Shown one piece after another: positions 1-64,000 of a DNA stretch of 64,000 nucleotides (the first letter of the stretch is position 1; every line of letters begins with the position of its first letter). Source of the stretch: Myxococcota bacterium. Lineage in GTDB: Bacteria > Myxococcota_A > UBA9160 > UBA6930. Position numbers and translations under genes: made by a program. The notes below the pieces were generated by a model that did no database searches, was not told the origin of the DNA, and saw only the letters and a program-made list of their open reading frames with translations. The stretch lies in NCBI GenBank assembly GCA_965223705.1, contig OZ245015.1, positions 2,976,001 through 3,040,000 of the forward strand, read 5' to 3'.

Positions 1-115
1 CGCGGCCCCCGCCTCCGACCACGTCTTCGCCCATCAGGATGACGTCCGGGTCGGTCTCCATCGCAATCCGAAGAGCTTCGTTGATTGCCTGCATCGTCGA
101 GAGTTTTCGGGACAT
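1..115 (-). CDS. TPP-dependent (acetoin/pyruvate) dehydrogenase E1 beta subunit, 5' part only (runs off the window)
   Basis: Manual translation from ATG at 115 gives MSRKLSTMQAINEALRIAMETDPDVILMGEDV, a typical E1-beta N-terminus. It starts 2 nt after the E1-alpha stop. Confidence 0.85.
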   Translation of the reverse strand, partial: MSRKLSTMQAINEALRIAMETDPDVILMGEDVVGGGGR

Positions 116-117
116 GA

Positions 118-1086
118 TCAAACGCTCACGTAAACGTCGGTCAGGACGTCACCCGGTTCGGGCTGGGGTGCGGCCTCGGCGGCCGCGACGGCGTCTTCGA
201 TTTCCTTCTCCACCGCGCCGTCGATCTCTCGGAGCTCATCGCTCGTCAGCCCGAACTCGGAGACGGCGCGATCTTCGAAACGCTCGAGCGGGTCGCGCTT
301 CTGCTTCCATTCCTCCGTTTCCTCTTTGGTGCGGTACTTCATCGTGTCGCCGACGTAATGGCCGTAGAAACGGTACGTCTTGCACTCGAGAAGCGTCGGG
401 CCGTGGCCGGCGCGCGCCAGCCGAATGGCTTCGCCCGCTTTCTCGTACACGTCGAAGAAATCCATGCCGTCGGCGATCTCGCTGCGCATGGCATAGGACT
501 CGGCACGCACCGCGATGTCTTTCACGGGAACCACGAACTCCGTGGGCGTGAACTCGCCGTACCCGTTGTTTTCGAGGACGTACACCACCGGGAGCTTCCA
601 GTTCGACGCCATGTTGAGCGATTCGTGGAACTGGCCCTGGTTGCTCGCGCCGTCGCCGAAGAAACCCACCGACACGTTGCCGTTCTTCTTGAGCTTGGCT
701 GTCAGCCCGGCACCGGTGGCGAGCGGAATACCGGACCCGACGATGCCGTTCGCGCCGAGCATGCCTTTGTCGACATCCGCGATGTGCATCGATCCACCCT
801 TGCCCTTGCACACGCCGGTGCTGCGGCCGAAGAGCTCGGCCATCATGCCGCCGACATCGACGCCCTTGGCGATGCAGTGGCCGTGGCCGCGGTGCGTCGA
901 GCCGACGAAATCGTCGTCGCTCAAGTGAGCACACACACCGGTCGCGACGGCTTCTTCCCCGGCGTAGAGGTGGAGAAAACCGGCCAGCTTACCGGCCACC
1001 ACGAGATCGTTGAGCTTTTCCTCGAAGACGCGGATGGTCCGCATCTTCCGGTAGACGCTTCGCAGGTCGTCGGGGGTCAGGTCCAA
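118..1086 (-). CDS. TPP-dependent dehydrogenase E1 alpha subunit (AcoA/PdhA-like)
   Basis: Motifs GFLHLYAGEEA, STHRGHGH, GKGGSMH, GDGA...NN (TPP binding) and TYRFYGH. Confidence 0.93.
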   Translation of the reverse strand: MDLTPDDLRSVYRKMRTIRVFEEKLNDLVVAGKLAGFLHLYAGEEAVATGVCAHLSDDDFVGSTHRGHGHCIAKGVDVGGMMAELFGRSTGVCKGKGGSMHIADVDKGMLGANGIVGSGIPLATGAGLTAKLKKNGNVSVGFFGDGASNQGQFHESLNMASNWKLPVVYVLENNGYGEFTPTEFVVPVKDIAVRAESYAMRSEIADGMDFFDVYEKAGEAIRLARAGHGPTLLECKTYRFYGHYVGDTMKYRTKEETEEWKQKRDPLERFEDRAVSEFGLTSDELREIDGAVEKEIEDAVAAAEAAPQPEPGDVLTDVYVSV

Positions 1087-1159
1087 GGGTCACCTCACTT
1101 TCGGCGACCATTCTGCCACCGTCGGAACCCCGGTGGAAGGGCTGCTAGGGTACGGCTTC

Positions 1160-1945
1160 GTGGCATCGCCTACGCAACACTTCCGTCTGACGGGCGCCCC
1201 GAACTTCCGAGATGCCGGCGGGCAACGGATTTCGAGGGGACGCGTGCGGGAACGCGCGCTCCTGCGCTCAAGCCACTTGGCGAACATCTCGGAGGCGGAG
1301 CGCGAACACATCGCAGGGCTTTCCATCGGCCTGGTCTGCGATCTTCGCCTGGCCGACGAACGAGAAGTACATCCGAACCGGGTGGATCCGGTCACTCACT
1401 CGCGAACCGAGCATTTCGACATCATGCCGGGTAGCGCCGACGGGTTTCGCGAAGAGATCATGGCGGGCGTCCTCGAGCCGGCGAGTTCCCGGAGATTCAT
1501 GTTGGAGATCTACCGAGAGCTCGCGAGGGACTACACAGAGCACTACGCGCGGGCGTTGCGCCTCGCCGTGGAGTCGCCCGAGGGCCCCGTCCTGGTCCAT
1601 TGTGCGGCGGGCAAAGATCGAACGGGCTGGGGCATCGCGATTTTTCAACGGGTGCTCGGCGTCTCACTGGAAGACATCCGTCGAGACTATCTACTCTCTG
1701 CCGACCGTTTTCCGATCGACTTGGAGATTGCAAACAGCCAACGCGAGTGGCGAGAAAAAGGGGCTCCGGAGGTATCGGCGGAAGCCCTCTACCCGTTGTA
1801 CGGGATCGACATCGCGTACCTCGAAGCGGCGTTCGCGGAGGCGACGGCCCTGGCCGGGTCCCTCGAGGGCTACCTACGGGAAGCGCTCGGAGTCACGCCT
1901 GAGCTACACGAGGCACTTGTCGCGCGTTTCGCGGATCGGGACTAG
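1160..1945 (+). CDS. Tyrosine/lipid phosphatase (IphP/PtpB-like)
   Basis: N-terminal NFRDAGG, a DLR motif and the active site HCAAGKDRTG. The start is uncertain (GTG at 1133 or 1160). Confidence 0.88.
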   Translation: MASPTQHFRLTGAPNFRDAGGQRISRGRVRERALLRSSHLANISEAEREHIAGLSIGLVCDLRLADEREVHPNRVDPVTHSRTEHFDIMPGSADGFREEIMAGVLEPASSRRFMLEIYRELARDYTEHYARALRLAVESPEGPVLVHCAAGKDRTGWGIAIFQRVLGVSLEDIRRDYLLSADRFPIDLEIANSQREWREKGAPEVSAEALYPLYGIDIAYLEAAFAEATALAGSLEGYLREALGVTPELHEALVARFADRD

Positions 1946-2388
1946 TCGAGGAAAAACGCCGCGTCAAAGGATACGGCGCCGGGGCCCAGCAACAGAATCA
2001 ATCCGCAGATCACCGCGAGGTTGATGGTGTACTCCGCGCCCGGCGGATCGTTCGTGATCAGATAGCCGGCGCCTCGGTGCCCGAGCCGCGCCGCAATCAC
2101 CATGGTCCCGATCAAGAGGGCACACGCGGGACGGGTAAACAAACCCAGGGTAAGGAGCGTTCCACCGACAATTTCGGACAGCATCGCGATCCGCGCCTGC
2201 ACGTCGGGCATGGGTACGCCGAGCTCGTCGAGCCAGGCGACGAAGCCGTCCATGTCTCCCGTGCCCACGAGACCGAGCTTGCCCAGGCCGTGGACGATGA
2301 AACAGATTCCGATAAACAGCCGAGTCAGCAGGAGTCCGACGTCGAGCGCCCAGCCGGGACGGTCGAGGAGCAAACTGGCGAGATCCAC
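1942..2388 (-). CDS. DoxX family membrane protein
   Basis: Four hydrophobic segments with HGLGKL, E-x-x-GG, GLFTR and GAEY..L..GPGAVS motifs. Confidence 0.88.
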   Translation of the reverse strand: MDLASLLLDRPGWALDVGLLLTRLFIGICFIVHGLGKLGLVGTGDMDGFVAWLDELGVPMPDVQARIAMLSEIVGGTLLTLGLFTRPACALLIGTMVIAARLGHRGAGYLITNDPPGAEYTINLAVICGLILLLGPGAVSFDAAFFLD

Positions 2389-2477
2389 GTGGCCTCCTTC
2401 TTCCAGGCCGTCTGCATTTGGCCCGAGGCGCGGCCCAGTATACCCTCAGCCGGCGTTCATCTCGTGGCGGAGCAGAA

Positions 2478-4088
2478 ATGACTTGGAACTTCGGTGACAT
2501 CCTCGAAGGCCTCGAGGCAGGAATCCCGGCCGACGCGCCGGCGTTGGTCCACGGAGACCGGCGCGTATCGTGGGGCGATTTCGCTCGCCACACGAACAAC
2601 CTCGCGCAGGCCCTCGCTTCCCGGGGCGTCGGCGCCGACGACAAGGTCGGCTTCTACATGCGCAACAGCGAGGCCTACCCCGAGGCGCTGGCCGCCGCGT
2701 TCAAAGCGCGCAACGTGCACGTGAACGTCAACTTTCGCTACCGCGACCGCGAGCTCGCCTACATCCTCGACAATTCCGACGCCAAGGCGGTCTTCTACGA
2801 CGAAGAGTTCCAGCCGGAAGTCGAGAAGCTCCGCGACCGGCTGCCGGACGTCGCTCATTGGATCCAGGTGGGCGGAACCGCCCCTGACTTCGCCGAGTCC
2901 TTCGAGGCCTTGCGCGAGAGCGGCGACGGAACGCCGCTCGGAATCGACCGCTCGGGCGAAGATCTCCTCTTCATCTACACGGGTGGAACGACGGGCATGC
3001 CGAAAGGCGTCATGTGGCGCGCCGAGGATCTGTGGTTCGCCCTGGGCGGCGGGGCCAACATCCCCGCGAACCGCGGTGAGATGCCGCCCACCCCGGGCGC
3101 TCACATCGCGAACGTCCTGCGGGCGGGCCCGGGCGGGCGCCAGATTCCCTGCTGCCCGCTGATGCACGGCACGGGGCTCTTCACGGCGGTCAATACGCTG
3201 CTGGCGGGCGGCTGCGTGATCACACTGACCGGCCGTGGGTTCGATGCGGCGGAAGCCTTCGATACCGTCGAGCGCGAGCGCGCCGATTCGATGGTCATCG
3301 TCGGCGACGCGTTCGCGAAGCCCATGCAAAACGCGCTCGACGCCGAGCCCGATCGCTGGGACATCTCGTCGCTCAAAGTGATCGTGTCGTCGGGCGTGAT
3401 GTGGAGCCGCGACGTCAAGCAGGCGCTCCTGAAACACCACGACCGGATGATGCTCGTCGACCTCTTCGGCTCTTCCGAAGCGATCGGTTTTGGCACGTCG
3501 ATCACGACCGCAAAAGGCGAGTCGCGCACCGCGAAGTTCCAGATCGGGGAGCGCTGCAAGGTCTTTACGGAAGACCACCGGGAAGTCGAGCCGGGGAGCG
3601 AGGAGCGCGGTTTCATCGCGCGCTGCGGCCCGATCCCCATGGGCTACTACAAAGACGAAGAGAAATCGGCCAAGACCTTCCCGACGATCAACGGCGTTCG
3701 GTACTCGATCCCCGGCGATTGGTGCACCGTCGCGGCCGACGGCACCCTGACCCTCCTCGGGCGCGGCAGCAATTGCATCAACTCCGCCGGCGAGAAGATC
3801 TACCCCGAAGAAGTCGAAGAGACGCTGAAAACCCACGATGCCGTCGAGGACGCCCTCGTTGTGGGCGTCGCCGACGAGAAGTGGGGGCAAGCTGTCGTCG
3901 CGGTCGTCCAGCTCGCGTCGGGAAACGCTCTCGACGAAGACGCGCTGCGCGACTTCGTACGCGGACAACTCGCGGGCTACAAGACCCCGAAGCGCGTGTT
4001 CGCGGTGGAGAAGATGTTCCGCGCGCCGAACGGCAAGGCCGACTACAAGTCGGCCGCCGCCCACGCGGCGGAAGCCTACGGGGCCTAG
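2478..4088 (+). CDS. Acyl-CoA synthetase (FadD19-like AMP-binding enzyme)
   Basis: YTGGTTGMPKG, GSSE, PGD and GRGSNCINSAGEKIYPEEVE motifs. GGAG precedes ATG 2478. Confidence 0.9.
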   Translation: MTWNFGDILEGLEAGIPADAPALVHGDRRVSWGDFARHTNNLAQALASRGVGADDKVGFYMRNSEAYPEALAAAFKARNVHVNVNFRYRDRELAYILDNSDAKAVFYDEEFQPEVEKLRDRLPDVAHWIQVGGTAPDFAESFEALRESGDGTPLGIDRSGEDLLFIYTGGTTGMPKGVMWRAEDLWFALGGGANIPANRGEMPPTPGAHIANVLRAGPGGRQIPCCPLMHGTGLFTAVNTLLAGGCVITLTGRGFDAAEAFDTVERERADSMVIVGDAFAKPMQNALDAEPDRWDISSLKVIVSSGVMWSRDVKQALLKHHDRMMLVDLFGSSEAIGFGTSITTAKGESRTAKFQIGERCKVFTEDHREVEPGSEERGFIARCGPIPMGYYKDEEKSAKTFPTINGVRYSIPGDWCTVAADGTLTLLGRGSNCINSAGEKIYPEEVEETLKTHDAVEDALVVGVADEKWGQAVVAVVQLASGNALDEDALRDFVRGQLAGYKTPKRVFAVEKMFRAPNGKADYKSAAAHAAEAYGA

Positions 4089-4093
4089 CGGGG

Positions 4094-4510
4094 CTAGTTG
4101 AAGCGGACGACGGCAGTTCCCGGCGTCGTCTTCTTCCCTTCCTCGTTTTCCGTCCAGACGGAAAGCTCAGCCAGCTTTTCGCCGCCCTCTTCCCACTTCT
4201 TGGTCACGAGCCCTTTGCAGATGATCGGTTGATCGGGCATGTCCATGCCGCGGTACTGACACGCGAGCTTGCGCACCTGCCCGTTGTGACCGAGCCAGTT
4301 CGAGACGAGCTCGCCCAGCGCCGCGTACTTGAAGCGACCGTGCACGATGATCGAGCCGATCTCCTTCGCCTGGGGGAACGCGAAATCGTGGTGCAGCGGG
4401 TTGAAGTCACCGCCGCCGGCCGCGTACTTCACCAGCTGCGTGACGCCCGGCTTCTTGTGAAGTTCCGGAAGTTCGCTGCCCTCTTCGATGCCGTCCCATG
4501 TGACTGCCAT
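4094..4510 (-). CDS. MaoC-like hotdog dehydratase, catalytic subunit
   Basis: Hydratase motif YA..GGDFNPLHHD and IIVHG. Confidence 0.85.
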   Translation of the reverse strand: MAVTWDGIEEGSELPELHKKPGVTQLVKYAAGGGDFNPLHHDFAFPQAKEIGSIIVHGRFKYAALGELVSNWLGHNGQVRKLACQYRGMDMPDQPIICKGLVTKKWEEGGEKLAELSVWTENEEGKKTTPGTAVVRFN

Positions 4511-4521
4511 ATCGCGCGCCC

Positions 4522-5016
4522 CTAGTAGTGGATGACTTGGCCGCGCTGAACGGCGGCCACGTTGCCGGTGGCTTGGTTCGTATAGGTCGTCTCGGTGGTG
4601 ATGATGAGCATCTTCCCGATCGCCTTGCTCTCGCGAACGTCGAGCGCCGTGATCTTCGTGACGACGCTGAGCGAGTCACCCGCGCACAGCTGCTCGAAGT
4701 ACTCGGTTTCCGTGCCCCCGTCGAGGACGCCCGGGAGACCGTGCTTCACCACGGGTTGGCCTTCGCTCGGGCCCGAGAACGTATCGCTCGAACGGCCGGG
4801 GATGAAAATCGCCGTGCCGAGGTAGGTCGGCGGCGCGGGCAAGCTGCGATAGCCCGCCTTTTTTGCGGCCTCGACGTCGAAATAGACCGGGTCCGTGTAT
4901 CCGACACCCCGCGCGAAACCGCGCACGCTCGTGGTGGTCAATTCGAAGGTCCAGGGCGGCGACTCTTTGCCGATCTGTGCCTTCATCTCTTCGGTGAGTT
5001 CGAACTCTTTCGCCAT
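4522..5016 (-). CDS. MaoC-family N-terminal-type hotdog protein (HadA-like partner subunit)
   Basis: FARGVG..DPVY.D..AA..AGY..LPAPPT and LDGGTETEY. Adjacent to the MaoC gene. Confidence 0.8.
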   Translation of the reverse strand: MAKEFELTEEMKAQIGKESPPWTFELTTTSVRGFARGVGYTDPVYFDVEAAKKAGYRSLPAPPTYLGTAIFIPGRSSDTFSGPSEGQPVVKHGLPGVLDGGTETEYFEQLCAGDSLSVVTKITALDVRESKAIGKMLIITTETTYTNQATGNVAAVQRGQVIHY

Positions 5017-5049
5017 TGGCTCCTCCCTCGACCCGCGTACCTTACCCCG

Positions 5050-5871
5050 CTACCAGCCTTCCATTCCACCCGCGACGTTGAGCGAGATTCCCGAGACGTT
5101 TTCCGCACCAGCCAGGTAGACGACGGCCTGGGCGATGTCTTCGGGAGTCTGCTCTCGACCCAGCGGGATGAACTGGCCGATGGCATTGTCGAACGCGTCC
5201 CGCCCGGCCTTCCCGACGGGCTCGCCCATCAGGTCGGACAGGTGATCGCTCCACATCGCCGTGTCGAGGATGCCCGGACAGACGGCATTCACCCGCACGC
5301 CGGCGGGCCCGAGCTCGGCGGCGAGCGATTGCGTGATCCCCACGACGGCGAACTTCGTCCCGCAGTAGGCGCTGCCGGCGGGGTAGCCCCGCTTTCCCGC
5401 GACCGAGGCGATGTTCACGATGTTGCCGCCGCGCCGGGTGAGCTCCGGGATCGCCGCCTGGCTCATCAGGAAAACACCCTTGACGTTCACGTCGAACAGG
5501 AGATCCCAGCGAGACTCGTCGAAGGTCTCCATCGGTTCGAAGTGCACGACGCCGGCGTTGTTGACCAGCAGATCGAGGCGACCCAGGTTCTCGACCGCCG
5601 CCGTGACCGCGTTCGCAGCAGCGGCTTTTTGCGTGACGTCGCAGGCCACGGCCAGGCTGCGGACGCCGCGCTCGGCCACTTCGGCTGCGACCTTCTCGAG
5701 GGCATTCTTGTCCGAAAGCTCGTAGGACAGACCGCCTCCGCCGCCCTCGAGATCGGTGACGACGACGTCGGCACCCGCGTCCGCGAGTCCCAGCGCAATT
5801 CCGCGACCAATCCCGCGCGCGGCGCCGGTGACCAGTGCGACCTGTCCTGCCAAGGATCGTTCCATGGGCAT
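5050..5871 (-). CDS. Short-chain dehydrogenase/reductase
   Basis: TGAARGIG, NNAG, catalytic YCGTK and VNAVCPG. Confidence 0.93.
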   Translation of the reverse strand: MPMERSLAGQVALVTGAARGIGRGIALGLADAGADVVVTDLEGGGGGLSYELSDKNALEKVAAEVAERGVRSLAVACDVTQKAAAANAVTAAVENLGRLDLLVNNAGVVHFEPMETFDESRWDLLFDVNVKGVFLMSQAAIPELTRRGGNIVNIASVAGKRGYPAGSAYCGTKFAVVGITQSLAAELGPAGVRVNAVCPGILDTAMWSDHLSDLMGEPVGKAGRDAFDNAIGQFIPLGREQTPEDIAQAVVYLAGAENVSGISLNVAGGMEGW

Positions 5872-5902
5872 TCCTCCCCGCTCGTTCGGGAGAGTAGCCC
5901 GT

Positions 5903-8614
5903 CTACAAGCTCTCCATCCGGCTGCTGGCCTCGACCAGCCGCGCCGCCTGGATCTTGTTCAAATTCGCGTAGATCCGGGCGGCGGCGCGCGGGTAGCGCC
6001 GCATCATCAGTTCGAGATCGATATCTTCGAAGCGCAGCAGTCGCGCGTCGTGTACGGCATCGACCGTCGCGCCATGGCGCTCCGCGAAGAAGCTGAATTC
6101 ACCCACCATGTCGCCGCGCGCGGCGTGGTGCAGGACGACGCGCGAGCCCGCTCGTTCCGTCCAGACTTCGACTTCGCCGTCCAAGACGACAAACATGTCT
6201 CGGGCGTGTTCACCTTCGCGGCGCACCGTCTCCCCCGCCGAGAAATTCTGGATGTCGGCGGTCAGCGCAAAGAGTCGGGTCTGCCGCGGCGAGAGGCCGT
6301 CGAACAGGGAGATCGACGACTGGGGCGCCGGGCCGAGGTCGAGCCGCAAGACGTCCCACAACGTGACGATGCGGACTCCGGAGCAGAGCGCCGGGGTAAG
6401 CGTCACGTCGATGAGCCAGGCGAAAGCGAGGGTCGAAGCGGCCAACGCGCCGAACTGGACTTGGTTCTGCAGATCGCTCCCCGTAAAGACGAGAAAGCCC
6501 AGGCACAGGGCCAAGGTCGTAAAGGTGACCGGCCGGATCACCGCGCGAAGCGCGAGCCGCGTCGCCTCGTCTTCTCGAGTCGTGCGTCGCGCCTCGGCGT
6601 TGAAGCGAACCAGGTAGTGGATCGTGTCGTCCACCGCGATCCCCAGTGCGATGCACGCGATGAGACTCGTCGAAGGCGTCAATGGAATTCCGGCGAGCGC
6701 CAGCACGCCGAAGTAGAACGCAATCGGAAGTGCGTTGGGCAGGAGCGCCAACAAACCGACTCGAAGAGAACTGAACAAAGCCGCGAGGACGATGTAGATA
6801 AAGAGCAGCGCCGCCAGCATGCTCTGCACCTGTCCGCGTGCGATCCTCGACAACGTTTCGGCCAACAGGACAGCCTCGCCCGTGATCGCCGCGCCGACGC
6901 CCGCCGGAAGCGATTTAGCGCGGCTTTCGATGCGCGTGACGAGGCTCGCGAGTTCGCGCGTGTCCGGCGTCGTCGCGCGCACGCGGATCAACGTGCGGCG
7001 GAATGCGGCATCACTGACGTCGTTGAGCGCGTCGCCGCCGCCGAAGATCAGCAACTGCTTCGCGAGTTCTGCACTGTCCGGAAGAACGAATCCCTCCTCT
7101 GGACCCATCAACCCCGCGTTGAGCACTTTCAGGTGATCGACGATGGAGACGCTCCCGGCCACTTCGGGCTGCTCGTAGAGCCAGTTCTGAAACGCCTCGA
7201 TCTCCGTCAGCAATTCGGGCTCGAGCACCGCATCGCGGTGATTGGTTTCGATTGCGACCAGGAGCCCGGTCGCGCTCCCGAAGAACCGATCGATCGCCTC
7301 GAAATCCCGGCGCGCGACGTGGTCCTCGGGCAGGTTCTCGATATACGCCGTCCCCACCGAAAGGCGGAACAGCGACAGGAGCGCGAACGCGAGAAACAAG
7401 AGACCGACGAGCAGCACTTCCCGTCGCCTCCGCAGCGCGAACGCGGCGAGCCGATCCCCCACGCGGTAGAAACCCGCCGCTCCGGGCGGTGCGCGTCGCG
7501 CCGGCGGCCCGGCCACGGCCAACAGGGCGGGCAACAAGACGATGGAGAGCCCGCCGGAGAAGACGATCCCGAGGAGCGCCAGCCAACCGAACTCGCGAAT
7601 GGCAGCGAGAGGGTGGATTCCCAACGCGGCGAGCCCCGCCGCAGTGGTGAGCGCGGTGACGGCGACAGCGACACCGACCTGGCGCACCGCGTACCCGGCG
7701 CGCTCCTGTCTCGTACCGCTCGTGGTCTCGGTAAAGGCCTCGAGCACGTGCATCGCGTAGGCGAGACCCAGGGTGATGACGAACGGCGGCACGATGACGG
7801 TAACGAGATTGAGCGGCCGCTCGAGCCAGCCGAGCACACCGAGCACCATCCCCACGGAAAGGCCCATCGCCAGCACGCCGAAGACGACCCCCCGCAAAGA
7901 GCCGAAGGCGACCACCAAGACGAGCGCGGCAAAGGCGAAGACCGCGGGCACGGCGAAGCGGAGCTCTCGCAAGAGAAGCTCCGCCGTCGCGCGCTTCACG
8001 ACGGATGCGCCCGTGAGATGGACCGCCCCGGTCGCGACCCGCGTGACCACCGCGCGCACCTGATCCGTCACGGCGTCAAGATCAGCGTCGCTCCCCTCGC
8101 GTAGCGAAACGATGAACGCGGCCGCCCGGGCATCCTCGGAGACCAGTACACCCCGGTAGAGGGGATGGTTCGCGAGGTCGTCGCGCAAGGCTGGCATCCG
8201 TGCCGGATCGGCTAATCCGGATTCGGTAAAAGTCGCCAAGTCGAGCGTATCGTCGTCGCTTTTCGGATTCGGAACCGACGCAAGCGAAGCGACGTCGGCG
8301 ACGCCGGGCAAACGAACGAGCTCCCGCGTAATCGCGTCGATTTGTTCGAAGACGGGAGCGGTGAAGACGTCGTCGACAACCATTACGGCGACGAGACTTC
8401 GGTCGCTGCCGAATTGGCTGACGGTGCGGTCGTACCGGACGCGAGCGGCGTCTCCGGTCGGAAGCAGGCGCTCCATTCCCGAATCGACGGACAGTTTGAG
8501 GCGACCGCTCGGCCATTCGAACGCGCCGATACTCGCCGCCACCGCGAGACCGAGAACGGCGCAGAGCAGCGCATACGGGCGCTGGGTGACGGTCGCGACG
8601 AGTCGCTCGAGCAA
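5903..8614 (-). CDS. MMPL/RND-family transporter with a C-terminal cyclic-nucleotide-binding domain
   Basis: Two RND halves with GIAVDDTIH in the second. The last ~150 aa (LFDGLS...REGE...MFVVLDGEV...GDMVGEFS...ATVDA) fit a cNMP-binding fold. Confidence 0.85.
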   Translation of the reverse strand: MLERLVATVTQRPYALLCAVLGLAVAASIGAFEWPSGRLKLSVDSGMERLLPTGDAARVRYDRTVSQFGSDRSLVAVMVVDDVFTAPVFEQIDAITRELVRLPGVADVASLASVPNPKSDDDTLDLATFTESGLADPARMPALRDDLANHPLYRGVLVSEDARAAAFIVSLREGSDADLDAVTDQVRAVVTRVATGAVHLTGASVVKRATAELLLRELRFAVPAVFAFAALVLVVAFGSLRGVVFGVLAMGLSVGMVLGVLGWLERPLNLVTVIVPPFVITLGLAYAMHVLEAFTETTSGTRQERAGYAVRQVGVAVAVTALTTAAGLAALGIHPLAAIREFGWLALLGIVFSGGLSIVLLPALLAVAGPPARRAPPGAAGFYRVGDRLAAFALRRRREVLLVGLLFLAFALLSLFRLSVGTAYIENLPEDHVARRDFEAIDRFFGSATGLLVAIETNHRDAVLEPELLTEIEAFQNWLYEQPEVAGSVSIVDHLKVLNAGLMGPEEGFVLPDSAELAKQLLIFGGGDALNDVSDAAFRRTLIRVRATTPDTRELASLVTRIESRAKSLPAGVGAAITGEAVLLAETLSRIARGQVQSMLAALLFIYIVLAALFSSLRVGLLALLPNALPIAFYFGVLALAGIPLTPSTSLIACIALGIAVDDTIHYLVRFNAEARRTTREDEATRLALRAVIRPVTFTTLALCLGFLVFTGSDLQNQVQFGALAASTLAFAWLIDVTLTPALCSGVRIVTLWDVLRLDLGPAPQSSISLFDGLSPRQTRLFALTADIQNFSAGETVRREGEHARDMFVVLDGEVEVWTERAGSRVVLHHAARGDMVGEFSFFAERHGATVDAVHDARLLRFEDIDLELMMRRYPRAAARIYANLNKIQAARLVEASSRMESL

Positions 8615-8617
8615 GGC

Positions 8618-9433
8618 TCAGCGTTCGCGCCCCAACCGGTTCGGTTGGAACACGCGGTCCGGGATGGGCACGCCGTAGTCGGCTTCGACAATGCGGAGCG
8701 TGCTCGACGTTCCGTCGGCGAGATCGCTCATTTCGACGCGCCGGGCGACCCAACGACCGTCCTCCTGACCGAAGTCCTCGGGTTCGGCCAAGAGCCGCTT
8801 GCGCAAGACGTCCCCGGGCTCGAAGAACTCGATTTGGATGGGAAGGCAGGTGGCGGCGTCAAAGTACCAGCGAAGTCGTTCGTAGCGGCTCTCCTGCTCG
8901 CCCTCCGGCACGACGTCCATCACCCGAGCGGGACGTCCCAGGACGTCGGCGTCCGGCAGGAGACTCCGCTCTCCCCGGAGCGCGATGCCCTGGATCTGTT
9001 GGAAGTCCTCGTAGCTGAAGTCCGTGCCCCACAGCCGCGTGTTCATCATCCCGCCGGTCACGCGTCGCGCCTTCCTCGCGGACGGCAGGAACATGTACAT
9101 CGTGTCGGAACCCGCGTCCGCGATCATCAGATACGCGGCGCCCCGCAACTCGGCGGGATTCTCGATGCGACCGCGGAAACGAGAACTTTCCGCGCCGGTG
9201 CGCTTGAAGTGGAACTTCACCTCGAGCTTGCGGGTGGCTCCGACCCGATCCCGTGTCGTCGCCTCCACGAGCTGCACCGCCGTATCGCCGGGAAGGTTGC
9301 CGCGCGCACACGTGACGAGTTCTTTCTCGGCCCCGCTGTCGGCAAAGGCTCCGACCGGAACCATCATGAAGGCCAAAAGTGCCAGCCAGCGCGTCAAACG
9401 ACCGATCCGGCAGAAATTCGGGTTCATCAGCAT
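8618..9433 (-). CDS. Outer-membrane lipoprotein-sorting (LolA-like) protein
   Basis: Signal peptide plus P.ELRG..YL, YMFLPS.RK.RR and GTDFSYED motifs. Immediately upstream of the MMPL gene. Confidence 0.82.
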   Translation of the reverse strand: MLMNPNFCRIGRLTRWLALLAFMMVPVGAFADSGAEKELVTCARGNLPGDTAVQLVEATTRDRVGATRKLEVKFHFKRTGAESSRFRGRIENPAELRGAAYLMIADAGSDTMYMFLPSARKARRVTGGMMNTRLWGTDFSYEDFQQIQGIALRGERSLLPDADVLGRPARVMDVVPEGEQESRYERLRWYFDAATCLPIQIEFFEPGDVLRKRLLAEPEDFGQEDGRWVARRVEMSDLADGTSSTLRIVEADYGVPIPDRVFQPNRLGRER

Positions 9434-9505
9434 CGTCCCCTCCGCGAGAGCCTACCGTTCTTCCCGAAGGTGGTCCTTCACTGATAGCATCCACTCGGAG
9501 GGACC

Positions 9506-10252
9506 ATGCACATTCGTCAGATCGCCTTTGTCGCCGCCGAGCTCGAGCCGACGGTGCAGACACTTACGGACACCCTCGGCCTCGAGGTGGGCTTTCGCGA
9601 TCCGGGCATCGCAGAGTTCGGACTCGTCAACGCGCTGATGCCGGTCGGCGACACCTTTCTCGAAGTCGTCTCTCCCGACCGACCCGGAACCACGGCCGGC
9701 CGGTATCTGGAACGGCGCGGCGGCGACGGCGGCTACATGGTGATCGTGCAGACCGACGACATCGACCGCGATCGCGCGCGGATCGAAAAGCTCGGCGTTC
9801 GGGTCGTCTGGGAGGCTGTGCACGACGACATCGCGAGTTTCCACATGCATCCCGGGGACACCGGCGGCGCCATCACATCGCTCGATCAGCCGGTCCCGCC
9901 GTCGTCCTGGCGTTGGGGAGGCCCCCACTGGGCGGACCATCGGCGGACCGAGCGGGTCTCGGCGATCGTCGCGGCGGAACTCCAGTCGCCGAGCCCCGAA
10001 CGGCTCGCCCGCCGCTGGGCGGACCTCTTCGATCGACCGATCGAGGCCCGGGGCGAGAACTTCGCGATGCCCCTCGCGGCCGGGGAGATTCGCTTCGTAC
10101 GCGCGATGGACGGTCGCGGGGAGGGACTCGCGGCCATCGACCTGCGCGCGGCGGACCCCGACGCCGTTCTCGAGGCGGCGCGTGAGCGCGGCCTTCCGAC
10201 TCGCGAATCGAGTTTCGAAGCCTGCGGGGTACGAATTCAGCTCGTCGCTTGA
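9506..10252 (+). CDS. VOC/glyoxalase-like protein
   Basis: RQIAF...FGL.NAL...GDTFLEVVSP...AGRYL.RRGGDGGYM pattern. GGAGG RBS. Confidence 0.7.
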   Translation: MHIRQIAFVAAELEPTVQTLTDTLGLEVGFRDPGIAEFGLVNALMPVGDTFLEVVSPDRPGTTAGRYLERRGGDGGYMVIVQTDDIDRDRARIEKLGVRVVWEAVHDDIASFHMHPGDTGGAITSLDQPVPPSSWRWGGPHWADHRRTERVSAIVAAELQSPSPERLARRWADLFDRPIEARGENFAMPLAAGEIRFVRAMDGRGEGLAAIDLRAADPDAVLEAARERGLPTRESSFEACGVRIQLVA

Positions 10253-10319
10253 TCGACGTCCGAAGAAAGATGCAGAGAACGGGAGCGGACCTTGAGCCTC
10301 GCAGGGGCGTTGACGTCCG

Positions 10320-12149
10320 CTAGCGGTGGTTCGCCGGCGGAAGCCACGTCGCCCCGATCTTCACCGTGTAGGTGCTGGGGTCGTCGTTCATGTTTTCCCC
10401 CTGGTAGGGGCCAATCCGCGCGATCCCGCTTCCGTCGACGTGCGGTGACGCTCCTGGACAGCCCGCTACGGGTGTGTTGACTCCGGTGCAGAAGCGAATG
10501 TCATCCGGGGCGGCGGGCGTCCCGCCGTTGCACTTGTTGTCGCCCGTGTACTGGCAGACCATCCGAGGGTCCGAATCGTTGTTGCCGCTGGCGTAGGATA
10601 GGCCGTTCAGGTTCGCGATCCCGGCCGGCGCGTTCGGCGTGTTCGCGTTGACGTTGGCGGTCGTCGCGCCTCCGCAATCGATATAGGTGCCACCACCTCT
10701 GTGGCTCTCCCTGACGTAGCTCCCCAACCTGTCGTCGACAAACCAAATCGCGTTGTCGTCGATCGATCTGGGCTGGTTGTTGATGTGCGAATACCAGCGG
10801 ACCAAATAGTCGCCAACGTCGAGAAAAACGTTTCCGTCGTACTTGGCGTTTACGTTCTGTCGATGGTCAGTATTCGTCCGGTCGCATGAGGCTTCCGCAG
10901 TGTCGCCGTTTTGGAACCCTTGTCGGGCCCGATAAATGAGGTTGTAGCGGTAGGTCTGATCATCGGACCCGAAATTCGTCGTGTAGGCGGTAAAACGAGT
11001 TCCCGTTGTTTGACTCCAGTAGAGGTTCCTCTCCCACAGTCCGACATTCGCGTCCTCGTCGTGGCCCGCCCCCTGGAACTTCGAAACACCGATGTGGTCA
11101 TTGCAGGACGCGCCTCCATTCAGGACGTACATCTCGTTCCTGGCGAAAGTAAAGTCGTGGTTGTCCCTCTTCGGGAAAACGAAGTCCCAGCCATTATTCG
11201 TTTCCGTGGATGGATCGCAGACAGCGAACGTGTTGTTCGACACGTCCATACCCACACCATTGTACGAACGCACACCGGCCCAAGACTTGCTGGGTCGGTT
11301 GGGATTGACGCCCACCCGCGCGAAGTAGTTGTATTTCGCGGTCGCCCCGTCGGACACGCCGAAATAGACGGAAGAATCGTTTCCCGATCCCCTTGCGGTG
11401 TAGTCCGACTCGAGCGAGGAAGCGAAGTAGTTCCATTCGACCCGAATCGTCTTGTCCTGAGTACCGACTCCAGATCCCCAGGCCCAAAAACCAGCTCTCT
11501 CGATCGTGCCTCTTTCGCCAAATCGGAAGCCGTACCATTCTCCGGCGGCTCGGGCTCGAGAATCGTTCGTGTCGATCTCAGGAATGGGTCGGTCATTGCC
11601 TGAAATCAGCGCGGTCGCTTCAAAGGCCGCGTCGCTCCCTGCGTTGAGAGGAGCCGCGGGATAGCCGAAGTTCACCATGCCCTGCGTCGGGGATGTGCTG
11701 AGTAGCGGACCTTGATTCCAAGCGGTCGCGGCGCTGCGCCCATCGATGAGCGTGTAGTTGCTCGGGACCTTCTTCCAGCAAACCGTACGAACGCCGTTGC
11801 CCCACAAGTCGATCCAGTTCGCATTGCTTGCGGCGTTGATGCCGAGGAGCTGCTCGTTGTAGTCGTAGGGATCGTCGAAAGAGCCTGTGTTCGAGGTGCC
11901 TCCGTCGTCCGCCACCCAGGCGATGCTGGAAGGCGTGTCGTCCTCGCCATCCGTGGCGTCCTCGAGGCAGGTGGTGTCGTAGGAGGCCGGAAAGCCAGTC
12001 GCGGCAGCCCGCTCCACGACAGGAGGCGGCGGCGGCGCGCCCTGGGTAGCGAGCTGGGGACGGCCCGGGGGGCCAATCTGAGCGATTGCTCCCGCTCCGA
12101 TCAGGAGTCCTAGAGCGAGAACGGGAAATACGACCAAACGCGGCGTCAT
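10320..12149 (-). CDS. Secreted Asn/Gly/Thr-rich protein with a probable right-handed beta-helix
   Basis: GGAGGG RBS before ATG 12149, a signal peptide, a Pro-rich linker, periodic Asn-ladder motifs (EWNYF, KYNYF, SNNTF, ARNEM, ERNLY, RYNLI, DGNVF, DDNAI) and a Cys-rich C-terminus. Confidence 0.65.
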   Translation of the reverse strand: MTPRLVVFPVLALGLLIGAGAIAQIGPPGRPQLATQGAPPPPPVVERAAATGFPASYDTTCLEDATDGEDDTPSSIAWVADDGGTSNTGSFDDPYDYNEQLLGINAASNANWIDLWGNGVRTVCWKKVPSNYTLIDGRSAATAWNQGPLLSTSPTQGMVNFGYPAAPLNAGSDAAFEATALISGNDRPIPEIDTNDSRARAAGEWYGFRFGERGTIERAGFWAWGSGVGTQDKTIRVEWNYFASSLESDYTARGSGNDSSVYFGVSDGATAKYNYFARVGVNPNRPSKSWAGVRSYNGVGMDVSNNTFAVCDPSTETNNGWDFVFPKRDNHDFTFARNEMYVLNGGASCNDHIGVSKFQGAGHDEDANVGLWERNLYWSQTTGTRFTAYTTNFGSDDQTYRYNLIYRARQGFQNGDTAEASCDRTNTDHRQNVNAKYDGNVFLDVGDYLVRWYSHINNQPRSIDDNAIWFVDDRLGSYVRESHRGGGTYIDCGGATTANVNANTPNAPAGIANLNGLSYASGNNDSDPRMVCQYTGDNKCNGGTPAAPDDIRFCTGVNTPVAGCPGASPHVDGSGIARIGPYQGENMNDDPSTYTVKIGATWLPPANHR

Positions 12150-12365
12150 AATGCCCTCCGTGCGTGAGCCTCGCGCGAATAGATCGCATTCGTCGCGATT
12201 GAACTGCGTACGTCTCGTCACTACTTAGAAGGAACCTGAGGTCTCGAAGTTGCAGCTTTGACGCAGATCGGCGTCTAACGTCCCGAACCGCCACGGAAGA
12301 CCCCTCACCTGGGTTTCGCGCGGTTTAGCGCCCATCCGCGCGGTTTTCTTCGAGGCGTCGCGCGG

Positions 12366-12581
12366 TCAGCCCGCCGCCTGATCGTCCTCTGAGCCGTCCC
12401 GCCGCTTCCGCAACGAGCCGAGCAGCAGCGTGCCCAACCCGAGGAGAATCTCGTCGGCGAAGGGGATCATGTCAGGCACGACCAGATCGATGACGAACAG
12501 GCTCGCGACCAGGCCAAACAGCTGCGGGAAACGGAGACGTCCCGCGAAGCGCAGCAGCCACGGCAAGAGAATCGTGCGCAT
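12366..12581 (-). CDS. Small membrane protein (DUF6116-like)
   Basis: LRFPQLF...LF.IDL..PD.IPF.DE.LLGL pattern. Directly downstream of arsS. Confidence 0.65.
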   Translation of the reverse strand: MRTILLPWLLRFAGRLRFPQLFGLVASLFVIDLVVPDMIPFADEILLGLGTLLLGSLRKRRDGSEDDQAAG

Positions 12582-12587
12582 CGGAAC

Positions 12588-13550
12588 CTAGTTCGCGACC
12601 AGGGCGCCGCCGCAGCTCGAACCGGCCCCTGCCGTACAGCCGAAGCAGTGCGCTCCGGTCCCGATTGGCTGGCCCGCCAGTTCTCGCAAATCGTCGACGT
12701 CGAAGATGGTCCTTCGGCGGCCCGGGAATGGAATCTCGAGCATCTGATTGAAATCGCAATCCCAGAGCGAACCGTCGTAAGCGACGGAGACGAGCTCGCG
12801 ACACATCACTCCGGCGAGGGTCTCCGGGTTAAAGTGATTGATTAAGAGGCTCATATAAGCCTCGAATTCCCCGTCCCTCTCGAGCGAGTGAGCAAACCGG
12901 CTGATCGGCATGTTCGCGATTGCGATCAGCCGGTTGAAGCGGATCCCGAAGGCCCGATCGAGCTCTTCGCGGTAGGTCGCCTCGAGCTCGTCCTCGGCGG
13001 GCGGGAGACTCCCGCCTTGGGGGTTGTACACGAGGTCGAGGCTGAGCTCGGGGTCGCGGCCGTACCCCAGCCGATTGAGCGTCTTCAGCGCGTCGACGCT
13101 TCGCCCGAAGACGCCCTTTCCGCGCTGGCGCTCGACGTTTTCGAGGCTGTAGCACGGGAGGGACGCCACGATGGCGACGCCTTGGTCCGCGAGAAACTCC
13201 GCAGTGTCCTCCTGGCCGGGTTCGTAGAGCACCGTCAGGTTACACCGATCGATCACGCGCTTTCCGAGCTGGCGCGCGCCGCGGACCAAACGGCGAAACC
13301 GTGGATGGAGCTCCGGCGCGCCGCCGGTTACGTCGAGCGTCTCGACGCCGGAGCTGCTCGCGAGTAGTTCGAGGACGCGCTCGATTCCGCGAGCGTCCAT
13401 CGCCTCGGTTCGCTTGGGGCCGCTCTCCACATGACAGTGGTGGCACGCGAGGTTGCAGCGCTTCCCGATGTTGAGCTGCAGGGTTCGGACCCGACCTCGG
13501 ACAAGCTCGGGCAGACCCCGTTGCTCGAGTTCTCTGGCAAAGGCGTTCAA
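12588..13550 (-). CDS. arsS: ArsS-family radical SAM protein (arsenosugar-biosynthesis type)
   Basis: CNLACHHC (CxxxCxxC), TGGAPE, IDRCNL, ASLPCY, DCDFNQ and HCFGCTAGAGSSCGG. TTG 13550 overlaps the upstream stop; ATG 13571 is an alternative start. Confidence 0.88.
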   Translation of the reverse strand: MNAFARELEQRGLPELVRGRVRTLQLNIGKRCNLACHHCHVESGPKRTEAMDARGIERVLELLASSSGVETLDVTGGAPELHPRFRRLVRGARQLGKRVIDRCNLTVLYEPGQEDTAEFLADQGVAIVASLPCYSLENVERQRGKGVFGRSVDALKTLNRLGYGRDPELSLDLVYNPQGGSLPPAEDELEATYREELDRAFGIRFNRLIAIANMPISRFAHSLERDGEFEAYMSLLINHFNPETLAGVMCRELVSVAYDGSLWDCDFNQMLEIPFPGRRRTIFDVDDLRELAGQPIGTGAHCFGCTAGAGSSCGGALVAN

Positions 13551-14719
13551 CAGCAACCTTCGGGGCCGCATGCCGCACCCGGGTCGACGGTCGCTCGATA
13601 CTCGGCGCCTTTCGTCTCTCGGGGATCGCGGCGGGTGGTGCGACTGCAGTCAAATAGCGCTCGCTCGCCCTCGGGTATCGGGTCGCGTGGCGCGATCGAG
13701 ATCAAGTCGTCGCCGTAGGGCGAACTCGTCAGGATCTTGTGCGTCTTCGCGCAGACCGCGACGCGCTCGCCTCGCTCGAGGACATGGCCGTCGTCGTCTT
13801 CGACGCGCTTCCAGGGTCCGCGATACATCACGGCCTCGTTCGCCTCGTAGCAGGGTCCCTCCTTGCCTTTCGAAGCGGTCACGGTGACCGATCGGAACTC
13901 GATGCCCTCGACGACCGCGAAGGGTTCCTCGGCGAAGCTCTCGATCGCGATGCCGTAGAAACCCGCCGCCTCGAGCGACCGCAAGAAGCCGCGTTCCTCG
14001 AACGCGCCCGAAATGCATCCGCTCCACAGGGCGGGGTCGTTCTTCAAATGATCCGGAATCGGCTCGTCGCTCACGATGTCCGAAATCGCGATTCGTCCGC
14101 CGACGCGGAGAACGCGAAAGATCTCGCGGATGAGCGTCTCTTTGTCCTGCTCGCGGACCAGGTTCAACACGCAGTTCGACACGACGAGATCGACCGAAGC
14201 GTCGGGAATCATCGGATCGCGTCGGCGAAGCTCGTCGCACACGGCGGTCAAGGCATCGAGGTCGCGGCTGCTGGTTACGGGATTCGCGCGCAACCATTCA
14301 TCGACGCGGTCCATGTCGAGAGCGAGGTCCTGGATACGTCCACGCCGAAATTCGACGTTCGCGTAGCCGACGCGCTCAGCGACGACCGGTGCAGCGCCGC
14401 GCGCCAGCGCCAGCATTTCGTCGGTCATGTCGACGCCGATTACGCGACCTTTGGCGCCGACCACCTGGGACGCGATGAAGCAGATCTTGCCACCGCCACT
14501 TCCGAGGTCGAGAACGGTGTCGCCTTCGCGGGCGAAGCGCGAAGGATCGCCGCAACCGTAATCCCGCTCCAAGACGTCTTCTGGGATCACCTCGAGGTAG
14601 CGGGAGTCATAGTCCACGGGACAACAGAGGCTCGGTTCCTGGGCCCCGGCGGCGGCGCTGTAGCGCTGACGGACGGCGTCTTCCGCCGAAGCCGTGGGTG
14701 TGAGGTGCTCGCTGGTCAT
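13547..14719 (-). CDS. arsM: ArsM-like SAM-dependent arsenite methyltransferase
   Basis: LCCP, YGCGDP, DLGSGGG, SNCVLNL, WSGCISGA and C-terminal ACGPEGCC. GGAGG RBS before ATG 14719; coupled to arsS. Confidence 0.8.
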   Translation of the reverse strand: MTSEHLTPTASAEDAVRQRYSAAAGAQEPSLCCPVDYDSRYLEVIPEDVLERDYGCGDPSRFAREGDTVLDLGSGGGKICFIASQVVGAKGRVIGVDMTDEMLALARGAAPVVAERVGYANVEFRRGRIQDLALDMDRVDEWLRANPVTSSRDLDALTAVCDELRRRDPMIPDASVDLVVSNCVLNLVREQDKETLIREIFRVLRVGGRIAISDIVSDEPIPDHLKNDPALWSGCISGAFEERGFLRSLEAAGFYGIAIESFAEEPFAVVEGIEFRSVTVTASKGKEGPCYEANEAVMYRGPWKRVEDDDGHVLERGERVAVCAKTHKILTSSPYGDDLISIAPRDPIPEGERALFDCSRTTRRDPRETKGAEYRATVDPGAACGPEGCC

Positions 14720-14807
14720 GTGTTCCTCCGCGGCGGTCCGCTGAGAATACAGCGTCGCAGATTCCGCCGAGAAAGATACGCTCGGGGCCGGAGGAGGTTT
14801 CGCCAAA

Positions 14808-16019
14808 ATGGCCGATACAGCGAGCCCGCGACGCGCCCTGGTCTTGTCGGGAGGTGGCGCGCGGGGGGCCTATGAAGCAGGGGTACTCTCGTACGTGTTC
14901 GAACACGTCTTCCCCGAGTGCGGCCCCGACGGCGAGTTCGAGATCGCGAGCGGTACCTCCGTGGGCGCGATTCACGCGGCCTACACTACGGCGACGCGCG
15001 GGATGCCCGGCCCGGCGCGTGCGCGCGGACTCCTCGAAGCCTGGGAGTCGATGCGCCTCGCGGAGATGCTGACGCTGCGGGCCTCGGATTTGTGGCGCAT
15101 CCCCTTGCGCGTATTCGGGCTGCGGAGCGAGCGCGCCGTATCGGGACGCACGCTCGGAGGACTCGTCGACGTCTCGCGGCTCGAAGATCTCGTCACGGGA
15201 CGCATCCCCTGGGACCAACTTCGCGAACGCCTGGAGACCGACCGGGTCGCGCTGTGCGTTTCGTGCACGGAAGTCCGCAGCGGCCAGGTCGTGGTCTTCA
15301 TGGCGGGCCAACTCGCCCAGGAGGACGCCTGGGCCTTCGACCCGAACGCCCGGGCCGTGGCCGGCCGGGTCGACCCGCTCCACGTGCGGGCGTCGGCCGC
15401 GATCCCTTTCTTGTTCCCGGCCGTTCGAATCGGCGAGCGCTACTACGTCGATGGGGGGCTTCGGATGAATACGCCGCTCTCCCCGGCCCTGCGGCTGGGC
15501 GCGGACCGGGTCTTCGTCGTGTGCCTGAGGCACCCGCCGAGAGCCGACGAAGACCGGCCTGCGTACCCGGAATCCGCCGTGACCTCACCGGCTTTTCTGC
15601 TGGGCAAGGTGATGAACGCCTTGACACTCGACCAGCTCGAATACGACCTGAAGCGCCTCGAGTTGGTCAACAACATGATCACGCAGGGAGAAGCGGTCTA
15701 CGGCGCCGATTTTCTCGAGCGCATGAACGTCGCGGTCCGCGCCCAGCGCGGGGCCGGCTACCGCCCCGTCGACGCCGAGGCGCTGCGCCCGAGCGAGGAT
15801 TTGGGGGCGCTGGCCGCGGCTTGCTTCGAGCGGGAATCCGCCTCGATGGGCACGGTGGCCCGGTGGCTCGGGCGCGTAACGATCCACGAAGGCGGCCGGG
15901 AGGCCGATCTGCTCTCCTACCTCCTGTTCGATCGCTGCTACACGCGCCGGTTGATCGAGCTCGGTCGCGAAGACGCCGCCGCACGCGCGGATGCGATCCG
16001 GAACCTGCTCGAGACTTGA
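14808..16019 (+). CDS. Patatin-like phospholipase
   Basis: GGGARG oxyanion motif, GTSVG nucleophile, ASAAIP and DGG. Confidence 0.92.
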   Translation: MADTASPRRALVLSGGGARGAYEAGVLSYVFEHVFPECGPDGEFEIASGTSVGAIHAAYTTATRGMPGPARARGLLEAWESMRLAEMLTLRASDLWRIPLRVFGLRSERAVSGRTLGGLVDVSRLEDLVTGRIPWDQLRERLETDRVALCVSCTEVRSGQVVVFMAGQLAQEDAWAFDPNARAVAGRVDPLHVRASAAIPFLFPAVRIGERYYVDGGLRMNTPLSPALRLGADRVFVVCLRHPPRADEDRPAYPESAVTSPAFLLGKVMNALTLDQLEYDLKRLELVNNMITQGEAVYGADFLERMNVAVRAQRGAGYRPVDAEALRPSEDLGALAAACFERESASMGTVARWLGRVTIHEGGREADLLSYLLFDRCYTRRLIELGREDAAARADAIRNLLET

Positions 16020-16066
16020 CCGGCTGCCGTCGTTGCGGCGAAGCTTCGGCTCGAGGAGCCACCGTT

Positions 16067-17875
16067 TTGGGAGATACAGCGATCCCGGCAGGCCCGCAGC
16101 CGGCGTGCGATCCGCGCGATGTCATCCACCCCGCCGCGACTCCGCCGCGGGAAGATGATCTCGAAGCGACCTCGGTCTGGGGTTTTCGCGACAGCGCTTT
16201 CTCGGTCAACGCCCGCGGCCACGTGGAATTCTCGGGCGATCGCTACGCCATCGCCGGGCAAGAGCTGACGGAGCTTCTCCCCTGGATGGCGAAGACCCTA
16301 AAGGTCGATCTCGATCCCGCAGACCGATTCCCGCGCGCATCGAGCCAGCCGGTTCCCGACCCGCGAGCGTCCTCCGAGCTGTTGGCCGAGTTCGCGAAAG
16401 CCCTCTCGCCCGAACGGGTCTGCGTCTCTCCCGAGCGCCGGTTGCGCTGCTCTCATGGGCACACCCAAGACGAGATTTTCGCCTTGCATACCGGCGGGTT
16501 GAAGAGAATCGTCGACGTGGTGGTCGAGCCCGCGTCCCGCGCGGAGATCGCCGCCGTGCTCGAGCTTTCGCGAGAACACAACGCGTGCGTCGTGCCCTAC
16601 GGCGGCGGGACGAACGTCACGCTGGCGCTCGCTCCGCCACCCGGTGAAGCACGGACCTGGGTCGCGCTCGATCTCCGTCGCATGAATCGCGTTCGCTGGA
16701 TCGATCCGCGCAACCGCCTGGCGTGCATCGAGGCCGGCGCCGTGGGCCGTACGCTCCAAGCGACGCTTGCCGAGCACGGATTCACGTTGGGACACGAGCC
16801 CGACAGCATCGAGTTCTCCACGCTCGGCGGGTGGATCGCGACCGCAGCCAGCGGCATGAAGAAAAACCGTTATGGGAACATCGAGGACCTCGTCGTCGAC
16901 GTCGAAGCGGTGACGCCGAGCGGCACTCTCGGGCGTGCGCGGTCCGCGCCGCGTGAGTCCGTGGGAAACGATCCGGCGAATTGGCTGATCGGGTCCGAGG
17001 GCTCCCTCGGCGTCATCACCTGCGCTGTGGTGAAACTCTTTCCCCTGCCCGAGGTGAAGCGCTACGCCTCCGTCGTCTTCCGGGATTTCGGAAGCGGGCT
17101 GGGCTTCATCGAAGCCTTAAACGCCGAGGGCGACCTTCCCGCGAGCGTGCGACTCGTCGACAACCTGCAGTTCCAGTTCAGCCAAGCGCTGCGTCCGCAA
17201 AGCCACGGCTGGCGAGCCCGCAAGCGACAACTCGAGCGCTGGTTCGTCACCCGGGTGAAAGGATTCGAACCGGATCGAATGACCGCCTGCACCCTGGTGT
17301 ACGAAGGCAGCGCCTCGCACGTGAGGCACCAGGAGAAGCGTGTAGCCCGTCTGACGCGACAGTTCGGCGGTCTCGCCGGGGGCGCCGAAAACGGCGAACG
17401 GGGCTACCAGCTGACGTTCAGCATCGCGTACATCCGCGACTTCGCCCTGCAGCACTTCATTCTGGGCGAGTCGTTCGAAACATCGGTCGCGTGGAGCGAT
17501 CTCGAAAAGCTCTGCGAGAACGTGAAGCAGCGGCTCTACGCCGAACACGACAAGCGGGGCCTACCGGGCCGCCCGTTCGTGACGTGCCGGGTGACGCAGC
17601 TCTACGACACCGGGGTGTGCGTCTACTTTTACTTCGCGTTCCATTTTCAAGGTGTCACGCAACCTTCCGAATTATTTGCTGAAATTGAACGAGCGGCGAG
17701 GGATGAGATTCTCGCCAGCGGGGGCTCGCTCTCCCATCACCACGGCATCGGAAAACTTCGAGCCGGCTTTCTCGATCGGGTCTTTTCGGGCGCCGCGCTG
17801 AGATTTCGGCGTGAGCTCAAACATCAAATCGATCCCGAGAATCTGCTCGGTGCGGGGAACCAAGGGCTCTCGTGA
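16067..17875 (+). CDS. Alkyl-dihydroxyacetonephosphate synthase (AGPS)-like FAD oxidoreductase
   Basis: WGFRDS, PYGGGTNV, GHEPDSIEFSTLGGW, ASGMKKNRYGNIED, GESFETS, CRVTQLYDTG.CVYFYF and GGSLSHHHGIGK. GAGGAG lies 8 nt before TTG 16067. Confidence 0.9.
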   Translation: MGDTAIPAGPQPACDPRDVIHPAATPPREDDLEATSVWGFRDSAFSVNARGHVEFSGDRYAIAGQELTELLPWMAKTLKVDLDPADRFPRASSQPVPDPRASSELLAEFAKALSPERVCVSPERRLRCSHGHTQDEIFALHTGGLKRIVDVVVEPASRAEIAAVLELSREHNACVVPYGGGTNVTLALAPPPGEARTWVALDLRRMNRVRWIDPRNRLACIEAGAVGRTLQATLAEHGFTLGHEPDSIEFSTLGGWIATAASGMKKNRYGNIEDLVVDVEAVTPSGTLGRARSAPRESVGNDPANWLIGSEGSLGVITCAVVKLFPLPEVKRYASVVFRDFGSGLGFIEALNAEGDLPASVRLVDNLQFQFSQALRPQSHGWRARKRQLERWFVTRVKGFEPDRMTACTLVYEGSASHVRHQEKRVARLTRQFGGLAGGAENGERGYQLTFSIAYIRDFALQHFILGESFETSVAWSDLEKLCENVKQRLYAEHDKRGLPGRPFVTCRVTQLYDTGVCVYFYFAFHFQGVTQPSELFAEIERAARDEILASGGSLSHHHGIGKLRAGFLDRVFSGAALRFRRELKHQIDPENLLGAGNQGLS

Positions 17876-19977
17876 CACGGACCGTCCTGTTGAGCGGAGC
17901 TACGGGCTTCGTCGGAAAGGTCCTGCTCGAACGCCTCCTCGCGGAGCGCGAAGCGCTCGGGATCGAGCGCGTGATCGCGCTCGTTCGCGCGCACGACGAC
18001 GATGCGGCACGCGCGCGGCTCGAACACGAGGTGCTCTCCTCGGAGTGCTTTTCGAGACTGCCCGCCGAAGCCAGATCGCCGGTTGCGGCCGCGGCCTTCG
18101 ATCTGACGCTCCCGGAGCTCGGCCTCTCGGCCGAAGCACGGCGCGACATCCTCGAACACGTCACGCACGTCCTCCACGGAGCGGCCTCGGTGGAATTCGA
18201 GCTCCCTCTACGCGAAGCCGTACAGATCAACGCCGAAGGCTCTCTCGCGATGCTCGAGCTCGCGGAGGCGTGTCGACATCCGGTGGTCTTCGGTCTCATT
18301 TCGACGGCTTACGCGACACCTCACCAAACCGGCGAGATCGCAGAGGATCGGCTCGCTCCCCTGCCGCGACCCGCGCGCGCGCTCTACGAGGACAGCCGGG
18401 CCGTCGGCGACGAAGCGCGCGCGCTTGCCGAGACCGGTCATCCGAACACCTACACGTGGAGCAAATGCTTGGCGGAGCATCTCGTCGCCGAGCGCGCCGA
18501 GCGCTCTCGGGTGCGTATCCTGCGGCCGAGCATCGTTTCCGCTTGCTCGGAGCGACCGTTTCCCGGCTGGATCGACAGCGGCGCCGCGTTCGCAGGCTTC
18601 GTCACATTGCTCGGCACGGGACAACTGCGCGCCGTCTGTGCACGACCGGACGTGCAGCTCGACATCGTTCCGTGCGACCGGGTCTGCGAGGAAGCGATCG
18701 CGCTCTGCTTCGAGGACGATCCTTCCGCGTGCGTCATCCGGCACGCTGTGGCCGGCTCGGCGGGGTCGCTTCCGATCGCGATGTGCCGCCGCGAGATCGC
18801 TCGGTTTTTCCTCCGTTTCCCCGTCGGCCTCGGACCCCGCATCCGCTTCGTCGGCCCCGACGGATTGCGCTTTCGGATCGCCGACTGGCTGTTTCACGAA
18901 GTCCCGTTTCGGTTGCGCGGAGCGTTCTCCTCCTTGCGCGGCGACGCCGTCCGCGCCGGCGCGGCGCTGCGGAGCCTCGACCGCGTGCGCCAGCTGAACC
19001 GAACGTTCCATCACTTCACCCATCGGGAATTCACTTTTCGAACGGAATCCGCGCGCGACCTGGGCGGATCTCGCGAGCGGTACCTCGAAATCGTGTGCCG
19101 GGGGGTGTACCGGCATCTGTTGCGGCGCGACGATTCCGAATGCCCCATCGCCGGCTCCGAAGCTCCCCGGTCCCTACCGGTTCCGATTCGGGATCGCTTC
19201 CGAGTCGGTTGGCTCCGCGCCGCGCTCCGCCGGGTGGCTCCGCTCGTCACTTACGAGCCCGGCGGCCTCGAGAAGGCGGTGTCCGATCTCGGGCGAGCGC
19301 CCACGGTCCTTCTGACGTCGCGGACGGGCGGGTGCCTCGATGTCGCGATCGTTCGCCTGCTCGTGTCCCTGCGACCTGAACTCGGCCTTCTCCACCTGCG
19401 AGAAGTGCAAGACGCGGCGGGGCTGCAAGCTGCACTCCGCGCGCATGAGACGCCGGTGCTCGCGGCCTCGAGCGACACGCGGGCCGCGGCGGAAACGATC
19501 CGAGTCGCCGGCAGCCCGATCACCGTGCTTCCGATTCCAATTCATTTCGAACACCCGCTTCCGAACGACGCCGCTCCCTTGCGGATCCGCGACGTCTTTT
19601 TCAGAGCGATGCCCCGGGTCGGCCGCATTCACGCTCGCTGCGGTGCACCTCTGACGATCGAAGGCAGCGCCGAGCCCGGGACTCTCACCGCGCGACTCGA
19701 TCAAGCGTTGCGCCGCGCCGCGCCGCTCTCGAGCCAGGAGCTACGGTCTTTCGTGCGCGCTCAGCGCATCGACGTCCACCCGGGTCGGCTCGCCGAGGCG
19801 TTGCGACGCCGGGGTGAGCAGGTACTCCGAACGCGCTCCGCGGGAAATGACTCAGACGCGTTTCCGCGCTTTCTGTGGCGCCTCGCGCCGACGTCGACCC
19901 GACCGGCCGACGGAGCGGATGAGGACGCTCCGGAGCTCTGCGCGTTTCACCAAGCCCTACGGACCGGTTGGCCCTAG
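17872..19977 (+). CDS. Fatty acyl-CoA reductase fused to a degenerate glycerolipid acyltransferase-like domain
   Basis: FAR motifs GATGFVGK, HGAASVEF, STAY, PNTYTWSK, RPSIV, PFPGWID and DIVPCD. C-terminal PTVLLTS....LD, VLPIPIHFE and GRIHARCGAPL resemble PlsB/GNPAT blocks. GTGA overlap with the AGPS stop. Confidence 0.8.
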   Translation: MTRTVLLSGATGFVGKVLLERLLAEREALGIERVIALVRAHDDDAARARLEHEVLSSECFSRLPAEARSPVAAAAFDLTLPELGLSAEARRDILEHVTHVLHGAASVEFELPLREAVQINAEGSLAMLELAEACRHPVVFGLISTAYATPHQTGEIAEDRLAPLPRPARALYEDSRAVGDEARALAETGHPNTYTWSKCLAEHLVAERAERSRVRILRPSIVSACSERPFPGWIDSGAAFAGFVTLLGTGQLRAVCARPDVQLDIVPCDRVCEEAIALCFEDDPSACVIRHAVAGSAGSLPIAMCRREIARFFLRFPVGLGPRIRFVGPDGLRFRIADWLFHEVPFRLRGAFSSLRGDAVRAGAALRSLDRVRQLNRTFHHFTHREFTFRTESARDLGGSRERYLEIVCRGVYRHLLRRDDSECPIAGSEAPRSLPVPIRDRFRVGWLRAALRRVAPLVTYEPGGLEKAVSDLGRAPTVLLTSRTGGCLDVAIVRLLVSLRPELGLLHLREVQDAAGLQAALRAHETPVLAASSDTRAAAETIRVAGSPITVLPIPIHFEHPLPNDAAPLRIRDVFFRAMPRVGRIHARCGAPLTIEGSAEPGTLTARLDQALRRAAPLSSQELRSFVRAQRIDVHPGRLAEALRRRGEQVLRTRSAGNDSDAFPRFLWRLAPTSTRPADGADEDAPELCAFHQALRTGWP

Positions 19978-20816
19978 ATCGCGATTCGGGCAGGCGGCGC
20001 CGGCAGACCGGGCGTTTCGACCCGTGTCCGAAGCAAACATCCGTCGAGTGCGCCTTCCGTGTGGTCGGCGGTGACGACAAAGAGATCCCGCAGGTCTTCG
20101 CCGCCGAAGCACAAGCTCGTGACCGCTCGCGATGGAACCGTCAGGGTTTCTACGTGGCGGCCCGACGCGTCGAAGTGGTCGATCCCCCCACCGTCGTAGT
20201 TCGCGACCCAGACGTCCCCGGCGCGGTCGACGGCGAGCCCATCGGGCAGTCCGCGGGACAACTTCGCGAAGACGCGCCGCCCGCTCACCTCCCCGTTTTC
20301 CGCAGCGTCGTGGAGGATGATCGCTCCATCGGCCGAATCGCTGTGGTAGAGCTTGCGGCCGTCGGGCGAGAAACCGATGCCGTTCGTCAGGCCGACGTCG
20401 CCGTAGAGCTCCTCGACGGAGCCATCCAAATCGATCCGATACAGCTCGCCCGGAATGCGATCCTTCCCCTGGTCGAAGGGATTCGAGCGCAACGAGCCGA
20501 CGTAAACGCGACCGGTCTCATCGGCGAACAGGTCGTTGAATCCCCCGACCTCCGGAATTTCCAGCAAGATGGTGGTCACGCCATCGCGAACATGGCAGAT
20601 GTTGCGACCCGACATCACGAGGCCACCGTCCGCGTGGAGTGCGATCCCACCGACCCCGCGCCGTTTGGGAACCACGGTCGCGACGCCGCCGGACTCGTCG
20701 ACGGCGTACACGCCGCCCCGTGTGACGTCGGCCATGAAAAGAGCGCCATCGCGATAGCGGGGTCCCTCGAGCAGGCCGAAACCGTGAGCTAAGACGTCGA
20801 ACTGCGGTGTCGTCAT
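19974..20816 (-). CDS. SMP-30/gluconolactonase/LRE family protein
   Basis: EGP, FND, NGIGFSPDG, PDGLAVD and SLCFGG motifs. Confidence 0.9.
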   Translation of the reverse strand: MTTPQFDVLAHGFGLLEGPRYRDGALFMADVTRGGVYAVDESGGVATVVPKRRGVGGIALHADGGLVMSGRNICHVRDGVTTILLEIPEVGGFNDLFADETGRVYVGSLRSNPFDQGKDRIPGELYRIDLDGSVEELYGDVGLTNGIGFSPDGRKLYHSDSADGAIILHDAAENGEVSGRRVFAKLSRGLPDGLAVDRAGDVWVANYDGGGIDHFDASGRHVETLTVPSRAVTSLCFGGEDLRDLFVVTADHTEGALDGCLLRTRVETPGLPAPPARIAI

Positions 20817-20892
20817 GGCCCGAGCCTATCACGAGGTGAAGTCGCTTCGGCAACCCCTCCCCGCTTCCGGACCTTCGCGGTAGCGTACGCCC

Positions 20893-21963
20893 GTGACGAC
20901 ACAAACCGTCATGCCCGAACTCGCCCCGGTCCGCGCGGGCGAGGAATTCGATCACGATGCGGTCGACGCGTTCGCGAAACGCCACGTCGACGGGCTCACC
21001 GGCAGACTCGAAGTCCTTCAATTTCCGGGAGGCCACGCGAACCTCACGTACTTGCTCCGCTACGGCGAACGCGAGCTCGTCCTCAGGCGACCGCCTTTTG
21101 GGCCGATTCCGCCGGGCGCAAACGACATGGTCCGCGAATACAAGGTCCTGTCGAAACTCTGGCGGTACTTCGACCGCGCGCCCCGCGCCTTCGCGCTCTG
21201 TGAAGATCCCGGTGTGATCGGCGCGACGTTCCTCCTGATGGAGCGCCGGCACGGACTGGTTGTGCGCAACGCGATTCCCGAAGAGATGAGACATCACAAG
21301 GATGTCGAACGGCGCGTGAGCTTGGCGTTGATCGACGCCATGGTCGATTTCCACGACATCGACTTCCAGGAGGCGGGGTTCGGAGACCTCGGCCGCCCCG
21401 AAGGTTTCGTCGATCGCCAGCTCGAGGGTTGGCACAAGCGGTGGCACCTCGCCAAGGATCGGGAGGTCGCCGCGGTCGATCGATTGCACGCCCGCCTCTT
21501 GGCGGACCAACCCCGCTCCCCGCAAGCCACACTCGTTCACAACGACTTCAAGCTCGACAACGGGCAGTTTGACGCCGACAACCCGGACCGAATCCAGTCG
21601 ATCTTCGATTGGGACATGACCACCCTGGGCGATCCTCTGATCGATTTGGGAACCGTGCTCAGCTACTGGGTCGAATCCCAGGCATACGAGCCCGAGCGCG
21701 TGACGGTCACGCTGATGGGACAAGCGGGCTTCCCGAAGCCGGTCGAGCTGGCGGAACACTACGCGGGGCAGCGCGACGTCTCGGTGGAAACCATCGCCTG
21801 GTACACGAGCTTCGCGCTCTGGAAGCTCGCGATCGTGGTGCAGCAAATCTACATCCGTTGGAAGAACGGCCAGACGACGGACGAGCGCTTCAGCACGTTC
21901 GGTCAGCGCGTCGAGGGTCTCGTCGAACTCGGTTTCCGCGCCGCCGACGGAGACCTCGGCTAG
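20893..21963 (+). CDS. APH-family phosphotransferase (ACAD10 kinase-like)
   Basis: GGHANLTY, VLRRPP, HNDFKLDN and DWDMTTLGDPL. Confidence 0.9.
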   Translation: MTTQTVMPELAPVRAGEEFDHDAVDAFAKRHVDGLTGRLEVLQFPGGHANLTYLLRYGERELVLRRPPFGPIPPGANDMVREYKVLSKLWRYFDRAPRAFALCEDPGVIGATFLLMERRHGLVVRNAIPEEMRHHKDVERRVSLALIDAMVDFHDIDFQEAGFGDLGRPEGFVDRQLEGWHKRWHLAKDREVAAVDRLHARLLADQPRSPQATLVHNDFKLDNGQFDADNPDRIQSIFDWDMTTLGDPLIDLGTVLSYWVESQAYEPERVTVTLMGQAGFPKPVELAEHYAGQRDVSVETIAWYTSFALWKLAIVVQQIYIRWKNGQTTDERFSTFGQRVEGLVELGFRAADGDLG

Positions 21964-21966
21964 GCG

Positions 21967-23175
21967 CTACGGGTCGGCGCGCCGGATACGCGCGATCTCG
22001 TCGTCGGAAAGGCCGGCGCTGCGCAGCACGTCGTCCGTGTCGGCGCCGAGACGAGGCGCCGCGCGTCCGCTCGGCCCGGTGTGCTCCGAGAGCGAGAACG
22101 GCGGGGCGATCGAATCAAAACGGCCCGCAACCTCCTCCTCGAGTGGGGTCGTGTACCCGTTCGCAGCGACTTGCTCGTCCTGCAACGCCTCCGCCATCGT
22201 GCGAGCCGGGGCCCAGATCAATCCCGCCTTCGCGAGTCGGCCTTCCCACGCGGCCAAGGTCTCGGTCGCAAAAACGGCGTCGAGTTCGCCGACGAGTTCC
22301 GCGCTGTGCGCGGCCCGGCTTTCGGCGTCGCGAAAGCGCGCGTCCTCGAGCCACCTTTCGCGCCCGACGGCCCGCGCGACCAGCGGCCAATAACGGTCCG
22401 ACTCGACCATCACGAGAAACAGCCACCGGTCATCCGCGGTGCGGTACTGGTTCCACAAAGGGTTCGACGGCGCCTCGCGCACGTGGCGTGGCGGGTTCTT
22501 TCCGGTGGCCGCGACCATCGCTGTGTCGCACCCGGAGACATAGAGCCCGACGCCCATCAACGAAACGTCGATGTACTGTCCGCGACCGGTCCTTTCCTTG
22601 ACACGCAGCGCCGACAGGATGCCGGTGACCAGTGACAGGCCGGCGGCGTGGTCGCCGAGTCCCGGTCGCAGGAATGCCGGCGGCGTGCCCTGATCGTGCA
22701 TCAAGTCCATCAACCCGGTGCGGGCCCAGTACGCGGCGTAGTCGAACGCGGGGGTGCTCGCATCGGCGCCTTTCGATCCGTAGCCCGTCAGGGACGCGTA
22801 GATGAGATCGGGCTTTCGCCCGAGAAGCCCCTCGGCGTCGAGCCGAAAGCGCGGCCTGCGGTCGGGCAGCGTGTTCGTCAGCAGGACATCGGCCGTGTCG
22901 ATCACGCGGTGCAACGCGTCGACGGACTCGGGCTGCTTCAAATCGAGGGCGAGAGAGCGCTTACCGCGGTTGTTGAGTTGAAAGCCGGGCGACGCGTCGA
23001 AGTCGGAGTCGATGCCGGCGAAGGCGGGCCGAACGTGTCGATAGATCTCGCCTTCCGGTACTTCGACCTTGATCACTTCGGCGCCGAGGTCCGCGAGCAG
23101 CGCCCCCGCAGAGGGCGCTGCGACGAAATGCGCGACTTCGATGACACGGATGCCCTCGAGCGGAGCGGGAAGCAT
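21967..23175 (-). CDS. Family III CoA transferase (CaiB/BaiF)
   Basis: LADLGAEVIKVE, NRGKRSLALDLK, GYG..G and APRLGADT. Confidence 0.92.
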   Translation of the reverse strand: MLPAPLEGIRVIEVAHFVAAPSAGALLADLGAEVIKVEVPEGEIYRHVRPAFAGIDSDFDASPGFQLNNRGKRSLALDLKQPESVDALHRVIDTADVLLTNTLPDRRPRFRLDAEGLLGRKPDLIYASLTGYGSKGADASTPAFDYAAYWARTGLMDLMHDQGTPPAFLRPGLGDHAAGLSLVTGILSALRVKERTGRGQYIDVSLMGVGLYVSGCDTAMVAATGKNPPRHVREAPSNPLWNQYRTADDRWLFLVMVESDRYWPLVARAVGRERWLEDARFRDAESRAAHSAELVGELDAVFATETLAAWEGRLAKAGLIWAPARTMAEALQDEQVAANGYTTPLEEEVAGRFDSIAPPFSLSEHTGPSGRAAPRLGADTDDVLRSAGLSDDEIARIRRADP

Positions 23176-23184
23176 AGGGATTCC

Positions 23185-23823
23185 TCACCGGGGGTTCGGG
23201 AGTAGTAGAGTCTGGCCGGGATAGATGTTGTTCGGATCGACGATGCGATCGCGGTTCTCTTCGTAGATCCGCCGGTAATCGCGCAGCCTGCCGTAGCGGC
23301 GCTTCGCGATGTTGCTCAGGCTGTCGCCCTCCTTCACCACGTAGAGATCTCCGGCTTCCGGGTCGGGAGGGATTGCGGCGAGCGCAGGGTCGGCGGTAAA
23401 TGCCGGCGGTTCGCCCGGCGATCGCGGAGGCGGCGACACCGGAGGAGGTTCGGAGGGAGTGCGCGCGGCGATGACCTCCGGGTCGGAAGGCTCCCGGGGT
23501 GGCGCTACCGGCTCGACAGGATCGGCATCCGCCGCGGGCTCCGCCGACTCACTCGGTGTGTCCATAGGTTCCTGAAGACTCGCGGGCGCGCCCCGGCGTG
23601 AACCCGCCGCCGCGGCTTCGATCCGCTCCGCGGTCTCCGCAGCCGTCGCCGCGGGAAAGGCCGCGACCGCCGCGTCCGGGCGCGTCTCGGGTGCGGCGGC
23701 CTCAGGCACGACCGGGCCCCGTGCCGCATGTGAGGCAGCGGGGCTCACCCCCTTCGTGAACCACCCCAATGCGAGACCGAGCAGCACGGTCAACGCGAGC
23801 ATCATCAGAATCGGGGTGCGCAT
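23185..23823 (-). CDS. Membrane-anchored LysM-domain protein
   Basis: N-terminal hydrophobic helix, Pro/Ala/Glu linker and C-terminal YVVKEGDSLSNIA...IYPGQTLLLP. Confidence 0.85.
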   Translation of the reverse strand: MRTPILMMLALTVLLGLALGWFTKGVSPAASHAARGPVVPEAAAPETRPDAAVAAFPAATAAETAERIEAAAAGSRRGAPASLQEPMDTPSESAEPAADADPVEPVAPPREPSDPEVIAARTPSEPPPVSPPPRSPGEPPAFTADPALAAIPPDPEAGDLYVVKEGDSLSNIAKRRYGRLRDYRRIYEENRDRIVDPNNIYPGQTLLLPNPR

Positions 23824-23951
23824 GGCGAGAATCCTTTCGGTATACGCGGGGGGCGCCGGGTTAGACTACCGGGACTTTCGGTCTTGACGAAAGCACTCTG
23901 CGATGCCCCGAGGGGAAAAGCCGCAGACGTGCATGCCTGTGAGGAAAACCG

Positions 23952-25577
23952 ATGCTGATCAAGCGGGGATCGACCTACGAGGATGTCTACAACGCCTTTG
24001 AGTGGGACATTCCGCAGAAATACAACATCGCGAACGATGTCTGCGATCGATGGGCAGGGGACGAAGGCCGGATCGCCCTGGTCTACGAAGACGAGAACAA
24101 AAAGGTCGAGCGTTTTACGTACGGTCAGATCCAGCGCTACGCGAATCAGTTGGCGAACACCCTGACCGGTCTCGGCCTCGAGCGACAGGACCGGGTCACG
24201 CTGCTGCTCGCGCAGGATCCGGAAGCGGCCATCGCGCACGTCGCTTGCTGGAAAGCCGGAATGGTTTCCTGTCCGACGTCGGTGCTTTTCGGCGGCGACG
24301 CGATCACGTACCGCTTGAACGATAGCGGCGCGCGCGTCCTCATTACCGATGCTGCGAACTACGACAAGGTGAACGAGGTTCGCGGCGAGTGCCCGACCCT
24401 CGAACACGTGTTCGTTGTCGACGGCAGCCCCGAAGGTGCCAGCAATTTTTGGGACACGATTGCCACCGCGAGCGACGCGTTCACCAACGTCGAGACCGAC
24501 GCCGAAGAGCGCGCGTGGATCAGCTACACGTCCGGCACGACGGGCCTACCCAAAGGTTCGGTGCAGCCGCACCGCATGATGCTCGGCCACATGCCGGGCC
24601 TCGAGTTCGCTTTTGACTTCTTTCCTCAGCCGAACGACGTCATCTGGTCGCCCGCCGACTGGGCGTGGATGGCGGGCTTGATGGACATCATCATGCCGGG
24701 CTGGTTTCACGGCATCACCGTCGTCGCTTCCGCCATGAAGGGATTCGATACCGAAGAGGCGTATCGCGTCTTGTCCGAGCACCGCGTCAGCATCGCGCTG
24801 CTCACGCCGACGATGCTCAAGATGATGCGCCAAGTGCCGGACCCCAAGAAGCGCTTCGATCTCAAGCTGCGCGCGGTGATGTCCGGCGGCGAAGCCGTCG
24901 GCACAGAGCTCCTCGACTGGGCCAAGCGCGAGCTCGACCTCAACATCAACGAGGTCTTCGGGCAGACCGAATGCAACATGGTGCTCGGGAACAACGGCAA
25001 GCTGATGGAGACGAAGCCGGGTTCGCTGGGCAAGTCCCTTCCCGGCCACCACTGCGCCATCGTGGATGACGACGGTCGAGAAGTCGCGCCAGGTACTCCC
25101 GGGCACATCGCGGTCAAACGCCCCGATCCCGTCATGCTCCTCGAGTACCTGAACCGCCCCGATGCCACGGAAGAGAAGTTCATCGGCGATTGGCTCATCA
25201 CCGGTGACACCGGAACCATGGACGAAGACGGCTACTTCTGGTTCGGCGGTCGCGCTGACGACGTCATCACGAGCTCGGGCTACCGGATCGGCCCGGGAGA
25301 AATCGAAGACGCCCTTCTCAAGCACGAAGCGGTGCAGATGGTCGCCGTCATCGGCGTGCCCGACCCGGTTCGCACCGAAGTTATCAAGGCGTTCGTAATT
25401 CCCGCCCCAGGTGTGACGCCGAGCGAGGAACTCGTCGAAGAGCTCCGCAACGACGTGCGAGGTCGTTTGGCCAAGCACGAAGTGCCGCGCTTTATCGAGT
25501 TCGTGGATGCGTTGCCGATGACGACCACCGGGAAGATCATGCGGCGCGAACTCCGCGACAGAGAGACCAAAGCCTGA
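23952..25577 (+). CDS. Acyl-CoA synthetase (acetate/medium-chain type)
   Basis: YTSGTTGLPKG, FGQTE, TGD, GRADDVITSSGYRIGP and TTTGKI. Confidence 0.92.
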   Translation: MLIKRGSTYEDVYNAFEWDIPQKYNIANDVCDRWAGDEGRIALVYEDENKKVERFTYGQIQRYANQLANTLTGLGLERQDRVTLLLAQDPEAAIAHVACWKAGMVSCPTSVLFGGDAITYRLNDSGARVLITDAANYDKVNEVRGECPTLEHVFVVDGSPEGASNFWDTIATASDAFTNVETDAEERAWISYTSGTTGLPKGSVQPHRMMLGHMPGLEFAFDFFPQPNDVIWSPADWAWMAGLMDIIMPGWFHGITVVASAMKGFDTEEAYRVLSEHRVSIALLTPTMLKMMRQVPDPKKRFDLKLRAVMSGGEAVGTELLDWAKRELDLNINEVFGQTECNMVLGNNGKLMETKPGSLGKSLPGHHCAIVDDDGREVAPGTPGHIAVKRPDPVMLLEYLNRPDATEEKFIGDWLITGDTGTMDEDGYFWFGGRADDVITSSGYRIGPGEIEDALLKHEAVQMVAVIGVPDPVRTEVIKAFVIPAPGVTPSEELVEELRNDVRGRLAKHEVPRFIEFVDALPMTTTGKIMRRELRDRETKA

Positions 25578-25578
25578 C

Positions 25579-26676
25579 TCAGGTCACCACGACGAGGCAA
25601 TCGCGCCCCTTCTCTTTCGCGCGGTAGAGGGCGCGGTCCGCGCGCTCGATCCACGCGGAGGCCTCCTCGCCCGCGCGTTGCGGCGCGGCGCCGATCGAGA
25701 TCCCGACACGGATCTCCTCGCCGTCGTGTCGAATCGCAGCATCCCGCGCGGCGAACAGCATGCGGTCTCCGATCGCCCGGGCCGCCTGGGGGTTCGCATC
25801 GAGCACGACCGCCGCGAATTCGTCGCCGCCGAAGCGCGCCAAGAAATCGGCTTTGCGACGGAACGTGTTGGTCAGTCGCCGAGCGACCTCCGCCAAGACG
25901 GCGTCTCCAGCCTGATGGCCGTACCGGTCGTTGACCCATTTGAAGTGATCGACATCGATCATGAAGAGGAACGCACTGGGCGGCGCGATGCTCCCGAGTT
26001 TTACGATGAGCGACATTTGCTCGTCGAATCCCGCGCGGTTGTAAACGCCGGTCAAGGCGTCCGTCGACATCTGCTCGCGTGCGGCGGCGAGCTCGTTCGA
26101 GACCTTGTCGACCCGGTCGGAGAGCGCGAGTAGCCGCTTCTTTTCCCGTTCGCGACGCTCCGCGCTGGCCTCTTCCAAGCGCCCGACGCAAGCTCGAACT
26201 TCCTCTCGGAGCTTGTCCGTGTCGGGCTCGTCCGCGGCGGTGCGAAGGCGGTCGAGCTCGGACGCGAGTCCCGCCTCATCTTCTTCCCCGTCGAGGCACG
26301 CGCGATGAAAGCTCTCGATAAACACCCGGAGCGCTTCGCGGAGGTCGGCCAGACCTCGCGTCACTTCGGATGTCTCTCGGTCTCGCGATTCTCGGAGCAT
26401 GACGATGAGGCGAGCCCATTCCCGCGGACGCGACGGATCGGCCTCGGTCGCGAGCTCCTCGGGCAACTCGTCGGCCTGTGGCGGCTCGGTCCCGAGCACG
26501 ATGTGCCGGGCCCAGGCCTCGAACAGCATCTGCCACGCGACCGGGTCGAGCTCTCCGATGGGAACGCAACGCCCCCCCCACTGCCGCAACGCTTCGGCCA
26601 GGGCGTCGCTGGGGCCGTCGACCTGCGGCTGCTCTGCGTCCTGTTGCCGGCGTCGTTTGCCGCGAAGGAAACTCAC
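25579..26676 (-). CDS. Diguanylate cyclase (coiled-coil + GGDEF)
   Basis: TDALTGVYNR, DVDHFK..ND.YGH, an RKAD I-site and RFGGDEF. Confidence 0.92.
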   Translation of the reverse strand: MSFLRGKRRRQQDAEQPQVDGPSDALAEALRQWGGRCVPIGELDPVAWQMLFEAWARHIVLGTEPPQADELPEELATEADPSRPREWARLIVMLRESRDRETSEVTRGLADLREALRVFIESFHRACLDGEEDEAGLASELDRLRTAADEPDTDKLREEVRACVGRLEEASAERREREKKRLLALSDRVDKVSNELAAAREQMSTDALTGVYNRAGFDEQMSLIVKLGSIAPPSAFLFMIDVDHFKWVNDRYGHQAGDAVLAEVARRLTNTFRRKADFLARFGGDEFAAVVLDANPQAARAIGDRMLFAARDAAIRHDGEEIRVGISIGAAPQRAGEEASAWIERADRALYRAKEKGRDCLVVVT

Positions 26677-26683
26677 GGAGAAC

Positions 26684-27988
26684 CTACTGGCCTAACTGCA
26701 CCACGTTCGCGAGCAATTCGTTCGCGACCGAAACCGTGCGCGAGTTTGCTTGGAACGCCCGCTGGTTGATGATCAGTCGAATGAACTGCGCCGACAGATC
26801 GACGTTGGATTGTTCGAGCGTTTCGGAACGGATCGTGCCGAACCTGCCCGTCAACGCCGAGCCGATCAGCGGCTGGCCGGATTGCCTCGACTCGATGAAG
26901 TTGTTGCTGCCGGTCGCCGTCAGCCCTTCGGTGTTCGGAAAAATCGCGAGCGCGAGTTGCGCGAGTGGTCGGGACTCTCCGTTCGAGAATTGGCCGACGA
27001 GCAATCCGTCGAGGCCCACCGCGACGTTCTGCAGAGAGCCCGATGCGAAGCCGTCCTGTCGCGCTCCGTTGATCGTCGAAGTCCGGTCGGCGTACTGCGT
27101 CGTGAATTCGCCGTTGCCGATTCCGCCGAGCCCACCGAAATCGAGTTCCACCGACTGACTCGGCGTCGCACCTCCCGAGAACTCGAACGTCACAGGGCTG
27201 CCCGTCACGCCCTGGAGGATTCCGGCCGTGTCAAACGTCAAGGTGCCGGATCCTTGTACCACGACAGGATCGCCGGCGGTCGCCGGAGCCGTGGTGGTGT
27301 CGGCGGGCGGCACCGTGAGATTCCAATCCCATCCGCCGGGCCCGGTCTGCGTGAAGTACAGGGTGGCCGGATGGCTGTTACCGAGTGAATCGAACACGGT
27401 CACAACGGCTTGGAAATGCGAAGAGGAAGCGGGATCCGAGGGATCGAAGGGACCCACCAAAGGCTCCTCGACGAGCGCGTTGGAGTTGAGGTTGAGCGAC
27501 AGCTCCATCCCGGTTGTTGCCCGGGGATCGAGATTGGACGTCGCCAGTGCGATGTCACCCAAACCACCCGTCGGCTGTAGGGTCGTCGAATCGATTCCGA
27601 ACCCCTGCACACGCTCCAGCAGTGGCGTCGTCAGAAACCCCCGATCATCGAAATTGAAATTCCCTACCCGGGTGTAGCTGCGGCCTGTCGCGCTCTCGAC
27701 GACGAAGAAACCGTTGCCCTCGATCGCGAGATCGGTGGTTCGACCGGTCGTCTCGAACGTTCCCTGGGAAAAGATCTGGGTCACGGACGAGACCTTTGCA
27801 CCGGCGCCGGTTTGCGAGAACCCGCCGGCGAGATTCAAGGACTGACCCAACGCGTCTGCGAAGATGGCGCGGCGTCCCTTGAAGCCCGGGGTGTTCGAGT
27901 TGGCGATGTTGTCACCGATGATCGAAATCGCGGTCGACGACGTGTCGAGCCCGGTGACGCTGGCAAAGAGTGCGTTGGAAAGTGACAT
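26684..27988 (-). CDS. flgE: Flagellar hook protein
   Basis: IGDNIANSNTPGFK, DLAIEGNGFF, YTRVGNF, FDSLG and LEQSNVDL. GAGGA RBS before ATG 27988. Confidence 0.95.
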   Translation of the reverse strand: MSLSNALFASVTGLDTSSTAISIIGDNIANSNTPGFKGRRAIFADALGQSLNLAGGFSQTGAGAKVSSVTQIFSQGTFETTGRTTDLAIEGNGFFVVESATGRSYTRVGNFNFDDRGFLTTPLLERVQGFGIDSTTLQPTGGLGDIALATSNLDPRATTGMELSLNLNSNALVEEPLVGPFDPSDPASSSHFQAVVTVFDSLGNSHPATLYFTQTGPGGWDWNLTVPPADTTTAPATAGDPVVVQGSGTLTFDTAGILQGVTGSPVTFEFSGGATPSQSVELDFGGLGGIGNGEFTTQYADRTSTINGARQDGFASGSLQNVAVGLDGLLVGQFSNGESRPLAQLALAIFPNTEGLTATGSNNFIESRQSGQPLIGSALTGRFGTIRSETLEQSNVDLSAQFIRLIINQRAFQANSRTVSVANELLANVVQLGQ

Positions 27989-27999
27989 GGTGTCCTCTG

Positions 28000-28200
28000 C
28001 TAGTTCCGCGCGAGGGCGCGTGAAGCGTTCTGAACGTTGTGAGGGTCCGATTCGTAAGAGAGCGATCGCTCGATGCCCGCGAGACTCAGGGTGACCCGGG
28101 GCTCCTCCCGGAGCATGCGTCGAAGTACGCTTGCGAAGCTCTCTTCGCTCCGCGGCGTTCCGAGGCGGAGCCGTCCTAGCCACGAAAACAAAAAGCGCAT
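28000..28200 (-). CDS. Small protein between flgD and flgE, possibly a truncated TIGR02530-like flagellar operon protein
   Basis: ATG overlaps the flgD stop (TAATG) and the ORF ends just before the flgE RBS. It contains SFASVL...VTLS. Confidence 0.5.
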   Translation of the reverse strand: MRFLFSWLGRLRLGTPRSEESFASVLRRMLREEPRVTLSLAGIERSLSYESDPHNVQNASRALARN

Positions 28201-28856
28201 TACCGAGATTCCTCCCGGGACTGGATCGAGCGAATGTCCGACAGCGGGACTCCGAGGTCACCGAGCTGCACGGTCACGTTCCCGCCCTCACTCGAGACCG
28301 CGGTCACACGGCCTCGGACCAGAGGCGTTGTCGCAACGGCCTCGTTGGCGGCCTGGGCCGAGATCTCGACGAAGTACGTTCCAGAGGGCACCGGTGAATC
28401 ATCCGGCCACTCGATCGTCGTCACGCCAGGCGGTAGCGCCCCGAGTGCCGCGCGACCGACCACGGCGCCAGCGGAGCTACGCAACTCGACCGTCACGTTG
28501 TCGGCCGACTGCGCGAGCTCCACCGCGAGTCGGGGTCGCTCGCCCTCCGAGACATCGACCGCCGGGGACTCCGCGAGCACTTCGCGGTCAATCAGCGCAG
28601 CGGCCTCGAGCGTGGCATTGCGTTCCGTCGGGTTCGCGAGCCGATCGATGGATTCGCGCATGGCGACAAGCTGTTCGAGACTCGTGAATTGTGCGAGCTG
28701 AGCGGTGAATTCCGTGCCGTCTTGCGGGTCGAGAGGATCTTGATTCTCGAGCTGCGCGATCAGCATCCGCAAAAAATCCTGTTGGCCGATCGTTTCTTGA
28801 CGACTGCTCTCCTGCGGTTCGTCTACCGACGACGCGGCGACAATTTCTTCGATCAC
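28200..28856 (-). CDS. flgD: Flagellar hook capping protein
   Basis: DFLRMLIAQLENQDPLDP...FTAQLAQFTSLEQ. Confidence 0.95.
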   Translation of the reverse strand: MIEEIVAASSVDEPQESSRQETIGQQDFLRMLIAQLENQDPLDPQDGTEFTAQLAQFTSLEQLVAMRESIDRLANPTERNATLEAAALIDREVLAESPAVDVSEGERPRLAVELAQSADNVTVELRSSAGAVVGRAALGALPPGVTTIEWPDDSPVPSGTYFVEISAQAANEAVATTPLVRGRVTAVSSEGGNVTVQLGDLGVPLSDIRSIQSREESR

Positions 28857-28865
28857 AGCGACCTC

Positions 28866-30131
28866 CTAAATCCGGATATCTACGGCGCCCCGAGATGGCG
28901 CGCGCTCGTCGATTTGTCCTGCCCGCCGGTTCATCGGAACATCCGCCGGGCGCGCTTCCCCAAACGCCCTCGGCAATCGAGAGCGACTTTCCGCGTCGTG
29001 CTGTCCACGGTCAGATCCCGGCCGGTCGCCCGACGCGTCGTTCCAACCGCGGGAGTCTCCGTCGCGCGCCGCGGGAGATTCGTCGGCGCCGCCTCGCGTG
29101 ATCTGCACGTGGGCCGGACGCAAGTCTCGACCCGCGAGTCCTTCGAGGAGGAGTTCCTTGCCTTCGGTCAGAGCCACGAGCGCACGGGAGTCGTGGGCGC
29201 GGATGGTGATCTCGACGTCTTGATTGCGCACGCGGACAGCGAGCTCGATCTCACCCAGTTCGGGCGGGTGCAAACGCACGCGTGCCTGCCCTCCCCCGCG
29301 GCTCGCCAGCCATGAAACATCCTGCACGATCCGGGAGGCCCCTTCGGGCGGAAGCAGCGGAGCGGGATTTCGCGCACTTGACACCGACTCGAGTGGCAGC
29401 GTCTGCGAGAGCGGGGCCACCGGGGACCGCTCCGGGGTCCAGGAACGCTCGACGGGTGTCAGCGGTGCGGGCGCTCCCTCTCGCTTCTCGGACAGATGCA
29501 GCGCGGGGCTCTCGGGCTCCTCTCGCAGGGGCGGTGCCTCGACCGCGGTGCGTCGCACCGACTGTGTGGAGGTCGGAAGTTCCATCGCAAGCTCCGGGCG
29601 GCTGCGCTCGACGCGTCGTTCCGGGGCCGGGGACCGCGAGGGCTCGAGCCGGAGCGTTTCGAGAGAGATCGGCGGCGGAAGCTCTCGGCCTTCGACGGCA
29701 GGCAGGGTGCGAGCCGGAGCCGGCTCCGCCGGTAGATCGTTCTTTTGCGGGACCTCCGGGTTCGGCGGAACCGTTGTCGCGCGGGGCTCCGCCGGCGTCG
29801 GCGAAACCGTTGCGACCTGCGAGCGCGGTTCGGGCGCCGCGACCTCGGTGCCCGCGCCCGCCGGAATGTCCCGCGCCGGAAGTTGCGGCGGGAGAGACGG
29901 TTCGGGCGATCGACCAACCGAGCTACCGTCGGATGAGGCGGGGCGGGCTTCACCGACCGTCGCCGTGTCGCCGGGAAGTCCGCCCCGAGGCTCGGTCGGA
30001 ACGGCGCTGGCTTGCAGCAGCGCAGCCGCGAACTCGGCAACGGTTTCAGCGGTCGCCTCTTCTGTAGGAAGCGCCGCTTCGCGCGCTTCGACCAGCGTGT
30101 CGAATACCTGCTGTAGATATCCCGCAATCAC
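28866..30131 (-). CDS. fliK: Flagellar hook-length control protein
   Basis: Pro/Ala-rich N-region and C-terminal ARVRLHPPELGEI domain. GTG 30131 overlaps the upstream stop. Confidence 0.85.
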   Translation of the reverse strand: MIAGYLQQVFDTLVEAREAALPTEEATAETVAEFAAALLQASAVPTEPRGGLPGDTATVGEARPASSDGSSVGRSPEPSLPPQLPARDIPAGAGTEVAAPEPRSQVATVSPTPAEPRATTVPPNPEVPQKNDLPAEPAPARTLPAVEGRELPPPISLETLRLEPSRSPAPERRVERSRPELAMELPTSTQSVRRTAVEAPPLREEPESPALHLSEKREGAPAPLTPVERSWTPERSPVAPLSQTLPLESVSSARNPAPLLPPEGASRIVQDVSWLASRGGGQARVRLHPPELGEIELAVRVRNQDVEITIRAHDSRALVALTEGKELLLEGLAGRDLRPAHVQITRGGADESPAARDGDSRGWNDASGDRPGSDRGQHDAESRSRLPRAFGEARPADVPMNRRAGQIDERAPSRGAVDIRI

Positions 30132-31069
30132 GGCAGCGTCTCCGGAACGTTCGGCGGATCGGTACTCAGCGGATGGGCGACGTGTCGAGTGACCGCGAGC
30201 GCGCGAATCGGATCGAGCAGTGCGAGCACACTCGCGGATTCCTTGTGTTTCATTTTCGCGAGAATCTGAGTCGCCAGGCGCAACTCCAGTTCCTCGATCA
30301 GCGACGCCGCGCGAGGGGCAGGCATCGCCGCGTAGATCTTCGACAGTCTGCGCACGGCGTCGCCGTTTGCCTCTTCCCAGGCGGCGATGCGACGCGATAG
30401 CGTCGCCGCGATCTCGCGGATCTCCTGAATGCGTTCCCGGGACGCGGCCTCGAGCTCGTCCACCGCGGCTTCTCGCTCTTCGAGTTCGCGCTCCCGGCGG
30501 TCGAGTTCGGCGTTTCGAGAACGAACTTCCTCGAGAAGCGCCACCACGCCCAGGTCCGTCGCGGGTTCCGCCACCGCTTCGTCGGCCGCTCGGGTCGGAT
30601 GCGCGAGGGCGGCCACGCAGATCAGCGCGAAACCCCACCGCCGGCCGCGTTGCCCGATCTCGTCGAGGGTCCTCTGCAGTTGCCGTTGGCTTTTCTTCCG
30701 GTGCTCGCGCCGCGCCCGCTCGGCGAGCTTCTCCAGCACTCGGAGCTTGAGACGGCTCAGCTGCCTTCGTTCGTCGGCTTCCGCGAGCGCAGCCTGGCGC
30801 TGTCCGACCTCGTCCGCTCCCCGCGCAACGGCACGCGCACCGGACTCGAGCATGCGGCCGTGGTTGAGAACCCGTGCACCGCTTTCACCGTTTGCGAGCT
30901 GCTCGGCGAACGCGGCACTGCGTTCATGGATTGCGAGACGATCCTCGGTCATCTGTTGGCTGGCCCTGTCCCGGGCGCTCCGCGCTTTCGCGAACGCCAC
31001 TTCGTCCTTCTTCGCGTCGGTCTCCCGGAGTTTCAGAACGCGCTCGAATCGGAAACGCAGCCGCTTCAT
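30128..31069 (-). CDS. fliJ: FliJ fused to a MotE/FlbB-like (MgtE_N-like) domain
   Basis: N-terminal RFRFERVLKLRE...EKL...QRTLDE (FliJ), a central hydrophobic segment, a coiled coil, then LSKIYAAMPA..AA.L...LAKMK...A.VL. Confidence 0.75.
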   Translation of the reverse strand: MKRLRFRFERVLKLRETDAKKDEVAFAKARSARDRASQQMTEDRLAIHERSAAFAEQLANGESGARVLNHGRMLESGARAVARGADEVGQRQAALAEADERRQLSRLKLRVLEKLAERARREHRKKSQRQLQRTLDEIGQRGRRWGFALICVAALAHPTRAADEAVAEPATDLGVVALLEEVRSRNAELDRRERELEEREAAVDELEAASRERIQEIREIAATLSRRIAAWEEANGDAVRRLSKIYAAMPAPRAASLIEELELRLATQILAKMKHKESASVLALLDPIRALAVTRHVAHPLSTDPPNVPETLP

Positions 31070-32385
31070 GAGACGCCTCCGGCGAGGAGCGCTTGTAGAC
31101 GCGCAAAACTTTCGTCGAGATCGCTCGCGTCGTCTTTGGCCTGGCGCATGAACATCTGCAGCGACGGCTCGAGGGCTCGCGCTCGATCGACCTCGGCATT
31201 CGAGCCCGACACGTAGGCACCGATGGAAATCAGATCTCGCGCTTCGCGAAGCGCGGCGATCAAACCGCGCGCGGCGCGAGCGTGTTCGCGTTGCGGAGCC
31301 GCAACGACATCATCCATCACACGCGACACGCTCCCGAGCACATCGACAGGCGGATACTGCCCCTGCTCCGCGAGCTCACGCGAAAGGACGATGTGACCGT
31401 CGAGCGCGGCTCTCGCGGCATCGGCGACCGGTTCGTCCATGTCGTCGCCTTCGACGAGTACGGTGAAGATTCCGGTCACGGTGCCGCGCGATGCGGAAGT
31501 TCCGGCACGTTCGACGAGGCGCGGCAGTTCTGCCCATACCGACGGCGGATAACCGCGGGTGGCGGGCGGCTCCCCTGCGCTGAGCCCCAGCTCGCGCTGC
31601 GCCGTGCAAAAGCGCGTCAAGGAATCCATCAACAAGAGGACGTGGCGACCTTCTCGGCGGAGGTCCGCGGCGATCTCCGTCGCCAGGTACGCGGCGCGCC
31701 GCCGCAAACCCGCCGGTTCGTCGCTCGTCGCGACCACGACGATCGATCGCGCGCGCGCCTCTCCGAGGGCGTCTTCGATAAAATCCCGCACTTCGCGGCT
31801 TCGCTCGCCGATCAAACCGACGACCACCGCGTCCGCCTTGGCGGCGCGCGCCATCTGGCCCAGCAGCGTCGACTTGCCGACCCCCGAGCCGGCGAAGAGA
31901 CCCACCCGCATTCCCCGCCCCAGCGTGGCAAAGGCGTTGATGGAACGGACGCCGATATCGAGCGGTGTATCGATTCGCTGTCGCGTCAGAACGTCCGTGT
32001 AGACCGAGTGGTCCCCGGAGCGGAGTTCGAGCGGGGGCCCCCCATCGAGCGGACGACCCAACGCATCGATTACGCGTCCCATCGCAGCAGCGGCTTTCGG
32101 CCGGGTCGCGATCGCGCGGAGCGGCCGGATGCGCGCGCCGGGACCGACTCCGTTCAAGGCCCCGAGAGGCGCCAGCAAGCGGTCCGCATTCTCGAAGGCC
32201 ACGAGTTCCGCGGCGACGTGCGCACCGTCGGATTCGACTTCATAGAGGTCACCGATGCGCCCGCGGATACCTCGTACCACGAGCAAGGTTCCCCGCAAAG
32301 CGACGAGACGACCCTCTCGGGACACCAACGGCACCCGTCTCGCGTGATCAAAGCACTCGCGATAGAAGCCACGATCCAGGTTCAC
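31066..32385 (-). CDS. fliI: Flagellar export ATPase
   Basis: FAGSGVGKS, LIGERSREV, LMDSLTRF, GEPPATRGYPPS and LDGHIVLSR. GTG 32385 overlaps the fliH stop. Confidence 0.95.
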   Translation of the reverse strand: MNLDRGFYRECFDHARRVPLVSREGRLVALRGTLLVVRGIRGRIGDLYEVESDGAHVAAELVAFENADRLLAPLGALNGVGPGARIRPLRAIATRPKAAAAMGRVIDALGRPLDGGPPLELRSGDHSVYTDVLTRQRIDTPLDIGVRSINAFATLGRGMRVGLFAGSGVGKSTLLGQMARAAKADAVVVGLIGERSREVRDFIEDALGEARARSIVVVATSDEPAGLRRRAAYLATEIAADLRREGRHVLLLMDSLTRFCTAQRELGLSAGEPPATRGYPPSVWAELPRLVERAGTSASRGTVTGIFTVLVEGDDMDEPVADAARAALDGHIVLSRELAEQGQYPPVDVLGSVSRVMDDVVAAPQREHARAARGLIAALREARDLISIGAYVSGSNAEVDRARALEPSLQMFMRQAKDDASDLDESFARLQALLAGGVS

Positions 32386-33050
32386 CAGGATTCTCCCTCG
32401 TCGCTGCCGTCGGGGTCTTCCGCGTGTTGGAGGAGCGGCAGCAGCTCGTCTCGGAGCCGCGCGCCGAACTCGTAGGGGTCGATGCGAGCGACTTCCGCAC
32501 CGTCGCGAAGCTCCGCGCATCCCCGCTCGAGTGAGGGATCGGCCATGATCGGAAGGGCTGGCGGGAGCTCGCTCGTGCGGGCCGACGTATCGCGGAGTCG
32601 TGAGAACGCCGCGTGATCTTCGGGGGACAACGCCAGTTCGAATGACGCTTCCGGATTCTCAAACGAGGCGAGCGCCTCCGCGACCACCCTTTCAAGCGTG
32701 GACGGATCGTCGCGGAACTCTCGGCGCAGCAAGCCCTCCACCAACGAAACGGCCAACTCGATGGCGAAGCGCCGGCCCGCTTCGAGCTGTTCGCGCCGCA
32801 CGGCCGCGAGGCCTTCGAGCACGTTCCCGAGTTCGCCGACGAGCCTCGTCACGTGGTCGATTTCGGCCCAGGGCGCACTTTCCCGACCGGCGGTCACGCC
32901 CTCTTCGTACGCGGCCTCTTCCGAAGGAGTCCTTCCCGCTTCCGGCTCCGGCGTCGCGAAGGTTCCATCGACTCGATCCGCAAAACCGGTATCGGGACGG
33001 AACACGTGGTCGTTTTCGAGGAGTGGCCGCGGCTCAAACCATGAGGTCAT
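32382..33050 (-). CDS. fliH: Flagellar assembly protein FliH (divergent)
   Basis: Lies between fliG and fliI. AYEEGVTAG, LSPED and ADPSLERG. Confidence 0.8.
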   Translation of the reverse strand: MTSWFEPRPLLENDHVFRPDTGFADRVDGTFATPEPEAGRTPSEEAAYEEGVTAGRESAPWAEIDHVTRLVGELGNVLEGLAAVRREQLEAGRRFAIELAVSLVEGLLRREFRDDPSTLERVVAEALASFENPEASFELALSPEDHAAFSRLRDTSARTSELPPALPIMADPSLERGCAELRDGAEVARIDPYEFGARLRDELLPLLQHAEDPDGSDEGESW

Positions 33051-34035
33051 CGCCACCTCCGAGGTCGATCGTGAGTCGTCCCTCCGCTTCGAGAGCTCGT
33101 GCGACTTCCACGATCTGCTCCTGGATTTGCTCGACATCGGAGAGCTTCATCGGACCGAGAAGGTCCATCTCCTCCTTGATCTGATCGACCGCCCGCGAGG
33201 ACAAGTTCTCGAAGACCTTGTCGCGCATCTCGTCCGACGCGGTTTTCAGTGCAACCGCGAGATCTTCGCTCGACACCTCGCGCAGCAAGACCTGAAGCCC
33301 GCGGCGGTCGATGTTGACGAGGTCGTCGAACTTGACGAGGCGTTTGCGGATCTCGCCTGCCGATTCCGAATCGCGCTCGTCGACACCCTCGAGAATCGAT
33401 GCGGAATCATCCTTGGCCACGCGCTTCAAGACGTCGGCTGCGACGTTGGCGCCGCCCACCCGGGTCGAATTCACGGGAAGCCGCGTAAAGAGCTCCGCGA
33501 CGCCGAGTTCGAGATCTCCGAGGATCTCGGTCGTCACGGAATCGAGGTTCGCGAGACGAAACACGACCTCCGCACGCACCTCTTCGGTCAAGTCGCTGAC
33601 GATGCTGGCGGCGCGTTCCGACGGGAGCTGCGACAACAGCAACGCCACGGATTGGGGATGCTCGTTCTCGAGCGCTTCGGCGATGAACGACGGCTGAAAC
33701 GCTCGCAGGGTCCAATCGATGCGCTTCTGGTCTCGCCCCAGGCCTTCGAGAATTCGCTCCGCGCGTCCCTCGTCGACGGACTCGGAGAGGAGGGCCATCG
33801 CGCGCTCGCGCCCGCCGGATACGCTCTCTTCTTTCTTGCCGAGCGCGTCTCGGAACTCGAGCAAGACGCGTTCCTGCAGGCGCGGCGGGATCTCGTCAAT
33901 CCGTGCGACGGCCGCGAGCGCCTTCTCGACTTCGCGGTCGTCGAGCTGGTTCAAAAAATCCTGAGCGATGTTCGACGGCATCGACAGGATCACGATCGCG
34001 GCCTTGTCGGCGCCTGTGAGCGATTCGTATTCCAT
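33034..34035 (-). CDS. fliG: Flagellar motor switch protein
   Basis: KAAIV, EHPQ, GG...AADVL, LAVALK and NLSSRA...EEMDLLGP. Confidence 0.95.
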   Translation of the reverse strand: MEYESLTGADKAAIVILSMPSNIAQDFLNQLDDREVEKALAAVARIDEIPPRLQERVLLEFRDALGKKEESVSGGRERAMALLSESVDEGRAERILEGLGRDQKRIDWTLRAFQPSFIAEALENEHPQSVALLLSQLPSERAASIVSDLTEEVRAEVVFRLANLDSVTTEILGDLELGVAELFTRLPVNSTRVGGANVAADVLKRVAKDDSASILEGVDERDSESAGEIRKRLVKFDDLVNIDRRGLQVLLREVSSEDLAVALKTASDEMRDKVFENLSSRAVDQIKEEMDLLGPMKLSDVEQIQEQIVEVARALEAEGRLTIDLGGGDDLMV

Positions 34036-35625
34036 CTATTCCTGACTCAACCAGTTGCGGATCGTGTTTACGCCGGTCCCGGGACCCGCCGCCGCGACGT
34101 GTCCGATTTCTTCGGAAAGCGTCAGGGGCTCGGGCGGTGCCCCCTCCCCGCCTTCGCCGACTGCGACATCGACGCCCGAGACCTGGGTTTGATTCGCCAA
34201 CCTCGCTTCGAGGTCGGCGACCCGTGCGATCGCGGCGCCGTCGGAACCTAGACTGCCTGCAATCGGAGCGACCACGAACTTGCCGAAGGCAAAGACGCCG
34301 ATCAGCACGGCCAGCACGCGCACGGCGTCGGAGATCAAGACCAGGGTTTGCGGTGTGAGGAGTCCGTCCTCCTCTTCCACGAATTCGGGCTTTTGAAATG
34401 GCGCGCTCGTCACGGTGATTTGATCGCCCCGCTCCTCCGAAAACCCGACGACCTGCTTCGCCAGTTGTTCGAAGCGCTCGAGCTCTTCCGCGGGCCACGG
34501 AACGGGCGCCGCGTCGGGTGCTTCGGCGGGCCGGTCGCCGACCAGCACGGCGACGGCGAGCTTCTTGATCTGCCCCATAGGCGTGACGCTTCGACTGATC
34601 GTCTTGCTGATCTCGAAGTTGATCGTCTCGGAGGTTCGACGGCTGTTCGGGACCGGCGGACCTCCGCCAGCGGCGCCACCCGGGATGTTCGCGACGACTC
34701 CGGCCGGTCCGCCCTCGGCGGCCGCCCCGTCGCTCTCCTCTTCGCTCGACCGCTGTTCACTTCGCGCGACTTGCGAGTCCGGGTCGTAGGCCTCTTCCGT
34801 CGTCTCGCTCTCGGTCCAGTCCATTTCAGCACGCACGTGGGCCACGACCTGGCCGAGCCCCACCGTTTTTGCGAGCAGCGCTTCGATACGCCCAGCGAGC
34901 TCTTCCTCGACGCGCTCTTGGTATTCCGGAGCGCCACCTGCGGCGAGCTGCCCGGTCGGATTGTCTCCCAGAGGCGCCAGCAACCGCCCTGTCGCATCGA
35001 CCACGGTGATGTGCTCGGTCTTGAGCGACTCGATCGTCGAGGCGACGAGAAACACGACGGCGCGAACCTGATCGCGCTCGAGCTCGCTACCGGGTCGCAA
35101 CTTGACGACGACAGACGCTCGCGGATCCCGATCGCTATCGGCTACGAGATTGCGTCGTTTTGGGATGACGACCTGAACGCGCGCCTTGTCCACGGGGTCG
35201 AGTTGTTCGATGGTGCGCGACAACTCGCCTTGGACGGCGCGTGCGTAGTTCACTTGGTGGACGAATTCCGTGACACCGAAAGCCGGTTTGTCAAAAATTT
35301 CGAAACCGGTGCTGCCGCCGTTGGGCAATCCCTGACCGGCCATGCGCATTCTGGCCTCGTAGATCATCGGAGCGGGAACCTGGATTGTGGTCCCGCCGTC
35401 GGCCAGCTCGTAGGGAATCCCTTCGCGCGCCAGGCCGTCCGCGACCCGCGCGATCTCTCGATCTTCGAGGCCCCGGTACAGAGCGCGATAGTCCGGCTTG
35501 TTGGCGCCCGAGATGATCCAGCTGAAGAAGGCGACAGACCCGACGGCACTCGCCGCCAGTAGCAACTGTCTGCCACGGGACATTGCGCCAATCTGCTCTG
35601 TGATGTTCTCGATGAAGCCCGCCAC
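34036..35625 (-). CDS. fliF: Flagellar MS-ring protein
   Basis: GFEIFD, RAVQGELSRTI, ASVVVKL, NFEISKT and RGDQITV, with two TM segments. Confidence 0.95.
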   Translation of the reverse strand: MAGFIENITEQIGAMSRGRQLLLAASAVGSVAFFSWIISGANKPDYRALYRGLEDREIARVADGLAREGIPYELADGGTTIQVPAPMIYEARMRMAGQGLPNGGSTGFEIFDKPAFGVTEFVHQVNYARAVQGELSRTIEQLDPVDKARVQVVIPKRRNLVADSDRDPRASVVVKLRPGSELERDQVRAVVFLVASTIESLKTEHITVVDATGRLLAPLGDNPTGQLAAGGAPEYQERVEEELAGRIEALLAKTVGLGQVVAHVRAEMDWTESETTEEAYDPDSQVARSEQRSSEEESDGAAAEGGPAGVVANIPGGAAGGGPPVPNSRRTSETINFEISKTISRSVTPMGQIKKLAVAVLVGDRPAEAPDAAPVPWPAEELERFEQLAKQVVGFSEERGDQITVTSAPFQKPEFVEEEDGLLTPQTLVLISDAVRVLAVLIGVFAFGKFVVAPIAGSLGSDGAAIARVADLEARLANQTQVSGVDVAVGEGGEGAPPEPLTLSEEIGHVAAAGPGTGVNTIRNWLSQE

Positions 35626-35638
35626 CGTTCACCTCTTC

Positions 35639-35932
35639 CTAGAGCTGCAGGCTCATGATCTCTCGATAGGCCTCGAGAAATCGGTTCCGAAAAGCCACCA
35701 CCTCGTTGAGCGACAATTCCGCGCGACTGATCGCGAGCATCGTCTCCACGATGTCGCTTTCGCCAGCCGCGAGGTCCGTCGCGGCGCGCTCCGCCGCGCG
35801 CACGTCTGAATCTGCGGCCAGAACCGTGTCGCGGACCCGGTCGCCGAAGGGCTTTCCCGAAACGACCGGGGCCGCCTCCTTGGCGGACGTACTCGGAGAC
35901 AGAAGCGATGAGATTCGATCGATCGGATCCAT
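35639..35932 (-). CDS. fliE: Flagellar hook-basal body protein
   Basis: C-terminal RNRFLEAYREIMSLQL; lies between flgC and fliF. Confidence 0.93.
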   Translation of the reverse strand: MDPIDRISSLLSPSTSAKEAAPVVSGKPFGDRVRDTVLAADSDVRAAERAATDLAAGESDIVETMLAISRAELSLNEVVAFRNRFLEAYREIMSLQL

Positions 35933-35934
35933 CG

Positions 35935-36360
35935 CTAGCGGCCGATCTCTACCGCGGCGCGGGCCATGTCACGGACCTTGCGCATGATGAGCAAGTTGGC
36001 TTCGTACGATCGCCCGGCCGACATCATGTTCGCGATCTCCTCGACCAGGTTGACGCGCGGAAAGTCGACGAACCCTTGGTCGTTGGCGTCGGGATGTCCC
36101 GGTGCGAAACGCGCTACGGGCGGCCGCGGATCGACCTGCACCCGCGTGATGTCGACTTGTCGCAGGGCGCGCTCGAGGCGCGTCGAAAACGGTTTCGCCG
36201 CGGACCGCGTGGCAAAGACGGGATCGCGCCGCTGATAAGGCCCGCCATCTGCCGTGCGCGTTGTCTCGGCGTTGGCGACGTTCGATGCGACGAGCGCCAT
36301 CCGCGTGCGTTGCGCAACGAGGCCTGAGACGGCGATATCCGTGATGTCACCCAGTTTCAT
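35935..36360 (-). CDS. flgC: Flagellar basal-body rod protein
   Basis: SNVANAETT, PYQRR, PGHPDA and RSYEANL. Confidence 0.95.
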   Translation of the reverse strand: MKLGDITDIAVSGLVAQRTRMALVASNVANAETTRTADGGPYQRRDPVFATRSAAKPFSTRLERALRQVDITRVQVDPRPPVARFAPGHPDANDQGFVDFPRVNLVEEIANMMSAGRSYEANLLIMRKVRDMARAAVEIGR

Positions 36361-36381
36361 CGCTTGCTACCCCATCGCTTT

Positions 36382-36765
36382 CTAACGCGGCTGACCCGCG
36401 ATCGCGGTACGCCGCAGTGAGATCAGGCGGCGAATCACCTGGGCTTGGTCCGTGAAGGCGCTGGAATTGCGGCTGAGTTCGACGAGTTCGCGCCCGAGGT
36501 CGACGCCGTTGCGATCAGGGCGGTCCCCGACCGGGCCGCGTTCAATTCGCGCGCGCAGTGTCTTTGCGGTCGAGAGTGTCGAGCCTTCGGGCTTCGACAT
36601 CTCGAGGAAGGCCTGCCCCAGCCGGTCTGCGAACTGAAGCTCGCGCCGCCGATACCCCGGTGTGTCGGAATTCGCGACGTTCGAGGACAGCACGCCCTGG
36701 CGAGCGACCCGAAATTTCATCGCTTGCTCAAGCGCGACCAGCGAGTTTCCCCAGAGCGCTTCCAT
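36382..36765 (-). CDS. flgB: Flagellar basal-body rod protein
   Basis: RQGVLSSNVANSDTPGY and DRNGVDL; upstream of flgC. Confidence 0.92.
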   Translation of the reverse strand: MEALWGNSLVALEQAMKFRVARQGVLSSNVANSDTPGYRRRELQFADRLGQAFLEMSKPEGSTLSTAKTLRARIERGPVGDRPDRNGVDLGRELVELSRNSSAFTDQAQVIRRLISLRRTAIAGQPR

Positions 36766-36807
36766 CGATTCCCCCCAAGCGCGGCGTTTCGCCTCGGGAG
36801 GAACAAC

Positions 36808-36823
36808 TGCAAGCACCGTGCCG
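36808..36823 (-). promoter_or_regulatory. Sigma-54 (-24/-12) promoter for the flgB operon
   Basis: Minus strand reads CGGCACGGTGCTTGCA (GG-N10-GC), about 40 nt upstream of flgB. Confidence 0.8.
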
Positions 36824-36934
36824 CGGATTGACGGCTCGAGCGCGCGTCCTATGGCTTGTATTCGTTCAGTCCGAAAGCTCGTCTGATTTCACGTCGCAAA
36901 TTGCACGCTGGGCCGGGAGATTTTTTCCGGGTGG

Positions 36935-38107
36935 TCAGGCCAGACCGTACAGGCGGATCTTGTTGCGGAGGGTGCGGACACTGATTCCCAGCTGGCGTGC
37001 GCTCTGGGTGCGATTCCCGTCGTGTGCCGCGAGACTTCGCTCGATCGCGATCCGCTCGAGTTCGCGAAGGGACTTGGGCTCCTCGCTCGGCATCGGAGGC
37101 CGCGACACCGTCGCGGTCCGTTCGTGTGTCACGCCTGACGCGTACCGGACGATCCACGCCGTGAGCTCGTGCAAGTTTCCCCGCCACAGCCGATCGGGAA
37201 GTTCGCCCGGGGCGGGTGGCGTCACGCCGAGGCGCGCCGCGATACGCTCGACGAGTCTTGGGAGATCCACCAGGCGATCGCGCAGAGGCGGGAGGAGGAT
37301 TTCTCGCGTTCCCAGTCGGTACGCGAGGTCGCGCCGCAGCTGGCCCCGGCGCACGAGCGCTTCGAGTCCACGATCCGCCGTGGCAATGAGCCGACTGTCG
37401 AATTCGTGAGAAGCCAGACAATCCGCGATTCGCGTCTGGCTGCGGTCGGATAGCTCTTGAAGGTTCTCGATGACCAGCGTGCCATTCCCGGCGCGATGGA
37501 AAGCGCCGCCGGGCCCGAACACTTCGGGTCGTTCCATATCTCCCGGAAAGATGCTGACGAGGGGTCCTCGACGGCGGCGGCTGCTGTGGTGGAGGCACGC
37601 CGCCAAGGTGCTCTTACCGGTCCCGGTTTCACCGCAGATCGCGATGGCTGCGTCCGCCGAAGCCAGGCGATCGAGTTCTTGGAGGTCTCGCCGGAGGCCT
37701 TGTTCGTCGCTCGTAAAGCTCTCGACGAGGCGCGTGCCCATCCGGTTGTCCGATGCCGCGCGGATACTGCGTGCGAGCTGCTCCGCTCCGAACGGATGAG
37801 GCACGACGCTGTCGACTCCGCGACGAAGCAGATCGACCAGGGTCGCCGAATCGCGATGGATCGTGATCGCCACCATGCCCAGATCCGGACGATCTCGACG
37901 CAGGGTCGACATCTGCTCTCGTTGGCAGGCGTCATCACATACCGCGACGACGACATGGACCTCACGCGGTTCCGGCCACTCGCTACCCGCCGTCATACCG
38001 CTCCGTTCGCCGAAGCTGCGAACGAGTTGAACGTCTCCCCGTGAAAGAGCGCGCCGAAGCGTTCGTTCGACGCCGGGCGCCAACCCGTAGCACGCGACGC
38101 GGATCAC
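36935..38107 (-). CDS. Degenerate sigma-54 activator-like regulator (receiver-like + AAA+ + Fis HTH; FleR/FlrC position)
   Basis: GETGTGKS, RRDLAYRL, PPLRDR, WRGNLHEL and HTH GNRTQSARQLGIS are present; GAFTGA is absent. GTG 38107 overlaps the upstream stop. Confidence 0.8.
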   Translation of the reverse strand: MIRVACYGLAPGVERTLRRALSRGDVQLVRSFGERSGMTAGSEWPEPREVHVVVAVCDDACQREQMSTLRRDRPDLGMVAITIHRDSATLVDLLRRGVDSVVPHPFGAEQLARSIRAASDNRMGTRLVESFTSDEQGLRRDLQELDRLASADAAIAICGETGTGKSTLAACLHHSSRRRRGPLVSIFPGDMERPEVFGPGGAFHRAGNGTLVIENLQELSDRSQTRIADCLASHEFDSRLIATADRGLEALVRRGQLRRDLAYRLGTREILLPPLRDRLVDLPRLVERIAARLGVTPPAPGELPDRLWRGNLHELTAWIVRYASGVTHERTATVSRPPMPSEEPKSLRELERIAIERSLAAHDGNRTQSARQLGISVRTLRNKIRLYGLA

Positions 38108-38646
38108 GGGGCGCCGCCCGACACGTGCCGCGCGGATACGCCCGGAACCGAGCGGAGTGCCGTCCGCAACTCGCGCCAGCGCGCGTCGTCTCCTCGAAGA
38201 TCGATCCCGAGCTCGGCGCCGAGCTGGCCCGGCGAAACGGACAGTTCGACCGCTGAGCCAGGGGGAGCCCACTCGAGAATCGCATGGAAAGCGTCGAGAC
38301 AACGGCCGCGCCATGCGACCGGATCCACCCATAGCTGGCGATGCGGTTCCCCACGGGCGCTTGCCGTGACACAAGCCGCGGCGAGTGCGGGACGGAGATC
38401 CCGCAAAACCTCTTCCAAAAGTGCGCCGGCATGCGCCGCAGGGCGCGAATCGATCGCGCCTTGATCGCGCTCGACCAACGCCTCGATCTCCCGGTCGATT
38501 TCGGCGACAGCGCGAGCGATGTCTCCCACCGCATGATCGAGAGGCGCCGCGCTACAAGCGATTTCGTCGAGCGCGATCTTGATGCACGAGAGAGGCTCGC
38601 GCAGCTTGAGGATCCGTTTGTCGTGGGCTTCGGGGTCAGCGGTCAT
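38104..38646 (-). CDS. Degenerate histidine-kinase-like protein (FleS/FlrB position)
   Basis: LKLREPLSCI resembles an H-box without its His. No N, G1 or G2 boxes are recognisable. Translationally coupled to both neighbours. Confidence 0.5.
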   Translation of the reverse strand: MTADPEAHDKRILKLREPLSCIKIALDEIACSAAPLDHAVGDIARAVAEIDREIEALVERDQGAIDSRPAAHAGALLEEVLRDLRPALAAACVTASARGEPHRQLWVDPVAWRGRCLDAFHAILEWAPPGSAVELSVSPGQLGAELGIDLRGDDARWRELRTALRSVPGVSARHVSGGAP

Positions 38647-40659
38647 TCAACGGACCTCCGCGGTACCGACAGCCGAACGCAGGAACTCGACTTCGCGCTC
38701 GGCTGCGAGAATTTCGGCCCAGGGATCCCGTTGCGAGTCTTCGGGGGCTACGGCTCCGCCGACGCCATCCGCTTCTCCAGCGAGCTCAGCGACCCAGTAG
38801 GCCGCGCGATTCTTGAGAGGACCGTCGGGTAGATGGGCCAGTGCGTCTCGGTAGTGCACGCGCGCGAGCGCGTCGTCACCCCCCACTCGTCGAAGGCGCG
38901 CGGCGACGAGGGAAGCTTCGCCGAAGGTCGACGCGGCGCGCGCTTCCGGTCGGGCGAGCGCGAGAAACAACGCCCTGCGAAGAGCGCCTCGTGGCGCACG
39001 ACTCGTCGCCCGAGTAAGTGCGGTGAGGTAGCGCGGAAAGCGCGTTCCGCGAACCTCCTGAAGACGGATCTCGGCCAGCTCATCCGCAGCGGCGGCGTAG
39101 CGTCCCTCGGCCAGCTCGATCTCCGCGAGGAGCAAGCGCCACGCGTCCCGTTGGGAATCGTCGCGCTCCGCCCCGGCGGTCGCCGCGGCACGCGCTGTCG
39201 CTCTTCCTCCAGATAGAAAATAAGCACGTGAAGCTTCCACCGCGTACGCTGCCGTCGCTTCGGGTCCAAAGCGACGGGTCATCGCGCGATACGTATCCAG
39301 GGCGGGCCCGTGCAAGCCGACTTCGGCGTAGCACCGTGCGAGCATCGCGTAAGGCTCGTGCTCGTCGATATGCCGCAACAGCGTGACACGGCGCGGACCG
39401 AGTCGGATCAAGAGTTCGCTGCAGGGGACGCCTCCCGTGCCGCTCGCCCCTATCAGCACATGGACCACGCGTCGCGTGTCGTCGAAGAATGTCGGTGTGA
39501 TCGCCCGATCGGGGGAGTCGAAACTCACTTTTACGAGGAGTGCGAGGGCTTCTTCGATCCGGTTCTGCGTCAAGAACACATGGGCCGCGACCGAGCGTGC
39601 GTTCCGAGACACCCACGGCGAGCTGCTGCGTTCGGCGCGCTCGAGCATCGCCTGTCCGACGGGATCGTCTAGGGAGACGAGCTCGTGCTCGATCAGTCGC
39701 ATCCCTGCGAGATCGGCGGCGGGGGTGCCCAACTCGCCCGTCGCGACTCCTTGGAGAATCTCCCCGGCTTCGGGGCGCCGACGCAGCGCGACGAGTACGT
39801 CGGCGCGCCGGATCGCGACGGCAGCTCGCTCTCGGTCGCGCAAGCGATCGATCTCGACTCGGTGTAGCCAACGTTCGGCGACATCCAACTCGCCGCTGCG
39901 GTACGCGAGTTCGGCGATTCGCACACCGCTTCCACCACCGCGCTCGCCGTGAACCTCCTGAATCGCCTTGCCAAACGCGCGGATCCTCACCGGTGACGGG
40001 TCGAGCACCGCCGCAAGCTCCGCACGTCTCAACCGGATGGCATCGCCGAACGCATCCGATCCGGCGTTGAGCCGTTCGAAAGACTGGCGCGCCGTATCCG
40101 CGTCTTCGGTTTGGTAAACGAGCTCTGCGCTGTAGTAGTCCGCTGCGCGTTCGAGATCGACAGGGTCGGGGGCGCTTGCGAACTCGCGACGCGCCGCTTC
40201 GAGGGCGACCCGCGCTTCGGGTGTTCGTCGCATCGCGAGCTCGAGTCGAGCCCGCTCGAGCCAACCACAGGCTCGCTCCTGCGCCCCCGGTGCGTCACGC
40301 GTCGAGAGTGCGAGGGCTTTTTCGACTTCGCGATCACCGCGATCGGGCGGGATTTTCGCCGCGCTCAAGATCGCCTGGGCGAGATCGAGCGCAGCTCGCA
40401 CCTCGGGATCGTTCGAATCGAGCTCCGAGACGGCTTCGAGGACGAGATCTGCATCCCGCGGTGCGACGACGCGAACGCCCAGAAGATCGGTCACGCGTTC
40501 GGGAAGGCAAAGCGGAAGGGAATCCGGTGGTCCACTCTCGGGCAATCGCGTCGCGAGCAAGACGAAAGGACTCGCTGGCAAGCACCACGCGGGCGCGCCG
40601 ATTCCGCATACGAAGAGAAAGAGGCACACCTTGAGCGCGTGACGCGTCCGCTCAATCAC
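38647..40659 (-). CDS. Exported TPR-like helical repeat protein
   Basis: Signal-like N-terminus and repeated A..Y/L..G....A helical patterns. GTG 40659 overlaps the PilZ gene end. Confidence 0.7.
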   Translation of the reverse strand: MIERTRHALKVCLFLFVCGIGAPAWCLPASPFVLLATRLPESGPPDSLPLCLPERVTDLLGVRVVAPRDADLVLEAVSELDSNDPEVRAALDLAQAILSAAKIPPDRGDREVEKALALSTRDAPGAQERACGWLERARLELAMRRTPEARVALEAARREFASAPDPVDLERAADYYSAELVYQTEDADTARQSFERLNAGSDAFGDAIRLRRAELAAVLDPSPVRIRAFGKAIQEVHGERGGGSGVRIAELAYRSGELDVAERWLHRVEIDRLRDRERAAVAIRRADVLVALRRRPEAGEILQGVATGELGTPAADLAGMRLIEHELVSLDDPVGQAMLERAERSSSPWVSRNARSVAAHVFLTQNRIEEALALLVKVSFDSPDRAITPTFFDDTRRVVHVLIGASGTGGVPCSELLIRLGPRRVTLLRHIDEHEPYAMLARCYAEVGLHGPALDTYRAMTRRFGPEATAAYAVEASRAYFLSGGRATARAAATAGAERDDSQRDAWRLLLAEIELAEGRYAAAADELAEIRLQEVRGTRFPRYLTALTRATSRAPRGALRRALFLALARPEARAASTFGEASLVAARLRRVGGDDALARVHYRDALAHLPDGPLKNRAAYWVAELAGEADGVGGAVAPEDSQRDPWAEILAAEREVEFLRSAVGTAEVR

Positions 40660-41221
40660 GCGACGATTTTCGCCTCCGCCGCAGTTCTGCCCGCTGAACG
40701 TCGAGCGTGTGCTGAACGATTGCGTCCCGGTCGGTCTCCCGAATCGATTCAAATTGAATCGCGATGCTGCTCTCACCGAGGTCCGATTCATCGTCCAGGC
40801 GATCGCTGCTGAGGACCAGGCCGACGCAGCGCACGGTATGCGGTGGCGTGCCGGGCAATTCGAACTCGATCAACAAATATCCGGTGGTACCTTGTTCTTT
40901 CTCGACCGTGGCGAAACGCATCCCGGAGCCGGAGAGGACCGCGGGGCGCGGTCGGAACGGGGACAGCCCGTTGGCATCGGGTACCTCGAGAGCCGCGAGA
41001 ATCTGGTCGAGCTTGTTTTCCAAGCGAGTCAGCCATATCGCAAGACCCGCATCAATCGGTTCGATGCCTTCTTCTCCGCCTGCGGCAATCTCGGCGGATA
41101 CGTAATCGACTTCTTCTCGGCCCAGCTGCCGAAACCGCAGGGGGATGTGCGTGCGCACGCGGAAATACGCGCGTGCATCGCGGCCGTCGTCATCCTGTTG
41201 CCGGGTGCTTCGCTCGTTCAT
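40652..41221 (-). CDS. PilZ-domain protein
   Basis: RAYFR (RxxxR), LENKLDQIL, LSGSGMRF and C-terminal F..I.E.DRDAIV. Confidence 0.8.
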   Translation of the reverse strand: MNERSTRQQDDDGRDARAYFRVRTHIPLRFRQLGREEVDYVSAEIAAGGEEGIEPIDAGLAIWLTRLENKLDQILAALEVPDANGLSPFRPRPAVLSGSGMRFATVEKEQGTTGYLLIEFELPGTPPHTVRCVGLVLSSDRLDDESDLGESSIAIQFESIRETDRDAIVQHTLDVQRAELRRRRKSSRD

Positions 41222-41235
41222 GCGCTTCATCGGTA

Positions 41236-41251
41236 CGCAAGTGACGTGCCA
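41236..41251 (-). promoter_or_regulatory. Sigma-54 promoter for the PilZ-TPR-kinase-regulator operon
   Basis: Minus strand reads TGGCACGTCACTTGCG, a close match to TGGCAC-N5-TTGC. Confidence 0.82.
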
Positions 41252-41351
41252 CGGCTCGGGGCCCTTCGGGACCGGTTCGTCAGCGGGACGCTTCAGATCG
41301 AAAATTGCGGAGTTCGCTCTGAAACTCGTTCTGGGATAAGCGCTAGTGCAC

Positions 41352-41669
41352 CTACACCTTTTCACTCAGGAATCGCGCGTCGGGCCGGTCAGCATCTCGC
41401 CACCCCCCGACGGCACTGCGCCGATCCCGCGCTTCTTTCAGCGAGGCGGCGAGGCGATCCCGAGTCTCCTCGAACGCCGCAGCGAGCTGTTCTTGACGAT
41501 GCAACGCCGCTGCGAGCCAAGAGGGCCCGGGCGTTGTATCGGAGACGAGCTCCCGTACCACGGCCTCCCGATCGCGCAGGAGCGAATCGATCTCATCCAG
41601 AGCGAGCTTCCCGAGAGCGACGCGCAGCGCTTGATCGATCGCTTCGAGTCGATCGCCCGAGGAGATCAA
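41352..41669 (-). CDS. Small helical protein downstream of fliS (FliT-like by position)
   Basis: TTG 41669 overlaps the fliS stop. 105 aa with an amphipathic helical pattern. Confidence 0.55.
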   Translation of the reverse strand: MISSGDRLEAIDQALRVALGKLALDEIDSLLRDREAVVRELVSDTTPGPSWLAAALHRQEQLAAAFEETRDRLAASLKEARDRRSAVGGWRDADRPDARFLSEKV

Positions 41670-42040
41670 CCGCCCGCGGCCTCGCGTCGATCGGCCAGTT
41701 CGGTCCACGCTTCGGAGAGTGTGGTGACGACGCCTAGCGCATCCCGGATCGGCCCGGCGGTACTGCGCGCGCTGCCCTCCAAGAGCTGTTGTCCGACAAA
41801 CTCGTAGAGCGCGTCGAGGTTCGCCGCGATCTCGCCGCCGCGTTCGAGATCGAGCGCGCTGCGAAGCTCGCCGATGATGCGAAGCGCGCGGTCGAGCGAT
41901 TGTGCCTTCCGCTCCGGATCGCCCAAATCCACCGCGGCGATCGCGATATCCATTTGCCGCAACGCCTCGACGTAGAGCTTCGCGACGAGGCGCTCCGGTG
42001 ACGACGTTTCGACTTCGATTTCCCGATAGCGAGACCGCAT
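41666..42040 (-). CDS. fliS: Flagellin chaperone
   Basis: TSSPERLVAKLY, IIGELRSALDLERGGEIAANL.ALY and L.EAW. Confidence 0.95.
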   Translation of the reverse strand: MRSRYREIEVETSSPERLVAKLYVEALRQMDIAIAAVDLGDPERKAQSLDRALRIIGELRSALDLERGGEIAANLDALYEFVGQQLLEGSARSTAGPIRDALGVVTTLSEAWTELADRREAAGG

Positions 42041-42048
42041 GGAGACCT

Positions 42049-43440
42049 CTATCTAAAGGCGCCCGCCAGGAACGTGCCCTGTGCCTGAAATGTCGAGACT
42101 TGGGTTTCCAGTCGTGCAAACTGCCGTCTCAAGAATTCTTCGCGCTGCTCGAGCCGCTCCTCAAAGCGCGCGATACTCACGTCGAGAGAATCGATCCGCT
42201 CGTCGATCCCCTCTTCTCGCGTGGCGAGGAGCCCGTCGCCCACCTGCGTGATCGGTTCCAGGGCCCTGGCGAGCGTCGTCGCCACGCCATCCTCGGTTCC
42301 GTCGCCCGCGAGTAGCTCCCGAACCGAAAGGGGATCCTCGGCGAGTGCTTCCTCGAGTTCGGTCGTGTCGAGAGAGAGGCGGCCGGTGCGATCGAATCCG
42401 ACGCCGACTTGAGTCAAGCTCGCGAACGGATTGTCGGTGAAGGTGTACACGCCGCCGACGATCTGTTGGAGGTCAAACTGAATACTGCGAAGGGTCGCGT
42501 CGCCCGACAGGGGCCCGGCGCGACCCGATTCTTCATTGAACGTGGACTGTGAAGCGAGAAACTCTTGAATCGCGTTGTATCCGTCGACCAGCGCCTGCAC
42601 CTTTTCCGCGATGGATTCATCGTCGCGTGCCACGTCGATGTCGACGGTGCCTCCCGCTCCGCCGCCATCGCTGACGAGTGTGAGCGTCACGCCGGGAATC
42701 ACGTCTGCCACGTCGTTGGATTCCCGCGTGATGTCCACCCCGAAGACGGTGAGGGATGCGTCCGTCGCGTCTTGAGACACGGCGGAGTCGAAGAACGGAT
42801 CGGGCGGGACTTCGCCCTGCAAAGTCGTTGTCACGGAAAGGTCGTTGGCGGCGCCGGGCTCTGTTCCCGAGATGATAAGGCGGTAGCCCGTTCCGTCGAA
42901 CAGTGTCTCCGCCCGGACCTCACCGCTGTTGTCGACGTCACTGTTGATCAGATCGCGTAGCTCGGTGAGGGACGCTCCGGCGAGTCCGATGGTGATATCG
43001 ATGGGATCTTCGCCGCCGAAATCGATCGAGAGGGTCTGGCCGACGGATGCGATCGGGTCCGTCAGGTTCGCGAACGGTGTGCTGATCTCGCGGGCCACGT
43101 CGGCCAGGCGATTGATCGTGATATTCGTGCTACCCACCGTTGCGTCCGAGGTAGCCACCGCGGTGACCAACGATTCATCCGAAGACGTGGCGGTGTAGGC
43201 GAGGAACTCCTCGTCGAGAGACGGCGCGGTCAGCGTGCTGATCTGATTGTCGATCGCTTTCGCGGCGTCGCGTAGCGCCAAGAGGTCGGAGTTGAATTGC
43301 TGCAGCAGAGCGCGCTCTTGTTCAAGCCCGGCTCGCCGCGCTTCGAGCTGCCGCAAGGGCTGGCGCTCGACGTCGATGATGGCCCCCAGGATCGCGGTCG
43401 TATCGAGGCCAGAGGCCAGACCGTCGAACCGTACTCCCAT
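42049..43440 (-). CDS. fliD: Flagellar filament cap protein
   Basis: GLASGLDT, IPGVTLTL, GPLSGDATLR and C-terminal QFARLE. Confidence 0.93.
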   Translation of the reverse strand: MGVRFDGLASGLDTTAILGAIIDVERQPLRQLEARRAGLEQERALLQQFNSDLLALRDAAKAIDNQISTLTAPSLDEEFLAYTATSSDESLVTAVATSDATVGSTNITINRLADVAREISTPFANLTDPIASVGQTLSIDFGGEDPIDITIGLAGASLTELRDLINSDVDNSGEVRAETLFDGTGYRLIISGTEPGAANDLSVTTTLQGEVPPDPFFDSAVSQDATDASLTVFGVDITRESNDVADVIPGVTLTLVSDGGGAGGTVDIDVARDDESIAEKVQALVDGYNAIQEFLASQSTFNEESGRAGPLSGDATLRSIQFDLQQIVGGVYTFTDNPFASLTQVGVGFDRTGRLSLDTTELEEALAEDPLSVRELLAGDGTEDGVATTLARALEPITQVGDGLLATREEGIDERIDSLDVSIARFEERLEQREEFLRRQFARLETQVSTFQAQGTFLAGAFR

Positions 43441-43472
43441 CGCTCCTCCCTTTCCGCGAACGGCTGGCGATA

Positions 43473-43504
43473 GGAGCTGAGGGCGCCCTCACGCCCTCAG
43501 CTCC
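43473..43504 (-). terminator. Hairpin between fliC and fliD (terminator, attenuator or mRNA-stabilising element)
   Basis: Perfect 13-bp stem GGAGCTGAGGGCG / CGCCCTCAGCTCC with a 6-nt loop, 16 nt past the fliC stop. No U-tract. Confidence 0.65.
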
Positions 43505-43520
43505 CCATGCGCCTCCCGAC

Positions 43521-44345
43521 CTACTGAAGCAGCGACAAGGCCAACGAGGTCGATAGATTGGCTTGCGCCAATACCGACACGCCGGCCTGTTGGAGGACCT
43601 GGTTCTTGGTCAGAATGGCCGTCTCCGCCGCAACATCGACGTCTCGAATCCGCGATTCCGCAGCGGCCGAGTTTTCGACCGACACCGCGATCGACCGAAT
43701 TGTCGACTCCAGGCGGTTCTGCGCTGTACCGAAATCGGCGCGCAACCCCGTCAGTGTGTCGATCGCCGAGTCGATGGTGTCGAGGGCGGACTGCGCGTTG
43801 GTGTCGGTTGTGATATCGGCAGCTCCAATGCTGAGCCCCGTTGCCGTCGCGTCGACACCGGAGACCGCGATCCGATCGTTCGCCGTGTTGTTGGCGCCGA
43901 CCTGGAACGTCACCGTGGTCGAGGAACCGTCGAGGAGCAACGTCCCGTTGAACTCCGTCACGGCCGCGACCCGGTCGATCTCCGCGATCAGATCCTGAAA
44001 TTCCTGATCCAACGTGGCTCGTTCCGCCGATCCCAGCGTGCCGTTCGCCGCCTGAATCGCGAGTTCGCGCATTCGAATGAGAATGCCGCTCGACTCGTTC
44101 AGCGCGCCTTCTGCGATCTGCAGCAGCGAGATTCCGTCATTCGCGTTTCGCTGCGCTTGCTGAAGACTGCGGACGTCGGCTCGGAACCGTTCCGAGATGG
44201 CGAGGCCGGCGGCGTCGTCCGCGGCCCGCGTGATCCGAAGGCCGGAAGACAGTCGGTCGAATGAACGATTGAGCTGCTCCGTGGCATTCGATAGGTTGCG
44301 CTGCGCGTTGAGCGAAGCGACGTTGGTGTTGACTCGAAGTCCCAT
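43521..44345 (-). CDS. fliC: Flagellin (short, 274 aa)
   Basis: RVNTNVASLNAQRNL, RLSSGLRI..AADDAAGLAI, QNRLES and SRIRDVD. AAGGAGG RBS before ATG 44345. Confidence 0.97.
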   Translation of the reverse strand: MGLRVNTNVASLNAQRNLSNATEQLNRSFDRLSSGLRITRAADDAAGLAISERFRADVRSLQQAQRNANDGISLLQIAEGALNESSGILIRMRELAIQAANGTLGSAERATLDQEFQDLIAEIDRVAAVTEFNGTLLLDGSSTTVTFQVGANNTANDRIAVSGVDATATGLSIGAADITTDTNAQSALDTIDSAIDTLTGLRADFGTAQNRLESTIRSIAVSVENSAAAESRIRDVDVAAETAILTKNQVLQQAGVSVLAQANLSTSLALSLLQ

Positions 44346-44505
44346 GTGTTTTCGATCCTCCTTGATGATGTCTCGATCGATCAATCCGTGATCGTTCGAA
44401 AGCACGCGGCTGGCGGGGGGCGCTCCATTGCGTCTTCCGCGTCGATCCACGGATCCACTCGGATCCCGAATCGAACTGACCGCGCGATCGGTCGACGATG
44501 AGAAC

Positions 44506-44521
44506 TGCAACCGCGATGCCA
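44506..44521 (-). promoter_or_regulatory. Sigma-54 promoter for fliC
   Basis: Minus strand reads TGGCATCGCGGTTGCA, about 160 nt upstream of the fliC ATG. Confidence 0.78.
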
Positions 44522-44696
44522 TCGAAAACGGCTCGTCGCGGGTGTTGACGACAACGAGTGAACCCACCCCACGTTGGGGACGGAGTCGCGGATCAACTGC
44601 GCTTTGGGGATGCGTCCACGATCTTTCAATCTGCGGCGCCGCCCTTCAGGCTGAACGCGCACACCCGGCGCGCCGCGCGAAAACGAAGACCGGCCG

Positions 44697-44712
44697 CGGC
44701 ATCGAAATTGCT
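44697..44712 (+). promoter_or_regulatory. Sigma-54 promoter for the GNAT gene (divergent from fliC)
   Basis: Plus strand reads CGGCATCGAAATTGCT (GG-N10-GC). Confidence 0.62.
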
Positions 44713-44725
44713 CCTGATGAAAGAC

Positions 44726-45751
44726 GTGGCTTACTCCGGCGTAGCATTTTCAACACAAGACGGGCCTGTCTCGATCGTCGCTCCGCAAAATTTCGAAGCG
44801 ACGCTCAACTGGCTCGACGACCGTCTGCGGCGCGGGCTGCGCGGACGACTCGAAGCGGAGTTTCCCCGCTCTCTCGCGAAAGACGCGCCCCGCGTCCACT
44901 GTGTCGTGAAGCGCGAAGGTCACCCCGTTGCGCACGCCATGGGATTCAGCTTGGACGCGCGTTCCGCCGCAGGGTGCACGATTCGTCTCGGGTTGATCAG
45001 CCTGGTCTACACCGAACCCGCCGAACGGGGAGCAGGCCTCGCCTCGCAGTGCGTGGAAGCGTGCGTGGAGCTTCTGCGGGAGCGCGGCAGATCCATCGCG
45101 ATGTTGTGGAGCGACCGCCCGTCATTCTATGAACGGCTCGGATTCGCTCCGTGCGGAATCGAGCGCACCTTCTTCGTTCCGCCCGACACGACCCGGCGCG
45201 CGCCTTTTACAGGGACGCGCTCTTCCGAGCTCACCTATGGCCCGCCCTGCCCCGACGACTGGGTTGCGCTCGCCGAGCTCTACGATGCGAAACCCACGCG
45301 GGCGGATCGCGCGCCTTGCTGGTTGCCGCGCTACACCGCGGCGCCCGATACCTGGACGGTCGTGGCACGCCGGGGCGAGCGCGCAGCCGCTTACGCCGTT
45401 CTGGGACGCGGCGATGACTTCGCGGGCGTTATCCATGAATGGGCGGGGGACGTCGGAGCCTTGCTCGGCTGTATTCAGATTCTCGCCACAGCCAATGGCG
45501 GCGCCTACTTGCTCGCGGGCCCTTGCGAGGAACCACTCACGCAGTGCCTGCTCGAGCATGGGCACGAAGCCGCGTGGGGCGCTTTCAGCTTGGCCCGCGT
45601 CCTCTCGACGAAAGGGTTGACCGACGACCTCGGTGAGGAGATCGCGCTGGGACCTCCGGCGGAAATCCTTCGGGATCTGTTCGGGGCGCCGGAACAGAAG
45701 TCCGCTCCGCCGCGGTTCCCGCTCTATTTATGGGGCTTCGACTCGATCTGA
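44726..45751 (+). CDS. GNAT-family acetyltransferase (tandem GNAT, Eis-like)
   Basis: VYTEPAERGAGLAS acetyl-CoA motif, LWSD..SFYERLGF and a C-terminal LWGFDSI. The start is uncertain (44717 or 44726). Confidence 0.8.
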   Translation: MAYSGVAFSTQDGPVSIVAPQNFEATLNWLDDRLRRGLRGRLEAEFPRSLAKDAPRVHCVVKREGHPVAHAMGFSLDARSAAGCTIRLGLISLVYTEPAERGAGLASQCVEACVELLRERGRSIAMLWSDRPSFYERLGFAPCGIERTFFVPPDTTRRAPFTGTRSSELTYGPPCPDDWVALAELYDAKPTRADRAPCWLPRYTAAPDTWTVVARRGERAAAYAVLGRGDDFAGVIHEWAGDVGALLGCIQILATANGGAYLLAGPCEEPLTQCLLEHGHEAAWGAFSLARVLSTKGLTDDLGEEIALGPPAEILRDLFGAPEQKSAPPRFPLYLWGFDSI

Positions 45752-46245
45752 CGCCAGGCCGGCGATTCGTCGTCGGGCCGCGATTGCTGGATCGGTTCTG
45801 CAATCGGCCACTCACCGTCGAGAATAGTCTGGATACCGCACCGCTGTGCTGTCGCAACCACGATCGGAGCGGCGAGGTTGGCTGTGATGCCTTCTTCGCG
45901 TGCCGTGACGACCACCAACACCGCCGCGTCCGCCGCGCTTTCGATTCCGAGACCGCTCAACCGATCTCGCTTCCATTGCGGTCGATACGTCGGAAAGAAC
46001 AACGTCGGGTCGGTGACGGCGAACGCGAGAGAAGTGTCGTCGAGTGACGCCAGCCACGCGAACGGTGAGCGCGTTCCGTGCTCGACCAGCACGAATCGTC
46101 GCAGTTGCGGGAAGCCGGCGATCTCCGAGATTTCGAGCACGTCCTCGGCGTTGATCGACATTTCCCCACACCGTCGGTGTTTGACGACGATCGGGTTCTG
46201 GTCCGTCACGCCGGATTTGACGACATTCGCGTTCTGGTCCGTCAC
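45724..46245 (-). CDS. fliW: Flagellar assembly factor FliW
   Basis: GFP..RRFVL, FAWLASLD, LAFAVTDP..FFP.Y and TANLAAPIVV. GTG 46245 overlaps the csrA stop. Confidence 0.9.
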   Translation of the reverse strand: MTDQNANVVKSGVTDQNPIVVKHRRCGEMSINAEDVLEISEIAGFPQLRRFVLVEHGTRSPFAWLASLDDTSLAFAVTDPTLFFPTYRPQWKRDRLSGLGIESAADAAVLVVVTAREEGITANLAAPIVVATAQRCGIQTILDGEWPIAEPIQQSRPDDESPAWRQIESKPHK

Positions 46246-46251
46246 GCCGGA
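46180..46251. repeat. 36-bp tandem duplication at the csrA/fliW junction
   Basis: TTTGACGACGATCGGGTTCTGGTCCGTCACGCCGGA is followed by TTTGACGACATTCGCGTTCTGGTCCGTCACGCCGGA (3 mismatches). Confidence 0.92.
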
Positions 46252-46481
46252 GTTCTCCCATCCTCTGTGTCGGCCCAAGCCGCAAAGTCGTCGACATCGG
46301 CCGTGGCCGCGCGCCGGTTGGCGTCCTCGATCGCCGCGAATACCTCTTCGCGGTGAATCGGAATCCGCGTCGGTGCGTCGATACCGATCCGCACTTGGCC
46401 TCCGTTGATCGACAGGACCGTCACGCGGACGTCCGTGCCGATGCGAAGCGTCTCCCCAGTCTTGCGGGTCAAGACGAGCAT
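46242..46481 (-). CDS. csrA: Carbon storage regulator / RNA-binding protein
   Basis: MLVLTRK.GE...IG, QVRIGIDAP...IHREEV and the C-terminal N..AA extension typical of FliW-paired CsrA. Confidence 0.96.
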   Translation of the reverse strand: MLVLTRKTGETLRIGTDVRVTVLSINGGQVRIGIDAPTRIPIHREEVFAAIEDANRRAATADVDDFAAWADTEDGRTPA

Positions 46482-47432
46482 TTAGCGGAGGAACTGCAAG
46501 AGGGTCGGTTGGATGACGCGAGAGGCGGCCTCGAGAGAGGCCTGAAGGGCCGCCTCGTTCGACACCAGTGCCGAGAAGACTTCGGCGGCGTCGGCATCTT
46601 CGAGATCGGAAAGCGTTTCTCGGAGAGTGAGTTCTCGGGTCGCGAGTCGTTCCTGCCACGCCGTCAACTGATTGTCGAGCGCGCCGATCGCCGCCCGTTC
46701 CCCGGACAACTGTTCGATCCCGGTGTCGATGGCATCAAGGCTCGCGCCGATCGCCGTGGTATCGTCGCTCGCGAGTGCCGCGTGGAGATCGGCGAGCGTT
46801 TCAAAGAGGTCGACCCGGCCGGCATCCGGCGAACCATTCCCGTCGGCGTCCCCCATGAAGACTCGTTGCCCATTCGCGGTGGCCTGAACCGTCGTGACTT
46901 CGTCGATCGCCACGGCGATTTCACTCGGGTCGCCGACGAACGACACCGTCGGCTGACTGGACGGGTTGGTCGAAAAACTACCGGCCGCGGAGAACGCGGG
47001 GGTACCGGAAGCGTAGCCAGCAAAGACGTACGCGCCGGACGATCGGCGATTCGCCTCCGCCAAGAGTCCGTCGTGGAGGGCTTCGATCTCAACCGCGATG
47101 AGCCGCCGAGTTCCGGCACTCTGCGTTTCGTTGCCGGCGGCGATCGCGAGCTCCCGGGCTCGAATCAAGATGTTCGACGCCGCGTCTACCGCTCCCTCCG
47201 CCGCACGAACACGACCGCGGGTCACCGTCACGATCTGCTGGAACCGCTCCGCTGCCCGCACACCGTCTCTCAAGAGAAGCGCTTCAGCCGCTCCGGCAGG
47301 ATCGTCCGACGGCCGGTTGATTTTCAGCAGCGTCGAAGCCTGTTCCTGAACCTTTGCCAAACGAGAGCGCTGGCCGTTGAGCGCCGCCAAGGCGTTATTC
47401 ATCAAAATGGTGTCGGTCACGCGAGAAACCAT
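46482..47432 (-). CDS. flgL: Flagellar hook-associated protein 3
   Basis: KINRPSDDPAG, YVFAG and C-terminal ALQASL......TLLQFLR. Confidence 0.93.
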   Translation of the reverse strand: MVSRVTDTILMNNALAALNGQRSRLAKVQEQASTLLKINRPSDDPAGAAEALLLRDGVRAAERFQQIVTVTRGRVRAAEGAVDAASNILIRARELAIAAGNETQSAGTRRLIAVEIEALHDGLLAEANRRSSGAYVFAGYASGTPAFSAAGSFSTNPSSQPTVSFVGDPSEIAVAIDEVTTVQATANGQRVFMGDADGNGSPDAGRVDLFETLADLHAALASDDTTAIGASLDAIDTGIEQLSGERAAIGALDNQLTAWQERLATRELTLRETLSDLEDADAAEVFSALVSNEAALQASLEAASRVIQPTLLQFLR

Positions 47433-47439
47433 GGTCGCC

Positions 47440-48882
47440 TCACAGGAGATTCAGTAGATCGTCGATCATCGATTCGATGGTCCCGATGACCCGAGCGTTC
47501 GCCTCGAAGGAGGCCTGCAACCGGATCAGCCGTGTGACTTCCTCGTCCACGGAAACGCCGGAAACCGCCTCTCTTTGATTTTCGAGAGAAAGCACGAGAC
47601 TCGCTTGTTGTTCGCTGGCCTGAACCATGGTTCGGCTTTGTTGACCGAAGTCGGCCGTGATTCCCGCCAGGTGGTCGAGAATCGATTGCGACGGCCCCGA
47701 CGCCGGGCCCGGAGGATCCCCGACCACAAAGATCGGCTGGTCTTGCGAGCGGAGATTGGCCAGCGCGGCGGCGTTTCGGTTGTCGCCCACACCCGTCGTG
47801 AGACCGGCTGCGATTGCGTCCGTAGAGGCGGCGATCGCCGGGTCGAGAGCGAGGTCCCGCGCGGCGTCCTCGACGACAGCGAGACCTTGAAAGAAATCTC
47901 CGGAAACTCCGTTCAGCCCGACGCCCGCCTGGTGCACGGTATTGACCGTCGTCGCGAGGTTGTACGCCACCGTGTCGAGGGCGCGAATCGCCCCGCCGAC
48001 GAGCGTATCTCTGGCGCGTAGCATTCCGCCGAGCGTTCCGCCCCCGATCTCGGAAGTCACGTCGACGACGGCGCTCCCCTCATCGACGAACACGCGACCG
48101 AGGTGTGGACCGAAGGGGTTCGCCGGATCCGGCTGGGTGATCAACTCCCGAAAATCGGATCCTTCAACCAGCGCGAATCCCGAGGGCAGGATGACGTTGA
48201 GATGCCCGTTCGTACTTCGATAGGTATCGACGTCGATGTGACCCGCAAGATCGCGCAAGAGCAGCTCTTGTCGATCGCGCAGATCGTTCGCCGGGGCGCG
48301 AACCTCAGCGCCGGCGATCTCGATATTGAGCTCATAAATACGCTCGAGAATTCCGTTGATCTCGCCGAGCTCGGTTTCGACCGCTTCATTGATCGCAGTC
48401 TGCTGACTGCGCAACGCCGTGTCCGCCCCGTGAATCGCATCGATCGCCTGGGTCGCGGCGGCGCGCACCGATTCTCGCTCCACAGGGGCGCCTGGGTTGG
48501 GTGCTGCTGCGAGGTCGGCGAAGGCGTCGTAGAGCCTTCCCAGGGCTTCACCCAACTGTTGGCCGCCGCGTTCGTCAAAGACGGACTCGATCAGCGCCAG
48601 CTGCCGCGCTTGCGCATCGGTTGCGCCAGCGCGCGACGACTGCGACCGGAGCTGCTGCTCGATGAACGGATCATGAGCTCGCGTGATACCCGTGGTTTCG
48701 ACGCCGGTTCCGACGATCTGTGTCGCTTCTTTTCTCGGCGAGCGCGTGGAGAGTTCCACTCGCTGCCTCGAATAGCCCGGTGTGTTCGCGTTCGCGATAT
48801 TGTGTCCGACCGTGCGAACTCCTTGCTGGCTCGCCACAAGGCCGCTTCGCGCCGTATCGAGGGCATCGAACAAACTCGCCAT
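47440..48882 (-). CDS. flgK: Flagellar hook-associated protein 1
   Basis: GHNIANANTPGYSRQR, ANDLRDR and SGVSVDEE. Confidence 0.95.
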   Translation of the reverse strand: MASLFDALDTARSGLVASQQGVRTVGHNIANANTPGYSRQRVELSTRSPRKEATQIVGTGVETTGITRAHDPFIEQQLRSQSSRAGATDAQARQLALIESVFDERGGQQLGEALGRLYDAFADLAAAPNPGAPVERESVRAAATQAIDAIHGADTALRSQQTAINEAVETELGEINGILERIYELNIEIAGAEVRAPANDLRDRQELLLRDLAGHIDVDTYRSTNGHLNVILPSGFALVEGSDFRELITQPDPANPFGPHLGRVFVDEGSAVVDVTSEIGGGTLGGMLRARDTLVGGAIRALDTVAYNLATTVNTVHQAGVGLNGVSGDFFQGLAVVEDAARDLALDPAIAASTDAIAAGLTTGVGDNRNAAALANLRSQDQPIFVVGDPPGPASGPSQSILDHLAGITADFGQQSRTMVQASEQQASLVLSLENQREAVSGVSVDEEVTRLIRLQASFEANARVIGTIESMIDDLLNLL

Positions 48883-48902
48883 CTAGTTCCTCTGCTGCGG
48901 GA

Positions 48903-49403
48903 TCACGCGGTCCCTTCGAAAATTCGACCCGACGCGCTGTCGGACGCCGATCTCCCGGAAGCACTGTAGGAGCCGGAATGGACACCGCCTCCGCCCAAGG
49001 CATCGAGCGTCGATCGGACGCCGGCGAGCCCTCGCTCTGCGAGACTCGCGTTCGCCTCGCCGCTTTCTTTTACGGACAAGACGAGGGCGCGGAGCGTCTC
49101 CCGCACGGAGAGAAGCTCGCGACCGGATGCTCCCAAAGCCTGTGCGAGTTCGCCGAGATTGGGCTGCCACTCTTCCGAAAAGGACAACTCGCGCGAGATT
49201 TCACGGGTCACGCGCGCCCTCGCCTGCTCGAGCAGTGAGAGTTCGCGGATGCGCAGATCTTTTTCCCTCGTCGCTCGCTCGACCTCTGGCGCGTCAAGCG
49301 CGATGAGAGCCTGCCGCTCAGCCGCGAGCAGCTCGCGTACCTCGAGGTAGAGCTCTTCTTCACGTCGCAGGACATCGACGAGGGACTTCACCTTTGCGTT
49401 CAC
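48903..49403 (-). CDS. flgN: Flagellar export chaperone
   Basis: L..EEELY..L....ERQAL...N..L...L helical pattern, upstream of flgK. GTG 49403 overlaps the upstream stop. Confidence 0.8.
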   Translation of the reverse strand: MNAKVKSLVDVLRREEELYLEVRELLAAERQALIALDAPEVERATREKDLRIRELSLLEQARARVTREISRELSFSEEWQPNLGELAQALGASGRELLSVRETLRALVLSVKESGEANASLAERGLAGVRSTLDALGGGGVHSGSYSASGRSASDSASGRIFEGTA

Positions 49404-49672
49404 GACGTCCCGTCCGGCGGCAATTGACGCTGGAGGGCTTGGCGAATGCCGGCTCCTCGGGCGGCCGCCCGCGACGCGACTTCTTCGACGAACAACGAGT
49501 GGTAGAGCTTCGTCGCGCTCCCGCCACCGAGCGGCTCCGGCGAGAGGATGCCCGGCTCGAGCGCCGTCGAGAAAGCCTGTTGCCACAGCCACGCGGCGAC
49601 CGCCTCCGCGGCTTCCGCGGAACTCGCGTGGTGGGCGTTCTCCGCGCGGAGCGCGTCAACTCGGAGGTTCAC
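49400..49672 (-). CDS. Short FlgJ-like rod-capping protein (no muramidase domain)
   Basis: Follows flgI. GGSATKLYHSLF.EEVA...A..GAGI..AL.RQL resembles the rod-binding domain. Confidence 0.65.
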   Translation of the reverse strand: MNLRVDALRAENAHHASSAEAAEAVAAWLWQQAFSTALEPGILSPEPLGGGSATKLYHSLFVEEVASRAAARGAGIRQALQRQLPPDGTS

Positions 49673-50788
49673 TCAGATCACCTCCAATTCGGCGGACAGT
49701 GCGCCTGCGGCCTTGATCGCTTGCAAGATGGCGATCAAGTCGCGAGGGGTGACGCCCAAGGCGTTGAGCCCCCGAACCAGTTCGTCGATGGTGATGGGCT
49801 CGTCGACGACCGAGAGAAACGCCTCTTCCTCTTCCGCGGTGACGACTTCGTTCGTCACGCCAACGGTCTCTCCTCGAGACAACGGCGCCGGCTGCGACAC
49901 GTCGTTTTCGGCTGCGATCGTGACGGACAGGTTGCCGTGGGCTACCGCGACGCGCTCGAGCCGCACGTTCGCTCCCATCACGATGGTTCCCGTTCGCTCG
50001 TTCACCACGACGCGAGCGACGCGATCCGGGTCGATCTCGACTTCCTCGATGGAAGCCATGAACGTGACCTCGTCGCCGGCAAATTGCTCCGGGATGCGAA
50101 CCCGGACGGTCGCCGGATCCGGCGCATGCGCCACGGGTTGTCCGAGTTTCTCGTTGATCGACTCCGCCATTCGCTTCGCCGTCGTGAAATCCGCGTGCGA
50201 CAGCGCGAGGTCGAAGGCCGGCTTGCCGACCAACGTGTACGGGAGCTCCCTTTCGACCGTGGCGCCGTTTGCCAACCGACCGACAGTCGGGTGGTTTTTT
50301 TGAACGGATGACCCCGCGCCGCCCCCCGCGGAAAAACCACCCACCGAGAGCGGCCCCTGTGCGAGGGCGTATACCTCCCCGTCAGCGCCGTAGAGCGGAG
50401 TCAACAAGAGGGTTCCACCCTCGAGACTGGTCGCATCCCCGGCGGAGGAGATCGTCGCGTCGAGCCTCGCACCCGTCCGAGCGAACGGAGGCAAGACCGC
50501 CGTCACCATGACTGCGGCGACGTTCTTGACGCTGATCGCGTCCGCGTCGACCCCGATACCGAGTCTCGTCAACATGCTCGAGAGAGACTGAACGGTGAAC
50601 TCTGTCCCCTGGCGATCCCCGGTGCCGTTGAGTCCCACGACGAGGCCGTAGCCGATCAGCTGGTTGCCTCGGACCCCCTTCGCCGCGGCGATATCCTTCA
50701 CGCGAACCGAGGCCGCCGGTGTTGACACGAGCACTGTGGCTCCCGCGATTACGGCTATTGCCGTCCGGGCTAGAACGGATAGATCCAT
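49673..50788 (-). CDS. flgI: Flagellar P-ring protein
   Basis: RVKDI, NQLIGYGLVVGLNGTGD, KNVAAVMVTA, NERTGTIVMG and QAIKAAGAL. Confidence 0.97.
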   Translation of the reverse strand: MDLSVLARTAIAVIAGATVLVSTPAASVRVKDIAAAKGVRGNQLIGYGLVVGLNGTGDRQGTEFTVQSLSSMLTRLGIGVDADAISVKNVAAVMVTAVLPPFARTGARLDATISSAGDATSLEGGTLLLTPLYGADGEVYALAQGPLSVGGFSAGGGAGSSVQKNHPTVGRLANGATVERELPYTLVGKPAFDLALSHADFTTAKRMAESINEKLGQPVAHAPDPATVRVRIPEQFAGDEVTFMASIEEVEIDPDRVARVVVNERTGTIVMGANVRLERVAVAHGNLSVTIAAENDVSQPAPLSRGETVGVTNEVVTAEEEEAFLSVVDEPITIDELVRGLNALGVTPRDLIAILQAIKAAGALSAELEVI

Positions 50789-51525
50789 TGCATCACTCTC
50801 GACATGATCGGGGGCCGCTGCTTATCGTCGATCACTCCGACCCCGTCATAGACGAGGCGTGCTTCGGCGAGCGCGGTCGACGGAACCGTGTTGTTGATCC
50901 CGATATCTTCCTTGCGAACCAGTCCTTCGACGGTCAGGACCTGAAGTTCGTGGTTTACGGCGATGGTCCGCTTGCCCCGAATGTGAAAGACGTCCCCCGG
51001 CAGTTCCGCGACGACGCGACACGTCACGACCGCTTGGAAGCTTCCTTCTCGGCTCGTGGTTCCGTCGCCGTCGTAGTCATTCGTGGACGATGACGTGACG
51101 GCGTTCACCGTGTCTCCGGGTGCCGACTCGATTCCACCGTCGATTCCGATGACGTCGAGAAGCTTCTCCGCACCCTTCTCGACGATCCCCGCCAAACCGA
51201 TATCCGAGCTCAGCGAACCGCCCATACTCGACGCTTTCGACAGCGAGGTCTCCGCGGAGCCCTCAGCCGAAATACTCTCCACCACCAACACCGTCACCAG
51301 GTCGCCGAGGCCGTGTGCTTTGCTGTCGTAGAAGAGGAACGACCCCGAAGCCGTCTTGCCTCGCCAGATCGCGCCTTCATCCGGGGGTGGCTCAATCCGT
51401 TCAGGGATCGGCGCGTAGTCGTGCCCGGCGACGAGCTCGGGGATCGCGTGCTCGACGCATCCGACCCCGAAAAGCGACAGTGCGAGCGCCGCCGCGAGGC
51501 GGATCCACCGGCTAGAAATCGACAC
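50770..51525 (-). CDS. flgH: Flagellar L-ring lipoprotein
   Basis: Lipobox FGVGC, GDLVTVLVVE, G.VR.EDI...NTV.S and a terminal PF. Confidence 0.93.
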   Translation of the reverse strand: MSISSRWIRLAAALALSLFGVGCVEHAIPELVAGHDYAPIPERIEPPPDEGAIWRGKTASGSFLFYDSKAHGLGDLVTVLVVESISAEGSAETSLSKASSMGGSLSSDIGLAGIVEKGAEKLLDVIGIDGGIESAPGDTVNAVTSSSTNDYDGDGTTSREGSFQAVVTCRVVAELPGDVFHIRGKRTIAVNHELQVLTVEGLVRKEDIGINNTVPSTALAEARLVYDGVGVIDDKQRPPIMSRVMQWIYPF

Positions 51526-52216
51526 GGACTAGCCCCGAGCGCTCGACGCGACCGACAACGCGCTTCTTCGAATCGATATTGATGGCTCGAAGGGTCTCCC
51601 CTTCCCCGGCGTCTTCCTCCGCTCGACCGATGGACTCGATCTCGAGATCTCCGCGCGAGAAGACCAGTCGGACGCGCTGTCCGCGCTCGACCACGGGAAC
51701 GATTTCGACCCAGTTCGAACGCAATACCGCATCGCGGGGAATTCTCCGGCGCGCTCGCTTCCCGATCACACTCTCGGGATCCGCTGCCGATCGCAACATC
51801 GATTTCTTCAGGTGCCGGCTCTCGACGCGAAAGTCGTCGAAGCGAACTTCGTCGCCGCGCGATATCTCTCGGATCGCAACAGCAACTTGTCGCGCGCGCC
51901 GGATCGTCGCTTTCACGACAGCGCGTTCCGCGGTTCCCCGCTCCCACTGGAGTACGACCGCCACGGTCTCGCCGCACGGCTCCTCGGCTGCGACCCGGAC
52001 GACGGGTCGGGTGTCCGCCGGAATCCTGCGTGCCAGCCTTGAGACATCCGGAACCTGAATAGCTTCGGACACCACGACACACGCGAGAGATACCTCTCGG
52101 CGGATGCGTTCGGCGAGTTCGCGCGACAGCCGCGGATCACTTCCGATCGACGGAGGCGGCACGAGGAGGATCACCGCGGCGACCGCCCAGCGAAATCGGC
52201 GCAGGGTTCGCATCAT
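51512..52216 (-). CDS. flgA: P-ring formation chaperone
   Basis: Signal peptide, a SAF-like region and VERGQ.V...G.A.EDAGEGE.....N..SK. Confidence 0.85.
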   Translation of the reverse strand: MMRTLRRFRWAVAAVILLVPPPSIGSDPRLSRELAERIRREVSLACVVVSEAIQVPDVSRLARRIPADTRPVVRVAAEEPCGETVAVVLQWERGTAERAVVKATIRRARQVAVAIREISRGDEVRFDDFRVESRHLKKSMLRSAADPESVIGKRARRRIPRDAVLRSNWVEIVPVVERGQRVRLVFSRGDLEIESIGRAEEDAGEGETLRAINIDSKKRVVGRVERSGLVRVDF

Positions 52217-52222
52217 CGATCC

Positions 52223-53005
52223 CTACGAGCCGACCGTGGCGGTGCGCATCATTTCATCGCCCGCCTGGAGCACCCGGGAATTCACCTCGAATGCGCGCTG
52301 CGCGAGGATCATGTGGACCAGTTCCTCCGCCATATTGACATTGGAAGACTCGAGAAAACCCTGTGCGATCGATCCAAAGCCCGTTTGGTCCGGAGTGCCC
52401 GTTTCGGGATCCCCGGAGGCTTCCGTCGGAGCGAACAAGTTTCCGCCCAGCGCTCGGAGACCCGCAGGGTTCGAGAATCGCGCCAGATCGAGCTGCCCCG
52501 CGTTGGTCGGTTGCGTCTGGCCGGCTTCCGTCACGGAGACGGTTCCATCTCGGAGCACGGTCACCTGGACCGCTTCCGCAGGTATCTGGATGTTGGGTTC
52601 GAGCAGATAGCCGAGCGCATTCACTAGATTGCCGTCGCGATCGAGCTGAAACGCACCGTCTCGGGTATAGACCGTGTCTCCATCGGGCCGGGTAATCTGA
52701 AAGAACCCGTCTCCATCGATCGAGAGATCGAGATCCCGTTCAGTGGTGACGCGCTCGCCGTTCGAGAACACCCGGCTGATCGCCGCCAACCGAACGCCGT
52801 GGCCGATTTGCGCGCCCGTCGGCAATGATTGCCCCTCGGCGGTGGCGGCCCCGGGTGCCTGAAGCGTCTCGTAGAAGAGGTCATGAAAGTCAGCGCGCGA
52901 CCGCTTGAACCCGGTGGTTCCGACGTTCGCCAAGTTGTTCGCAACGGTGTCGAGGCGATACTGCTGCGCCTCCATGCCCGTAGCGGCGGTAAAAAGAGCT
53001 TTCAT
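52223..53005 (-). CDS. flgG: Flagellar distal rod protein
   Basis: AATGMEAQQ, ANNLANVGTTGFK, F.DLFY, YTRDGAF and QGFLESSNV. Confidence 0.96.
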   Translation of the reverse strand: MKALFTAATGMEAQQYRLDTVANNLANVGTTGFKRSRADFHDLFYETLQAPGAATAEGQSLPTGAQIGHGVRLAAISRVFSNGERVTTERDLDLSIDGDGFFQITRPDGDTVYTRDGAFQLDRDGNLVNALGYLLEPNIQIPAEAVQVTVLRDGTVSVTEAGQTQPTNAGQLDLARFSNPAGLRALGGNLFAPTEASGDPETGTPDQTGFGSIAQGFLESSNVNMAEELVHMILAQRAFEVNSRVLQAGDEMMRTATVGS

Positions 53006-53742
53006 TGGGAGAACTCCTGTAGCAACCGTGAGAGCGATTCATCCTCTGAACGCAGCACCTGCATCGCGGCCTCGTAGGACCGTTGCAAGATCATCAATGT
53101 GGCGAGCTCTCGAGTCGGATCGACATTGCTGCCTTCCACCGAACCTTCGAGCAGACGTGGTGCTTCGACGGGAAGATCGACGGCGTTGGCCTTGGAGCGA
53201 AACAGAGCGTCACCCGCTTTTTCGAGATCTTGTGGGCTATCGAATTCGACGACCTGCAGTCGGCCGAATACCGCACCGCTGTCACCCACGACCGATCCGT
53301 CGGATTGAATTCGGGGATTTTCCGCGTCGACTGCGATGGGTCCACCGTCACCAAGGACCGGATCTCCCGAAGCCGTCACGAGTTCGCCGAGCGGCGACAC
53401 GACGAATGAACCGGCGCGCGTGTAGCGCACACCCTCATCGGTCCCGATGGCAAAGTACCCCGGCCCATCGATCGCGACGTCGAGGCGGCGGCCTGTGCGA
53501 TTGATCGTTCCGCTCGACGGATCGAAGTGGGTGGCGCCTACGGCACCGAAGACGCGCCCGGTCGCGCCGGGCGTTGGCTCGCCATCCAGGTCGCGGATCG
53601 CGCCTTCGAGGGCGGCGTCGAACACGACGCGGTCGGACTTGAATCCTGTCGTCGCGGCGTTCGCCAGATTGTTCGCGACGATCTCAAGCTGCTTGAGCCG
53701 CGCGGCCGCACCGGCGGTGGAAACGTAAAAGCTGTCGGACAC
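53002..53742 (-). CDS. flgF: Flagellar rod protein
   Basis: ANNLANAATTGFK, TGRRLDVAI.G.GYF, YTRAG and EGSNV. Confidence 0.92.
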   Translation of the reverse strand: MSDSFYVSTAGAAARLKQLEIVANNLANAATTGFKSDRVVFDAALEGAIRDLDGEPTPGATGRVFGAVGATHFDPSSGTINRTGRRLDVAIDGPGYFAIGTDEGVRYTRAGSFVVSPLGELVTASGDPVLGDGGPIAVDAENPRIQSDGSVVGDSGAVFGRLQVVEFDSPQDLEKAGDALFRSKANAVDLPVEAPRLLEGSVEGSNVDPTRELATLMILQRSYEAAMQVLRSEDESLSRLLQEFSQ

Positions 53743-53778
53743 TCATCTACCGCTCGGGGGAGTGGTTGTCGGTGTTTT

Positions 53779-53794
53779 TGCAAGCGCTGTGCCG
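53779..53794 (-). promoter_or_regulatory. Sigma-54 promoter for the flgF operon
   Basis: Minus strand reads CGGCACAGCGCTTGCA, about 35 nt upstream of flgF. Confidence 0.8.
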
Positions 53795-53924
53795 TGTCTG
53801 GGTTCCGGTCGCCGTTGCGCGCGATGCGTTCCACGCCGCTCTACAGGTGGAAACCGCCTCAGTCCTCCGGAACACCCGACAGAATGAAATCCGCAATTCC
53901 TTCCTGAACGTTTTCTCCTCGCGC

Positions 53925-54113
53925 CTAGGCACGAATGTCCAGGTTCTTTCCGCGGTCCTCGTCGGAACTGTCGGGTTTTTCCGCGCTGTCGTCCTTCGAC
54001 TTGCGCTTGTTGCGACGGCCGTCTTTCTGGCGCTCTCTGGGCGGCTGCCCCGGCTTTTCGATTGGGATCGTTGCGGGAGCGGGAGGCGTGGACGGAATGC
54101 GCGTTTCGTTCAT
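53925..54113 (-). CDS. 62-aa charged, probably disordered protein downstream of flhG
   Basis: AGGAG RBS; ATG 54113 overlaps the flhG stop (ATGA). Ends in GKNLDIRA. Confidence 0.6.
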   Translation of the reverse strand: MNETRIPSTPPAPATIPIEKPGQPPRERQKDGRRNKRKSKDDSAEKPDSSDEDRGKNLDIRA

Positions 54114-54903
54114 GACGTCACTCCTTGACGTGCGGGGACGATGGAGTCGTGCCGAGAAACACCGGACGAGTGCTTTGCCCAACGAGCCGCGAGTCGCGTA
54201 ATCGCCCGAGAGGCGGGCGCGTTTGGAAAGCGCGTGACCCACGGGACCTGACACTCTACGGCTTCCGCGACGTGATGATCGAAGGGGACTTCTTGCTCCA
54301 GAGAGATTTCGGTTCCGATAAAGCGCTGCGCCGCCCGCTGCAGCCGAACGGCCACGTCGTGCCCCTGGTAGGCCCCGACGACCTGGTTCACGAGGAGAGA
54401 GGAGCGGAGCGTCGGAGCGTCGCGGTGCACGACTTTGAGCGTTGCATAGACGTCGGTGATGCTCGTTTGCTCCGGCGTCGTGACGAACACGGCCCGCTCG
54501 CAGCAGGAGGCGAGCGCCCGAACGGAGGCGCCGATGCCGCTACCGGCGTCGACGAGAACCAGGTCGAACGTCCAGGAATCGGCGAGAATCGACGCCAACA
54601 GTGCCGACATTTCGGAAACGCGCGCGGCGGCGAGATCGGCGCGACCCGACGCCGCGGGAAGAATGGATAGTCCGGAGGGCCCGGTTATCAGGGCTTCGTC
54701 GACGCGGCACCTGCCGTCGATGATGTCCCCGATGTCCCACCTGGGCACGACACCCAGCAAGACATCGACATTGGCCAAGCCCAAGTCGCCATCGACCAGA
54801 AGAACCCGGCGCCCCAACCCGGCAGCTGCAACGGCGGCGTTCAAGATCAGATTGGTCTTGCCCACACCCCTTTGCCGCCGAGGAATGCGATCTTTTGGCT
54901 CAT
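54110..54903 (-). pseudogene. flhG: FlhG/FleN MinD-like ATPase with a 1-nt frameshift in Walker A
   Basis: ATG 54903 gives MSQKIAFLGGKG; VGKTN...DGDLGLANVD...DAGSGI continues in another frame. One extra G in the G4 run (54867-54870) restores GKGGVGKT. Confidence 0.85.
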
Positions 54904-56054
54904 GACCCAGGCTCCGCGATGAGCTCGGCCAATTGCTTCGGGTCGGCGAGCCCGAGGGTTTGCTGAACGTCGGGCCCGGTGCTCAACCACCCGAGCGGTG
55001 GCAGCGCGCCCGAGAGCAACAGATTCACGAGGTCGTGCCAGGCGTGCAGGCTCTCGGCCCGATTCGCAATGGTTGTGTCCGCTCGGATTTCTCGAAACGG
55101 TTTCAGATCGGCTTCGAGCTCCGCGCGACGGGTCGTAGCGGGTACGACCAAGTGGATGCCCGTACGCCGCCCCGAGATCGAACGGAGTTCAGACATCGCC
55201 GGATCTCGAATCGCGTCGGCGTGTATTTCAACGAACACGTGCCGGCGTCCCATCGCGCGAAGTGCGCCCCGAAGCTCGTCGAGGTGCCGGACGCGCTGGA
55301 AAGGAAGTGCGTTCCGGTGGCAGAAGGTGCGAAGAACGGCTTCGCGACCGTCGCGCGATTCGAGTGCGATCACCCCGATCTGTCGCCCGGGTTGGCTCCC
55401 GAGGGCCCGCGCGCCCGAGCGCATCCGCATTCCGACGAGCTTCGCGACACTCGTGGTCTTACCCGCGCCGAGGGGTCCGACCACAATCTCGTGCCGATAT
55501 CGACCGAGCGGCGTCACGCAGTGGCGTTCGAGGGCTTCTTCCAGTGTCAAGCGCAGCGCGCGGTCTTTCCCACCTCGGGCGGTGAAGTAGTGGAGCCGCT
55601 CTCGGAGCGGCTCGGCGACTTCGAGATCGAGTCCCGCGGCCAGAAGTGGGCACGGGGCGGACGGCTCCGCCGTGCGCTCCTTCAGCAACTGCTCGGTCAG
55701 CTCGCGAAGGGCTGCGACCTCCTCGGACAGCGTGTTCCCGGCGGCGCCCGAAACGTGTTGTACGGTGCGCGCCAACGAGCGGATCTCTTCTTCAAGAGGA
55801 GCCATCAGCGCCGTCAGCGACTGCGCCGTCGGCTTCGCCTCACGAGCGGCCCGCGACACGTCGCGCTGGTCTCCTTCCGGGGCTGCCGTTACCTCGCGCT
55901 GGTCTCCTTCCGGTGCTGCCATCACCTCGACGCGCGTCGCGCCGCCCGTGTCTCGTGTCTTCGTGGAAAGGATGAGCGCATTCGGGCCGAAGGCCTGACG
56001 GACCGACGCGATGGCCTCGGCCATGGTTTCGCCACTAAACTGCTGGATGCGCAT
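54900..56054 (-). CDS. flhF: FlhF-like SRP-type GTPase (degenerate)
   Basis: N-terminal F.GETM.EA...VR..FG..ALILST...VEV.AA, P-loop VGPLGAGKTT..KL and C-terminal STGPDV. Lies between flhA and flhG. Confidence 0.82.
   Translation of the reverse strand: MRIQQFSGETMAEAIASVRQAFGPNALILSTKTRDTGGATRVEVMAAPEGDQREVTAAPEGDQRDVSRAAREAKPTAQSLTALMAPLEEEIRSLARTVQHVSGAAGNTLSEEVAALRELTEQLLKERTAEPSAPCPLLAAGLDLEVAEPLRERLHYFTARGGKDRALRLTLEEALERHCVTPLGRYRHEIVVGPLGAGKTTSVAKLVGMRMRSGARALGSQPGRQIGVIALESRDGREAVLRTFCHRNALPFQRVRHLDELRGALRAMGRRHVFVEIHADAIRDPAMSELRSISGRRTGIHLVVPATTRRAELEADLKPFREIRADTTIANRAESLHAWHDLVNLLLSGALPPLGWLSTGPDVQQTLGLADPKQLAELIAEPGS
55861..55926. repeat. 33-bp in-frame tandem duplication in the flhF linker
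   Basis: TCGCGCTGGTCTCCTTCCGG(G/T)GCTGCC(GTT/ATC)ACC occurs twice, encoding EV(M/T)AAPEGDQR twice. Confidence 0.9.
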
Positions 56055-58107
56055 CGGCCAGCTCCACCCGTCCGGACGCGACGACACTCACGTCCGGCGG
56101 CAATTCGTTGTGCGAAAGGACGGCGAGCCGAGGCGCGACGCGTGCGATGAGCTGCCGCAGCGGCGCCCGAACGGCCTGTGAACACAGCAGAACGGGACCC
56201 GGCCCGTCGGGTTCGCTCGAAGAGTCTTGGCACGCCGATTCGATTCCGCGTACGACGCGATCGAGCGTTCTCGGATCCACCGTCAGGAGCGACCCGCCTT
56301 CCGTGTGCTTCACCCCGGCGCCGAGTTGCTCTTCGGTCTGTGCGTCGAGGGTGATCACTCGCAGTCGCCGCCCGGCGTCGAGATGAGGTTCTACCACGGT
56401 GCGAGCGAGACGTTCTCGAACGAGATCGGTGAGCAAGTCGGGATCGTTGAGTTTTCCCGCGTATTCGGCGAGCGTCTCGAGAATGGCCCCCAAGTCTCGT
56501 ATCGACACGCTTTCCTGGAGCAGCGCCCGAAGTGTGTGATGTAGGACCGACACGCTGACAACCGAGGGGACGATCTCCTCCACCACTTTGGGTGCCGTCT
56601 CGGCAAAGCTGTCGAGCAGTTCGCGGACCTGTTGGCGGGAGAGAAGCTCTGGTGCGTGGCTGCGGATCACTTCCGCGATGTGTGTCGCGAGCGCCGACGA
56701 CGCATCGACGACCGCGTAGCCGAGATTTTGCGCGCGCTCCCGGTCGCGCTCTTGGATCCACACCGCGGGGAGACCGAAGGCCGCGTCCTTCGTCTCGATT
56801 CCGTCGATCTTCGCCGTGTCGCCGCCGGGGGACAAGGCGAGGAGACGACCGGGCGGTATCTGACCACCGGCTACGCGATTGCCGCGCACTAAAACTCCGT
56901 ACTCTTCGGGGGCAAGCTTCAGGTTGTCTCGAATGTGGATCAACGGAATAACGAAGCCGAGCTCGCTCGCGAGCTTCTTTCGCGTTGCGCGAATTCTCGG
57001 AAGGAGATCGCCGCCTCGGCCAGCATCGACGAGGGGAATGAGCCCGTAGCCGATCTCGAGCTCGAGGTCGTCGAGATTCAGCGCTGCCCGGACTTCGTCT
57101 TCCGCATCGGGCTGCGCGTCACCGGCGTCAGTGTCCGGCAAGTCGGCGTCGCTCGCCGCCGGCTCGGGCGCGAAAAATCCAGCGGCTGCTGCAGCCCCAG
57201 CCAAAACCGCGAAGGGGAGGAAGGGAAGCGCGGGAACGAGCGCGAGCGTTCCCAACATGGCGGCGGTGCCGTACATAGCGCGCGGCTGGAAAAGAATCTG
57301 GTCGCGAATTTCGGAGCCGAGAGCTTCGCCACCCGCAGCCCGACTGACGACCATACCCGCGGCCGTGGAGACAACCAGGGCCGGCACCTGCCCGACCAAC
57401 CCGTCGCCGACCGTCAGAATCGTGTAGGTCTCGAGCGCTTCGCCGATGGGCATACCGCCTTGTGCGACGCCGACGAGAAGACCACCCACGATGTTGACGA
57501 CCATGATCAAGAGCCCGGCGATCGCGTCGCCTTTTACGAATTTGCTCGCACCGTCCATCGCACCGTAGAAGTCGGCCTCGCGTTGGATATCGTGGCGTCG
57601 CGTGCGCGCTTCGGCGTCGTCGAGAATTCCCTGATTGAGGTCGGCGTCGATCGCCATCTGTTTGCCGGGCATGGCGTCCAGCGTAAAGCGCGCCGCGACC
57701 TCGGCGATGCGTCCTGAGCCTTTGGCGATCACGAGGAAATTAATGGCGACAAAGATCAGAAAGAGAATGATGCCGACGACGTAGTTTCCGCCCACGGCGA
57801 GATCGCCGAACGATTGAATGACCGCACCGGCCGCGCCCTCCCCCTCGCCGCCGTGGCCCAAGATGAGGCGCGTGCTGGCCACGTTGAGCCCGAGACGGAA
57901 GAGCGTGACCATCAGCAGGAGTGACGGGAACACCGAGAAGTCGAGTGGTCGCTCCGTATAGAGTGCGATCAACAGAATCAGCACGGAAGCCGTGATGGAG
58001 ACGGACAAGAAGAGATCGAGGACCACGGGAGGGAGCGGGACCACCAACAGCGCGAGGATCCAGAAGAACGCGACCGCCAAGCCCAACTCGGTGCGCTGCA
58101 ACTTCAT
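56035..58107 (-). CDS. flhA: Flagellar export gate protein
   Basis: RIAEVAARFTLDAMPGKQMAIDAD, FYGAMDGASKFVKGDAIAG and LEIGYGLIPLVD. Confidence 0.97.
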   Translation of the reverse strand: MKLQRTELGLAVAFFWILALLVVPLPPVVLDLFLSVSITASVLILLIALYTERPLDFSVFPSLLLMVTLFRLGLNVASTRLILGHGGEGEGAAGAVIQSFGDLAVGGNYVVGIILFLIFVAINFLVIAKGSGRIAEVAARFTLDAMPGKQMAIDADLNQGILDDAEARTRRHDIQREADFYGAMDGASKFVKGDAIAGLLIMVVNIVGGLLVGVAQGGMPIGEALETYTILTVGDGLVGQVPALVVSTAAGMVVSRAAGGEALGSEIRDQILFQPRAMYGTAAMLGTLALVPALPFLPFAVLAGAAAAAGFFAPEPAASDADLPDTDAGDAQPDAEDEVRAALNLDDLELEIGYGLIPLVDAGRGGDLLPRIRATRKKLASELGFVIPLIHIRDNLKLAPEEYGVLVRGNRVAGGQIPPGRLLALSPGGDTAKIDGIETKDAAFGLPAVWIQERDRERAQNLGYAVVDASSALATHIAEVIRSHAPELLSRQQVRELLDSFAETAPKVVEEIVPSVVSVSVLHHTLRALLQESVSIRDLGAILETLAEYAGKLNDPDLLTDLVRERLARTVVEPHLDAGRRLRVITLDAQTEEQLGAGVKHTEGGSLLTVDPRTLDRVVRGIESACQDSSSEPDGPGPVLLCSQAVRAPLRQLIARVAPRLAVLSHNELPPDVSVVASGRVELADAHPAV

Positions 58108-58135
58108 CGTCCCGCCTCGCTAGCCGACGCACGTC

Positions 58136-59224
58136 TCATCGCTGCGTACCCCACGCGTCCTGCTTCCCCCGCCCGACGCGGTGCAGATACGCCAGGACTT
58201 CCGCGACGGCTTGGTAGAGGCTCTCCGGGATTTCCTTGCCCACGACGGTCGTCTGGTAGAGCGTTCGCGCCACCGGCGGATTCTCGACGAGGGGGACCCC
58301 GTGCTGGCTTGCCACTTCGCGAATACGCAGCGCGACATGGCCCCGCCCTTTGGCGATCACCCTCGGCGCCCCCATCGCCTCGCTCCGGTACGTGAGCGCC
58401 ACCGACACGTGGGTCGGATTCGTGATCACCACGTCGGCTTCCGCGACCGCCGCGATCATCCGCTGACGCGTCAATTCGCGGTGGAGAGACCGGAACCGCT
58501 GACGCACCTGCGGGCTGCCCTCGCGCTGTTTCGCCTCTTCACGCACTTCGTGGCGCGACATCCGGAGCTTGCGCTCGTTTCGAAAACGCTGGTACGCGAA
58601 ATCCCCGAGCGCTGCGAAGAACAAGACCACGAGGATGGTCGCCGCCAGCTCCCAAGCGAGCTCGCTCACGAAACGTAGGGTCTGGCCGGGTAGAGTTCCG
58701 GCGAGGCCGATGATCTGGGGAATCAGAGCGGACAAGAACATCCACGCAGCCGTGCCGACGACGGTCATCTTGACGACCGACTTCGCGAGATCGAAAAGGC
58801 GGTCGCCGTTGACCAAGCGCCCGAGACCGCGAACGGGATGCAGACGCTCCCAGCGAACCTTGAGCGCCTTCGTCGACAACAGAGGGCCCGTTTGCGCCAT
58901 GGGGGCCGCGATCCCAGCGACCAGGGCGACCGTCAGAATCGGGATCAGGGCGCCCGCAATCGGTACGGCGTAGAACATCAAAACGGCGTGAAAGTCCGTG
59001 ATTTCCGAAGGTCGAATCGACTGGCCGCCCCAGAGCTGCTGTGCGGCGCCGATCATCGCGGTCCCCAGGCCGCCTTCGGCGGCGATTCGAACCGCCGCGA
59101 ACATCGCCGCCAGAACCAGCACGGCGCTCAGTTCTCGGCTCTGGGCGACCTCACCCCGCGAGCGAGCTTCTTCTCGTCGTTTCGGCGTCGCCGGTTCGGT
59201 GCGTTCCGCTTGCTCTTCGGCCAC
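58136..59224 (-). CDS. flhB: Flagellar export switch protein
   Basis: RTEPATPKR, EGSP, the NPTH autocleavage motif and AVAEVL. Confidence 0.96.
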   Translation of the reverse strand: MAEEQAERTEPATPKRREEARSRGEVAQSRELSAVLVLAAMFAAVRIAAEGGLGTAMIGAAQQLWGGQSIRPSEITDFHAVLMFYAVPIAGALIPILTVALVAGIAAPMAQTGPLLSTKALKVRWERLHPVRGLGRLVNGDRLFDLAKSVVKMTVVGTAAWMFLSALIPQIIGLAGTLPGQTLRFVSELAWELAATILVVLFFAALGDFAYQRFRNERKLRMSRHEVREEAKQREGSPQVRQRFRSLHRELTRQRMIAAVAEADVVITNPTHVSVALTYRSEAMGAPRVIAKGRGHVALRIREVASQHGVPLVENPPVARTLYQTTVVGKEIPESLYQAVAEVLAYLHRVGRGKQDAWGTQR

Positions 59225-59227
59225 AGC

Positions 59228-60004
59228 CTACTCCGAGACCAACGAGCCGATGTCGGCGACGACGGTGGTCAGCGCCGCCGTCATCTGTTCGGTGAGTGGT
59301 CCGGCACCCAGCCCGAGGAGCAAAAGGGTCACCGCGATATGAGCGGGAAGTTGCAGCGCGATCAGGTTGAGCTGCGGGATGGTCCGGCCGAGGATCCCCA
59401 CGGCGACGTTCGACGCCAGCATCGCGACGACCACCGGCGCTGCCAACGAGACCGCGACCTCAAAGATGATGTGGCCCAGGGCGACGACACCGGCGAATAC
59501 CCCGTGGAGGTCTCTCCAGGCCGTTCCGATCGGCAGCGCGGCGAAAGACGACACCACCACAGCCAAAACCTGGTGGTGCCCGTCCACGGCCAAGAACAGG
59601 AAAAGACCGATGACCTGAATGAGAGATGTCAGGACGACGGTCGAGATTCCGCTGGTCGGATCGATGGCGTTCGCCGCTCCGAGGCCACCTTGGATCGCGA
59701 TGAACTCCGCCATCATGCCGAACCCCGCGAAAGCGAATCCGGCCGCGATGCCGATCGCGCTTCCGATGACCGCTTCCCGTACGAGCCATCCGGCGACGAC
59801 CAGACTCGGCGAATCCCAGCCGCCGTCCATCGCGAGCCTCGGATCGCCGATGAGCGACATCGTGAAAGCCACAGCCAAGGCCAGCCGGTACTTGCGGGGG
59901 ATGGCTCGGTGGCTGAAGAGAGGCGCTGTAAAGACGACGGCGGTGATGCGAACACCGGCTAGAGCGTGGGTCAGCACCCAGTCGGACGGGAGCTCGACGT
60001 TCAT
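59228..60004 (-). CDS. fliR: Flagellar export protein
   Basis: R......APLF, E..IG..IG, DGHH and GR.IPQLN. ATG 60004 overlaps the fliQ stop. Confidence 0.92.
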   Translation of the reverse strand: MNVELPSDWVLTHALAGVRITAVVFTAPLFSHRAIPRKYRLALAVAFTMSLIGDPRLAMDGGWDSPSLVVAGWLVREAVIGSAIGIAAGFAFAGFGMMAEFIAIQGGLGAANAIDPTSGISTVVLTSLIQVIGLFLFLAVDGHHQVLAVVVSSFAALPIGTAWRDLHGVFAGVVALGHIIFEVAVSLAAPVVVAMLASNVAVGILGRTIPQLNLIALQLPAHIAVTLLLLGLGAGPLTEQMTAALTTVVADIGSLVSE

Positions 60005-60270
60005 GGCACCGCCGACCCGGCCTGGACGATGAGCCGAGTCCCGAACTCGACCAAATGGCCCATGATCCATGGGAACAGCCACGCGAACGTGGCCAGGGTG
60101 AGCACGATCTTCGGGACGAACGTCAGCGTCTGCTCATTGATCTGAGTCGCCGCCTGAAAAATCGAGATGAACAGACCCGAGAAGAGAGCGATGGCGAGAA
60201 CCGGAGAAGCCAAGAGCAGACTCACCCGTACGGTCTCTTGAAGCAGGGTACTGACTTCCTCGACGGTCAT
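60001..60270 (-). CDS. fliQ: Flagellar export protein
   Basis: SIFQAATQINEQTLTFVPK. Confidence 0.96.
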   Translation of the reverse strand: MTVEEVSTLLQETVRVSLLLASPVLAIALFSGLFISIFQAATQINEQTLTFVPKIVLTLATFAWLFPWIMGHLVEFGTRLIVQAGSAVP

Positions 60271-60273
60271 CGC

Positions 60274-61332
60274 TCACATCAATCCTTCGACGAGCGATCC
60301 GATCACGAGATTCCATCCGTCGAGAAGTACGAACAGCATCAGCTTGAACGGCAGGGAGATCACGATCGGCGGAAGGACGATCATGCCCATCGAAATCAGC
60401 ATCGACGCGATCACGAGATCGATCACCAGAAACGGGAGATAGATCGTAAACCCGATTTCGAAAGCCGTTCTGAGTTCACTCATCATGTACGCCGGAAGCA
60501 GCTGCGTCATCGGGATTGCGTCGGGGCGGGTGTCCCCGTCAACCGGGCGTTCAAACAACGCGAGATCGGATTCGCGCGTGAAGTTCGCGAGAAATCCGCG
60601 GATCGGTTGCATCGCCTTTGTGAGCGCTTCCTCGGGTTCCATTTCTCCGGCGACGTAGGGCTCGTAGGCTTCCACCCGAACCACTTCCGCGACGGGCGAC
60701 ATCACGTAGAACGTCGTGAAGAGGGCGAGCCCGACGAGGACTTGATTCGGCGGCAGTTGCTGGACCCCGATCGCCTGACGAAGGAGTGCCAGAACAATGA
60801 CGATCCGCGTGAAACACGTCCCCATGAGGAGCAGGGACGGAGCGACCGTCACGAGACTCAGGAAAACGACGGTCTGAATCGTCGAAGACAGCCCACCGGG
60901 TGACACGGCCTCGTCACTCCCGATCTGGATGGAGATCGTCTCTGCGGACGTACCGGTCGCCAGAAGCAACACACACGCCACCACGCTGACGACGAGCGTC
61001 ACGAGCCGAAGCTCGCGTTGTGTTCCGGTCGACTCGGGCGCCGCTCCCGCCGCGCGATCCCCGCCACCCGGTGCCGGTGCCGTGCTGGGAAGCCGCGAGC
61101 GAAGGACTTCGACTCCGGAATCGCTACTAGCGATGAGCAGGGGTTCTCCGCGGCACTCGACGAGGTGAATGCGATGCTTGGTCGATAACGCGCGGCTTTC
61201 GAGGATTGCGAGCTCCTGCCCTGCGACCCGACGGTTTGCCTGGAATCGCGACAGGACGGCCCGGAGCACGCCGAGCGCCCCGAGGGTCAAGATGATGGGC
61301 GTCAGAATGTCGCCGAGCGTCGACCCGTTCAT
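60274..61332 (-). CDS. fliP: FliO-FliP fusion protein
   Basis: N-terminal TM + ILESRALSTKHRIHLVE..G..LLI (FliO). C-terminal FTRIVIVL..LRQAIG.QQLPPNQ...SEL..AF.IGF...PFKLMLFVLLDGW (FliP). One ORF from ATG 61332. Confidence 0.88.
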   Translation of the reverse strand: MNGSTLGDILTPIILTLGALGVLRAVLSRFQANRRVAGQELAILESRALSTKHRIHLVECRGEPLLIASSDSGVEVLRSRLPSTAPAPGGGDRAAGAAPESTGTQRELRLVTLVVSVVACVLLLATGTSAETISIQIGSDEAVSPGGLSSTIQTVVFLSLVTVAPSLLLMGTCFTRIVIVLALLRQAIGVQQLPPNQVLVGLALFTTFYVMSPVAEVVRVEAYEPYVAGEMEPEEALTKAMQPIRGFLANFTRESDLALFERPVDGDTRPDAIPMTQLLPAYMMSELRTAFEIGFTIYLPFLVIDLVIASMLISMGMIVLPPIVISLPFKLMLFVLLDGWNLVIGSLVEGLM

Positions 61333-61658
61333 TCCTTCCCCGCTACGGACTTTCCGGTCTGCTCCCCGACAATCTCGGAGATCTGGACGACCAATCGTTC
61401 GTCGACGACAGTCACCTCGCCCCGGGCGATCAATTTTCCGTTGACGAAGACCTCCGCGGGATCGTTCGCCGTTCGATCGAGCTCCACCACGGAGCCTTCC
61501 TTGAGCTGCAGGACTTCGCGGACCAACAACTTCGCTCCGCCCACTTCGACCGACAGCGCCAGCGGCACGTCGATCACGAAGTCGAATGCGGGCCCTGTCG
61601 CCGGCTCGGGCGACGGTTCGGGTGCGGAGGCTTCCGGCTGTTGTTCTCGATCCGCCAT
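61329..61658 (-). CDS. fliN: Flagellar motor switch protein
   Basis: DVPL.LSVEVG, GSVVELDR and NGKLIARGEV.VV. Confidence 0.95.
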   Translation of the reverse strand: MADREQQPEASAPEPSPEPATGPAFDFVIDVPLALSVEVGGAKLLVREVLQLKEGSVVELDRTANDPAEVFVNGKLIARGEVTVVDERLVVQISEIVGEQTGKSVAGKE

Positions 61659-61664
61659 AACTTC

Positions 61665-62585
61665 CTACTCCGCGCTCACGCGCCCGCTGATCCGCACCGC
61701 ACGTTGGCCTCCCACCGCGCCGGGCACGCCGGTGAACTTGGGACATCCGCCGACGAACACGACGACGCCTCCGTCGCGACCGCCGTCGAGCGGCAACACG
61801 TCGCCGCGGCGGAGCCGCGCGATCTGTGACAGGGAAATCGTGCCTGTCGCGAGCTGCGCGCGAAGTTCGATCGGTGTCTGCCGCACGAGTGCCTGGACGC
61901 CGCTATACGTCGCGGAGTCTTCGTCACCGGGCAGATCCGGTGCCGCCCCAACCAGCTCGGCGGGAAACAAGCAGTGGATGTGCCCCGTTTCCGCGAAGCC
62001 TTCCATCAGAAACTTCGCGTGGCGCATGGCTCCCTGCGGCGGCGCACTCGCGAGTTTTTCGGGGCTAGCCGTACTCTCGATCCGCATCTCGAGCGGCTTC
62101 CACTCGCGCGCTGCGGACGCGAGTTGCTGCGCCCACTCACTCGAGATACGCAGCAGGAAACGCTCTTCGACCCTCGAAACAGGACGCTCGGGTATGACGA
62201 CGGGGACGCTTGCTCGGGCGCCGAATGCGCGGTTCAACCACGCGTAGAAGAGCGGCCGCTCGAAACGCAGGTAGGCCTTCGCGCGACTACCCGCAAAACC
62301 GATGAGGGTGACCCGTTCCTCCGCTTCGCACGCTTCCACAAACGCCTCGTTCGTGGTGGGCTCTTCGGGCAGAAGCGATACGCGGATCATCGCCTGATAG
62401 AGTGTGGACAGCATTCGCGAGTGCTGATCCGCCATGAGCTCCAGGCTCCGTAAGTAGCCCGAGTCATCGACCCCGCCGCTGGCGCGCGCAAAGGGAACGC
62501 CCGTCGGTCCGCCGGCTCCGGGCCCCGCGAGGCTCTCGACCTCGTCCGCGGACAGGCGGGTTCCTTCTTCGGTTTCAGCGGTCAT
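61665..62585 (-). CDS. fliM: FliM-like switch protein (divergent)
   Basis: N-terminal LSADEVESL and C-terminal SpoA domain (L..GDVL.L...VGG..KF.G.PG). Lies between fliL and fliN. Confidence 0.78.
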   Translation of the reverse strand: MTAETEEGTRLSADEVESLAGPGAGGPTGVPFARASGGVDDSGYLRSLELMADQHSRMLSTLYQAMIRVSLLPEEPTTNEAFVEACEAEERVTLIGFAGSRAKAYLRFERPLFYAWLNRAFGARASVPVVIPERPVSRVEERFLLRISSEWAQQLASAAREWKPLEMRIESTASPEKLASAPPQGAMRHAKFLMEGFAETGHIHCLFPAELVGAAPDLPGDEDSATYSGVQALVRQTPIELRAQLATGTISLSQIARLRRGDVLPLDGGRDGGVVVFVGGCPKFTGVPGAVGGQRAVRISGRVSAE

Positions 62586-63103
62586 TGCACCACGAGTTCG
62601 GTGAACAGAACAGAGTTCACCTGCCCCGTTTGTAGGATCCCGTTGATTCGGTTGCGGATGTCGTCCTTGAGCAGCGCTTTCCCTTCGAACTCACTGATGT
62701 CCGTCAGGCGCTTGCTCGACAACAAGAGAATGATCGTGTCCCGCACCTGGGCGAGACGCTGTTCGGCCTCTTCGGTCGTCTCCGTTTTGTCGAGCTCCAG
62801 TTCGAGTTTCAGCTTGAGGTAACGCGGATAGCCCTCGCTGGTTATATTGACGACGAACGGGTCGAGTTCGAAGACCCGCTCGCTGAACTTCTCGGTTTCC
62901 GCCGGAGCTTCGGCTTCTTCACCGGCCTCGGCGGCCGCTTCTGCTGCGGCGGCTTCCGCCTCCGCCGCCTTGCTCCCGGCGAGGAACATTCCGCCGCCGA
63001 CACCGCCGCCCGCAGACACGAGCGCGATGATGAGAATGAGCAACCACGGCTTACCCGGCGCAGCCGCTTCTTCGGAGGCTTCGGTTTCTTCGTTGTCAGC
63101 CAT
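62582..63103 (-). CDS. fliL: Flagellar basal-body-associated protein
   Basis: Single TM, LDPFVVN, RYLK, VRD.II.LLS.K, EGK..LK..I...IN and FTELVVQ. Confidence 0.95.
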   Translation of the reverse strand: MADNEETEASEEAAAPGKPWLLILIIALVSAGGGVGGGMFLAGSKAAEAEAAAAEAAAEAGEEAEAPAETEKFSERVFELDPFVVNITSEGYPRYLKLKLELELDKTETTEEAEQRLAQVRDTIILLLSSKRLTDISEFEGKALLKDDIRNRINGILQTGQVNSVLFTELVVQ

Positions 63104-63120
63104 CGCCTCGTTATCCCTTC

Positions 63121-64000
63121 CTAGCCTCTGAGTATCGAGTCATCGCGGACGATCTCGTTTCCGCGAGGGGCTTCGACGCCGAACTCCTTGAGCCTCCGCC
63201 ACAACGTCGTCGTCGAAATCTGCAACAGTTCGGCTGCTCGCTTGCGATTCCAACCCACTCGTTCGAGGGTCCGGAGAATGTGCTGACGTTCGAGTCCGGG
63301 AAGACTCTGGATCGCGTCCGGAACTTCTCGTTGACTTTCCGGTGCGCGCAAGCGCTTCGGGAGATCCGTGACCTGGAGGAAAGGCGTCCGAGCCAAGGCG
63401 ACGCCTCGTTCGATCGCGTTCTCGAGTTCGCGAACGTTGCCGGGCCACCGGTAAGCCAGCAGGAGTTGCCGCGCTTCCGGATCGATTCCCCGCAGCGAGC
63501 GACCACTCTTCTCGCACATTCGCGCCAGGAAGTGATCTGCCAAAATCGAAATATCGTCGAGCCGCTCACGCAGCGGAGGCACGCGGAGGGGAATGACAGC
63601 GAGCCGGTAGTAGAGGTCTTCGCGGAATCGACCGGCGGCGACCTCTTCTTCCAGGTCTTTGTTCGTGGCCGCGACGAGCCGAACATCGACGATTCGGGTC
63701 GCTTCACCGCCTACGGGTCGCACCTCCCCGGTCTGAAGAAATCGCAGAAGCTTGGCCTGCATCGGCAACGGCATCTCGGCGACTTCGTCGAGGAAGACGG
63801 TCCCCCCGTCCGCCTGCTCGAACAATCCCTTCGTATTCGCGGCGGCGCCCGTGAAAGCGCCCTTGCGATGCCCGAACAACTCGCTCTCGAGCAGCGTCTC
63901 GGGGAACGCGGCGGAATTTACAGCGCACAGGATCCGGTCCCGGCGGCGGCTCATCTGGTGGATGGCGCGACCCACCAGCTCTTTTCCCGTGCCCGTCTCG
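63121..64000 (-). CDS. Sigma-54-dependent transcriptional activator (AAA+ + HTH), 5' end outside the window
   Basis: ETGTGKEL at the window edge, ESELFGH.KGAFTGA, FLDEV, RFREDLYYRL, WPGNVRELEN and an HTH. Confidence 0.93.
   Translation of the reverse strand, partial: ETGTGKELVGRAIHQMSRRRDRILCAVNSAAFPETLLESELFGHRKGAFTGAAANTKGLFEQADGGTVFLDEVAEMPLPMQAKLLRFLQTGEVRPVGGEATRIVDVRLVAATNKDLEEEVAAGRFREDLYYRLAVIPLRVPPLRERLDDISILADHFLARMCEKSGRSLRGIDPEARQLLLAYRWPGNVRELENAIERGVALARTPFLQVTDLPKRLRAPESQREVPDAIQSLPGLERQHILRTLERVGWNRKRAAELLQISTTTLWRRLKEFGVEAPRGNEIVRDDSILRG

Follow-up and report, generated by a model that had tools for sequence, protein, structure and literature searches.

The closest described system is the M. 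xanthus operon MXAN_1676-MXAN_1675-MXAN_1674, which encodes an alkyl-DHAP synthase (AGPS), a fusion of a fatty acyl-CoA reductase (FAR) with GNPAT, termed FARAT, and an NAD-dependent epimerase/dehydratase (PMC9131029, PMC13012113, bioRxiv 10.1101/2025.10.10.681575). Knockouts have linked the AGPS/FARAT pair to ether lipids (PMC9131029, PMC13012113), of which this route is a minor source in M. xanthus (PMC9131029). A Myxococcota origin or transfer of the eukaryotic ether-lipid pathway has also been published, in a study in which the phylogenetic signal of AGPS was too low (PMC13012113). An earlier note on the window analysed here, a stretch of 64,000 nucleotides, had proposed a bacterial eukaryote-type AGPS-FAR module with relevance to how the peroxisomal pathway arose. 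The pair is indeed present but the novelty is not, and because both the module and the origin are already in print, this headline adds little. What the locus adds, and it matters modestly, is a known AGPS-FAR pair with an eroded acyltransferase. We consider it probable, judging from sequence, that AGPS and FAR make ether lipids by the animal and myxobacterial chemistry, that the fused acyltransferase is dead and that acyl-DHAP is provided by an unlinked acyltransferase.

The locus contains three co-oriented genes (Table 1). A gap of 47 nt (16020-16066) separates the patatin gene from AGPS, and AGPS and the 701-aa gene overlap by GTGA (17872-17875), an arrangement that the earlier note had reported exactly. 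A promoter and terminator scan gave no signal above shuffles.

Table 1. Genes and domains of the locus, in window coordinates.
Feature	Position	Strand	Length (aa)	Remarks
Patatin-like phospholipase ORF	14808..16019	+	403	
AGPS homologue ORF	16067..17875	+	602	TTG start; GAGGAG at 16053-16058
FAR + eroded acyltransferase ORF	17872..19977	+	701	
FAR domain	17872..19131	+		residues 1-420 of the 701-aa protein
GNPAT-type acyltransferase domain, eroded	19132..19977	+		residues 421-701 of the 701-aa protein
Gluconolactonase-family gene	19974-20816	minus		convergent; overlaps the stop of the 701-aa gene by 4 nt

By its sequence, the 602-aa FAD protein is an AGPS homologue of eukaryote type. It carries FAD_binding_4 and FAD-oxidase_C (Pfam) and matches mammalian AGPS (4bby) with 541 bits (E 2.9e-161) and Dictyostelium ADPS (2uuu) with 280 bits, against 99.5 bits for glycolate oxidase and 77 bits for D-lactate dehydrogenase; the GlcD model gives 141 bits, with a cut-off of 568. 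Scores and motifs rule out a glycolate or D-lactate oxidase, so that the eukaryote-type AGPS call made previously stands, and every FAD-enzyme motif then quoted is found in the protein. The homologue retains H243, R362, R457, Y520 and H557-H558-H559, seven residues that are conserved in 119-120 of 120 homologues. All of them except H243 were placed by alignment to 4bby, 4bc7, 4bca and 2uuu, and they correspond to R419, R515, Y578 and H615-617 of mammalian AGPS (4bby, 4bca, 4bc7); R362 and Y520 align with the positions altered in two deposited variants, 4bc7 (R419H) and 4bca (Y578F). The HHH loop (H557-559 here) presumably has a role in AGPS. In Dictyostelium ADPS (2uuu), R352, R447 and Y508, which have been named catalytic (PMC3509576), are the counterparts of R362, R457 and Y520; their numbering differs from that of the deposited chain by a constant 3. 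The alignment with mammalian AGPS begins only at mammalian residue 81, and the bacterial protein therefore has no long N-terminal leader.

The FAR assignment of the third gene, with its motif set, is likewise confirmed. NAD_binding_4 (PF07993) covers residues 7-273 of the 701-aa protein with 196.7 bits (Pfam), and the motifs comprise GATGFVG (NAD(P)-binding, of the GxxGxxG form), STAY, the catalytic Y194-x3-K198 (YxxxK), RPSIV and GWIDS. The best PDB match of the domain is the fatty acyl-CoA reductase 7eoz (E 9.9e-25), and its identity to AGPS-adjacent FAR domains of other loci is 35-52%. A FAR is expected to carry a C-terminal Sterile domain (PF03015); Pfam reports none for the 701-aa protein and 120 homologues, and residues 280-420 align with intact FARATs. 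A FAR of this type is encoded in 12 of 33 family genomes, in all 12 with AGPS adjacent. Of eight additional AGPS loci sampled in the order, seven lack an adjacent FAR, which means that AGPS is not always paired with FAR. AGPS itself is patchily present, in 45 of the 146 genomes of the order.

Co-conservation of the three genes had been set as a test of the proposal, its absence counting as a refutation. It holds for AGPS and FAR, which adjoin each other in 30 of 80 named loci, and fails for the patatin, which lies beside AGPS in one of the 80. The 403-aa protein is a Patatin-domain protein (PF01734, 88.4 bits) with the motifs GGGARG, GTSVG and DGG. Among the relatives' loci, the patatin is next to AGPS in two of 12, both of the same genus and both keeping the patatin-AGPS-FAR order, while patatin homologues occur in 31 of 41 genomes, unlinked to AGPS outside the genus. 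These results rule out a conserved ether-lipid partner, the part that the patatin had been given in the module; it is a genus-level passenger or accessory.

The remainder of the 701-aa protein is where the locus departs most from what had been proposed, namely an intact acyltransferase in the third gene and a self-contained ether-lipid module. A PF01553 search of the protein gave no match. Residues 421-701 score 42.7 bits (E 3e-14) against a profile of 23 full-length intact FARAT acyltransferase domains, these same builders scoring 525-709 bits; residues 448-506 and 582-659 align to the profile in order, and in the tree the FAR domain sits among intact FARATs. Alignment and tree together indicate that the C-terminal half is descended from a FAR-acyltransferase fusion. 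In motif I, HRSYxD has become TSRTGGCLD, with His changed to Thr485 (19324-19326) and Asp490 retained, and the protein lacks the HX4D required there (motif table in PMC4207751). Motifs II (AFYxxR; FxxRR-like) and III (FxEGxRSR) are deleted in frame or unrecognisable in the alignments, and the protein, with a shortened C-terminus, falls short of intact FARATs by about 70-200 residues. A His-to-Ala change in motif I inactivates Xenopus Gnpat, and an Arg-to-Ala change in motif III inactivates Gpam (PMC10204775). The fused acyltransferase is thus predicted to be a dead relic. Assembly error was ruled out as the source of the erosion, because contigs of run X1 (possibly the source of the assembly), X4 (same sample) and X3 (another sample of the same study) span the domain and are identical letter for letter, with 0 differences and 0 gaps. 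AlphaFold2 of residues 421-701 without alignment was uninformative (pLDDT 33), and the difference in GC3 between remnant (0.75) and FAR domain (0.79) is too small to use. The tight spacing and translational coupling of the genes, the homology of the domain to FARAT acyltransferases, in frame over 281 codons, and the gene order shared by two congeners would all suit a self-contained three-gene module, with an active C-terminal acyltransferase and the patatin as a conserved part. We nonetheless find such a module very hard to credit, since neither the catalytic His nor motifs II-III remain, the two congeners lack the acyltransferase domain altogether and the patatin is adjacent so rarely.

In related genomes the domain has gone completely. 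Ten family relatives encode FAR only, their ORFs closing at a stop codon; in an eleventh the sequence is truncated by a contig end. A FARAT-type acyltransferase was found in none of 26 family genomes and not in this genome, and the search thereby also discounted a separate FARAT-type GNPAT gene. The FAR-only form accounts for 81 of 120 near homologues, mostly within one large clade, and this state is therefore old and stable. Our preferred reading of the 701-aa protein places it at an intermediate stage between two forms, the FARAT fusion of 760-960 aa and the FAR-only protein of about 430 aa seen in its relatives. A single origin of the domain loss is rejected (AU p 1.3e-5, tree of 27 rows) and the trees force at least four changes of acyltransferase state (43 of 158 rows), the rows of both sets having been hand-picked after the FastTree result was viewed. 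The FastTree run included two acyltransferase-only rows (L016, L030), which later trees exclude together with one truncated and one partial row; one duplicate row was excluded from all trees, and all lack eukaryotic AGPS and FAR.

Could the whole ether pathway be decaying, the acyltransferase having been lost first, with FAR retained to make fatty alcohols or wax esters and AGPS the next to be lost? The eroded domain would fit, as would the patchy presence of AGPS, the altered CarF homologue described below and the AGPS of the FAR-only congener G002, which is split across two frames near codon 500, either by assembly error or by decay. However, AGPS and FAR are under purifying selection in relatives that lost the acyltransferase domain (dN/dS 0.14-0.29 and 0.20-0.31, respectively, seven pairs each), the AGPS motifs GHEPDS, AYIRD, CxYFY and SHHHG are present in seven of eight FAR-only lineages, and the age and stability of the FAR-only state also speak against decay, which we regard as decidedly unlikely.

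Where, then, would acyl-DHAP come from? Because the catalytic motifs of the fused acyltransferase are lost, it would have to be supplied in trans by a separate enzyme, and since 33 of the 45 AGPS-bearing genomes of the order lack a FARAT-type acyltransferase, such supply appears to be common. In the pathway that we favour, FAR would convert acyl-CoA to fatty alcohol, as its family and motifs suggest; an unlinked enzyme would acylate DHAP; AGPS would exchange acyl for alkyl on its FAD, as in its structural homologues; and a putative unlinked SDR would reduce the alkyl-DHAP. For the acylation we tentatively put forward two enzymes, a 251-aa acyltransferase (G000:C1:419031-419783; NHLTxIDS/FPEGxRSR; G000 is this genome) and an 870-aa PlsB-like enzyme (C1:3821036-3823645), each with somewhat less than an even chance of being the one. 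AGPS is flanked by relatives of the small acyltransferase in 18 of the 80 loci, none of which also has a FARAT; an AGPS-adjacent relative is encoded in Blastocatellia (L042:8842-9597). The small acyltransferase also occurs in 77 of the 101 genomes that lack AGPS, and its gene lies within a fatty-acid synthesis cluster, so that it could equally be an ordinary sn-2 enzyme. The other candidate, the PlsB-like enzyme, is found in 39 of 41 genomes and is housekeeping; PlsX and PlsY were looked for and neither was found, and in the literature we found no report of DHAP use by a PlsB-like enzyme of this kind. A second PlsB-like paralogue, present in many relatives, was not found in G000, G001 or G004 and was discarded as the dedicated enzyme. 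Loss of GpsA was ruled out as the cause of DHAP acylation, as two PF07479 genes are present.

Some patatins have transacylase activity. AGPS might serve mainly in exchange or salvage with no DHAP acyltransferase at all, acyl-DHAP arising through oxidation of lysophosphatidic acid (LPA) by an acyl-DHAP reductase working in reverse or, within this genus, through patatin transacylation. This reading is improbable. In its favour, the genome lacks a dedicated GNPAT, the patatin is coupled to AGPS within the genus, and an unlinked SDR (C1:3973732-3974487) is 33-40% identical to AGPS-adjacent SDRs elsewhere. Against it, that level of identity is non-diagnostic among SDRs, and in FAR-only lineages of other genera no patatin is linked to the pair.

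The likely end product is a plasmanyl (alkyl) ether. The only PF10520 (CarF) match in the genome has Gly at Phe+13, the position of the ninth His (M. xanthus H113, mouse H131 = F118+13), which is essential in CarF (PMC9131029), and for this reason a plasmanyl ether is likelier than a plasmalogen. His occupies Phe+13 in 12 of 15 CarF homologues, and Arg in two. The homologue scores 129 bits against NF045946, whose cut-off is 500, and a PDB search for its relatives returned none. ElbD is a single large protein that combines FAR, ACS, ACP and acyltransferase domains. No ElbD-sized ORF was found among the PF01553 and PF07993 matches of the genome, which is 95% complete: the eight PF01553 matches, which include the 251-aa and 870-aa candidates, lie in frames measuring 250-870 aa and do not coincide with any PF07993 match, and the only strong PF07993 match is the 701-aa gene. 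PF01869 gave no match over its cut-off in the genome.

Returning to supply in trans, a bolder extension of it is possible, if rather doubtful: the family of about 250 aa with NHLTxIDS/FPEGxRSR may be an unrecognised, non-PlsB bacterial DHAP acyltransferase, which, in genomes that have it, would make the acyltransferase half of FARAT redundant and let that half decay repeatedly in several lineages, this locus being a half-way snapshot. If true, the step that AGPS operons lack in Blastocatellia and other bacteria without a FARAT would be accounted for by the small acyltransferase, AGPS and FAR would be the sole route to ether lipids in a lineage that has no ElbD, and the locus would be a bacterial parallel to the animal FAR/GNPAT split. 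In practice, surveys that demand a GNPAT match would overlook or wrongly score the majority of the order's AGPS-bearing genomes, and annotation risks labelling the 701-aa protein a bifunctional FARAT, though its second half is predicted to be dead. What results for the missing acyl-DHAP step is a small set of enzymes that can be tested, one of them belonging to an uncharacterised family.

Compared with published descriptions of M. xanthus and with the 23 intact FARATs, rather than with M. xanthus sequences, the locus shares with the M. xanthus operon an AGPS beside a FAR with a C-terminal GNPAT-like region and the same inferred chemistry. It differs in its eroded acyltransferase, its upstream patatin, the lack of a detected ElbD and a CarF homologue without the ninth His; it also lacks the epimerase/dehydratase third gene and is flanked instead by the patatin and the convergent gluconolactonase-family gene. 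In the eukaryotic FARATs of Tetrahymena and Dictyostelium, FAR lies N-terminal to the GNPAT-like domain, as here (PMC7375469, PMC13012113). In Holozoa, with split FAR and GNPAT, the passage has likewise been from fused to separate enzymes (PMC7375469, PMC13012113). That fission, as inferred in PMC13012113, keeps both halves, whereas here the acyltransferase half appears to have been destroyed and then lost.

The sequence bears out the three open reading frames reported in the earlier note, together with the gap of 47 nt and the overlap (GTGA) between them. The AGPS-FAR pair in the cluster is real and belongs to a kind already published, and the patatin is not part of the conserved unit. FAR adjoins AGPS in 30 of 80 named AGPS loci. 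A patatin, which the note had taken as a conserved partner, lies beside AGPS in one of these 80 loci (in 68 of them the upstream sequence spans 1300 nt or more), so that the proposed co-conservation of the three genes fails. Among relatives, 2/12 AGPS loci have a patatin alongside, both in the window's genus, and patatin homologues occur in 31/41 genomes, many of these without AGPS. Where near homologues carry a source name, it is Myxococcota, Myxococcales or Deltaproteobacteria, and going by these labels a host related to Myxococcota is likely. The cluster is flanked by a convergent gluconolactonase-family gene downstream and a divergent methyltransferase upstream. The latter, a SAM methyltransferase of 419 aa that has Cys-rich motifs, pairs with a radical SAM/DUF3641 protein, a couple resembling ArsM-like plus ArsS. 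A lower-GC stretch encodes a probably secreted 633-aa protein with no Pfam match.

Coordinates of the features discussed (no prefix, window positions; G000, the organism's own genome, with contig C1; L, loci)
Feature	Position	Strand	Remark
633-aa protein	10320-12221	-	
Methyltransferase and radical SAM/DUF3641 pair	12588-14806	-	
Patatin	14808-16019	+	Pfam
AGPS homologue, FAD oxidase family	16067-17875	+	TTG start
701-aa protein	17872-19977	+	N-terminal NAD_binding_4 domain
251-aa acyltransferase	G000:C1:419031-419783		last gene of fab cluster, before acetyl-CoA-carboxylase-like gene
Fatty-acid synthesis cluster (L209)	G000:C1:413086-425990		
Two further FAD oxidases	G000:C1:3435354-3436904 and 837479-838993		
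CarF/PEDS1-family homologue (L119)	G000:C1:2596113-2596631		
Stand-alone FARAT-type acyltransferases, Binataceae	L016:2163-3668; L030:8840-10327; L032:6296-7786		
FARAT, epimerase and AGPS	L014:3-5525		

The FAD protein is indeed an AGPS homologue, as judged by its scores (541 bits against mammalian AGPS, 4bby; 280 against Dictyostelium ADPS; 99.5 against glycolate oxidase) and by its aligned catalytic residues. Dictyostelium R352, R447 and Y508, described as catalytic (PMC3509576), correspond to R362, R457 and Y520 once a constant shift of 3 relative to the deposited chain is allowed for, and R362 and Y520 align to the positions changed in 4bc7 and 4bca, two deposited variants. These three residues and H557-559 are constant in 120/120 near homologues, and H243 in 119/120. 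The family is large in bacteria, since 3616 of the 8000 candidates that were scored reach E 1e-100 or better. Two further full-length FAD oxidases of the genome, about 28-29% identical to the window AGPS, may belong to a more distant AGPS-like group.

The third gene does not encode the intact acyltransferase ascribed to it. Against a profile built from 23 intact C-terminal domains of FARAT (FAR fused to a GNPAT-type acyltransferase) and two stand-alone ones, residues 421-701 score 42.7 bits (E 3e-14), the match falling into two correctly ordered blocks, compared with 525-709 bits for those 23 intact domains. Motif I reads TSRTGGCLD instead of HRSYxD, so that Thr485 stands in place of the His; AFYxxR and FxEGxRSR are both missing from the alignment with intact FARATs, and the protein has 701 aa versus 760-960 aa. 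These motifs define the acyltransferase family (PMC4207751), and mutation of the motif-I His or the motif-III Arg abolishes Xenopus Gnpat and Gpam activity (PMC10204775). The acyltransferase half is predicted to be a dead relic. An assembly slip was ruled out as the cause: contigs of three sequencing runs match with 0 differences and 0 gaps over 14500-20300 (X1, which may be the source of the window), 15051-20300 (X4, same sample) and 16987-19981 (X3, second sample of the same study).

This domain looks like a stage in a repeated loss. In the family, 12/33 genomes carry this FAR, always adjoining AGPS; ten of the twelve proteins stop 409-431 residues past the NAD-binding motif, one is cut by a contig end, and only that of the window has a C-terminal tail. 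No FARAT-type acyltransferase was found anywhere in 26 family genomes or in G000. The best 120 database matches, query included, comprise 81 FAR-only proteins (a class set by length and score, some members of which may be cut by contig ends), 34 intact, 1 partial and 4 eroded (the window, P0131, P0147 and P0192); the nearest, P0125 (73% identical), bears the label partial. Two Spirochaetota loci are also eroded. On a 43-row FAR-domain tree, whose rows were hand-picked after a first tree and whose root was not inferred, the intact/lost label needs 7 changes, at least 4 of them forced by starred branches, and 0/200 bootstrap trees give a single change. An AU test (27 rows, likewise hand-picked; LG+G4) rejects the grouping of all lost forms in one clade (p 1.3e-5). 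The decayed motifs of the eroded copies argue for loss rather than gain. The window clusters with FAR-only congeners (support 93/97), with a long-branch caution. Crude dN/dS over 7 pairs of FAR-only relatives (AGPS 0.14-0.29, FAR 0.20-0.31) indicates that both genes are still under purifying selection; nevertheless, the AGPS of one relative (G002) is split across two frames near codon 500.

Other arrangements were also seen. Binataceae loci show the opposite half-loss, AGPS being followed by a stand-alone FARAT-type acyltransferase of about 500 aa without a FAR domain. Seven of eight further AGPS loci of the order (L210-L215, L217) lack FAR, FARAT and the small acyltransferase next to AGPS, and two genomes (G032, G036) have AGPS and nowhere a match to this FAR.

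Where would the acyl-DHAP come from? Among the 8 PF01553 proteins of G000, an 870-aa PlsB-like enzyme (plsB model 419.5 bits, below the cut-off of 618.5), found in 39/41 genomes, could be an unlinked source; neither PlsX nor PlsY was found in G000. All 20 copies of this enzyme read H[RK]SYFD at motif I, and the Tyr form is given for DHAP acyltransferases (PMC4207751) in a table for opisthokonts, which offers weak guidance in this case. A literature search for DHAP use by bacterial PlsB returned nothing usable. The second candidate, offered as a lead, is a 251-aa acyltransferase, 35-42% identical to a gene inside 18/80 named AGPS loci, 17 of them from Acidobacteriota (mostly Blastocatellia families), usually in the order AGPS-acyltransferase-SDR. 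FARAT-type domains occur in none of these 18 versus 27 other loci; locus L041 combines small acyltransferase, SDR and AGPS with an NAD_binding_4 gene in convergent orientation. In a set of 146 genomes from the order, the small enzyme is present in 32/33 with AGPS and no FARAT-type acyltransferase, 6/12 with both and 77/101 without AGPS (Fisher p 0.0007 and 0.008, related genomes not being independent). Two FARAT-keeping families mostly do without it whether AGPS is present or not (0/5 and 3/14), and because of this and of kinship the association counts as a lead and falls short of proof. The small enzyme could just as well be an sn-2 acyltransferase acting downstream of the reductase. Its own cluster in G000 holds two SDRs, FabH-like and FabA-like proteins and a ketoacyl synthase, then a single-chain carboxylase of about 2000 aa with biotin carboxylase, biotin carrier and carboxyltransferase domains, a layout like that of eukaryote acetyl-CoA carboxylase.

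No ElbD-like protein and no PF01869 match above cut-off was found in G000, so the organism may have no ether route other than the AGPS-FAR pair. Alkyl ethers are likelier end products than plasmalogens, since the sole CarF/PEDS1-family homologue has Gly at the position of mouse PEDS1 H131 (F118+13), the ninth His, by which true PEDS1 is distinguished from its homologues in plants and Alphaproteobacteria (PMC9131029). His occupies this position in 12/15 CarF homologues; two relatives with intact FARAT (G030, G035) have Arg, like plant FAD4.

Eroded bacterial FARAT domains and the small acyltransferase family are, as far as we have seen, unpublished: a literature search that left most subscription journals outside returned nothing on either, and twelve supplementary files of PMC13012113, out of 15, gave no match for 'degenerate', 'truncated' or 'PlsB'. 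The supplementary tables of that study contain bacterial AGPS and FAR sequences, with GNPAT matches that include PlsB-like proteins of about 800 aa. The system itself has already been published. Other bacteria have described agps homologues (PMC13159169, 10.64898/2026.06.23.733905). The full pathway is reported in 73 bacterial genomes, of which 61 belong to Myxococcota, and it has been argued that an early eukaryote received FARAT and PEDS1 from that phylum (preprint 10.1101/2025.10.10.681575, published as PMC13012113). In M. xanthus, MXAN_1676 encodes AGPS (about 42% identity to the human enzyme) and MXAN_1675 a FAR with a GNPAT-like domain, and the two form a three-gene operon with MXAN_1674; deletion of MXAN_1676 slightly lowers ether lipids, the main route being ElbD (PMC9131029). 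The same gene set, FARAT (HRAFLD), NAD-dependent epimerase and AGPS, stands beside a catalase-peroxidase on a 7-kb contig titled Candidatus Poseidoniales archaeon (L014), which may reflect genuine transfer to an archaeon or mis-binning. The window AGPS-FAR pair is of the same kind as MXAN_1676-MXAN_1675.
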